A stretch of DNA of 63,980 nucleotides, filler included, from Olpidium bornovanus S191 (Eukaryota; Fungi; Olpidiomycota): assembly GCA_017911155.1 (NCBI GenBank). It is 24 parts of 24 records of this genome, joined end to end, with 100 filler letters (N's around TTAATTAATTAA, not from the genome) between each part and the next. Parts side by side here need not be neighbours in the genome. Positions count along the whole stretch, not along the records: positions 7,862 to 10,576 come from JAEFCI010008494.1; 23 more parts are not named here. One strand, 5' to 3'. Both the position numbers and the translations under genes were made by a program. This document shows positions 1 through 63,980 of the stretch, piece by piece. How positions within the stretch are numbered: the first letter of the stretch is position 1; the number at the start of each line of letters is the position of its first letter. A model generated the notes under the pieces. That model worked only from the letters and a program-made list of their open reading frames with translations, made no database searches and was not told where the DNA came from.

Positions 1-78
1 ACAGCTTCCCCCGCCCGGTGGGGCCCTCACGGAGTTTTTCTTTACCCCCTGCCCGGGGGGGTTGTTTTAAAACCTGGG

Positions 79-113
<35 letters not shown>

Positions 114-269
114 CCTTTTCCATTTTTTTTTCCTTTTCCATTTTTTTTTCCTCTTGGGTTTGTTTGTTTGGTGAGGGGCCGGGAGAGGGGCGCGCGCGCA
201 GAACGCAAGGGGACACCTTGACAAAACGCTGCCGCGCCGCTGAAACCGGCCGAGAACACGCACGCAGCC

Positions 270-1380
270 ATGTCCACCTCTATCTTCAGCGCCGTCGACG
301 GCCTCGACGAGAACCAAATCGAGGCCTTGGATGCTCTTTTAAAAGAGGTGTGCTTAGCGACTTTTTGAGGCTCGCGGCCAACGCGGGGAGAGGAGGGGTC
401 CTGGCGGGAGTACCCGCAGCGAGTGCCCACTATGGTCCCACAGGCGGCAACCGGCCGTGGTGGCGGCCGACCCGTAGGCTGCGGCTCTCGCCCTCGTTTC
501 TCGTGCCGGCGGGAACAGCGCACGCCTTCGTTTGGTAACGCTGCTACCCGGAAGAAGGGGGCGGGGTGGTGTCCCACGGTCATGTCGAGAAATATGCTGA
601 CGTGCCCTGGTCGCTCCTGAATTATCGCGCTTCAAGTTTGAGAAGGTGGATGAGGATCTGAGAGCGGAGAAGGAGGCTCTTCAAAGGAAGTACAACAAGA
701 AGCGGCAGCCGGTATACAAGAAGCAGCGTGAGCTGGTGAAGTCGGTCCCGACTTTCTGGAAGCAAGTGGTGAGTTCATCTCGCTGATCCCGGACCGGAAG
801 TCTCGTCGCGAGGTTCGCTCAAGGACGTCCTCCGCCGCGTGCACGAGAGCGCGCCGAGCACGCGCAGACAAAACTTACGTGGCTGCGAAGTTGAAGCGAA
901 ACGGGAGAGTATCTCTTGTAGGATGCCTGACACGCGTTCGTTCATCGTTAACCCACCCAAAACCGGCATCAGTTTGAGAGCCACCCTGTCCTAATGCACG
1001 TTTTAGACGCCGACGATGCGGACATCCTCGGAAAATTGGTCGACTTTTTTGTAGAGGAGAGTGACGACGGCTCCTCGGCGACGATAACGTTCGTGAGTGG
1101 ACAAGCGGGTCTCGCCGGCGGTTTCACCCGCGCTGCTGTTTGACAGTTGCATGCTGAGCCTGATGTCCTGATGTACAAATCGTTCAGAAATTTGAGAGGG
1201 GCAACCCACATTTCACAAACACAACTCTTAAGAAGGAGGTTGTAACGAAAGACGGAGAGCGCCAGTTCAGCCACACCCCTATTGACTGGATAAAGGGAAG
1301 AAAGAGAAAGGCGGACCCCACGGAAGACGGTTTGTTCTTCTCCTGGTTCCAGTCTGACGACCCGGACGAAATGGGCATGT
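270..1380 (+). CDS. Nucleosome assembly protein family histone chaperone (SET/Vps75-like), spliced, 3' truncated
   Basis: The ATG at 270 gives MSTSIFSAVDGLDENQIEALDALLKE, followed by a GT intron. Later exons read ALQRKYNKKRQPVYKKQRELVKSVPTFWKQV, HVLDADDADILGKL, NPHFTNTTLKKEV and HTPIDWIKG...FFSWF, which are NAP-family motifs (PxFW, NPxF, IxW, FFxWF). Confidence 0.85.
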
Positions 1381-1480
1381 NNNNNNNNNNNNNNNNNNNN
1401 NNNNNNNNNNNNNNNNNNNNNNNNTTAATTAATTAANNNNNNNNNNNNNNNNNNNNNNNNNNNNNNNNNNNNNNNNNNNN
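1381..1480. other. Artificial contig linker (first of 23), N44-TTAATTAATTAA-N44
   Basis: Identical 100-nt cassettes with stops in all six frames start at 1381, 4688, 7762, 10577, 12289, 18156, 19656, 20768, 23286, 25346, 28890, 30129, 35016, 37187, 47240, 48478, 49842, 51061, 54430, 56091, 59228, 61439 and 62872. Sequences on either side of a linker are not physically linked. Confidence 0.99.
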
Positions 1481-2268
1481 TCCTGTGAAACCATCCAATC
1501 CAGAAGCTTCGAAAAGCGAGGGACTCCTCTTAAAGGTCTTTCAGTGGAACCCAAGACCACCCGCGTCCGGTCAGCCCTTGCTGAAATTCAAGGGTTACAT
1601 GTAGGGAGAGCCATGTTTGCCAGTGGTGAATACGAGTCGTGCAGGCGCATCGCCGTGATTTGCCATATCCAGGTTGGACAACGACATATGGTGATCCTAG
1701 CATTTGCCGAGCAGGTGTGCTGCGCCGGCGCTGCCGCATCGTCATCTGTCAGGATCCCCGCCACACAGGCGACGTGCAGACTTTTGAGTCCTCCGTGTCA
1801 CTCTTTTCGTCGGGCCCGTTGTCCTTCTTCGCGGCCGGCCCCGCCTCTTTCGTTTTGCGCTCCTTGCGAGGTGCGCGTCATCGGCGTGCCATAAACCGCG
1901 TCTTGTTGCAGTTTAAACACTTTTGATTATCTTCTTATCCTTTCTTCTTCTTCTTTGCTTCACCTGCAGCTGAATATAAATGTTGGCCTTCACATATAGA
2001 ATTATTTATCTTATCGCAAATATTCAGATTTAAACCTGGCTCCATCGACTGACGGGTTGCTGGCCTTTTGGTTTTTTCCGTCAGGCAAAAAGTCCTCTCA
2101 AAAAGCTTCTGGGATTGTGATCAGGTCGGCCAAAATTTCCTTTTCCCTTTTTGTTTCGGTTTTCTTTTGGAACGCGCGCGCGCACGCTGACTCGCGCCGG
2201 GCGGTTTTTTCCCGAACAAAAACCAAACACGCCCAAACAACGGAAAAAAGAAAGAGGAAGAAAAAACC

Positions 2269-3906
2269 ATGTCTAACGGACCCCCCGCGCGCGACACGCG
2301 AGGCGGCAGGGTCTTTTCCATTGAGGGGAGGGGCCTGAAGCTGGACTCGCTCGCCGACGTCGACGAGTTCGCGAGCCGCATCCGCGCCGCGACCGACCTG
2401 GAGGAGGTGCACTTCAGCGGGAACACCCTCGGGATAGACGCCGCAAGGGCCCTCGCCGACGCTCTCGCCGCGAAGGACCGGCTCAAGGTGCGAACAAGCC
2501 GCTTTCTTTCATTCTCACGCCTCTTGTTCGCTCTCTTTTTTTTTCTTTTGCCTTCTCTTTCTCTCTCTCTCCCTCTCTCTCGCTATCTCGCTTTCGCTCT
2601 CGTTCTTGCTATCTCTCTCTGGCTTGCTTTCTCGCCCTCTCCCTCTCTTTCTCTCTCTCTCTCTCTCGCCCTTTCGTTCTCTCGCTCTGCCGCTCTGGCG
2701 CCGGCCCCCCCCTTCTTCCCCCTTTCTTCCGTATCTCCCACCGCCCACCTGCACGTCCGGTCCCGGCGCATTACCTCCACCGCCCCCACCCGCGCGCGCG
2801 CTTCACCGGACGCGCAGCGCTGCGGTGATCCCTTGTTCACGCGGTTTATTGCCGCGTCTTCCCCGGCTCACCTTTGACGTCGTGCCCGAATACAGGTTGC
2901 GAATTTCAGCGACTCGTTCACCGGCAGGCTGCGCTCCGAGATCCCGATCGCGCTCAAGGCGATTTGCGATGCGCTGGAGGCGAAGCCGCAACTGGAGGAG
3001 TTGAACCTGAGCGACAACGCGTTTGGACCAGCCGGGGCCGAGCCGCTGGTATCGTTTCTGACGAACACGGCCTCGCTGCGGGTACTGCGGCTCAACAACA
3101 ACGGCCTGGGGGTGGCGGGCGGCACCATAATTGCCGGGGCCCTCCTCGCCGCGCAGGAATCCCACGCCCGGGCTGGCCGGAGGTCGAACCTGCAGGTGTT
3201 TATCGCCGGGAGAAATCGCCTAGAGAACGGCTCGGCGCCGCTGCTGGCAAAGGCGTTCGAAGCGCACGGCACGCTGCTGGAGATCGGCATGCCCCAGAAC
3301 GGCATCCGCGCCGAGGGCGTCCGGGCGATCGCCCGCTCCCTCGCCGAGTGCCCCGACCTCGAGGCGCTCGACCTTCAGGACAACACCTTCACGGCGAGTG
3401 GCGCCCTCGCGCTCGCCGCCGCGCTGCCGCGCTGGGCCCGCCTCCGGAAGCTGAACCTCGCGGACTGCCTTATAAAGTCCAAGGGCGGTCGCGCCCTCGC
3501 CGTCGCCCTCGCCTCGCGCGACTTCGAGAACCTCGAGCAGCTGCTGCTCTCCTTCAACGAGATCAACTCGGAAGCGGCCAGGGCTTTTGTCCTTGCCCTC
3601 CCGAAGCTGCCCGGTTTGAAAAACATCGACCTGAGCGGCAACATGTTTGACCCGGAGGGAGAGGTCGCAGAGGAGCTGAAGAGCGTCCTCGAGCGGTTAG
3701 ACAAACTGGATGCGCTCGCGGAGTTGGAAGACATGGAGGACGAAGAAGACGAGGAGGAGGAGGAGGAGGAGGAAGAGGAGGAGGAGGCGGAAGAAGAAGA
3801 GAAAGGCGACGAGGAAGCCGCAGAACGGAAGGAGCCGACCGCCGCAAAAACGAAAGACGACGTCGACCAGCTCGCCGACGTCTTCAAAAACATCCACGTC
3901 GCTTAA
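2269..3906 (+). CDS. RNA1: Ran GTPase-activating protein 1 (LRR plus acidic tail); exons 2269-2487 and 2896-3906
   Basis: VFSIEGRGLKLDS...FSGNTLGIDAARALA joins across a GT..TACAG intron to ANFSDSFTGRLRSEIP, LNLSDNAFGP, LRLNNNGLG, AGRNRLENGS, MPQNGIRAEG and LDLQDNTFT. It ends in a long poly-E tract. Confidence 0.96.
2530..2690. repeat. (CT)n-rich microsatellite inside the RanGAP intron
   Basis: Interrupted CT dinucleotide runs are visible directly. Confidence 0.8.
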
Positions 3907-5080
3907 AATATCGGCCCCTTCCCCCTTCCCCCGTCCGTCGAGGGGCGGGAGGGCGGGGGCGCGTGGGGAGGAGCACGAAAACAACTTAATGCCGTACGTT
4001 GAAAAAAGGGGGAGGGACCTTTGCACACTAGAGAAATATACACATCTGCATGCAGCATACACGCGCCTGAGATAAAAGAAAAACGTTAATTTGCGGCGCA
4101 CGGTGCCTTTTACCCCGTGCGGGCGAGAGGAAGTAAAAGCCAAGGGTCCACACCCCGCTCCCATTGCCCCGCATAGGCGTCAGATTCTCGCACCCACCCC
4201 CTCCCCTCTCTTCCCCATCATCGATCCCGCCACCTCCCCCCACCCGCTTCCCCCGGCCCCGCGAGGCTACGGTGGACGGAAAGGTTTTTCCCCTCCCACC
4301 TTGACGTTCTCTGCCGCTGCGGCGGCGGCGCTCACCGGGCTTTCCATTGCCCCGGTTGTGGTACACATGGCGGCCTGCCGCCGCCTCTCCAGCGTAAAAG
4401 CGAACAACGCCCATTACCCGATTGCCCGATCTCCCCGCTCCGTCTCAATCTCTCTCCGAAAACTGATTAACGATTCAGTGAAAAACTCGGTGCCGATGTT
4501 TTCGCGGGTTCCGTGGGGGCGGGTGTCTTGCTGCTTGCGGCGCGTGCGTGGAGAGAGGAACTGCGTCATGAGAGCTCGTCCCGCGCCGCTTTCTTTCACG
4601 CGGGTCACACAGGTTCGCGCCACTTATAGGGGGAGGAAAACGTCAACTTCCGGCTCTTTCTTTCGTTTTGTCGCGTCTTCCTCGCGANNNNNNNNNNNNN
4701 NNNNNNNNNNNNNNNNNNNNNNNNNNNNNNNTTAATTAATTAANNNNNNNNNNNNNNNNNNNNNNNNNNNNNNNNNNNNNNNNNNNNCAACGCAACCTCT
4801 CAGCAAACCTGCCGACCCGCTCACAGTCCAACAAGTGCTTAACTCACCACAAGCAGCTGAATGGCGGACTGCAATGGACAAGGAACTAGAAAGTCTAAGA
4901 TGTCATGGCACTTACACACTTGTTGACCGACCAAAGACAAACATATGCTCCGGCAAATGGGTTTTTCAAAGGAAGCTTCGTGCTGATGGAACCATCGAAA
5001 AGTTCTATGCTAGGTTCGTGGCCCGGGGGTTCACGCAATCCGCAGGCATTGATTTCGATGAAACGTTTGCTCCAGTCGTC

Positions 5081-5698
5081 TGTGATGCGCCATGCTCGGC
5101 GGCCCGTCGGTGCGGACATCCGGCAACCCGCCCGGGGCCATGCGGAGAAAGACCCCGCTCGTCGGGGATTAATTCTCCGGGTGATCGGGGCTTTCCCCTT
5201 TTCCCCCTTGCCCCCCCCACCGAGACGCCACAACCAACCCCCCCGAAACCGCCAACACCCCCCAACCCCGCCTGCGGGTCCCCCCGCAACGTCAACGTCC
5301 TCCCGACAAGGACGCATAGAGCACCTGGAGCCAACCAGGACCACGCGTCCGCGCGGCGCCAACGAGCACGGCCAGCCAAGGTCGCCGCGCAGAGACCAGC
5401 GAGGGCACGCGGGTCTGCATGGAGCCTACGGGAAAATGACGTCGCGTACTTCGCAAGTGGCGCAGGGAAGGCAGACGCCGGCGCGCCGGCGCGTCGCCTC
5501 TCTGCATAAATAGCACCCCTCTTCCCCGCCTGTGTGTTACTTCGCTCAACTTCCTTTGACTCGACCTTGTTGTACTTTACGTACTTTACCTTGAGAGTAA
5601 TACCTCTCCGACCTGAATACAAACGCTTCTTAACCGCGACCTCCTTGACCAAGGACCCGACCGCGAGTATTGAGCCTGACCCGACTCTCCACAGTACA
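5081..5698 (+). mobile_element. Solo LTR A (618 bp)
   Basis: Termini are TGT...ACA, flanked by TCGTC (5076-5080) and TCGTT (5699-5703). A TATA-like CATAAATA lies near 5505, followed by a pyrimidine-rich U5-like stretch. Excision restores FAPVV-AH. Confidence 0.85.
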
Positions 5699-6090
5699 TC
5701 GTTGCACATGCCGCTTTGAGATTACTTCTCGCCTTCTCCACCGCTCACCGGTGGGTGCTTCGAGGTCACGACGTTGCAACGGCATATCTGCAAGCTCCTT
5801 TCCAGCACGACATATACATGGAACAGCCAGAGGGCTCGATCAACAAAAACCACCCCACAAAAGTCTGGAAGATGCACAAAGCAATCTATGGATTACGGCA
5901 ATCTGCACACGAGTGGCATCACTGACTTGACGCGGAACTGCGTACCTTGGGTTTTGTTCCCGCGGTTCACGAACCTTGTTTGTACATGAATCGTGACCCA
6001 AGTGGTTGAGTCAGTGCACTCATGGCAGTTTATGTGGATGATCTCGTAATCACAGGACCCGACGCAGCCGAATTAGCCTGCCTCGAATCT

Positions 6091-6675
6091 TGTCACAGGC
6101 GCACGCCTGCAGGCTACTCTAGTCACGTGCCTGGCCACTAGACACACCAAGGTGCACCTACACCGTGGTGTGGCCCCCGCCCCTGTCACATGACCCACAT
6201 GGGCCGGCCCACGCAGGGGGGCCCGCACGCTCGGCGGACCCACGCAAGGGGGGCCCCCACGCTCGATGCCCGCATGGGGAATTGTTCCCGCATGAAACTG
6301 TCTCCGCGCGGAACCCCACACGGCGCGCCCATGCCCGGCGCGCCCATGCCCGGCACGCCCCGCCTGGAGCGCCCCACACGGCGCGCACATGCCCGGCGCG
6401 CCCGTGCCCGGCACACCTCGCCCGGAGCGTCCCACATGACGTGCCCAGCATGACAAGCCCACACACGATGAGGGCGCGGCGGTGCTCACACCCGCGCTGC
6501 GTGTATATAAGGCGTGTCTCCGCGTCCTAGAATGTAAACTCAAGAGTCTAACATAGTTCCCAGATCCAGAGTGCACAGACCCCGAACTCGATCTCAAACC
6601 CAACTCACACAAGTCTCTAGATAATTCCGTCCCTCGATAGCACTGCTTGTGCGTGACGTGAATAGACTTGTTACA
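6091..6675 (+). mobile_element. Solo LTR B (585 bp)
   Basis: Termini are TGTCACA...TGTTACA with a perfect 5-bp TSD, AATCT (6086-6090 and 6676-6680). It contains TATATAA near 6504 and an internal ~58-bp tandem duplication (6314-6430) built from ~15-bp GCCCATGCCCGGCGC subunits. Confidence 0.92.
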
Positions 6676-7121
6676 AATCTGAACTTGCCAAGAAGTTTGA
6701 GCTGGGAAGCAGTGGACCTTTGAAGCAAATTCTTGGACTCCGCCTTATACAGAATCCAGATGGAAGCCGAACGCTCAACTAGGAGCAGTACGTTCTTCGT
6801 CTTCTCGAGCGAATGAATCACTTAACATGTCATCCAGTCTCGACTCCTCTCGAGGTTGACGCAATTAGGCAGTTGCGACCACGCACTGATTCTTCGATTT
6901 CTCAAGAACAAACTCGCTACCGAGAGCTCATTGGAAGCCTGCTTTACCTGTCAGTTTGCACACGACCAGTCATTGCCACGGCTGTCAATTTCCTCAGTCG
7001 ATTCATGGCGAACCCGAGTGAAGCGCAATGGGGATCACTTAAGCACATTCTACGCTATCTGAAAGGAACCACCACCCTTGGAATACGATTCCGGGCAGAT
7101 AAAGATAATCAACCTTTCAAC

Positions 7122-7761
7122 CTACATTCGTACTACGTCGGTCATGTCGAGAGGCCGGAAGTGCAACTCAAACTTCTTCAAATACGCCGTGACGTTTCGC
7201 AACTTAAAGTATTCGTGTTTGCCAAGAAACTCTCGCAGCGCCGCCTGAATTTCATTCTTCCGAAAAGTCTTCTCTGACCGTACTTGAGCTGCCAAAAGCA
7301 GTTCCTCAACACGTAGTGAAGTGGCCACTGAAAGCAGCTTCAGTTGCATTCAATGCTAGAGTATTGTTCCCTAAGCGTACCTGACGTGGGCTACTGTCTC
7401 CGGTCTCGTTTCGTACTCCATCCTTTTCCAGTCTTGCCGTCGCGAACAGACGGTCTCGGTTGTCGCTCGTGATGATTCGCTCCTCCCTCCGCTGTCGTAC
7501 GCCGAAAACGTCACGTCACTTAACACAGACACGGATAACCGGACTCTCCACTGCCTGTCCGGCCCGGGAGCGCCAGCTTTTGTGGAAATAGGTGGGCAGT
7601 TGAGGACAGGCGGCGCCGGGCCTTGTGGAAAGTCGCTGTTCCAACTTCCGCACTCGAAATTCCAAAACTCAGCCTCTAAATTTCAGTTCTCTCGAGCGTC
7701 CTCTCTGTCTCTTCTTCTCTTTCTCTCTCCTACTCGTTCTGGGATTTGTTTGCTCTACGAC
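7122..7761 (-). mobile_element. Probable 5' end of a third, opposite-strand LTR element (U5 end, PBS-like site, decayed gag)
   Basis: Copia RT similarity stops abruptly just before the expected YSDADW. The minus strand reads ...TTCCACA-AAAGC-TGGCGCTCCCGGGCCGGA (TGG-initiated, PBS-like, about 7558-7575), then a stop-interrupted gag-like frame FLGKHEYFKLRNVTAYLKKFELHF. Confidence 0.45.
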
Positions 7762-9629
7762 NNNNNNNNNNNNNNNNNNNNNNNNNNNNNNNNNNNNNNN
7801 NNNNNTTAATTAATTAANNNNNNNNNNNNNNNNNNNNNNNNNNNNNNNNNNNNNNNNNNNNACGGTGCAAATGAAGCGCGCAACCCAGGGCCACATTTTT
7901 AATGCAGCTCCCGCGCCGGGGTTGTTTTTTTACTTCCGGCCGGGAAGGGTCCCAAGCCCCTGTAAATGCAGAGGGAAAATGCTAGGCAGATAGACAGAGC
8001 GGATCTAGTTTATGCGCATAAAGAGACCCCGGCGGGCGCGGGCGTGTTTCCAGTGGTTTTTTTTTCTTCTTGGCGCTGCGGGTTGGTAGCCGTTCGTCGC
8101 AGCGGGGGCGTTCGTTGTCACAGGGTCGTGAGGAGGGCCGGGTGACATTTGAGGGATTTTGGCGGAGACGAGGTGGAGGACAATCGGGGTGGAGCGCCGC
8201 CGCGGAGGGGGCGGGTGGGGTGGTTGCGCCTTGTTTTTGGTTTATTTTTATTTTTATTTTTTTTTTTTTTGCGCGCTCGGCCTCAGTTTTGTTGTGAAGT
8301 CGGCCTCTCCGGCCTGAATTATGCCGCGACAGTTTTTGGTTCGGCGGCGTTTTGTGTCGAGGCGGAGCGACGAAGACGCGGCGGCCAACATTTTGCAGCG
8401 AATCTCGAAAAGTCCGCCTTTCGCGGAAAGGGGAGGAGGATGGGAGGATGGGAGGGGAATCCTCGCAAAATTGCCCGCCAATCCTTTCTGAATTGACACG
8501 GCAAAGCTTGTCGCGCCGCAACGTTCGCCCGCTTCGAAAGGGCGTGATCGGACCGGCGGGCCGCCGCCCAAAGGTTTGACCTTCAATCTGGCGGAAAAAA
8601 ACGTCCACGGGGTGGCAGCGTCCCCGCAGGGGCGACCGCCGACCGGCCGTCGTTAGCTCAGAGATTGCTGCAGAGCGTTTTCTTTTTTTTTGACCGCGGG
8701 CGAGATAGCTTTTTGCGATTTGTGTTTCCGGCGCGGCCGGAAAAAGCATAGAAAATCGGCGGTGTTTTTCTTCATTGTTTTTGTTTTTTTTCGGCTTTCG
8801 GGCGCAGCGCCGGCGGTTTGACCCCCCCCCCCCCCCCCCAACCGGGGTTTGCCTTCGAGTTTGTGCTGCCCCGCGGCCGAACCTGTCGCGTCCGCCCGCC
8901 GTCCGGGCGCCGAAACAGCGAAAACGCCGCGCCCGTCTTCGCCCGCTTTTCCCGAGGGCTCTTGCCGTTTTCGACGGCAAACTTGCAAAACGCCTTTTTT
9001 TTTCCCCCGGCCGCAAGCAACTCGCCGGTCGGAGTAGTCGTTCGTTCGATCGGGACATTCTGATAAGATGCTGCCGCAGTTGCGAGCGGGGTAGGGGGCG
9101 CGGATAAACTGAGTCGAGACACGGCGCCGGGGTGCGTCGAAATCATGTCGGCTCGAAGCAATCGGCAAATTTCAGTGATCCTACGAACGCAGGCGACGGT
9201 GCCAGCGATGCGGGGGGAGGCGGAAAATGACGGCCCGCCGGCAGCGCTTTTGCTGCCTCCGCAGACCGCCCGCATGGCCGGTAATCACAGTCGCATTCAC
9301 CGACCACGACGGCTGAGTTGAAACACGAAGGCACACCGGGGAGACGGGCCAATCAAAGAGCCACTTTTTTCTCTGCAAACAGAACGCCGCCTCCCACAGA
9401 CGTAAATCGCTCTATATAGAAGCAAGGAATTGCGTGTAGAATAAAGGGCAAGTTGCACCGACCGATCAAAAAAAGCAGTCGGCCCGAGACGTTACTCGCG
9501 GCCGGCTCTCAAAATCGCCCGGCTCTCCGACGGGCTACAAAACTCTACAAATACCGCGAATAATATCGGGGCGTCTAAAAAAAAAAAAAAAAAAACAAAA
9601 AAACCAGGTGCGCGGCAGGTTGCAACGAA

Positions 9630-10406
9630 TCAGGAATCGTCGGACCTCGGGCGTTTTTGGGGTAGCCCCTCGACCTCGGCGAGCGGCTTAGTTTCGAGTT
9701 TGCCTACGGCGTCTTCGGCGGCGGCCGCCTCGGCTTCCGCCTTGGTCGGCTTCCCGCGGCTGCTGCCGAGGACCCTTCCGAGGTAGCTGACGTCGCAGTC
9801 GTAAAGCTTGCCACGCGGGGTGGCGCCCTCGGCGGTCCTGACGTCGTACACGGGGCTGCTGTTGTCCCGGGAGGCCTTCTGCACGGTTTCCTGCAGCCGG
9901 CTCTTGGGGTGCTGCGCCCGCTTGCCGGACGGGCCGGTCCCGTCCGGGTAGTTCGCGGGGTTGACCTCCCCGAGCAGCCGGAGAAGGTAAGCCCGCACGG
10001 CGGCGACGCTGCGGCGCACGTCGACGTAGTACGCGCCGACGAAGGCCTTGAAGGCCTCGGCCTCGAGGCGGAGCGCGTCGTCGGGGCCCAGCCCGGGCTC
10101 CGCGCCGGCCGCCGCCGCCGCCGCCGGCGGAGCGGGCGGCCGGACCCTGAGCAGCTCGTTCAGCTTCACGTGCCGGCACAGCGCCTGCAGGTACCTGGAG
10201 CCGCAGAGGGTGCGCTTGAGCTGGCCCAGCTCGCCGTCCCGGGCGAGCGGGTGGCTGTCGAAGACGTGCTCCGCCGCGACCAGGCCGTAGACGGCGTCTC
10301 CCAACACAGCCAGGCGGTCGTTGGTGGGGGCGGCGCCGCACATTTTGGACGTGAGGGCCTCCTCCAGCAGGCTGCCGTTTTTGAAGATCGGCAGCGGCAG
10401 AGCCAT
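9630..10406 (-). CDS. Bacterial-type RNase III domain + dsRBD protein with degenerate catalytic residues (258 aa from the first ATG, intronless)
   Basis: LLEEALT...NDRLAVLGDAVYGL (compare NERLEFLGD), GELGQL, AEAFKAFVGAYYVD (compare ADxFEAxxGAxYLD), then a dsRBD: HPKSRLQETVQK...PVYDV...YDCDVSYLG...GKPTKAEAEAAAAEDAV. Confidence 0.85.
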   Translation of the reverse strand: MALPLPIFKNGSLLEEALTSKMCGAAPTNDRLAVLGDAVYGLVAAEHVFDSHPLARDGELGQLKRTLCGSRYLQALCRHVKLNELLRVRPPAPPAAAAAAGAEPGLGPDDALRLEAEAFKAFVGAYYVDVRRSVAAVRAYLLRLLGEVNPANYPDGTGPSGKRAQHPKSRLQETVQKASRDNSSPVYDVRTAEGATPRGKLYDCDVSYLGRVLGSSRGKPTKAEAEAAAAEDAVGKLETKPLAEVEGLPQKRPRSDDS

Positions 10407-10676
10407 CGGCGCTGGCCCGGGGGCGGTGGGGGGTGGGGGGGAAGGGCGCAAGCGGTTGCGGTGCTCCGGGCGAGAGAGAGAGCGGGACGGCGGCGGAACA
10501 GGGGAGCGGGGGAGTGCGTGCGTGCGTGCGGTGCGCGGATTTTCCGTCGGCGTTCTCCCCCCTCCCCCCGTTCTCCNNNNNNNNNNNNNNNNNNNNNNNN
10601 NNNNNNNNNNNNNNNNNNNNTTAATTAATTAANNNNNNNNNNNNNNNNNNNNNNNNNNNNNNNNNNNNNNNNNNNN

Positions 10677-10712
<36 letters not shown>

Positions 10713-10752
10713 CCCCCCCCCCCGGGGGAAAAAAAAAAAAAAAAAAGAGGAG

Positions 10753-10791
<39 letters not shown>

Positions 10792-10882
10792 GCCCCCGCC
10801 GGAGCGCATAAAAAAGAGACAGAGAGAGAGAAAAAAGACACACGCGGCGAGCAGAGGCAGGCTACAGGCAAAACCAGAAACG

Positions 10883-12288
10883 ATGGCGAACCCGCGGGCC
10901 GCCGCGCTGGCGCTCAACGACTTGGACCCGGCGGTACAGGACGCCTTGCGGCCAGAGCGGTTCACGGTGAGCCCCGGGCGGCGAAACCTCGCAAAGCGCG
11001 ATCCAGGCGGCCTGCTGTGGGGCGCGCGCGCCTCGTGGAGCGACTCGCGGCAGACGTGCGCCTCGCCCACCTGCGTTCACCCCGCCTTCCCCTTCGTATT
11101 TGCCGGGCCGTAGGGGAAGTTTTCTGTGAAAGATTTTGTCGAGGCCATGTCTGCTCCGACTCTGGCGCTGACGCGGACAAACCCGAGGGGTATGCCAGAC
11201 CACGGAATTCTTGAGAACGCCAGAACTTGGCGTCCGGGGGACACAACGATGGAGGACCGCGCATCACCGATGTGCTTCGACTGGTAAAGGGAAGGATCAA
11301 GCAGCCCAGGTCCTGACCGCCGCGTTCGTGCCGTTCCTTCGTCAGAGTTCGACCCGAAGCCGTATATCCGCACTTTCGAGAGCTCGATGGAGGAGCTCCT
11401 CAGGCTCCGTCGAAAACTTCTGCGGCAGACGGACGACCTGGAGGACGCGTGCAAAGCCACGGAGAGCGGCCACAACAAGAAGCTGGTGGAGCTTAACCAC
11501 ACGTTCCAGGTTGGAGGTTGGGAGGATAGCTCCTTTTAGGTTTATCAGCACCATAGGCTCCAACCAGGGATTTGACAGATAACGTGACTCCAGGACGTTT
11601 ACCAATCTTTCGAAAACTTGGAGACGAGAATAAACGAAGTAGGGAACACAGCCATCCGAATAGGTCAGCAACTTGCGCAAGATCCGTTCAAGCGATTTTC
11701 TAGCATCTGTTTTTGGAAACCGTTCAAGAACGTGATGTCGACTGAACGGCGTTCACAGGCGAGCAACTCGAGACCATTGACAAACAGCGGTCAAGGGCCG
11801 CCGAAGCAAAAGACCTCATCGTTTTCTTTGGCGAGTTCAGCAAAGGAGGTTCCCCGCGCCTGGAGAGCATGCGAAGAGGCTCGCCGGAGGAGCAGTACAA
11901 GGGCCGAGAGTGGGAACAGATCTGAGCGTCCAACCAAACCGGTTCCGCCCGTAGTCGCTCCCAATACCAACATCGTTCTCTCCTCGATTCAGGCGGCCAC
12001 GGTTGCCCGGCGTCTGAGCACCATCGCAAGGGACGTGGACTTACCCGGCACGGAGGCGGCGCGGATTGGAATCGAAAAGTACTGCGAAGACCTGGAGCGG
12101 GACCTTCTGGCGGATTTTGATACCGCATACCGGGCAGGCAACTTTCTGGCCATGTCGGTCAGTCGTGCATGGACGTCGGCTGCTTGTAGTTACGTTATCG
12201 CGCACTGCGTCACACTTCAAGTCATTGTTCGCCCACAGCACTGTGCGAGGACGCTCCTCGAGTTCAATGGTGGCCATTCTTGCGTGCA
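10883..12288 (+). CDS. SEC10: Exocyst complex component Sec10, spliced, 3' truncated
   Basis: Exons read FSVKDFVEAMS, FDPKPYIRTFESSMEELLRL, QSFENLETRINEVGNTAIRIGQQL, IEKYCEDLERDLLADFDTAYR and HCARTLLEFNGGHSCV. Confidence 0.93.
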
Positions 12289-12388
12289 NNNNNNNNNNNN
12301 NNNNNNNNNNNNNNNNNNNNNNNNNNNNNNNNTTAATTAATTAANNNNNNNNNNNNNNNNNNNNNNNNNNNNNNNNNNNNNNNNNNNN

Positions 12389-13560
12389 CATGGAAACGCG
12401 GGCGATATCGCTGATCGTCAGGCTTGCGCGGGAATTCCCAGATCTGCGCTGCCACATCGTGCACCTGTCGGCGGGCGCCGCGCTGGACCTCGTGCGGGAG
12501 GCCAAACGCTCCGGAATCAGACTGACGGCAGAGACGTGTTTCCACTACCTTGCTTTCGACGCGGAGGAAATACCGGACGGTTGTTTATTTTGAATCTTTT
12601 GTTTTCCTCGATTCGGGTGCTTTCCGGCGTCCGTTCCGCAGCTTTTTTTTTTTTTTTTTTTTTGTCTTTATCATCGTTCGGCACGGTGGTGCTGACGCGG
12701 AGCGCGCGCGTGCCGTCGGAAAACTCGGCACAGGTGCCACGCAGTTCAAGTGCTGCCCGCCCATCCGCAGCAGGGCAAATCGTGATCTCCTCTGGGGCGC
12801 CCTGGAGGACGGCACCATCGATTACGTTGTCTCCGACCATAGCCCCTGCACCGCCGACCTGAAAATCTTTGACCAAGGCGACTTCACGAGGGCGTGGGGC
12901 GGCATCGCTTCGGTGCAGTTTGGTCTCAGCGTTTTTTGGACGGAAGCGAGGAAGAGGGGCGCCACGTGCGTGACCGCACGGGTTGGTTCGGTTTCGGTTT
13001 GCCGGGCGTTCCAACCATCGGTATCGCGAAAAGCCGCAGGATCTAAAACGGGCTGGCCCCAATGACCGCGCTCTCGTTCGATTTTCGGATATCTCGGGAA
13101 AACTAATCAACAACGACAACAACAAAAAAAAAAAAAAAAAAAAGACTGCAGGACATAACCAGGTGGCTTTCTGAGAACGCCGCCCGCCAAGTGCAGCTTG
13201 TCTGCAAAAAGGGCAGGCTGGAGCCTGGCGCAGACGCCGACTTCGTCGTCTGGGACCCGGAAGCGTCGTTCACGGTACGTCGAAAATCCGATCGATGCAA
13301 GGCTTTCGCGGTGTTCTGCGCGCGGGGCCGCCTGCCTGCCTTTAGGGCCACACCGCCGATCACGCGCACTCGGGCTTCCTTGCGCTCTCTTTTTGCAGGT
13401 GTCCAAGTCATCCATCCGTTTCCGCAATAAAATCACGCCTTACGAAGGGAAGCAGCTGTACGGCGTCGTGCACAGGACGTTCGTGCGCGGCCAGGTCGTC
13501 TTCGATGCCGACCAGAAATCGGAAGTGGAAGGCGCCGTTCTTGGCCAGCTGCTCCTGTGA
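12389..13560 (+). CDS. DAL1: Allantoinase (amidohydrolase superfamily), 5' truncated
   Basis: [81 protein letters not shown] and [14 protein letters not shown], ending in a stop at 13560. Confidence 0.95.
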
Positions 13561-14590
13561 ACATCAATTCTGTAAGTACACTATTCCAGAAAAGAATATA
13601 TATAAAAAAATTTTATATCGGGACGCAAAGAGCCGTCCTCGTCAAATGTTGCGCTCGACGAACAAGGTGCTCGCGGGTGTTGGGGACAATACGGGGCCAT
13701 ATGTTCTTTGCGAACAGAAAGTACGGCGCCCGCTCTGCTGCCTCCGAGACAGCAGACAAACTTGTGGAGATATTGGAGGACGTCGCAACGAACGAACAGA
13801 ACAAAACAGGACAAAAAAAAAATGTCGGAGAATCGAAACCACCTTCACAGCGCCGCCCACACCGCGATCAAAAACACCATTTTCTTTGAAAAAGGGGGCC
13901 GCAGCCCTAACTCCCACGAGGCCACCGGCCGGGGGCCCCGACCAGGGGCCCGCGCCCGGCATAGGCCTCCAGAAGGAAAAAAAAAAAAAAAAAAAATCCG
14001 CCGGGTTGCAAAAGCTGAAGCCGCGCGAGCGACTCCAAGCTCGAAAGGTGGAAAACCGAACCGGTGTCGCCGCATCCGGCAGCACTCAGACAAAGGATGA
14101 GCCTCCGAAGAATTCACATGAAACCGCGGCGCGGATCCTGATGGCGAGGGAGGGGGTGGGTGGGGGGGGGGGGGTGTGTGTTGGAAACGCGCGGCCCCGC
14201 GAGGGCGGCGTGGCGAGGACACGCTGTTGATGATTCCGTAACCCCGCAATGAAAATGCTACACATTTCAGATGGCTGCAGTTCTTTCGGCAATGGCTTCG
14301 GCGTGCCGGACCCCTGACAGCAAAGGCCGTCATGATCACCGGTCGTAACGTTGGCCGGGCTGGCCGTTTCATTGCCCTAATCGGAAATCCAATACTTTAG
14401 CATGGCCGGAAACTGGACTAATTCAAGGCCCAGCCCAGTCGAAGCCCCCTTTCTTTTCGTCCCCCCACGTCCCTTGGCATTTGAAACACCACTTTTGTGG
14501 CAGCTTGAGCGAAAGTTACGAGCTGCCGATAACGCCACCCGTCGGCCACACAGGCGGTACCGTAGGGAGAGGCCGGCTTGCGACACCCGC

Positions 14591-14715
14591 AATCTCGCCG
14601 TGAGATTGGACTCCCTGGGCCACACCCCCGGGCTTAGGGGCCTTACGTTGTCCCGACGTTTATCTCAAACGTTTGAGACCACGTCGGCGGCGGCTCCGGC
14701 CGACGTTCGTCGGAT
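14591..14715. other. Cluster of intergenic inverted repeats
   Basis: AATCTC-GCCGT-GAGATT (14591-14607). A perfect 16-bp palindrome TCTCAAACGTTTGAGA (14663-14678) is extended by CCGACGT/ACGTCGG arms (14653-14687). A further CCGACGTTCGTCGG hairpin lies at about 14699-14713. Confidence 0.6.
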
Positions 14716-15051
14716 CTGGTCTGCAGGTCGTTTTCGAAGTGCAGGGTATCCGAGGAGGATATTGCAACGTCCGCAGGTCATCAACTCCGGGAAGTTCTGG
14801 CCCGTCTGCTGTGATTATTTGAGCGGTATGCTACATTAAACTATGGCCATTTGATAACATACTGGATTTATGACTGTTCGAACATCCCCCTAAGGGCCTG
14901 CGTACGGCCATTGTAACGGACTTCCGTACTTATCATATGCACAAAGAGTGCAGATATATATATCATGCGCGAACGAAATCAGGTGATGGGAATATGACGT
15001 GATGGGGGAGCTAATTCAAACCTTGCGAAAACGATGCTGCCTGATGATACA

Positions 15052-16893
15052 TCAGGGGCTGCTGGAAAACAAGCCTTTTCCCACCATAAGGTATATCACA
15101 AGCGCGGCGCCGGCGAGGACGACTAGACAGATTATCAGCAAGCACCACTTGTGCCTGCGAACCTTGCGTGCCGACTCCTGCGCCCTGTCAATCTGGGCTG
15201 TCGCTTGGGTGAGGTGGGCCTCCGTTGTGTCCACGTGCTTTTCGACGCTCACGACCGTCTCGTGTTGTGCCTGAACCAGCGTCGCGACCTCCTCGTACAT
15301 CCGTGCCAGTTCCGCGATCGTGCTTTCTAGCTTCACCATATCTTGGTGCCGCGAACGCACCTCGTCCAGCGTGCGCGACGCGTCGTTGTAACGTTGGGGG
15401 TTTATTAGCTGGTCCGACGGAAATAGAGTGGCAAAAGGTGTGGAAACGGCAACGGAAAAAAAAACTTCAGCAGTTTTAAAAAGGGAAAAGCTCGGCAGCG
15501 AATGTAAAATACGTAAGCCGTACGTCAAGGCACTCACCGCCTGCGCAAAGAGGTGTCCTCCATCGTTCCTGTCGAAAAACTCGTTGACCTCTTCGGGAGA
15601 CGCGTCGGGGCGGACTACGAACGGAATATGCCTCGATCAATTGTCACCGACCACCTAAAATAGATGTGAGTCGGTCGTAAAAGAAGATACTCACCGATGC
15701 GATATTGCCGCTCCATTTTCTGGCGGATTTTCGCGCGGTGGTCCACCTCGAGCTGGCTGTACTGCTGAACAACTTCCAAGAACTTCTTGCGCAACTGCCC
15801 GTGATGGTTCCTTCTGAGAGCCAGCTCCGGCGAATTATCAGGCATCTTCGCGTTCTCTATCTCAATCGCTGCAAATTTCCAAAGCAGATAGGTTGAGGAG
15901 ATGCCCACAATGCCGAAGAACGCGAAAAGGACAAGTAGCTCTAATCCCAGCAAAACAAAGAAAATTTCAAAACTGCGCACCTTTGATCTGGTTCTTCACC
16001 TGGTTCATTCTTGCAGTCGTCTCCTCTTCCAACGCCTTAACTTTTCTCTCCTGCGCGTATTGTTGACTCTCCTCCAGCGTGTAAGACTGGTAGCGCGATA
16101 TGTCGCTGATGTTGCCATTGAGACACTCAATGTCGGCGTTGAGTTGGCCAATCTGAAGCGACGGGAGAAAAGGAAGGCGCGCGGCTCAGATTTTTATCGG
16201 CTCCACAGTCATCGCCGCCCTGGAACTTTTGTGTGTGATCCCAAAAAGAAGTGCAGAAAACACACAGGTTCGCGGGCCACGGCGAAATGCTTCCAGCCGG
16301 CCACCTCTCCAGCCACCGCGTCCGCTTCACGCAGACGCGGCCTGGTTCGGGGCCGCACACGCACGTCCCCGTGACCACTCCTGCACACAAACCTTGGCAA
16401 GGAAACCCGAGAGGTCAGTCATCTCATACGCTTCAGTTTGCGGCCCGGAGGCAACCCTCGTCTTAGTGCTGCAGGTGGACGATGCCCGTCTCGAGGAGAC
16501 CGGCAATTGCTGTTCCTGATGCCTTGGCAGACGGCTTTCATCGTTTCGAGAGTAAGCCACGGCCGTCGGTACCCGAACGTCGTATGTCCGGTCCTGCTGC
16601 TGCCGCTGCCGCTGCAGCTGGTACGGCTCGCTGCCGTGCGGGATCCCACCGTTCCCGGCGTCGCAGGCGGAGGTGTCCGCCGCGCGTCCGCCGGAACCGG
16701 GTCCCTGCGCGCCGGACTGGCCGTAGGGGCCGTTTCCGCCGCCCACATACCCGCCGCGCCCCGCACCGCCGCCGTACGCGCCGGACTCGTCACGGCCGCG
16801 ATTTCGCGGGTCGCCGCGGTTGAGCTCCGGAAATGGGTGCAGCGGAACGGGGCCCCGCTCGTCGTGCAGCTCCGCCAGCCTGTCCCTGACCAT
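15052..16893 (-). CDS. SSO1: Plasma-membrane syntaxin (Sso1/2-like t-SNARE), spliced
   Basis: N-peptide MVRDRLAEL; Habc exons (GQLRKKFLEVVQQYSQLE...KMERQYRI); SNARE motif EVRSRHQDMVKLESTIAELARMYEEVATLVQAQHETV; C-terminal TM segment KWCLLIICLVVLAGAALVIYL. Confidence 0.93.
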
Positions 16894-17600
16894 GGATAGC
16901 GCGGCTTCCGGTTTTTCCGGGGTCAACAAGATAGTAAGCTCGGGGGTGGGGTGAGGTGGGGGGGGGGGGGTTCAAGGCCGGCCTGGTTTATCCGCTTGCG
17001 AAGAAGCCTTCGGCGCGGGATGCGCGGGGGGCGGCGGTGGGTTCTGCAAGAGAATCAAGGCCGGCAGACGAAGCGGGCAAAGCGGTCTTTCCCTCGCGAG
17101 GGAGCAGTCCGCTCCTTTTCCGCCGCGCCGTCGTCGTCTGGTTCGGCGCGTTTCGGGTTGGGTGCGAGGGAGAGGGGGGCGTTTTCACTCCGACCCGGGA
17201 AGTTTAAAAAAATCTCCGCAGGAAAGGGGGGGGGGGGGGGCAGGGCGCATGCGTGCCTTTTGCTATTGAAAGACTACTTCTTTGTACGACTCATGTTTGC
17301 GGTTGAGTGGCGCGAGCCTCCGAGAAGGAAGGCCCTGTCTACTTCTGGCGTGTGTTGTTATCACGTGGCCTCCCGGGTGCTTGTAGCGCGGGCTTCAACG
17401 CTCCTCCTCACACGGAGGACACAGCAAACCCAGTAGGTTACCTGCGACGATCATGCCCGCCTGCGTGCAACTAGGCTCGTCCGTGGACATCGTCAAGTCC
17501 TCCGTGGGGCCGAGGCAGAAATGATGTTGGTCAGTCATCGCAATGCTGGCGGAGGTCGACTTGCCGGCAGCATTCGTGATGTGCAGGGGAAAAACCAGAC

Positions 17601-18035
17601 TCATCGGAGAAAAACCCCAGATGTTCCTCTTTGATGAGGAGGGTGCTTTTCTCGATGCGCGAGGCCAAGCCTTCTAATTCTCCCGTTTCCCGCAGCAAAA
17701 CAGACAATCAGCAAAGGCCAATTATTTCGACTAGTTTTTCGTAGGCAGACACTAATAGCGCCTTGAAAAAACCAGCACAGTTGTCCGCAAACGGTGTTGC
17801 GACAGTTTCGCAGCATTTGGACACAACCGGGACACAGACCACACTTCCGATTGCTAGTCACTTGCGTAGGAGCTGTTTCGACAGAATCCCTCAAAATGCA
17901 CCGCCTTCTTGTATGGCCAAATTCGCCACACAAGGTGCAACATTTGATGCTGTCTGGCACCAACGTTTGGCTCTGGCTATGTTTGTTTTGTTTTTGCATA
18001 AGCAAAAGTCTACCTTGGGCTGTGACAGCGGGCAC
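17601..18035 (-). mobile_element. CCHC zinc-knuckle ORF, probable transposon relic
   Basis: CTLCGEFGHTRRRC (CX2CX4HX4C) is followed by a second, degenerate CGLC...C knuckle. The region is lower in GC than neighbouring genes. Confidence 0.4.
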
Positions 18036-18255
18036 ACTCGGTGCGGCCGTTTGCCTTGGGAGCAGTCACTGAATTATGGCACGTGACAGGGCGCTGCGAG
18101 CACAGTTGGTGCGTCTGCTTCTTGGCGCAAGGGGGACGCCTTAACGCAGCCATGANNNNNNNNNNNNNNNNNNNNNNNNNNNNNNNNNNNNNNNNNNNNT
18201 TAATTAATTAANNNNNNNNNNNNNNNNNNNNNNNNNNNNNNNNNNNNNNNNNNNN

Positions 18256-19231
18256 AAGGAACGTTTATTCCCCAAGAGCCAGTGCCAAAATTAGTGAAAG
18301 TAAATCGTTTGCACAACTCACCACGCCCGCTTCTCCTTGTCCCGACGGCGGAAGGCAGATTGGTTTCTGTCCATGGTATTCGCCAGCGCTTGTATCCCGG
18401 ACGCATTCGCCGGTACTTTAATAAAAGGCCATTTCCTGTCCTTCCCGGGAATGACTGCTGGGCGAGTTCGTTCCAGAAAACTCGCTCACTGGTTTCCAAA
18501 CGCTGTTGGACAATCTCATTCAGGCGGCAGATCTCTGCCGACGTGTATGGGCGTCCCCGACTTAGTTCGCCTGTGTGCTGCAACTCTCTTTGTTTTTCCC
18601 TGCAGGCAGAGGCGGTCCTTGACATATTTTTTCCCACAAGTTCCCAATCGATAAGCTGTTTGCCGGAATGATACTTTTTTGTCAATGTTTTCAGCCGTTC
18701 AATTTCCAAGTTCGACCAAGTACACCACGATCTTGAGATGCGGGTTGGGTTCGCTCCACAAACTCGTTGTGATCGGTTCATACTCCAGAACTTCTGCGAT
18801 AGTGCGGCCTGACTTCGCCCCCGGAAGCTTGCGGCCAAATCTGTCCAACAAATCCTTCTGCAGGTTCTTAGGTTGGCATTAGCCATCGCGACCAGCCTCT
18901 CGGTTTCTTCCTTTGCCCAAGTTCGATATTCGCGCGTACGGGCTGGAACTACGCGATCCACGCGCACAGCGTTCTTTAAGTCCGTGCTGCGCGCGCTGCC
19001 TTCAAACACCGTAGCGGCCCTCGACGGGAGGCCGTCGGTGTGTTCCTGCCGGCATTCTGCTGCCGGAATTAGGCGAGGCCACCCGGCGGCGGCGTCGGTG
19101 GACGCCTCGCGACGACTGGCGGCGACCGCGCGGGGAAACGAGCGTCCCGTCCAGACGACGTTTCCCGGCAGGGCGGAACGCGCCCTCGGGGAAAGACGGC
19201 GTCCTGCCTCGCGCCGGAAGGCGCTCGACAT
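18256..19231 (-). CDS. Multi-repeat Myb/SANT-like protein, intronless over the visible part, 3' truncated
   Basis: Three W-spaced repeats: TWAKEETERL...CWTDLAASFRGRSQ, TWSNLEIERL...IDWELVGKNMSRTASACREK and PYTSAEICRL...FWNELAQQSFPGRTG. A fourth begins at PWTETN. The start at ATG 19231 is inferred. Confidence 0.8.
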
Positions 19232-19526
19232 TTTCGGCTTCGGACAGGCCGCCGCCGCGGCCGGTGGCCGGGGCCGGCGCGATCTGCCTGCGACAGGGAA
19301 CGGAGGGGAGCAGGCGGAGAAGGCGGCGGATGCTGCGGTGTGGCGGGCGGCTCGTTTTGCGGAACACCCTGTCGTTGTTTGTTTTGGGGGTTTCGCCCGG
19401 ACCGAGCAAGGCCCGTACGACGGGGCTGGAAATGCGGGCGGGAACGGCGAGGGAAGAAACCGGGGGGAGGGGTGGCCGCGAGAGCACAGGCGCCATAACC
19501 CGCTTGACGTCCGCGAACGAGCCCAC

Positions 19527-19557
<31 letters not shown>

Positions 19558-19755
19558 AACCAAAAGGCGCACGCCAACTCGGCGCGGACGCGAGACCTGC
19601 CAAGAACCCTCCCGGCGTAACGAGAAACCCGATGTGCTGCGACAACGGCGGCATGNNNNNNNNNNNNNNNNNNNNNNNNNNNNNNNNNNNNNNNNNNNNT
19701 TAATTAATTAANNNNNNNNNNNNNNNNNNNNNNNNNNNNNNNNNNNNNNNNNNNN

Positions 19756-20767
19756 CATGAAAGCGGAGATGGCGGTCGCCGGTAGTGGCGGATGGATTGC
19801 CATCTGGGACGCCCTGCAGGGCCAGAAGTATGAATTCTCGTTTGGATTCGGCTAGCCGGACGGCGTCTGGTTCGGTGAATGACAGAACTTAAGGACTGGC
19901 GACCAATTAGGTTCTCGGTGCGACACCAGTTGGCGCGGGATCAATTTGAGCCAGACCCTGTGAATCCTTGGATGATATGCGGTTGGGGAGCCCACCCTCG
20001 ATGCGTGCTCCTAGCGGTGAGAAACGGCGCGTGGATGGTTGACTTCCGAGTGAGTGTTCACGCTCTCGCCCGTCCGTCGTCTGTATGTTGCCGGTGTCCT
20101 TTGCTATTTGCAGCTCATCGGTTTAACAGCCAAAATGCCCTCGCGGAAGACCAGTGCTACCAGTTCCCGAGCTTCGCCAATAGCAGCCGCGGGACTCAAC
20201 TCCTTCTACGGATTGCAGCCGATCCGGGACAGCCAGTTCGAGTTCGTCGTCATCACCGACGCACAGGTCAAGCTGTATGATCAGCGCTGCCTTGCCAGGC
20301 CCCAGCTCACTTGGAACCATCACCAGGAAAGGGAGCCGCCGTCCGGAATCTGCACTTTCAGAGTGTCCTACGGCTCGAGGACATACGGTAATGCCAAGCG
20401 CGGTAAACTATTTCCTTTTGTGCAAGCCTGCCGTTCGGTGATCTCACATGCTGCCATTTTACTTCCAGACGGCATTGTTACCTGGACACGCCGATCCGCC
20501 GTACCATTGCTGTACAACTTCTCCAAGGGCGCGCCGCACTCAGATCCTCTTCCCGTCACATCTGCCCGTCCGTTCCCGGTCCCGGTCTTCCATGCTCACA
20601 AAGTTTACTGGGACGCCACCCCTGGCCTTCCTCACGAACACCCATACATGTCTTTCGGCTTGCTGGGTGGAGACGTTTGGCCATCACGTCACCCACGACT
20701 CGTCGGTCTCGCGTGCGACCCTGTTTCGGATGTCGGGAACGCGCCGATGCTGGAGCTGTGGCAGAGC
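19756..20767 (+). CDS. TAF1C/Rrn6-like beta-propeller (RNA polymerase I core factor), internal fragment
   Basis: EMAVAGSGGWIAIWD, WMICGWGAHPRCVLLAVRNGAWMVDFR and FVVITDAQVKLYDQRCLARPQLTWNH resemble the TAF1C motifs AHPRxLxVxDR and DxRxxxxPxLxWxH. Splice-like GTGAGT..GCAG junctions are present. Confidence 0.6.
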
Positions 20768-20913
20768 NNNNNNNNNNNNNNNNNNNNNNNNNNNNNNNNN
20801 NNNNNNNNNNNTTAATTAATTAANNNNNNNNNNNNNNNNNNNNNNNNNNNNNNNNNNNNNNNNNNNNCATGATCATTGCCGTAGTGAAGTTGCAAAAAAT
20901 CCTTTAAGTCGGG

Positions 20914-21260
20914 TCAGGTAGGGTCCGGTCGGTCTTCATCCTGTTGAGCATCGAGATGATTGAACCACAGTGTGGCAGGTGTGCCATCAAGCTTGGTTGC
21001 TGCCATCTCGGCCTTTGTCACGTCATCCAGAGGTTCAAGACAAAAATACCTGTCCATCTTTTGGAAAAACAGTCTCAAGGCGCTTGTCCCATCTTTCCCG
21101 TCATATCTGGGTATCTCACCAAAAATGAGGCGTAGAGAACTGGAGGACATTGTCGTGGAGTGTGCCTGTTGGCTTGTCTGTCTCGACGACGTTCTTGGTG
21201 CCGTAATTGTTGGTGAGCGTCTTGGAGAGCGGCACGCAGGGTTTCCACTTCTTCCATGGG
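20914..21260 (-). mobile_element. Ty3/gypsy gag fragment, frameshifted
   Basis: MEEVETLRAALQDAHQQL continues, in a shifted frame, as IPRYDGKDGTSALRLFFQKMDRYF...KAEMAATKLDGTPATLWF (retrotransposon gag pattern). Confidence 0.7.
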
Positions 21261-21700
21261 TGACTTGGGCGGTGGTGTGAGGGCGTCGCCGTGCAGGGCT
21301 CCTCCTGGCCGATTTGAGAAAATGGCACCTCGCCAGGGTCGACTCGCTGAGGCGGGGTCTTGTTGATCGTCAAAACGCATGACTTGGTAACGCGTTTACC
21401 CAGTCACGGGTGAGCGGCGTACGGCGTACAGTGTGCGGCGTCGGCTGCGGCGGCGGCGAGCGGCCGGTGAGCGGCGGAGCGGCCGGTGAGCAGCGGCGGC
21501 GGCGGGCTGCGGCGGCGGTAGAGCGGCAGCGGCGGCGAAGGCGGCGCTGCGGCGAGCACCGGCGAAAAAACGGCGGCTGCGGCGATGGCGCAGCGGCGGC
21601 GGCGGCGGGAAAGATGGCGGCGGCCGCGAGCTCGGAAGCCGAAGGCGGAGGCGAGCTCGGAAGCCGAAGGCGAAAGCGAGCTCGGAAGGTAATCGGCGGC

Positions 21701-21916
21701 GCGAGCTGCGGCGGCGGCCGGTGAGCTCGGAAAGATGGCGCCGGCGGAGCGCAGCGGCGGCGGTCGAAAGACGGCGGCGGCGGCTGGGCGGCGGCGAGCT
21801 GCGGCGGCGGCCGGTGAGCTCGGAAAGATGGCGCCGGCGGAGCGCAGCGGCGGCGGCCGAAAGACGGCGGCGGCGGCTGGGCGGCGGCGAGCTGCGGCGG
21901 CGGTCGGTGAGCTCGG
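21701..21916. repeat. 93-bp GC-rich tandem repeat, about 2.3 copies
   Basis: GCGAGCTGCGGCGGCGG recurs at 21701, 21794 and 21887. Confidence 0.9.
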
Positions 21917-22214
21917 AGGGAAGAGGGGGGGGGGCGTCAGGTACGAGTTGGGCTCATAACCTGTTCGTTTTTTTTTTTGTGGTTTTGCGCCCGCCCGGGG
22001 CGTTGTATTTGTTGCGGAAAAGGGGCTCTCTTCTTTCCGTCTTCCTTCTTCTCTCCTTTTGTTTGCGGTTTGACGGGCGGGAGGGAGAAGCCCCACTGCC
22101 CCTCCCGGTCTTTGGGATCTTTGATCACGTGACCGTAGAGCGCACTCTTCCGGTTCACAACAATTTCATGATGCCTTTATTGGTAGACTGCATCTCCGCA
22201 TGGCGCTTCAGCGG

Positions 22215-22545
22215 GAGCGGGGCGGCCGAAGGTGGCGTGACGGGCGGGCACCGGGGCGCGGCGACGGCGCAGTGGAAGGCTACGCGGCGGGGGCTCCCGG
22301 TGGCGCTTAGGCGGGAGCGGGGCGGCAGAAGGCAGCGCGACGGGCGGGCACCGGGGTGTGGCGACGGCGCGGCAGACGGCCCGCGCGGCGGGGGCGGAGC
22401 GGCCGAAGGGGGCGCGATGGGCGGGCACCGGGGCGCGACGACGGCGCAGCGGAAGGCCGAGCGGCGGGGGCTCCGGATGGCGCTTCGGCGGAAGCGGGGC
22501 GGGCAGAAGGCGGCGCGACGAAGCCGGTGGCGCGGCGACAGCGGG
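22215..22545. repeat. Degenerate GC-rich repeats with a GGGCGGGCACCGGGG core
   Basis: The core occurs three times (about 22241, 22341 and 22419) with similar flanks. Confidence 0.7.
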
Positions 22546-22690
22546 CGGGCGGCGGTGCGCGGTAGAGCGAAGGAGCGAAGGATGGTTCTTCCTCGGATTT
22601 GTAGAGGAACGTCGAGGTCTTTTGTATTAAGAAGAGAGAGAGATCTGGGAGGGGGGTTGATATAGAGGGTTGAGGATGCTTCACTACACA

Positions 22691-35015: not shown

Positions 35016-35365
35016 NNNNNNNNNNNNNNNNNNNNNNNNNNNNNNNNNNNNNNNNNNNNTTAATTAATTAANNNNNNNNNNNNNNNNNNNNNNNNNNNNN
35101 NNNNNNNNNNNNNNNCATGCCTACCCCGGGGATAAAGCGAGACACTACGGAGACCCGCGTAAGAGACAAGCACCCGGGCTATAACGACATTCCGAAAGTC
35201 ACGTTTCTTTGTACAAAACCAGATGACTTGCAATTGGAATCGTTATACCTTCCGAAGAAGATTACACTCCAAGAAGACCCTTTGTCCTGCGCTTTCCGGC
35301 TCAAAGGCAGGCCGGTCAAAATCATCCAATTTACCTCTTTCCCCGCCTCCCTCCCATACCCCCCT

Positions 35366-35399
<34 letters not shown>

Positions 35400-35832
35400 G
35401 GCCAACATCGCGCTGCCGCCCCGAGGAACACCGCGGGGGCCCCTGAACTCGGCAAGCTCGCGCACGCGCAGAGAAGGACCGCGCCTGCGCCGATTGCTGC
35501 TGTTGCCGCCGCGTTCGACGGGAGACGGCCAGTGCGGAAGGAAGGCACCCGTCGGAGCTCTGCACCGCGGCGGAGGGGAGGACCGTCAGCGGCCTTTCAG
35601 CTCCAAAGCCTGGACACAGGGCGTCATCGTGCTCTCTCTCTCTCTCTCTCTCCCCGCAACGCTCTTTCCCCAGTTTACCAGAGAAGCAATTCAGGCTCGC
35701 GACGGGGAAAGAGTAGGGGGAAAACCCCTCAGCAGCAGCAGGCGTACGCAAGCGTACGCAAGAGAGAGTGTGCGAGGCCCGTGACTTTTGGAATTCGCCC
35801 AGAAGGTTGCCACCGGCACGCAACCGGAAAGA

Positions 35833-37186
35833 ATGGCGGACTCGATATTCACGCTCTACAAGGAGGTCCACCCTCCCACCTGCGTAGACGGGTGCACGCA
35901 GGCACACTTCATGGCACCCGATGCACTCAACCTCATCATCGCGAAAGCGTCGTTGTTGCAAATCTACCTCGTCGTGGAGGAGGAGGCCGTGGCCGAACTA
36001 GCCAATGCCTCTGCCGAAGCGTGGTCTGCCAATGCGTTCGAAGACGCGGAGGAAGAAGACGAGATGGCCGGGATGATTGGCGATGAGGTGGGTCGTCTGC
36101 ACATCAAGTGGATTTGACGAGTGGACTGAGCCTGCTTTATCTGGCTGTCCTCGCTTCTACGCTTTCGGGCGCGTCTCCCCAACTTCGCGAGATAAAAAAA
36201 GTAGCTGGGTTTATTGCGTCGCAAGGGAGCACGCGACGTTGGAATGCTGCGCCGAACCGAGAACGAAAAGTTGCGTTTGCGGTTGGCTTTTGCCACAGTT
36301 GTCGAGAAAACTACGAACGCGTGCGCGTCCGTCGCAGCAGATGTCAGCTTTGGCACCCCTTTTCCTTCAGTTGCGGTAGTGCGTACTCCCGGACATGTAC
36401 TCAATCTGAATTATTTGTTGAGAATAAACCGCCGACATCAATCAACCCTTCCATACTTCCAAGGAGCATGATCAGTCTGATGTGTTACATGGAAACTTCC
36501 GTGTTGGATGCCAGGCCCATTGGCTTACATGAATTCGCCACTCGGTATCAACCTCACTCCCGCGCGCGCACCGCCTATCAGACATTACCGTGCCCGACAT
36601 TGCGGCCGTCGACGAAGGCTGTGACCAAAGTGGCGAAGCTGGAACTTGTTGCACAATACCGGCTTCATGGGGTTATAGCCGGAATGGAAACGATCCAGAC
36701 AAATACACCTGGAATGCCGAAGGGGCAGGAGAGTCTGATCCTGACATTCAAAGACGCGAAGGGACGCTAAATTTTGTGTAGTGTGCGCGCGGGCCGTTTT
36801 CCGGGCTCTCATTCGATGAAACCTCCATTTGAAAGATGTCGCTGCTCGAATGGTCGTCTTCCACGAACAGCCTTGTTACGGTGTCAATTCATTACTACGA
36901 AAAAGAGGAGTACATGGTGAGCGTCGATCGCTACCACCGTGGTATAGTCACCAGATGCTGATGCTGATGCATCTGGTAACTATGCTAAGGCGATCAACAA
37001 CACCCGATCAGCAACATTGACAGTCATCAAAACCAACTGCCCAATAATCCATTATAGCGGGAATTCATGTCAAATACGTGTCCAACGGATGTGCGGGTCG
37101 ATCCGCAAGGTCGTTGTGCTGTGATGCACTTTTACGGCGACCGCCTGGCAATTCTTCCATTTAAGCAAGAGGAGGCTGTTCACCTC
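35833..37186 (+). CDS. CFT1: CPSF160/Cft1 cleavage and polyadenylation factor, N-terminal exons, 3' truncated
   Basis: TLYKEVHPPTCVD...NLIIAKASLLQIY, KLELVAQYRLHGVI, LILTFKDAK, MSLLEWS...LVTVSIHYYE and VRVDPQGRCAVMHFYGDRLAILPF. Confidence 0.93.
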
Positions 37187-37286
37187 NNNNNNNNNNNNNN
37201 NNNNNNNNNNNNNNNNNNNNNNNNNNNNNNTTAATTAATTAANNNNNNNNNNNNNNNNNNNNNNNNNNNNNNNNNNNNNNNNNNNN

Positions 37287-37615
37287 AAAAAAAAACAAAA
37301 AAAAACAAAAAAAAACCAAAAAAAAAACAAAAAAACAAAAAAAAATTAAAAAAAAACAAAAAACAACAAAAACGAAAAATTAAAAAGAACAAAAACAAAA
37401 AACAAAAAATCCAAAACAAAAAAAACCAAAACCAAAAAAACCGAAAAACAAAAAAAAACAAAAAAACAACAAAATAACAATAAACAAAAAACAAAATAAT
37501 AAAAAACAAAAAAAAACCAATATAAAGAATAAAAAACAAAAAACAAAAATAAAACAAAAAGCGAAAATCATACAAAAAAAACAAGAATAAACAAGAAAAA
37601 AATTAAAATCCAAAA
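37287..37615. repeat. A-rich low-complexity tract at contig start
   Basis: Almost entirely A with interspersed C; likely poorly resolved sequence. Confidence 0.85.
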
Positions 37616-38319
37616 AAGATTGGAGGGCCGAATTGGCCTCCGGCGTCGAGGGCAGGAGCAAGCGCAGTCAAAAAGAGGAGAGAATAAGCTGTACCGGTGC
37701 TCTTCGGCCGTGCGTCGGATTCGCCCAGTTGCCGGAGCCGCTGGTAGCGCCAAGCGATCGTCATCTTCTCGCGCTCCCCGTTTTGTTCGCGCCCGCATTC
37801 CCCGGGTTCCTCCCCCTCCTCTTCCTCCTCTTCTGGCGTCCCGGCAGACCGCGGCGCCGCCGACGGGTCGCCGGCCAGCCAGGGCGCGCCGCGGAGGAGG
37901 AGCTCGGGCGGGACGTCGGCGGAGGTCACGCAGAGGGCGTGTCCCAGGCTGAGGCCCTGGGCGAGAAAGTAGGCGAGCAGGAGGCGCGAGTAGGCCGTGC
38001 GACGGTCCTCGAGGACGAGCATCACCGCGCCGACGGGGAGGCCGCCGCCCAGCAGGTCGTCCAGGGAAGGGACGCCGGTGGAGACCAGCGGCTGGCCGTT
38101 GTGCGCAGAGAGCCGCTCGCCCGGCGCCAGCGTAGCGGCCGGGCGAGCCGCGCCTCCGGCGGCGGTCTTCTCGGCATCTGCTGCTGCCGCCGCTGGTGGT
38201 GCTTCTGCTGTTTCAAGCGCCCCTCCGTCCCCGGCGCGCAACGCGCTGCCCCCCCGTGCGGCCGCCTTCCTCGCCTGCGCTGTGCTCACGTTCTTCCGAA
38301 ACGACGACGGCGACGCCAT
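37603..38319 (-). CDS. ELP4: Elongator subunit Elp4, N-terminal part
   Basis: HNGQPLVSTGVPSLDDLLGGGLPVGAVMLVLEDRRTAYSRLLLAYFLAQG and KMTIAWRYQRL are Elp4/PAXNEB motifs. Confidence 0.93.
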   Translation of the reverse strand: MASPSSFRKNVSTAQARKAAARGGSALRAGDGGALETAEAPPAAAAADAEKTAAGGAARPAATLAPGERLSAHNGQPLVSTGVPSLDDLLGGGLPVGAVMLVLEDRRTAYSRLLLAYFLAQGLSLGHALCVTSADVPPELLLRGAPWLAGDPSAAPRSAGTPEEEEEEGEEPGECGREQNGEREKMTIAWRYQRLRQLGESDARPKSTGTAYSLLFLTALAPALDAGGQFGPPIFFGF

Positions 38320-38545
38320 TCCTCTTGGCCGTTGCCTTGCAGTGTTCCCCAAAAAAAAAAACTTTTGTCTTGTTTTGCTCGTGAGTAAAACTCTAATTTT
38401 TTTTTTTTCGCGAGGCGGGATTGACGCAGCAGAATCTTGTCATTCCCGCGGGCGAAGCGGAGCTGGACAAACGATGCGGCCTCGCCAGTCCCGACGTCCT
38501 CCGCCGATGTCGTAAGTCGCCTTAGGATCCTTTCCGTAGTCGCGC

Positions 38546-39260
38546 TCACCGCTCGGAACCACTGTAAATGTATGGGAGAATGTGGTGAAGAATGTGCGGG
38601 GGGGCGGAGAGTGTGTCTGGTGCACCCTCAGTGGTCAACTCGCTACCATAACTCCGCAAGCTGGCCCGTCCACGCGGTGGTCGTCCGAAGACCCGGCCGT
38701 CGGCAAACTGAATCTGATCGTTCACAACCGCCAAGCCTCGCCGAATGTTGCCGAATAGGGTGAAACATTTCCGCAATATGCGGCCGGTTTGGTCGCAGTG
38801 AACACAATTGCTCGGTCTCTGAATTGTTGGCGGCAACCGGACCGGCGGAGCACTTCCCCCAACTTAAATTAGGCAGCTTCTCAAGAGGCATGTTGCCCAT
38901 ATTCCTTATTTCCTGACGAAGCGATGCCTTCCAAGTCCTTGGTCAATGATATCTTTCAAAACCTTTTTTTTTGGTTCCGCTGACTGCACCTCTATGTCCT
39001 TGTCCGTCCTCCTCCTCATGCCGACGAGCATGACGCGGCACCACTTCCCAATCCTGCTTGTAATCGTCGACGTCTCGCATAAGATCTACTTTAATTTTCG
39101 ACTCCCAAGACTTTCGCAAGACATCTAACGATAATGTAGTACATTTCAATACCGATCGACGATCTGGCAAACTCAGCTCATCCAGCTGTCTCTCTTTGAG
39201 AAGTATTTCCTCCGAATTTCCTTCCTTTTCGGAGGTCACCAAATCGCGAACACATTGTTC
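38546..39260 (-). mobile_element. Decayed gypsy-type gag region with a degenerate zinc knuckle
   Basis: CVHCDQTGRILRKCFTLFGNIRRGLAVVNDQIQFADG resembles the knuckle-plus-tail of fungal gypsy gags. The frames are broken. Confidence 0.4.
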
Positions 39261-40148
39261 AGCGGCCGTCCGGGTTTGGTCTTGAACTTAAAAGATGGTC
39301 TTCAACTGGACTAGACTAGACTAGACTAGACTAGACATCAGCTTTGCCGTGCATCGTCTCGCTACATCCAGTGCGTATCCTTCGGCCTCACACCTCACTG
39401 CTGCCAAGCGCATCTTGCTCTACTTCAACGCAACCAATGCATATGTAATCTCATTTGGGCGATGGGGACCACGAACATTTAAGACCACATGTGTGCACAT
39501 CGGAGAAATCGCTGCAGGGTTATGTTGACTCGGAGTTGGTGTCAGACCACCAAAGTTTGCCCATTGTAAACCGGCAACGTGTTTACTTTGGTCCGTGGGA
39601 CAATTCATTGGCGCCCCGTTAAACAACGCAGAATCAGGTTCTCGTGTACAGAGGCGAAATTATCGCCTCCTCGGAGGCCGCTAGCGACGCCATATGGATA
39701 TCCGCCGTCGCCAAGTAGATGGACATTATCGGCAACGGCGAATGCATTCCAATATTCGTTGGTAATTCTAGCGATAAGTGCTAAGCTGCCGGCAGAGCGC
39801 GCAAATTAATCCCGCTCGTAGCAAGCACATCAATACGGACGTTAAGTCGTCAAAGACGGCATAATCGAAGTGTATCGCGTCCTCCTCATTTGCCAGACCT
39901 CGCACGTCCGGAACGTACCCGCCCTCATTCTGCGAGCTCTGTTTCCTTGTTTTTTTCGCGCTTGGCCCCGCTTTACCGTCTTTCCGCGCTTGGCCCAATC
40001 TTTTTCCCAGCCTGTCTTTCCGTTCCCTCGGTTGGTTCGGCGAACCCCCGACCTTGGATGGGCGCTCTCTCTCTCTCTCTCTCTTCCGGAAGGCGCAAAA
40101 CCTGCGAGGAAAAAGATAGAACACCCTTTCTCTCTCTCTCTCCGTCTT

Positions 40149-40195
<47 letters not shown>

Positions 40196-40369
40196 TTTCC
40201 GGCCGTCGTGCGGAGGAGAGAGAGAGAGATAAAGCGCCATTTCGGGCCTTGAAAGAAGCTCACGGGTCCCTCGCCCTCTTCTCGCCCGCCGGAGAAGAAA
40301 AAACCAGAAACCGAACCGGCCGTTCCCGACCGCCCTGGTGACCGCGCCTTCCCGCCCGCCGTCGTCGGC

Positions 40370-43061
40370 ATGTCCGTGCCGCCGCGAGACGCCGCTGGCG
40401 CCTCCGGAGCCCCGCCCCAGGCGCCGCCGGCGTTGCAGGGGGAGCAGTGTCGTCGCGGCGAAGAGACGCCGCCGGGCGCGCGGCCGAATGAACAACAGCA
40501 CGACGCTCTCGAGCACGACCGCCCGCTCCGTGGCCGGCTCCTGGAGCTCGCGCGGCGCGTCCAGGAGAACGATCTGGACGACTGGAGGCGGGGTGTGGCC
40601 GCCGGGTCGGGCGGCGGCGGCGGCGGTGGCGTCAACGGGGTTGCGCCGGCGGGAGAAGCGGCGGAGCTCGTCCTCCGGCTTGCGGACCTGGTCAACGAGA
40701 ACGACGGCGGCCGCGCGCCCCGCGTCCGGCTGCGCGAGTTGGGGCTGAACGTCACCGGAAACTCGCGCAGGATACGCGAACGGTGGACCAAGTTCAAGGA
40801 GAGGGTGCAGCAGGAAGCCGCCGCAGCAGCGAGAGTTGCGGCCGCGCCCGTCCGAACTGCGCCGGGCGCCGAGCACCGGAAGTCCGAAGGCGGCGACGCC
40901 GCTGCGGAAGGCGCTGACGGGGCCAAAAAAGTTTGCCGGCACCGCGCCCAGAGTCCCGGCGGCAGTGGGGTCGAGACCTTTCCGGTTTCCAGGCTAACGA
41001 CGCTTGCGAACCTTATCGAGGACGACAGCCGGCCGCCGCGCACGCGTTTGCGCGAACTGGATCTGAACGACCACGGGAGGTCAGGGAGGGTTCGGGAACG
41101 GTGGACGGCCTTTCAGACCGACGTGAGGCGTGCCGCCGAGCTGGCCAGGTTGTACGAGGCCGCTGGCGGGCGCCCGGCCCAGGGAGACGAGCCGAGCTCC
41201 TCGGGTGGTGGTACCGACGAAGAGGGAGAGGCTCAAGGGGCGAGCGGCGAGAGCTTTACGCTTGCGGGAGGCGAGGGGAGTTGCGTCGTCACTGCCCGCG
41301 GTGCGCTGGCGACCGCCCTCCGAAACGTGTCTAGGATCGGCGAGCTGCGATTCGTCCGTTTTCCCCCGACGGCCGAATGCCGGGACGTGTCGACTCTCGT
41401 CTTGGACCTGGCGGAAATCATTGGCGACGACGGCAGGACGGCGCGCGACCGGCTGGAGGAGCTCGGACTGTGCGCGAACGGGAGGTCTGATAGGGTGAAA
41501 GAACGGTGGCTGAAATTCCAGCGGCACGTCCTGGAGGAGGCGGCGAAAATCCGCCGGGAGTGCGCCGCGGACGACGAGGGCGGCGCCGCGTTGAGGGACG
41601 AGTCTTCCAGAGAGCAAGACGCCGGGACCGTCGAGGACGGAGGGGGGAAACTAGCGCCGCGCGCGCGGTTGCGGGAGCTGGGCGTGAACGGCACGGGACA
41701 GGCGTGGAAGAACAGGCTGCAAGAACAACGGGCGGACGGCGGGCGGCCCGGCGGCGGGGAGAGAAGGGAACGAGGAGAAGGCGCCTCGTCGTCGGAGCCG
41801 GAGGCGGAGCGCGCGGTCCCGCTCCTCTCCCGAGACCCGCGGGCGCAAAGCGAGAGCGTCGATGCTTCGCAGGTCTGCGAACGCTGGAGGACGTATCAGG
41901 CGAGCGTCGCCGACGAGGACGCGGCCGCCGCGGGCGGCGCCGCGCCCGCTCGGGCGCGGCTCGCGGAGCCTGGCCTCAACTCGAACGGGAGCGGCAGGGA
42001 AGTGCGCGTTCGCCTGGCCGGCGGCGGCGTCACGCCGCCCGGCCCTTTGTTCGATTATTATCTGTGCCTCGACGTCGAAAGCACGTGCGAAAGCGAACGG
42101 AACTGGAAGTATCTAAACGAGATAATCGAATGGCCCGTCGTGATGGTCGATGCCAAGATCTTCGAAACGGTACGGGAGCTCGAGTCAACGCCCGGCCTGG
42201 TCTTCTTCGCACTGTCTTTTTCTTGGCCGGGCCCGTGTCTCGGGAGCAGGTGTTAGCTTTTTTTTTGTGACATCGGCGCGTCGTTTCTGCAGGTTGATAC
42301 GTTTCACTCCTTCGTGCAGCCCACGGTGAAAAAGAACATATCGGAGTTCTGCAGCGAGCTTACCGGCATTGATCAGGTGTGCAGCGCCCGTCTCCTCGTC
42401 GTCGCAAACACATGCAATGCACCGGGTCCTAGAACCAGAAGGGCGGCGGTCGTGACATAACATCCCCTCCCCGTTGCCCGCCCGTTAGGCAACGGTCGAC
42501 ACCGCGCCGCTGTTCGGCGAGGTGATGAAAGAGTTCGAACGCTGGCTCCGCGGCCACAACCTGGTCCTTCCCGGAGAAGTACGCGAGGGCGACGCGGGCG
42601 GCCGCCCTCCTCCGCGGAGGGCCGTCTTTGTCACCGACGGGCCCTGGGACCTGCGGGACCACGTGCGCAAAACGATGAAGCTCAATCCCGACATCCCGAA
42701 GGGCGCGTTGGGGTTCCTGTCGGGCCCCGCGGTGGACGTCCGCGAGCTGTTCCGGCTGGCGAGACCCGCCCCCTCGGCCTCCTCCTCCTCCTCGTCCCGC
42801 CCGCGCCTTTCAGCGGTCTGCGGCGGCTCGGGCTCGGGCCCTACTCTGGCCGGCATGCTCCGCGAGCTCGGGCTGACGTTTCAGGGGAGGCCGCACAGCG
42901 GGCTGGCCGACGCGCGCAACGTCGCGAGGGTCCTGGAGGGGCTGGCCCGCGCCGCCGACGGAGGAGAGGGAGGGGCTTTGTCCGGCGAGAGGCTTGCCGC
43001 CGCCGCCGTCGCCGCCGCCGAGCGAGAAGCGTTCCGGCTCGGTGCCGTCGGCGGAGGGTGA
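40370..43061 (+). CDS. ERI1-type DEDDh 3'-5' exonuclease with tandem N-terminal SAP-like repeats; exons 40370-42169, 42293-42376 and 42489-43061
   Basis: FDYYLCLDVESTC...NEIIEWPVV, FHSFVQP, ISEFCSELTGIDQ, VDTAPLFGEV, FVTDGPWDL and GLTFQGRPHSGLADARN, joined by GT-AG introns. The motif RLRELGLNxxGxxxRxRERW is repeated in the N-terminus. Confidence 0.9.
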
Positions 43062-43822
43062 AATGGCCCCCCCCTCCCCGTATTCGTATCCCCTTGTCGC
43101 CAGTCGCCGAGCGGCGGAAAAAGCGGGGGCCGGCCGTCCGCGGCGGGGCCCCCGCGAAAAAAAAAAATGAGAGAGAGAGAAAGGCCGAGGCTTCCACCCG
43201 GGCGGGAAGGCCGGTCTCAGGCGTTTTCGTCACTGTCCTTTTTTTGACGATCCCGATAAAAAGAACCGCCCATTCCCCTACCCTCTTCGCGGGGGATATC
43301 CCTATTCCCTCCGGCTTTTTGTGAGCGCCGGCCCCCCTCCCCCCCTCTCCCCCATCTTCCACCTCTAGATCTAGGGGTAGATGCCGCCGCAGAGGGCATT
43401 TGGGTCTTGCGAACCGGCCGCGGGTCTGGGCCACGCGCGAGCGAGTATGCTCCCTCTTGTTGCGCTCGGCTGCTAACCCGCCGAGGCCCCCCCCCCCCGG
43501 CGGGTCACCGCTTTCCCCGTCGTTCGGGAGCGGTAGCGGGCTTTCTGACTTTTCTTTTTTTGATCTTTTTTTTCCCCCCACGCCTCGCCCCCCCACGGTT
43601 ACGGTAAAACGAGCTCGCGGGCGCGTGGGGTCGTGGCCGCCCCGGCACGCGTTCCAGCGTCCCCCCCCCCCCACGCAGCGGACGCGTCCCCGCCTTTTTT
43701 TTCACCCTCTTCCCCGGCTTCCCCCTGCTCCGCTCGCCTCCCCTGACCGGCGCGTAAACGGCGGGGAAGGGGGGGGGGGGGGGGCGCCCCCCCAAAAAAA
43801 AAAAAAAAAAAAAAAAAAAAAA

Positions 43823-43893
<71 letters not shown>

Positions 43894-45372
43894 CCCGGCC
43901 GCTCTTCCTGCCACATCTCTTCCCCGTCTGCTTTCTCCTCCCGACACGTCCCTTTTCCTGCCGGACGGAGGGGAACGGCGAGAATGGCGGAACGGAGAGG
44001 ACAGAGAAAGGAGGAGAGAGAGAGCGGGAGGGAGAGTACCTCCTCATCTTCTCCCACCGGCGCGGAGACGGGGTCCCCGCTTTTCCGACGTCGGGGGTTT
44101 GACGGCGACGGGGTACTTGGATTCCACAACGTCGGCCCGTGTCTTTCTGCCTCGTCGCTCACAGCGCGGCGGGCGAATGCCCCCCATTGACCCTCTGGGG
44201 CATACGGCCTTATTTTGTGCCGCCCCGGCCGTCCGGCTGGTCACGGGTCCCCGTCGCAGCGAAAGAGCTGGCGGCAGCCGGCAAGCTGGGGGGAGGGGCC
44301 AGCGGTGATGGTAGACGGGGGACGCTGGTCGGGTTGGACGGACGCAGGTCCTCAAACGGCGACCCAGTGGGAACGGGGCTGCTCAGACGCGTTATACACG
44401 TCGCCGCAGCTCGCGGAGAGGAGTAAACGTCGGATTGCGACGTGGTTTTTCTCCCCGTGTCCGTAGCAAACAAATCACGCCAACCTTGGTGCTTTTTTTC
44501 GTCAACTCAAAAGACCCACTTGTTCACCCGCATAGAGAGAGGAAAAAAAGTAAAAAAATACACAAAGGAATTTTCGCGCTCGTTCTGGTTTGCGCCGTGT
44601 CAACCAGAAACTCTTTCCGCGCGGCGTCGACTGGCTGACCTCGCGTATTTTTTTCAACGAGATTGTCCGACCCCCCATCTACCCTCCCTGCAGGAAGTCG
44701 AGCAGAGGGCGGGCGGGCGAGGTCGGAAGGGGAACATTCCTGGAAATTGCGTAGCCGCCGAGATTTTGACGGCGGGGCTACTTGTTGTTGTTGACACGCG
44801 CGGGCGCAAATTAAATAGCCTCCACTGGACCGAAAAAAAAAAATGCGCGAAAACCAAAAAAAAAGGAGTGCCGAGACTTCTCCGGGTTTGTGTGTTGGCA
44901 GTTTTTGCGCCACGGCAAGCACCCCGTTGAGCGTCCGCCTTGATTAGCTGATTTTGGATACAACCCGCACGCCGGCGGGAGTCAGGGAAAAAAAAAGAGG
45001 GAAAAAAAAAGATGAAAAAGAAGGAAAATGTAAACGCGCGTCGTCAAAAAAACATAGCAAAAAAAAAAAAAAGGAAAAAAAAAGAAAAAGAAAAGACAGA
45101 AAAGGAAGTATGGAAGGAAGGATGGAAGGAACGATGAAGTACGCAGGCGTGTGAGGTCAAGGTAAACCAACCAGGAGAGAGCGGGGTGGTTAGGGTAGGA
45201 TCAAGGTCGGGTGTGGTTCAGAAAAAAGCGAGAAGAAAATAACGTAGAAAAGCTCTCGTTGAATTGTTTTTAGGTTTGTTTTGCTTTTTTATTTTTATTT
45301 TCGTTTTATTTTATTTTATTTTCTTTTCGTTTTCCCGCGAAACGCAGACTGTTTCCGAGGGCCGGGCCCGGA

Positions 45373-47239
45373 TCAGAACACCGTCGGCACCCCGTCGCGG
45401 TGCGCCGCGTCCACCATCCAGGTGACCGCGGCGCCGCGGCGCCTCGCCTCCTCTTCGTACGTCTTCAGGTATGACCAGCCTTCCGCTGCCGCGGCCGCCT
45501 CCGCGCCGCAGGCCGCCTCCCAGCCGGCGCCGCCGAACGGCTCCATGACGGCGTCGGAGGCGACCAGCAGGGTCTTGCACCGCGCCCGGGTGACGGCCAC
45601 GTGCAGCCGGCGGACGTTGTACAGGAACGCGCGCTCGCGGGCGACCGCGTCCGCGTCCAGCGCGCCGAGGCAGACGAACGCGACCTCCGCCTGCCGCCCC
45701 TGGGCCCGCTCGACCGTGTCGACCGCGATCGCGCCCGCCTCCAGCGCCGAACGCGTCGCCCGGCGCCGACCCAGCGCGGCCCGCACCGCGAGCCTTTGAA
45801 CGTGGTGCGGCGTCACCACGAACAGCTGCACAGCCTGCCGTTCGCCGCCGTCCGCCGTCCGGCGTTTCGAATCTGGAGCCCGTCCGCAGCTGTCGCGCGT
45901 CCTCTCGCCCGACGCGGAAGCGCCGCCGGCCGGCTGTCGGGGGTCGAAGCGTCCGTCCTCCTCCTGTTCGTGATCCTTCGGCCGCCGCTCCGGAACCGAA
46001 GATGACGGCGGCGCGGCCTCCCCGTCGAGCGAAAGGTCGGCGATCCTCTCCGCGAGGGACGCGGCCGCCGCGCCGAGACCGCCTTGCTCATCCTCCTCCT
46101 CCTTCTCCCCGACGTCCGGACCCTCGTCGCCGAAAAGGACGGCCGCGAGCCGCGCGACAACCGCCGCCTCCAGCCTCGCCAACAGGTGGACAGGCGTCGC
46201 ATTCGGGCGGCGCCGCACAGTTTGGCCCCCGGACCCGCCGCCTCGGTCCACGCCCGCGAGCGACAGGCGGAGCATCGCGACGGCGGTTTCGGGGCGGAGC
46301 AGGCGGCGCGTCTCGCGGACTTTCCCGCGGAACGACAAGAGGCGCAGCGAGCGCTCCGACAGCGGCCACGCCCGAAGGTCAGGGTTCACCGTTCGAAACG
46401 CGCGCCCGTACGTGGTCCGCTGCGCGAGCTCGCCGAGGTCCCGGTTCATGCGGAAGTTCTCCGCGAGGACGACGGTGCACGGCCCCGGGGCGGCTGCTCC
46501 GTCGTCGTCCGCGTCCGGCTCGTGCGGAACCGAGGGGTCCGGCAACAGCAACAGGGCGCGCCGATCGACCCTTTCTCCCTCATCGTTGCGCATCAATGCG
46601 GCGAGGACGGATCCCGGCGCGTGTACGGCGCGAGGATCCCGCGGCAGAGGGTACTCTTCGGCTGCCAGCGGTCCCAGCTGCGTCGGATCTCCGGCGACGA
46701 GGATCCTTCCGCGGCTCCGATGCACCGCGTCTATCGCTATCGCAGCGTCGGCGAGCGGGAGCTGGCTGCCCTCGTTGATGATCAGCAAATCGACGGCTTC
46801 GACAACGTCATTCTTGATCTTGCGCGCCTGCCACACCGTCGCCGCAATAACCCACACTCTCGGCGCCGAAGTGCGGTGCGCGTTGGCCTTGCTCCTGGCC
46901 CACGCGCGGAAATTGGCGGCCGTCTGCTCAATCACAGGGGGACGCCACGATCCCGCGACACTGGAGACCAGGCGGACAAACTCGAAATCCAGAAGGCGGC
47001 GGCAAAGACTCACCGTGCGCCGCAAAACGGTGTCTATCGCGGCGTTGGTGAAGCCCGTAATCAGTATCACGAACGGTTTACTACTGCGGCTTCGCGGAGA
47101 TCGGCGGACGGCGCCGGATGACCAGCACAGCGCGAGCAGGGCCAACGTGTGCGTTTTGCCGCTGCCCGCCGGTCCCCAGATCACACAGAGCCGTCCGCGC
47201 CAAAGCTGTTCCCACGCCCGCAATTGCGACGGCGTCATG
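45373..47239 (-). CDS. Superfamily-1 helicase (Upf1/Dna2-like), intronless, 5' truncated
   Basis: WGPAGSGKT, GFTNAAID, LLIINEGSQ, VAGDPTQLGP, ENFRMN, VVTPHHVQR, VDTVERAQGRQA and RRLHVAVTRAR. Confidence 0.92.
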
Positions 47240-48019
47240 NNNNNNNNNNNNNNNNNNNNNNNNNNNNNNNNNNNNNNNNNNNNTTAATTAATTAANNNNN
47301 NNNNNNNNNNNNNNNNNNNNNNNNNNNNNNNNNNNNNNNACTAAAGGGAAGCTTCTAACCCCCCCCCCCTCTCCCGCACCTCCGTCTTGGTCTCAGGATG
47401 TCGTCCGCCATATATACAACAGCCTGTTCAACCGAGGGCTTTCCGGATACAGCTCCATGGCCTGATTGGCTGGAGTGGCCATGCAGGCTGTTTTCTTTCT
47501 GGGGCTTTGAGGGAGGGGTCCTGCAAAGCTGCTCGACCGACCGTCAAGTGCGGGACACCCTCGGGAAGGAAAAAACGGCGCGAAGGAACCGAAGCGTTAA
47601 TTTCGTCGCTTTCGCGGTCACATTGTGCATAGGGCGCTTGTCCGGACTCATTTTTCTTCTGTACCATTTGTCCCGCACTAGAACCCGTCCAACCCTTACT
47701 GAAGCCAGTGCCGCTCTCTCACGCCGCAGTGGCTCGCGCGAGGTTCCAATTGTAAACCGGTGGTTTTTTAAGCCGCGTGGGGAAATTTGTGCGCGATCCG
47801 CGCCAAATTCTTCCCATCCCTTTGGCGTGCTCAAGTGGGCGAAGCAAGCCCGAGCGAAACTCGCAGTGTTCTCTGCCTTGCGGCGGTCGCCCTGACTGCC
47901 GAAAAAGCCTAATCATTCGATTTCATGGGCCTGTGCATTGTGCCACAGGTAGTCCCGCTATGCTCAATAATAGATACGAATGGTTCAGTGGGGCGGGAAC
48001 AGGGCGGGGGTTTACGCGG

Positions 48020-48343
48020 TTATGTCGGTATTGTAGGCGGTGCCTGGTTTTGATTTTGTAAGGGAACGGCGGCCGCGGGCCTCGGGCTCGACGGCGCCGC
48101 CGATGCCGGCCGTGAAGCCAGCGGCGCGGCCGGGGGCCGCGGCGATGCCACACCAATGGAATTGCCGACCCGGATCAGCGTCTCCAGGCACTGGGCCGAG
48201 TTGTTGACCAGGTCCGAGTCCATTGTTATTCGCCCAGGTTGGAAAAGCAACAGCACCGTCGATCCGCCGAAGGCGAAGTAGCCGTGATTGTCCCCCCGCT
48301 TCAGCGGGACACCTGGGGTGGACGTCAACACGATTGACCCGAC
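48020..48343 (-). CDS. PSD2: Phosphatidylserine decarboxylase, last exon
   Basis: VGSIVLT...KRGDNHGYFAFGGSTVLLLFQPGRITMDSDLVNNSAQCLETLIRVGNSIG contains the GGST autocleavage motif. Confidence 0.93.
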   Translation of the reverse strand, partial: VGSIVLTSTPGVPLKRGDNHGYFAFGGSTVLLLFQPGRITMDSDLVNNSAQCLETLIRVGNSIGVASPRPPAAPLASRPASAAPSSPRPAAAVPLQNQNQAPPTIPT

Positions 48344-48415
48344 CTTCGAGGCCGAGGGGAGGGAAGGTTGACCGTATATATGTCCGCAGAATGAGAAAAT
48401 ATCAGGCGGGTTCAG

Positions 48416-48471
<56 letters not shown>

Positions 48472-48579
48472 CGGAACNNNNNNNNNNNNNNNNNNNNNNN
48501 NNNNNNNNNNNNNNNNNNNNNTTAATTAATTAANNNNNNNNNNNNNNNNNNNNNNNNNNNNNNNNNNNNNNNNNNNNCC

Positions 48580-48800
48580 ATGGCAGGAAAAATACTGAAG
48601 GTGGAGCCGGACAACCAATGGGAAAAAACTGACCCCACGAAGTGCCGAGAGCTGATCGGGGGCCCCTTGTACATCACCATGCGTGCACGCCCTGATGTCG
48701 CTTTTGTCGTCAGACATCTCGGCCAAACGGCAGGCGGAACCCCGCGCGCTGGAATGGACACCCGCAAACATCTTCAAATGCCTGTCAGGCAACAGAAGGT
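48580..48800 (+). mobile_element. Copia RT relic
   Basis: KCRELIGGPLYITMRARPDVAFVVRHLGQ (compare YRELIGSLLY..TRPDIAFAV..L). Confidence 0.65.
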
Positions 48801-49502
48801 TGGCGGTGCCATCGCTGATCTTGCTGATGCCGAAAAACAATACTTTCTGTCGACGACAAACGAGGCACTTGTCCAAAACGGAAACAAAATTCCTCGAATA
48901 TCGTAACTTTTTTAAGCGCTGCAACCCAATTCGCGCGTACCAAAAAAAAAAAAAAAAAAAAAAGAGAATACCGCCCCCGGGTCTCGTTTAATTACTGCAC
49001 GATGCGAGCTTCGACGAATAAGTGAGTTATGTCCGTATCCGAGTTTCCCCGCTGTTGCCCTCTTGTACACTTTGCGCGGCGGTTGATCCACTCGGTGTGC
49101 AGGAGATAGAGTTCGAGGCTTTAGGGAGGGGAGCCGGAGTGAAGCGAAAGGCCGGCAGATGCGCCGAATGCCATGGGAGGGGGAAGTCGAGGGCGCGCCA
49201 GGAAGCACGGTTAGGAGAGGGGGGGGGGGGGGTTGAGCTGCTAAGCTGAAACGGCGGAGAATGTGGGGCTGAGTCGATCCACCAATGGCATTTGACAGCC
49301 CCTTTGGAAACCTTCCCTTAGCGCGGGTTCGTTCGTGGCCGGGCACCGCGATAAGACCGATCACGACCCCATCCCAAGCAGGGACGTGATTATCACGCGG
49401 CCAAAACCACGAGGACTAGCCCGCAAAACCGTGCCTCCAGCCAAGACATCTTCGCTCATGGCAGACGTGGGTATACTATGTGATAAAGGAAGTATGATTT
49501 CC

Positions 49503-49841
49503 CTAAAAAACCGTGAGGAGAGCGAACACGGCGTAGAGGAGGCCCACCGGGTAGGCGACTAATATCCGCTGCTCGGACATGGAAAGCACAGTAACGAACA
49601 TAAGTGAAGCTGAGTAGGTGCACCAGAGGACGGAGAGGACGGCTAAGATGAGGCCGACGTAATTACTTTAGGAAGTTTCGGCGGGGGGAAAGCGAGAATG
49701 ACAGCGTCAGAAAATTCCGTGCATGCGTCACAAAAAAACACACACAAACGAAGCCTGCTACGCGCCAAGCGAAGGAAAAAAAACACCCACGACAGTTGCA
49801 GCAGCGTGCTCAGCGAGCTGAGGACCACCATCGGTAGGAGG
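49503..49841 (-). CDS. YIP1: Yip1-family Golgi membrane protein, C-terminal exons
   Basis: LLPMVVLSSL, then after an intron VLSVLWCTYSASLMFVTVLSMSEQRILVAYPVGLLYAVFALLTVF-stop. Confidence 0.88.
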
Positions 49842-49941
49842 NNNNNNNNNNNNNNNNNNNNNNNNNNNNNNNNNNNNNNNNNNNNTTAATTAATTAANNN
49901 NNNNNNNNNNNNNNNNNNNNNNNNNNNNNNNNNNNNNNNNN

Positions 49942-50913
49942 GAATCCTTTGACCCCGGGACGCCGAGGCCCCAGATTGCCATCCTGGGAGCCGGGAATGT
50001 GTACGGCGCCGCGTACGCGGTCTTCCTGACGATGCTGGTTTCGCTGCTGGTGATCGTCATGCAACCGCTCGCCGTCTTGTCCACGTCGGCGGAGTTGGCC
50101 CAGATCATCGCCGCGATGGAGATGTTCGACTACTCGCGTGATATCGACCACGAGCGGGCCGCGCTCCGGCTTCGGCAGCGCGAAGGTCCGATTTTTCCTC
50201 CTTCGTCTCAGCAGCAGCAGCAGAATCAGAACGGGTCCCCGCCGGCGGCGGCTCATCCTGGCTCCGCCGCCGCGTCAACTCTCCGGACGGTGACCGTGGA
50301 GCAACCGCTCGTCCTCTCCCTCATTGCCAACCAGGCGTATTTCTCAACCGGCCACCAGGCCACCATCAACTCCATCCAGTGGAGTGCGGGGCTGATCGGC
50401 CTCCACGAGGCGGACTTCGTCGTTTCTCCCGTGCTGGTCGCCCTCAACACTTTCGGGCCCCACATCCTCGCGGCGTGCGCGGTCCCCGCGCTGGCGCTCT
50501 GGAAGCTCTCGCCGCGGGACACCTTCAACGCCGCGACCGCCGCCGCCGCCGCCGCCGCCGCTCCGCCTTTTTCTTCTTCTTTTTCCTCCTCCTCCTCTCC
50601 GCCTCCCTCTTCTTTGCGCACGAGGCCCGAGCGCCGCGAGACCCGCCGCCGCCAGCCAGCCGACCAGATCCTGAGGGCGGCGCTGCTGTACCTCCTCGTG
50701 ACCGTCGGCGCGTCCGCCGGCGCGTCGAGTTTCTGGACCGCGTGGTTCCGGCGGCACCTGATGGTGTGGAAGGTGTTCGCGCCCCGGTGGATGTTCGCCG
50801 CGGCGTCTGCCGTGGTCGGGGCGCTGGCCGTGGTCGTCCTCGCGGTGCCAGTGGCCGCGGCGAGGGTTCTGGACCGCGTGCACGCCGCATTCCGCAAGCT
50901 GGTGATCGCGTAG
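49942..50913 (+). CDS. GPI13: GPI ethanolamine-phosphate transferase 3 (PIG-O), C-terminal part
   Basis: YFSTGHQATINSIQW, SPVLVALNTFG and RRHLMVWKVFAPRW. Confidence 0.92.
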   Translation, partial: ESFDPGTPRPQIAILGAGNVYGAAYAVFLTMLVSLLVIVMQPLAVLSTSAELAQIIAAMEMFDYSRDIDHERAALRLRQREGPIFPPSSQQQQQNQNGSPPAAAHPGSAAASTLRTVTVEQPLVLSLIANQAYFSTGHQATINSIQWSAGLIGLHEADFVVSPVLVALNTFGPHILAACAVPALALWKLSPRDTFNAATAAAAAAAAPPFSSSFSSSSSPPPSSLRTRPERRETRRRQPADQILRAALLYLLVTVGASAGASSFWTAWFRRHLMVWKVFAPRWMFAAASAVVGALAVVVLAVPVAAARVLDRVHAAFRKLVIA

Positions 50914-51021
50914 CGCGCTGCGCCACCCGCCAGCCCGCGCGCGCGCGCGTCAAGGGCGGGAGCGGGGGCGCGGAGAGAGGAGGGGAAGGGGGGGGGGGGG
51001 GGGGGGGGGGGGGGGGAAAAA

Positions 51022-51054
<33 letters not shown>

Positions 51055-51160
51055 CGCCCANNNNNNNNNNNNNNNNNNNNNNNNNNNNNNNNNNNNNNNN
51101 NNNNTTAATTAATTAANNNNNNNNNNNNNNNNNNNNNNNNNNNNNNNNNNNNNNNNNNNN

Positions 51161-51330
51161 CATCGTGCAAGAGCGAACATATTTTTTCACGGAGACGTGC
51201 ATTCCTGGCCAGTAATAGTTCTGGCGGAAGATGTGCAAGTGTCCGCGAGGAGACGATGTGGCCTGACAGCAGATGATCATGGTGAAGCACGATCAATTCG
51301 TGGCGTAAGGCCTGAGGGACGAAGACCTGT
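51161..51330 (-). mobile_element. Gypsy integrase H2C2 zinc-binding region relic
   Basis: VFVPQALRHELIVLHHDHLLSGH...RTLAHL, frameshifted before the CxxC. Confidence 0.65.
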
Positions 51331-52389
51331 ATGCACGGCACCAGAGAAATGAATGAAAGTTTTTTTTTTTTCATAACGACCGCGTTTTGCGGCGTTCAAA
51401 CGCGAGGCGAAGCGTCCTTTCCACCCTCCTTTTTCGTCTGCGCGTGGGTCTCTCTCTCAAGCAGCAACTGTGACGCGGCCGGCGCGCGGGCCGCGTCGAA
51501 CCAGCGCGCGGTGAACCGCGGAACGACGTGGGGCGGCTTCATGGGTCGGCCCCATGGGTCAGGAGGGGCCCGCGCGTTCACGGTGATGCCGTCTTCCCCA
51601 CAGACCCGAGGACACAACGTGCCTTGCCCTCTGCAGAAACCGCACCGTGGGTGCGAAAATGGAGTCGAAAGGAAATCTCCAGCCGGCGTTCTGCGAGCAT
51701 GTTTGACGGGGGATCCCAAATGCGTTCGAAGACCAGCTTTGGTCGCCGGACTCGGATCAGATGCAGAACAAAACACAAAAAAGAGGCGAGAAATCGGCAC
51801 AATCAGACGGCCTAGCGCAGTGCAACGACGTACCGCGCCTATTGAGGAGAGGAAATAAGGCGCCAAACTCAGCCGGTTCCGCAAAAGTAACCGTTGCCCG
51901 GGGAACATCACGCGAGGGGAATTTGACAAGTTCCCCTTTTTGTTTTAAGGAAAACAAAACTCTTGTGAAAAAAAAAAAAACCGTCGTGCGCACGTCTGGT
52001 TCCTTGTGAGATTTGCTTTTTTCCACCCGCCGGCCTCAGCTGGCCTCCTGGGGTGAACACCGAACAGACAGGGCCGCGTCCGCGACCGGCGCCCGCGTCT
52101 TGGGATTTCAAATCCCCGCGCGCCCGCAAGCTCCTCCTCTCGCCAAGCACAACCGCGGCCGACACACCCCGGCCGCCTTGGCGCTGGCACCCCCCGCACT
52201 TTAGTTTTTCTTCGTGCGCGATCCGCCGCGGAAAAAAAAAGAGGTGGGGGGGGAAGGACGCGAGGCCCGTTTTCCTATTTCAAAAACGCGCTTTCCCCCG
52301 GTTGCGCCGGCGGGCGCGTGGTGCCGGAAAACTGTGAGCTCCCCAGGCAAGTTCCAAAAACAGGCATGGGAAAACCGCGAGCCGCAAAT

Positions 52390-52425
<36 letters not shown>

Positions 52426-52493
52426 TTCTTGTAGGAAGTAAAGGGGGAAACACAAAGGGGAAAAACGACCGCGCACCGCGCACACCAAGCCCC

Positions 52494-52675
52494 TGTTGCT
52501 CCCTTGTAGAATCCCTAGTTCCCCGTCATATAAAATAGGCCTAGACGAGATAGCAACGCCACGCTCTGAATACAGCTCTTCCCTGCCTCCGCGCTCGCGC
52601 CGGCTTCCCTTGTTCTCCCCTTCTTTTCTCTTCCCTTCGGCTCCCGGCTCGATCCGCGGCTCCCAAATTACAACA
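52494..52675 (+). mobile_element. Short LTR-like sequence (182 bp)
   Basis: TGTTG...CAACA termini, with TATAAAA near 52528 and a pyrimidine-rich 3' part. No matching TSD. Confidence 0.35.
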
Positions 52676-53166
52676 CTTCTCTCCGCCCTCCTCTCCTCAC
52701 CCGCGGGGCAATAGGGTGGCTTGGATACCGGTTCTCCTCTTTCTCGAACGGGTGAAGAAAATCGGCGCGTTTTATCGGATTATCCATTGATCGACCAGTG
52801 CCGGGGTTTGAACTTAACGTCTGCACACCGCCGGAAGCCGGTTTCAACGGGCGGAAAACGGAAAGGGATGTCTTCTATTCGTCTTCTCTTGATTGTGCAA
52901 ACGGGGGGGTAGTGCCGGGAAGGAAAAGAGCCTGCTCACGGGGGGAAAAGGGTAGTGATATGGTACAGATGCAATTCTGCCACCAGAGAGGGAAATCTGA
53001 CAAGGGGATAATCGGGAGGAAAAAAAAAACAAGTGTCCCAAAGTAACAGGAATCTCCAAGACGACAGAGAAAGGATTTGTGCAAACTGCCGTTAATAAAT
53101 ACGAAACAGAAAAGAAAAAAAAAGACGAACGCGTCCAGCGCTCCGTCGTCGACGCCGCAGCGAAAG

Positions 53167-54429
53167 TCAAAGGCAGCGGGGCGCCGCCGACGGTCCCTCG
53201 TCAGGGAGGCCGTGTATTCTCCTCCAACCCCCAAAATGTTCGAGGTACCGTCGGAGGCCCTGACGTCCGCACCTCCGCAGGCAGTCGTCGGCGATGTCGA
53301 CGCACACGTCGACGAGGTCGGCGATCTGGCCGGTGATAATTGACCGGGAGCAAAGCCTGGACCGTATTACTGCGGAGTCAGCCGACACTACCGCCGGAGA
53401 TGGCGGCAAGGAATTCTGCACCCGCCGGGAAGCAGTAGACGGCGACGTCGACGACGACGATGTAGCCGGGAGCTGGACCGGCGGGAGAAACAGCTGGATG
53501 TTGCAGCACGTGCACACCTCGTCGTCCGGCGCAGTCAGTGTGGAGACGTCCGAGTCCGGGTAGCCGTCCCGGTGGTCGATGACGTCGGCAAACTTTTCCG
53601 GCAATGAGGACGACGTCCCCGGAAGTTGTGCCGCGTCATCCATTCCGGCAGCCAACGCGTACTGCGTGGCCTGCCGATGCTGCTCCTTAAGCCACCGTTG
53701 CAGGCCCAGCGTGGCGGGTATACCTTCGACAAGGCTCTCGGGAAGGTAGTAGAGCGAGGTCAGGAACACGTGCCGCGCGTATTCCAGGACGTAACTTTTG
53801 ACCAGCGGGGAGTTGAACCGCAGGGGATCCTCCGCGATAACGTGCGCGGCGTTGACGTACGCGACGATCCGCTGCGGCGTCGGAGGGAAGATCGGCGGAA
53901 GTTCGTTCCATACAATCCGCAGTTGCCGTCTCGGCAGGGGGTGCGGTATTACGGCCAGCTGGTGCCCAAAGGACGCGTCTTCTGCCGGAGGGAAATATTG
54001 CAGCCGATCGAAATCCTCCAGATCAAACGACGGCGACGAACAGTAGGGCGGGTAGGACGGGAGCAGCGCCGGCGGGGCGGAAGACCGCCGCCGGCGTATG
54101 ATCTGCTCGAAACCTGGGAAGTCTGGCGGCGCCGTCGCCTCGGGCGAAACGCCCTTCTCTGCAGAAAAGCGGTCCGCTTCGCGCCAGAACAAATCCGCAA
54201 AACAACCGGAGGACTCGGCATTCTCCAGCGCGGTCGGCAGCGAACCCGTCGTGCTACACCGCGTGATCTGCCGGCATTCGACCTCGTCGGTGCCGTAGAC
54301 GGATGTGAACGAGAAACTTCGACTGTCCCGCCGACGGGATGCATCCTGGTCGTCCTCCGTCATCTGATTCGAACGCGGCGGCGAAAGCCCGGAGAATTCT
54401 GAAGGAGTTCGCGCGAACCAGGACGCATG
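53167..54429 (-). CDS. Hypothetical protein, open to the contig end
   Basis: An uninterrupted frame of about 420 codons with a globular-looking core (LRIVWNELPPIFP...VKSYVLEYARHVFLTSLYYLP...LQRWLKEQH). No family recognised. Confidence 0.55.
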   Translation of the reverse strand, partial: HASWFARTPSEFSGLSPPRSNQMTEDDQDASRRRDSRSFSFTSVYGTDEVECRQITRCSTTGSLPTALENAESSGCFADLFWREADRFSAEKGVSPEATAPPDFPGFEQIIRRRRSSAPPALLPSYPPYCSSPSFDLEDFDRLQYFPPAEDASFGHQLAVIPHPLPRRQLRIVWNELPPIFPPTPQRIVAYVNAAHVIAEDPLRFNSPLVKSYVLEYARHVFLTSLYYLPESLVEGIPATLGLQRWLKEQHRQATQYALAAGMDDAAQLPGTSSSLPEKFADVIDHRDGYPDSDVSTLTAPDDEVCTCCNIQLFLPPVQLPATSSSSTSPSTASRRVQNSLPPSPAVVSADSAVIRSRLCSRSIITGQIADLVDVCVDIADDCLRRCGRQGLRRYLEHFGGWRRIHGLPDEGPSAAPRCL

Positions 54430-54810
54430 NNNNNNNNNNNNNNNNNNNNNNNNNNNNNNNNNNNNNNNNNNNNTTAATTAATTAANNNNNNNNNNNNNNN
54501 NNNNNNNNNNNNNNNNNNNNNNNNNNNNNAATGATTTATACTGCAGCTAATATTCGGATATGTATATCTATAGGTTGCTTAATAGCAATATGATGCGTAG
54601 TGACAATATACTATATAATTTAATTAATAAATATGCCAATTGCAATCATGCCAATTGTCACTCTGGCAAAAAGAAAAAAAAAGAAAAAAAAGAAAAAAAA
54701 GGAAAAAAAAAGAAATAAAAAGAAAAAAAAAAAGAAAAAGGCTTTTTTTTACAGCCGGCAGACGTCAAAAAAAACTCTCTTCTTTCCTTCCTTCCTTCCT
54801 TCTTCCTGCA

Positions 54811-55105
54811 GATCACGATGCCGATCACGATTCCGATCGCGACGCCGATCACGATGCCTTCGCTCCTTTTTCTGCCAGTAACGATGCTGATCACGATGCC
54901 GATCACGATGCCGATCACGATGCCGATCACGATGCCGATAGCGACGCCTTCGCTCCTTTTTTCTGCCAGTCACGATACCAATTACGATGCCGACCACAAT
55001 GCCGATCACGGTGCCGATCACGGTGCCGATCACAATGGCGATCGCGATGCCAACTGTGATGCCTTCGTTCCTTTTTTCTCTCAATCACGATGCCGGCACG
55101 ATGTC
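54811..55105. repeat. Higher-order repeat: blocks of 12-bp GATCACGATGCC units separated by a ~24-25-bp TTCGCTCCTTTTT(T)CTGCCAGTCAC spacer
   Basis: Three blocks of 12-mers, each followed by the spacer, are visible directly. Confidence 0.9.
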
Positions 55106-56435
55106 TTCTGATAACCGTTGAGCCCTTTTGACACCGGATATGTATTTTCGCTAGGTTTTGCCAATGCGGATGGGGGGAGTATTGGGCTATATCAACACCT
55201 TCCTTCTGACGATAAAGCCCCTTGAGTCCATTTGACACCGGATGTGTATTGGAAAGATATGTAACCTATGTGGTACGGCAACTTCCTTCCTTCGGCGATC
55301 TTTTAGCGGAGATAACCCACGCTTCCGGCAGAAGCCGGTCAGCCGCCACACACCCCACCTGCCCCATTGGGTGGGACCGGCCATAACCGGCACAACGTCA
55401 CCTCCTGCCACCATGCATAGCGCAACAAAAAAAATAGATGTTGGCGCCCGCCTAAAAGAAAGCAAAATAGAAATCGAAAACGATACGCCGGCAGCTTCAC
55501 AAAAAAAGAAAAAAGAAATACAAAACAACGACGACGGCACGACGAGGGCCGATGACGCCGACCGTGTCACATGGTGATGGTCCCGACCACGCCACCTGGT
55601 GGCGACGACGACGATGAAGACGACGGTGCCGACCGCGCCACACGGTGGTACCGACGACAACGGCGTCATCCACGGCGACGACGGCAGCAACAAGGAGATG
55701 GCACCAATGACGGCGACGAGGACGACGAGGATTACGACGATGAGGGCGGCGGCGGCGGCGGCACCAAATGCTTTGTTCTTTGCGTTGTTCTCCGAGCGCT
55801 GTCCTCCGCGCTGTTTCTGCGAGAAACAGTGAGGGTTCATAGTCAATATTCATGTTTTTGAAAGCTTTTGTTTACTTGTCCGTCCTGAAGCCTGGCCTGA
55901 AAACGGAAACAAAAACAAAAGGTCCTGGGAAAAAATGCTTCCTGTTTTTCGTTAACGTTGCTCGTGAATTAGGCTTACCGCCGGTTTGGCCGTGAAGTTA
56001 AAAGCACTGTCTTCTGCCCTGTCCTTTGCCGTCGTGTCCAGTCCTCCGCACAGTCCTCTGGACTGTTCTCCGCGCTTGTCCGGACGCATGNNNNNNNNNN
56101 NNNNNNNNNNNNNNNNNNNNNNNNNNNNNNNNNNTTAATTAATTAANNNNNNNNNNNNNNNNNNNNNNNNNNNNNNNNNNNNNNNNNNNNGCATGGGGTC
56201 TCCAACGAAGTCAGAAAAAAAAAAACCAAAAATCTCACAGCCGTCAGGCCAAGACCCGGCATTTGCCGTGCTGCCCGGCGAAGTGCTTTCTTTTTTCCAC
56301 CGAAAACAACACGCACCGCTTCCCCGGCCCCGCCACGTTCCCTCTCTCTCTCTTCCCCCACCCCAGATCCCACCACTTTTTTTTTTTGCTTTTCTTCCCC
56401 CTTCCCTCATCTCTCCCCCACCCCGCGCCGCCGCG

Positions 56436-58023
56436 ATGCGCACGAGGCTCCGTCTGGGAAGGAAGCTGTACGTACGTTTTCCCCGGGCAGAGCACAAAAA
56501 AAAACGTTTTCAACCCTTACTTCCCCTCTCCCCCTCCGCCCGCTCCACGTCTTTTCGGGACGCGTTCGGCCCCCCCCCTTCCCCCCCGTCCCCCCCGCGG
56601 ATCTCTTTTCACCTCGACGAAACCCGGCCGGACCAACAATAAGCGGAGCCCCTCCCTCCCATTTCTTCCCGCCGCCGCCGCCTTCTCTCTGTTTTTTGCG
56701 AATCATTCTTTTTTCTTTTTCACTTTTTACCTGACCCCGGCTTTTCCCCCTTTTTCCCTTCTTCCCCCCCCCCGCCCCCCGCACGCGCCCGCCCCCCACT
56801 TCCACAACGGGCCCGCGCTCCGTTTTTTTTCCCGGGCTGGCGGGGGCAAAAAAAAAAAAAAAAAAAAAAAAAGGAAAGTCCTCCTGCACATCCAGTCGCC
56901 CGCCGAGTCCAAGGCCCGGTGCGCGACGTCGAACGAGCCGTGGGTTTCCAGCGAGGAATTCATGGCCCAGATCAGCCTCGCGGCGCGCAACGAGCCGCGG
57001 GAGTGCCTCCGCGTGGTCAACGTCGTCGCCGAGCGGTTACAGGACAGGGGGAAGGACTGGAGGCACGTGTACAAGGTCCGGCCGTGCTTTTTTGTTTCGC
57101 TTTGTTTTTTTTTTCTTTATGGAAGAAAAAAATTGTAAACGCGTCCCGCCGTCAAGGAAGAAAGGGCCCGAAAATGTGAAAAATAACACGTTCTAGTTCT
57201 TTTCTTTTAATATAATAAAAATTATCCCCCTCCCCCAGGCGCTCATTCTCATCGACTACCTCCTCAGGACGGGGCCCAACCAGGTCGTGACCGAGTTTCG
57301 GGTGCACGCGCACCACCTGCGGGCACTGGAGGACTTCTCGTACGTCGACGACGACGGACGAGACCAAGGGCTGCACAGTTGAGTCTAGGAGAAACTGTCC
57401 AGGCCCCCGCCCCCTTTTTTTTTTTTTTTTTTTTTGTTGTTTATCCGACCTGCGGCTGAACGGGGGAGCCGTGCGTATTCCTGTATTACCCCTCCCCTCT
57501 GTCAAGTACGGTCCAGGGCGGCGGCGCTCTTGGCCATACTCGAGCAGAAGAGCCGATCCGCGGAAGGGCGGGAAAAAGAACGTATGGGACATGGCGTCTC
57601 GCCTTCCGCTCAGCAGGAAGTCGCACGCCTTTATCCCCTGAGCCAAAACCCCCCGCGTCCGACCCCCCCCCCCCCCCCCCCCCTCGTTTCGCGAATTCTT
57701 TTTTTTTATTTTACGCAGCGCAAATACAAAGAATCGGTACGTTGGTGCAGATGCCGGCGGAAGCGGAGAGCCCTGCGGCGGGCGCTGTCTCCGGCGGGAA
57801 CGTCCGAACGGGGTCGAACCAGTCCTGCACGGGCCCCGGCCTCGAACGACCAGAAAAGAGCGCCGGGCGGTTCGCGGAAAGCGACGCCGGCGAACGCCTG
57901 TTCTCCGCCGCCGGTTTCCCCGTCGGCCAGCCCGTCACAACGATAAAGCGGATGGTGGAGGAGTTTGACCCTCTCTGTCAAGGTGAAAATTTTCGACTCC
58001 TCCTCCTCATCGATGGGGAATAG
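56436..58023 (+). CDS. Epsin-family ENTH-domain protein, spliced
   Basis: MRTRLRLGRKLY, intron, SPAESKARCATSNEPW...RLQDRGKDWRHVYK, intron, ALILIDYLLRTG...DFSYVDDDGRDQG, then VRSRAAALLAIL. The 3' end is uncertain. Confidence 0.85.
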
Positions 58024-60479
58024 ACAGCGCAACATGGCCGTAATGTTGCAGACCAAAAAAACGTGCATAATCTGATGTGCAGACGCCGCCCTCGAAATGA
58101 CGCGTCCAACAGCTGCCGACGCCGAGAAAAAGCCCGCCGTGCGGCGGAGGAGTGCGTCGCCCAACAATCCCGTCGATGCAAGTCGCGGCGGCGCTTCTTC
58201 CGAGAGCGGGTGCTGGAACCCGAACGCGCACTTTCCGGCGCAGGGGCCGGGCCCGAAGAATTTGGTGTACCCCACGAGAATCAACGCATCGTGCCGGAGC
58301 CCGAGGGTGCCGGTCGACCTGCCTGGAATGTGCGACGATCAACCTGTCGGAAGGGAACAAACCGTACCGGCTAGGCCTCCCTGCGTTTAATCATGACGGG
58401 ACTGCTCCGGAGCTGTGCAGCAGGATGCGGGGTTTACGTCAAGCCGATAGGTAGAAAGAGTTGGCGAAGGTCCAGAGTTGCACGCCCATGAGGTTGGCGT
58501 ACCCGTGAACGGGGTATAGTAACGAGGGGCAGCGAAAGCGGGATCCAGTAAACATGCTTATCCGGGTATTTTTGATTGTCGGACTGGAAAGGCGGCGGTT
58601 TGTATTTCCTTCCGGAAACGTCCGCAAGACGAGCGGAGCAGCGCGCACGAAACGGAAGACGGGATCATCCGAGAACGGTTCCCACGTGACTTGCCGACCT
58701 TTACCGTGCGGGCAGCGGGAAACACGGCGAACGGTATCATTTCCACGCCGATACCTCTTCAAGGGCGCTACCCATTTTCACTTCCACGAACTTGACGAAC
58801 GACACATCCCCCCCAGCGACGATAGGCACCAGCACTGCGCCGGCGTCGTACTGCTTCGCGCGCGCGGGATGCGAGTGTCGGTCAACGGAGGCCGCAAACC
58901 CGGCTTCGACCTGTCGCGCCCGGAAGGCGTCCAGCTGTTCAAGGACGTGCGGCATAAAGTGCCCTGGGTGGTCTCTGGGCATCCGGCGCGCGCACGGAGG
59001 GAGTTAGGTAGCGCTCGGCGTCCTTAACGCCTTTGCCATTCTTTTGACAAAACGTGGGGCTGCAAGGCCCCGCCGCTTCAGAAAAAACGAACCTGCCGAT
59101 AAAAAGCATGCTGTAGTCGGGACGCGACAACGCCGGATTGCCCGGTCGAAAAACCTCTAAAACGTCGGCAGTCGGCCGTCTGCCTGCAAAATGGCCGTTC
59201 CATCGTGAGGCTCGGGCGAGGATATCCNNNNNNNNNNNNNNNNNNNNNNNNNNNNNNNNNNNNNNNNNNNNTTAATTAATTAANNNNNNNNNNNNNNNNN
59301 NNNNNNNNNNNNNNNNNNNNNNNNNNNCATGCTGGGGAAAGTGCCGAGGAAATTTTATAACTGGCGACGGAGGTATCGGCGCTTATCCTAAAACAGCAAC
59401 CCCCTCCCCCCAACTCGGCTTTTCTGGTTTCGGTCGTCGTCGTAACCGTCGCCATTGCCGGCGCCGCCGCTGCGTGGACGAACCGCGTTTCCGAAGTCCC
59501 ATCCCGCTCCAAAAACCGTCGATGAAGTTGGCGGCGTCGCCGGCACCGCACTACTCTTGACTGCCGTTGCGTGGTCCAAAGTCCAATCCGCCCCCCCCCC
59601 CCCTCTCTCACCACACCTGCCGTGGGTAAAATCGGCCGGCGGCGTGACCGGCACCGCGTGGCTCGTGGCTAAAAGCGTGGTCGGCGAGCGTGTCCGAAGT
59701 CCGACCTCCGCCCCACGTCGGCGACGTCTGCGGCCGAAAAGTCGTCATCCCCGTCCGCTCGACGAGAGTCACGCCTCTTCTTGGCAAAATATGTGACGGG
59801 AATTGGGTCACCCGTAGCCGGGAAAACGCGCCCCTCCGTCGGGGTCCTCCCACGTCGTATGCCTGCACGCCGACAACGTCGCCAGAGGCGGGGAACCAGG
59901 GCTGCTCATCCGAGGACGATTCCCGGTAACCGCAAATTGCCTGGGCGATTGGGGCCTTGGGTCCCACCCCTACCCCCCCCTCCCCGCCGCCAACGCCAAA
60001 GCAGTTCTTTGAACACCGGACAACCTTCACGGTGGTGCGCACTTTCTGACGGCCTGCCCGCGACAAGCAAGGTAAGCAGCGGTACAAAAGCCCGCCGACA
60101 AGGACCTTCTTATTTCAAATTTTCCTATATTTTATGTTTTTTTTTTCTTATTTCATGTTTTCTTTACTTCTTTTTTCCCTTCCCCCTCTTCTTTTTCCCT
60201 TCTTTTTCCCTTTTTTTCCCTTTTTTTCCCTTTTTTTTTTCTGTTTGTAACGTTCCAACGCGGCCGCCAATATCCATCACAAGCCTTTACCATCCATAAG
60301 GACGCTGTAGCAGCGGTCAGTTGTCCGGCCCAGCCCTTCACCGTTTGTCACTGTTGTCGAAGCGGTCACGGTTGTCAATGCCGCTAGCGGCCTACGCAAC
60401 TAAAAACCATCACTATTGGAGAAATCACCGTCCGGAGACCAAACCAACGTTTCTCAATCGCGAGGGCCTGTGAGCCTGC

Positions 60480-61350
60480 TTCTCCTTTCAAATGTTAGGC
60501 AAGAGACACGCAAGATACATCGGCCGAGGCCAAGGCGTACAACGGCCAACCAAAAACAAAGAATGTCAACATGGTGTCTTTCGACTTCGCCCACTGCTAC
60601 CTAATCTTTGTTTGTCCCTCGTCAGTTATACGGTATTCGGCTTACAAAAATCACCGTGACCTCTGTATCCAACCTTGCTAATACATCAAAAACCACAAAA
60701 AAGACATCTTTGAACGTTCGACCTCAAACAGCAACATAAGCCCACCGACATATGACGAGACATATGACGGGTCTTCGTTGGACCCATCCATTCGCGACAT
60801 GGTGGAAAACAGGTGGATTGGTATAAGAAAATTTGCCTCCCCGAGAAGTGTCTTTCTGCTTAAGATAGTCGGTCATTGGAACCCCCACATCGTCAACTAC
60901 TTTCTTTCCCAGGGATTCACAGCCATTAAGTGGCGACGCCCGTGTAGTAATCTTACGGCGTCACCAAGAGGGCGGAACATCTCGCGAATACAGAATTTCG
61001 CAACTGTACCATCGTTCTATACGTCCACGGCATCGCCAATCACAGGGACAACACCGAGGTGGTCAGATAAAAGAGGATAGGACTCTCCGAAGTATCCCGA
61101 GGCTTGACGAGGACGAAAGCCGAGCTCTTTCTGCGTGTTGTATTCTGCAACATGCTGATGGCTCGGTTTCCATTGACCACCGGCACCACGTCGAAGACGC
61201 GCTGCAGAGATTTGGCCTGGCTGATGCTAATGCTCAACTCCAGGAATGGCAAGCGAACAACGCCAATGCCGGAGAGAAGACGATTTTCCAGAAAGTCATT
61301 GGCACCGTTGTGTGAATCATGCACGCCGGCCGGATGACCAGCCCGCCGCA
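60480..61350 (+). mobile_element. Highly decayed copia RT
   Basis: VSFDFAHCYL, WNPHIVNYFLSQGF...PC, IVLYVHG (from YVDD), ILQHADGSVSID...LQRFGLADAN and FQKVIGT appear in copia order across broken frames. Confidence 0.62.
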
Positions 61351-62031
61351 CGGGACACATACCGACTGCAACCATCAAACGCTCAGATGATTTGTTGACT
61401 CCGATTTGTCATCCGATGCCGAAGACCGAAATTCTCAGNNNNNNNNNNNNNNNNNNNNNNNNNNNNNNNNNNNNNNNNNNNNTTAATTAATTAANNNNNN
61501 NNNNNNNNNNNNNNNNNNNNNNNNNNNNNNNNNNNNNNCCATGAGGCTTTGGTAATCTCACACCTTACCCTACACTCGAGGGGACTGCTGCAAAAAGTAA
61601 TAGGTGATGAACTGAGTATCGTCACCGAACGGAATTTGCTTTGACGGCAACTGGTTCGTTCGCCCGCACCTCGCGTAGTTAATTAGGTGGCGGTGTCGGG
61701 CAACCCGAACCCCGTTTAAAAGTAAACGGTGCGTCCGCAGCTCAACGGCCCTCTTTACAGGTCCCAAAAAAACTCGGTGAACACACCGGAAAAACCGAAA
61801 ATAAAAGGCTCGTCCCACAGTCACATCGGTGCGTTTTCCCGGAAAACAATTCGCGACGACACCTTCGAACAAACAATGGGCGGCCGTGTTTTACTTCCGA
61901 AAGAGGCCGATGAAAGAAACGCAGTACATCACCGTTTTGTCTTCTCCGCCACGAAACGCTCGGAAAGACGCGCGCACGTCAAGCTGCACTTTCCCCTTTG
62001 GCCAGCGAAGAATATGTTCCTTTCTTTATTA

Positions 62032-62760
62032 TTAGGGCACGATCTCAGAGGGGTGAACCCCGTCGTCTTCAAACGCGTTCGCAGGTATCGCGTACAGTCG
62101 GAGGATGGGCTGTGAACCAGTTCAGACCCCCAACAGCAGTGGATTAGGTGGGGTGACCAGGAGCATTTTCCGGATGATTGAACAATGAATGCCTTGAAAA
62201 GAACACCCCTTCCCCTCCGAAATTGGCAAAACGACCACCAGCCCTTGCCCCAGCCCACCTTATTGGGATCCTTGACAAGAATGTACCTGCCCTCTGGCTG
62301 CTTAAGGCAAATGTCAGCTATGGTTTTTACGATGCCCCAGCCGGACGAGTACGAGAAGTTGAGCTGTGCGGCGAGCTCAGTCGGACGATAGCTCTGGGTG
62401 CCGATGACCGAGTGGCGCGTGTTATCGCGCGGGTTGAGGCGCGAAACGAAGCCAATGCGTATGTGGTCGGCTCCCGCGAGCGCCGCTTCGCACGCCCACC
62501 GAGCAATTTTGGTCGCGTTGTTCTTCATCTCCGTCGCAAGCACTGCCCCGCGTTGCGTGTCCAACTTCTTTCGCCATTCCAGCGCTCCGCCCGCGCCCGC
62601 AGCTTTGTGATCGAACTCAGTCAGCGCCTTTAGCACGAGCCGGACGTCCGGCGAAGAAGCCGAGTTCGCCTTGAGCGCCCCGTTGAGCTCCGTTCGCACC
62701 ACCAGAACGCATGATTCGTCGCCCAGGTACCAAGAGCGGTAGCGGTAGCCGCATGGCAGG
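62032..62760 (-). CDS. EIF3D: Translation initiation factor eIF3 subunit D, C-terminal exons
   Basis: GYRYRSWYLG...VVRTE, EWRKKLDTQRGAVLATEMKNN..KIARW, GFVSRLNPRD...HSVIG, GWGIVKTIAD...EGRYILVKDPNK, intron, PILRLYAIP. Confidence 0.95.
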
Positions 62761-63325
62761 ATATCAGGTACGTCACCCCAAGGGTAGGGTTTGGAAGAAA
62801 GTTCGACGAAGTCATCCTGGATAAAAGCAATGAGTGAAAAAAAAATTGGACGTTTAACGCTCTGACGGCACNNNNNNNNNNNNNNNNNNNNNNNNNNNNN
62901 NNNNNNNNNNNNNNNTTAATTAATTAANNNNNNNNNNNNNNNNNNNNNNNNNNNNNNNNNNNNNNNNNNNNCATGCTGCCGTAGACCCCTGATTGCAAGG
63001 CAATCGACGCGGAATATGGATTTCTGTGCGAAATGCAAATCGACGGATACGTTCGTGGAATTCGATTTCCGTGCGAATTTTCGTAGATGGCTCGTCCCTT
63101 GCCGAGTGACCTTTTGTGCTTTGTTTAGAGCGCAATTTATGTCGCTTTCGTCCAGCCGGCACAATTCGGGGTTGGCCGCCGAGACGACGAGACCGCCCCC
63201 ACGCGGCACGGTCCCCTCCCGCACGACAATTCCCAGATTTCGGCGGCGCATTTTGCCCGGGCGGAGAAGCAGTCCGCCGCCGTTGTCCGCGCGCCAGAGC
63301 GCCGTCGCAGGCAATTCTCCCGAGG

Positions 63326-63760
63326 ATGGCGTCGCTGTTGCCGGCCGCGGAAGCGCCGCCGCGCCGCCTGCTCTTCCCGCTGGACCGGAACCTCGACGTC
63401 CACCCGCTGCTTTCTTCGCAGCAGCAGCAGCAGCAGCACCGCCACCACCACCTCCAAGAGCAGCACCAGTTCTCGCACCCGCCCCGGTGGCCGAGCGAAC
63501 CGCCGGCGAGCGGCTTTTACGTCTCGCCATCTGTGGGCCTGCAGCAGCTGCCGCAAGGGGGGTTTCACGCCCACGCGCTCCAGCACCCGGGGTTGGACAA
63601 CGCGCAGCAGCCGGTCGGCCTCGCCGGGTGGCCGTTTTCGGAACCTCCTGCCTTCGCCGAAGGGTGCCTGCGGGCGGGGCTGAAGCCGATGGTGCGTTGC
63701 TCTCGCACGGCGTGCGCCCCTCCGCGTCAGCGGCCCCGCGGCAAGCGCCGCGTTGGTTAA
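63326..63760 (+). CDS. Probable first exon of a Q/H/P-rich protein
   Basis: The ATG at 63326 opens MASLLPAAEAPP...QQQQQQHRHHHLQEQHQ. No domain visible. Confidence 0.35.
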   Translation: MASLLPAAEAPPRRLLFPLDRNLDVHPLLSSQQQQQQHRHHHLQEQHQFSHPPRWPSEPPASGFYVSPSVGLQQLPQGGFHAHALQHPGLDNAQQPVGLAGWPFSEPPAFAEGCLRAGLKPMVRCSRTACAPPRQRPRGKRRVG

Positions 63761-63980
63761 CCCGTCCCCGGGCTTTTTTTTCGTCGCGCGCGATGTAGGA
63801 CCAGAGCCCTTCGCCGCAGAAACCGTTCTTCACGGGAGCGGCGTCGCCCCCGAAGACCGCGGGATATCGGTGAGTCCCCGCAGCCGACCGGGCAGACTTC
63901 CGCAGCCCACCCGGCATTTTCGGTACACCTCCTTCCCCCGGACCCGAACTGCGCGGGGGGGGGGGGGGGGGGGGGGGGGC

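What the first reader, a model, noticed from the sequence alone, without database searches (positions are those of the whole stretch)
9630..10406. Minimal bacterial-type RNase III with a naturally substituted catalytic centre
Seen: a 258-aa intronless RNase III + dsRBD protein. The signature is NDRLAVLGD (catalytic Glu->Ala) and the second motif is EAFKA (DxxE -> ExxK); ALTH becomes ALTS; the C-terminus PQKRPR is NLS-like; there is no obvious mitochondrial presequence. Known: E. coli RNase III E117K binds dsRNA without cleaving; the degenerate RNase III proteins mL44 and mL57 are mitoribosomal; Mucorales R3B2 is an atypical RNase III acting in a Dicer-independent silencing pathway. Inference: this may be a dsRNA-binding pseudo-nuclease (RNAi regulator, Dicer partner or antiviral sensor), or an R3B2-like enzyme outside Mucorales.
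Basis: partly seen in the sequence, partly recalled or inferred. Interest (0 to 1): 0.75.

Follow-up and report, generated by a model that had tools for sequence, protein, structure and literature searches.

The report
Catalytically dead bacterial-type RNase III orphan
This is a real single-exon gene for a small bacterial-style RNase III with a double-stranded-RNA-binding domain. Two indispensable metal-binding glutamates are naturally replaced, so it most likely binds double-stranded RNA without cutting it, and no close relative was found in any public protein collection searched.

Summary
On the minus strand, 9630-10406 is a 258-aa ORF with an RNase III domain and a dsRBD (Pfam 8e-13 and 1e-6; AlphaFold pLDDT 89; best solved folds are E. 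coli and Aquifex RNase III).

A33 replaces E. coli E41 and K120 replaces E117. All 79 nearest homologues have Glu at both sites. In E. coli neither position tolerates any change, and E117K binds dsRNA without cleaving it.

The protein has no orthologue. An exhaustive HMMER scan found nothing above 40% identity, and the top hits that could be named or placed on a contig are canonical bacterial enzymes. Nothing closer turned up in JGI metagenomes, IMG/VR or GTDB genomes. It sits on the longest branch of the tree, 2.3 times the median.

The frame is still open after that much divergence (about 2% chance under neutral drift), GC3 is 0.91 and the fold-determining residues are kept. So it has been maintained by selection.

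Best reading (about 0.5): a dsRNA-binding pseudo-nuclease, possibly nuclear and possibly a nickase partner. It is not mL44/mL57-like, not R3B2-like and not close to giant-virus RNase III. The organism, the expression level and the partner are unknown. Read support is firm for K120 only.

The parts
9630..10406 (-). Complete 258-aa ORF: RNase III domain, dsRBD and a basic tail, stop codon included
   Evidence: GC3 is 0.91, GC1 0.73 and GC2 0.51. AlphaFold2 pLDDT 89.3.
9966..10385 (-). RNase III (endonuclease-fold) domain, residues about 8-147
   Evidence: Pfam PF00636 and PF14622. The model has helices 11-147. Foldseek's best matches are E. coli and Aquifex RNase III at about 1e-12.
10347..10358 (-). 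ALTS, residues 17-20, where the family has ALTH. His is present in 78 of 79 homologues.
10296..10322 (-). Signature motif NDRLAVLGD, residues 29-37. D30 = Ec E38, A33 = Ec E41 (codon GCT at 10308-10310), V34 replaces the usual Phe, and D37 = Ec D45 is kept.
10110..10142 (-). An 11-residue Pro/Ala insertion (RPPAPPAAAAA, residues 89-99) absent from all 79 homologues. Just after it, the conserved GGR is GPD (R to D109).
   Evidence: pLDDT dips to 76-81 here.
10044..10058 (-). Second catalytic motif EAFKA, residues 117-121. E117 = Ec D114. K120 = Ec E117 (codon AAG at 10047-10049).
   Evidence: The X1 contig covering 9838-10118 is identical.
9693..9908 (-). dsRNA-binding domain, residues 167-238, with an alpha-beta-beta-beta-alpha layout. 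K168, L171, Q172, E173, Y187, G194, K222, A225, E226, A229 and A230 are kept.
   Evidence: Pfam dsrm 1.3e-6
9645..9662 (-). C-terminal PQKRPR, residues 249-254. KRPR fits the K-[KR]-x-[KR] monopartite nuclear-localisation pattern.
   Evidence: The sequence is. The link to the NLS pattern is my own knowledge and was not tested.
10407..10576 (-). 5' flank up to the edge of the piece. It is C/T-rich, contains no ATG, and has an in-frame stop at 10452-10454.
9577..9603 (-). A T7-G-T19 tract on the gene's strand, starting 26 nt after the stop codon. This is 3'-flank sequence. No AATAAA or TGTAA lies between the stop codon and 8258.

Best explanation
This is a maintained, lineage-specific pseudo-RNase III. 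It is a bacterial-type (class 1) RNase III domain with one dsRBD, in a eukaryote-like genomic setting. It still folds and most likely dimerises through the RNase III domain, and it most likely binds double-stranded RNA. It cannot carry out two-metal cleavage because the Glu that bridges both Mg2+ ions is Lys (K120) and a second metal ligand is Ala (A33). As a homodimer it would hold or shield dsRNA, as the E. coli E117K and Aquifex E110K mutants do. Paired with an active RNase III subunit it would leave one working site and nick one strand. The KRPR tail suggests a nuclear location. Shown here: the domains, the fold, the substitutions, the absence of orthologues, the long branch and the maintained frame. 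Inferred: RNA binding, loss of cleavage, dimerisation, localisation and the cellular role.
For: Domains and fold. Substitutions: A33 and K120 stand against Glu in 79 of 79 nearest homologues and are shared by only one other protein among 178 domain instances. Effect of the substitutions: deep mutational scanning of E. coli rnc found that no mutation is tolerated at E41, D45 or E117, and E117K binds but does not cleave (PMC10037077). E117/E110 coordinates both metals (PMC3867540). E110K Aquifex enzyme has been crystallised bound to dsRNA (1rc7 and 1yyo). Evidence of selection: the frame is open after divergence to 40% identity or less from every relative, whereas substitution-only neutral drift keeps it open in 1.7% of simulations. 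GC3 is 0.91, and 37 of 55 columns that are at least 80% conserved are retained, including the structural G36, D37, G124, A125 and D129 and the dsRBD residues. Possible transcription: run X1 holds two identical contigs that lie only inside the ORF (9685-10118) and none over the 1.7 kb flank. Precedents for non-catalytic RNase III proteins and for nicking heterodimers: RNC1, KREPB4/5 and engineered E. coli heterodimers (PMC3867540).
Against: No biochemistry was done. No orthologue exists to show that A33 and K120 are conserved rather than recent. Only 4 of the 14 listed differences to the soil relatives fall on third codon positions. A second, more diverged soil variant shows 1-, 8- and 19-nt gaps inside the ORF, which could mean relaxed constraint or decay in relatives. 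The run kind of X1 is only guessed to be RNA. The usual interface Phe is Val (V34) and the conserved GGR arginine is Asp (D109), so dimerisation and RNA contacts through the catalytic domain may also be weakened. The organism and any partner enzyme are unknown.
Confidence: 0.5

Rival explanations
1. It is a decaying relic: a bacterial-type rnc gene, perhaps acquired horizontally, that lost its function and is drifting. It is still open only because stop codons are rare in 73%-GC sequence.
For: It has the longest end branch in the tree, 1.51-1.58 against a median of 0.64-0.68. Catalytic, RNA-contact (GGR to GPD) and interface (F to V) residues are all changed. It scores 79 bits against a 166-bit cut-off. 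There is no orthologue anywhere. The listed differences to soil relatives are not concentrated on third codon positions, and one variant has gaps that are not multiples of three. Other frames of the same GC-rich stretch are also open for 217-239 codons.
Against: Neutral drift to the observed divergence keeps the frame open in only 1.7% of simulations, even without indels. The codon-position GC pattern is sharp, at 0.73, 0.51 and 0.91. The ATG and the stop delimit the two domains neatly. The hydrophobic core and dsRBD residues are retained and pLDDT is 89. The 96%-identical soil variant has no gaps over 586 nt of the ORF. Identical contigs that look transcript-like are present in X1.
Confidence: 0.2
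2. It is a divergent mitoribosomal RNase III-like protein (mL44 or mL57 type), with its targeting peptide on an upstream exon beyond the edge of the piece.
For: mL44 also combines a degenerate RNase III-like domain with a dsRBD. Mitoribosome chains (3j7y_c, 6zm5_c, 9hch_c, 6ywe_5, 5mrc_5) appear in Foldseek at 1e-8 to 1e-7. The piece ends 170 nt upstream of the ATG, and a pyrimidine tract followed by CAG lies just before the ATG.
Against: No mL44-specific Pfam family was listed at E<=1 for this protein, although PF22935 RM44_endonuclase exists in the data and is on record as a weak hit for P0078. No mitoribosomal chain appears in phmmer against the PDB at E<=1. Bacterial enzymes match better (24-25% identity, 1e-12) than mL44 chains (16-19%). 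The N-terminus has net negative charge and runs straight into the conserved domain. KRPR at the C-terminus points to the nucleus.
Confidence: 0.08
3. It is still a nuclease with an altered mechanism or substrate, for example R3B2-like single-strand cleavage. It would use the remaining acids D30, D37, D57, E115 and E117.
For: R3B2 shows that an RNase III domain with a non-acidic first ligand (N52) and a swapped Asp/Glu can cut ssRNA (PMC8136814). This protein also has D114 changed to Glu. D114 itself is mutation-tolerant in E. coli.
Against: R3B2 keeps three acidic ligands, including the bridging position. Here the bridging position is Lys, which abolishes activity in E. coli and Aquifex. The protein has only one dsRBD and no specific sequence similarity to fungal proteins.
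Confidence: 0.08
4. It is a giant-virus (Nucleocytoviricota) RNase III gene, either viral or endogenised in a protist genome.
For: The two nearest viral clusters in the language-model feature search are Nucleocytoviricota RNase III clusters, at 0.94 and 0.93. The gene has no introns.
Against: IMG/VR RNase III loci, giant-virus MAGs included, are only 19-30% identical, which is less than bacterial enzymes at 35-40%. Peptide-pattern scans of IMG/VR found no close relative. The nearest predicted structures are all bacterial.
Confidence: 0.05

Closest known systems
Bacterial RNase III (Rnc; E. coli, Aquifex aeolicus), especially the E. coli E117K (rnc70) and Aquifex E110K mutants
   Same: The architecture and size are the same: about 150 aa of RNase III domain, a short linker and one dsRBD. 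It gives the best sequence and structure matches. Lys sits at the bridging Glu, as in the laboratory mutants that bind dsRNA without cleaving it.
   Different: Here the substitutions are natural and come together with E41A, H-to-S in ALTH, F-to-V in the signature motif, GGR-to-GPD, an 11-residue Pro/Ala insert, a missing N-terminal helix and a basic KRPR tail. The gene lies in a eukaryote-like, gene-poor context. It scores far below the equivalog cut-off (79 against 166 bits).
Plant chloroplast RNC1
   Same: It is an RNase III-family protein whose catalytic residues are naturally mutated and which acts by binding RNA (PMC3867540).
   Different: RNC1 has two tandem RNase III domains and is targeted to the chloroplast. 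This protein has one domain, a dsRBD and no presequence.
Kinetoplastid editosome partners KREPB4/5 (and KREPB6-10)
   Same: They have degenerate RNase III domains that are thought to pair with an active RNase III subunit so that only one strand is cut (PMC3867540; PMC6800513, abstract).
   Different: [quoted passage not shown] My recollection is that they also have a zinc finger, are larger and are mitochondrial. No zinc-finger or PUF family was detected here.
Mucorales R3B2
   Same: It is an atypical eukaryotic RNase III with a non-acidic residue at the first ligand position and Glu in place of Asp at the D107/D114 position.
   Different: R3B2 keeps three acids, including the bridging position, has two dsRBDs, is an active ssRNA nuclease and forms a Mucorales-specific clade. 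This protein has Lys at the bridging position and one dsRBD.
Mitoribosomal mL44
   Same: It combines a degenerate RNase III-like domain with a dsRBD. There are structural matches at 1e-8.
   Different: Its similarity is weaker than that of bacterial enzymes. No mL44 Pfam families matched and the ORF has no targeting sequence.
Uncharacterised bacterial tandem protein P0078 (435 aa, metagenomic)
   Same: Its second domain carries the same pair of substitutions, E41 to Ala and E117 to Lys (NERLAFAGD ... GALKALIGA), followed by a dsRBD.
   Different: It has two RNase III domains in one chain and sits on a gene-dense, bacterial-looking contig. It is only 31% identical to this protein. The free tree does not join the two. 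A forced clade is not rejected (p-AU 0.95), so common descent versus convergence remains open.

Membership tests
RNase III superfamily (class 1, bacterial type) | RNase III all-helical domain followed by one dsRBD | tested here: met
   Pfam PF00636, PF14622 and PF00035. AlphaFold model with pLDDT 89. Foldseek match to 7r97 and 2ez6 at about 1e-12.
RNase III superfamily (class 1, bacterial type) | Signature motif ERLEFLGD with Glu41 and Asp45 | tested here: not met
   The motif is DRLAVLGD. Glu41 is Ala33 and Asp45 is kept as D37.
RNase III superfamily (class 1, bacterial type) | Second acidic pair D114/E117, where E117 bridges both Mg2+ ions | tested here: not met
   The pair is E117/K120. Glu is present in 79 of 79 homologues at the K120 column.
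RNase III superfamily (class 1, bacterial type) | Equivalog score for TIGR02191 of at least 166 bits | tested here: not met
   79.4 bits
RNase III superfamily (class 1, bacterial type) | Mg2+-dependent cleavage of dsRNA | not testable with these tools
   This needs an enzyme assay.
Mitoribosomal mL44/mL57 | Match to mL44-specific families or to mitoribosomal chains by sequence | tested here: not met
   Nothing of the kind at E<=1 in Pfam. No mitoribosomal chain at E<=1 in the PDB phmmer search.
Mitoribosomal mL44/mL57 | N-terminal mitochondrial targeting sequence | tested here: inconclusive
   The ORF has none and there is no upstream ATG within 170 nt, but the piece ends there.
Mucorales R3B2 | RNase III-like domain followed by two dsRBDs | tested here: not met
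   Only one dsrm match, and only 20 residues follow it.
Mucorales R3B2 | Three retained acidic ligands (E56/E113/D116) with Asn at the first position | tested here: not met
   The corresponding residues here are A33/D37/E117/K120. The R3B2 residues are from PMC8136814.
Kinetoplastid KREPB pseudo-RNase III | Zinc finger plus degenerate RNase III domain plus PUF-like domain | tested here: not met
   No such Pfam families were found. The architecture is taken from PMC3867540.
Plant RNC1 | Tandem RNase III domains in one polypeptide | tested here: not met
   There is a single domain.
Nucleocytoviricota RNase III | Closer to viral than to cellular RNase III | tested here: not met
   19-30% identity to IMG/VR loci, against 35-40% to bacterial proteins.

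The most novel reading that the evidence does not exclude
An unsampled soil eukaryote lineage maintains a nuclear protein that is a natural counterpart of the laboratory rnc70 (E117K) mutant. It would be a bacterial-type RNase III turned into a dedicated dsRNA clamp. It would either shield dsRNA from Dicer or other RNase III enzymes, or pair with an active RNase III to make a strand-specific nickase. The same Ala/Lys solution would have arisen independently in a bacterial tandem protein (P0078).
Probability: 0.25. Interest if true: 0.65.

Novelty: new variant of a known kind. Interest (0 to 1): 0.45.

Why it matters
Non-catalytic RNase III proteins are known from only a few settings: RNC1, the editosome partners and the mitoribosome. 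Each of these showed a new way of handling structured RNA. A free-standing minimal Rnc-plus-dsRBD protein that carries the textbook inactivating E-to-K change in nature would be a ready-made test of what a binding-only RNase III does in a cell. It would also test whether nicking heterodimers occur outside kinetoplastids. The same Ala/Lys pair in an unrelated-looking bacterial tandem protein hints that this is a preferred route to inactivation. The limits are plain: one gene on a 2.7-kb piece, organism unknown, no orthologues and no functional data.

Tried and rejected
- **Word-index protein search.** It returned one distant bacterial hit. The candidate list was probably swamped by Ala-rich words.
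- **Exact-protein look-up of the ORF.** The protein is not on record.
- **Close-relative scans.** JGI metagenomes, IMG/VR and GTDB genomes gave nothing close.
- **Degenerate DNA pattern for DRLAVLGDAV in metagenomes.** It matched 48 stretches, but none encodes an RNase III relative by tblastn. They are chance matches.
- **Phage collection tblastn.** No match.
- **Donor lineage from trees.** I looked for a donor with a quick tree and a careful tree. No supported placement came out. The top hits that carry a name are scattered over Opitutales, Verrucomicrobiota, Myxococcales, Elusimicrobiota, Cyanobacteria, Dehalococcoidia and Pseudomonadales.
- **Common origin with P0078 domain 2.** It is not joined in the free trees and not rejected by the AU test, so this is unresolved.
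- **Giant-virus origin.** Rejected on identity.
- **Identifying the organism.** Run names are coded. There is no TGTAA or AATAAA near the 3' end and the codon usage is not diagnostic. I considered a kinetoplastid, an amoeba and a green alga and could not decide.
- **Other ORFs in 7862-9600.** No Pfam match. I treat them as chance frames in GC-rich non-coding DNA.

Full report
**What is there**

The piece 7862-10576 contains one convincing gene. It is a minus-strand ORF at 9630-10406 encoding 258 aa. Pfam finds an RNase III domain at residues 30-129 (E 7.9e-13; PF14622 5e-9) and a dsRBD at 167-235 (1.3e-6). The bacterial equivalog model TIGR02191 aligns over residues 8-236 but scores only 79 bits against a 166-bit cut-off. 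phmmer against the PDB puts E. coli, M. tuberculosis and Aquifex RNase III first, over the full length.

An AlphaFold2 model built from an 80-sequence alignment has mean pLDDT 89.3. It shows the all-helical nuclease domain and an alpha-beta-beta-beta-alpha dsRBD. Foldseek ranks the matches as follows:
- E. coli and Aquifex RNase III at about 1e-12, with 24-25% identity
- yeast Rnt1 at about 1e-9
- Drosha at about 1e-8
- mitoribosome chains at 1e-8 to 1e-7, with 16-19% identity

The nearest predicted structures in the ESM Atlas are all bacterial RNase III, with TM up to 0.70/0.83.

The coding sequence is 72-76% GC while the flanks are 57-62% GC. GC at codon positions 1, 2 and 3 is 0.73, 0.51 and 0.91. 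The remaining 1.7 kb holds no ORF with a Pfam match and no tRNA. It carries homopolymer runs of 18-19 nt. This looks like a eukaryotic gene-poor context rather than a bacterial one. That judgement is an inference, and the organism is unknown.

**The substituted centre**

Aligned to E. coli numbering, the key residues are D30=E38, A33=E41, D37=D45, D57=E65, E117=D114 and K120=E117. Against the 79 nearest homologues, Glu is invariant (79 of 79) at both the A33 and the K120 columns. Other departures from positions that are at least 80% conserved are:
- His to Ser in ALTH (His in 78 of 79)
- Ser22 to Met
- Phe to Val in the signature motif (Phe in 71 of 79)
- GGR to GPD
- an 11-residue Pro/Ala insertion that no homologue has

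Most structural positions are kept, among them L32, L35, G36, D37, G58, L60, A121, G124, A125 and D129. The dsRBD positions K168, L171, Q172, E173, Y187, G194, K222, A225, E226, A229 and A230 are also kept.

Among 178 RNase III domain instances taken from all retrieved proteins, only this protein and the metagenomic tandem protein P0078 deviate at E41, D45 or E117.

A33 is encoded by GCT, two substitutions away from either Glu codon. K120 is AAG.

**What the literature says about those residues**

- A deep mutational scan of E. coli rnc found no tolerated mutation at E41, D45 or E117, whereas D114 is tolerant. E117K gave 3% cleavage in a gel assay. It is described there as unable to cleave but able to bind dsRNA (PMC10037077).
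- E117 (E110 in Aquifex) coordinates both catalytic metal ions (PMC3867540).
- Aquifex E110K has been crystallised in complex with dsRNA (1rc7 and 1yyo, listed).

On this basis the canonical two-metal site should be dead in this protein. That is an inference from homology, not a measurement.

**Relatives**

The exhaustive HMMER scan of 1.84 billion cluster representatives gave 2518 hits. None scored better than 84 bits or 40% identity. Nearly all of the top 150 carry the canonical xERLEFLGD motif. The hits that have names or contig context are bacterial, from scattered phyla.

No closer relative turned up elsewhere:
- not among exact proteins on record
- not in JGI metagenomes
- not in IMG/VR
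- not in GTDB genomes

A profile scan of IMG/VR retrieved viral RNase III genes, including giant-virus MAGs, at only 19-30% identity. The giant-virus lead from the language-model search is therefore not borne out.

In maximum-likelihood trees the protein has the longest terminal branch, 1.51-1.58 against a median of 0.64-0.68, and no supported sister.

**Is it maintained?**

I mutated the coding sequence at random, with the ORF's own base composition and no indels, until the protein was 40% identical to the start. The frame stayed open in 1.7% of 300 runs. Together with the sharp codon-position GC pattern and the retained core, this argues that the gene has been under selection for most of its divergence.

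There are reasons for caution:
- Other frames of this GC-rich stretch are also open for more than 200 codons.
- Of the 14 differences to soil relatives that the read tool listed inside the ORF, only 4 are at third codon positions (my count).
- The soil run appears to hold two variants. One is about 96% identical with no gaps over 586 nt. The other is about 90% identical with gaps of 1, 8 and 19 nt. If those gaps are real they break the frame.

**Reads**

Two runs hold parts of the piece, and two further runs of X1's study were laid with them. X1 (organism A, run kind only guessed as RNA) has two contigs identical to 9685-9858 and 9838-10118. They confirm the K120 codon and the EAFKA motif in independent data. 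They lie only within the ORF, as a low-level transcript would. The A33 codon is covered only by a contig of the 96% soil relative (10147-10412, 10 differences, one of them listed). Read support for A33 therefore remains open.

**Membership**

The protein is a homologue of class-1 RNase III but fails the catalytic signature, so it should not be called an RNase III enzyme.
- **mL44/mL57.** It did not match by sequence and it matches the mitoribosome chains less well by structure than the bacterial enzymes. An upstream targeting exon beyond the edge of the piece cannot be excluded. Within the 170 nt available there is no ATG.
- **R3B2.** That enzyme keeps three acids and has two dsRBDs (PMC8136814), so this protein differs on both counts.
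- **KREPB proteins and RNC1.** Their architectures differ (PMC3867540).

**Mechanism proposed**

The RNase III domains would dimerise to form the usual dsRNA-binding valley, and the dsRBDs would clamp the helix. With Lys in the metal site, no cleavage would occur. The outcome would be either sequestration or protection of dsRNA, or single-strand nicking if the partner subunit is an active RNase III. Engineered E. coli heterodimers nick dsRNA, and the same has been proposed for KREN/KREPB pairs (PMC3867540). The C-terminal KRPR fits the monopartite nuclear-localisation pattern (my own knowledge), which suggests a nuclear site of action. I put this reading at about 0.5. The rivals are a decaying relic at 0.2, and a mitoribosomal protein, an altered-mechanism nuclease and a viral gene, each below 0.1.

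**Verdict**

The R3B2 and mL44 alternatives are not supported. This is a new variant of a known kind, the non-catalytic RNase III proteins. It is of moderate interest, limited by the lack of organism, orthologues and functional data.

Noticed in passing
window 7896-7979 (+): A type-P1 twister ribozyme (RF03160), 59.8 bits (gathering score 67.2), E about 2e-13, matching the full model 1-68. The conserved core is intact (UAA..GC.GC...GGUCCCAAGCCC..GUAAA.GC.GAGGGAA) and P1 carries a 27-nt insert. Several contigs in runs X1, X3 and X4 match its 3' half (7938-7981) with 1-2 mismatches, so organism A may carry and express further copies.
   Followed up: partly
P0078 (L049 and L050, 6001-7308 +): A metagenomic, bacterial-looking 435-aa protein with two tandem RNase III domains and one dsRBD, both domains degenerate. 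Domain 1 reads NERLAFLGD...GAVEA. Domain 2 reads NERLAFAGD...GALKA. Domain 2 therefore has the same Glu41-to-Ala and Glu117-to-Lys pair as the window protein. It looks like a bacterial intramolecular pseudo-dimer of RNase III domains, and I do not know of any description of it.
   Followed up: partly
window 9077-9480 and 9624-10412 (run X2, soil metagenome): The soil run holds relatives of both the gene and its 3' flank at about 90-96% identity, apparently as two variants. In one contig, 202 other letters stand in place of 215 nt of the flank (9409-9623). The more diverged variant has gaps of 1, 8 and 19 nt inside the ORF.
   Followed up: partly
window 8238-8270, 8822-8839, 9577-9603: There are long homopolymer or near-homopolymer tracts: T-rich with TTTTTA repeats, C18, and A19-C-A7. 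T-tracts recur on the + strand between 7924 and 9015. This strand-asymmetric low-complexity non-coding DNA has no ORF with a family match.
   Followed up: no
window 7982-9058 (-): A 358-aa open frame that is very basic and low in complexity, with no Pfam match. I take it for a chance frame in GC-rich non-coding sequence.
   Followed up: partly
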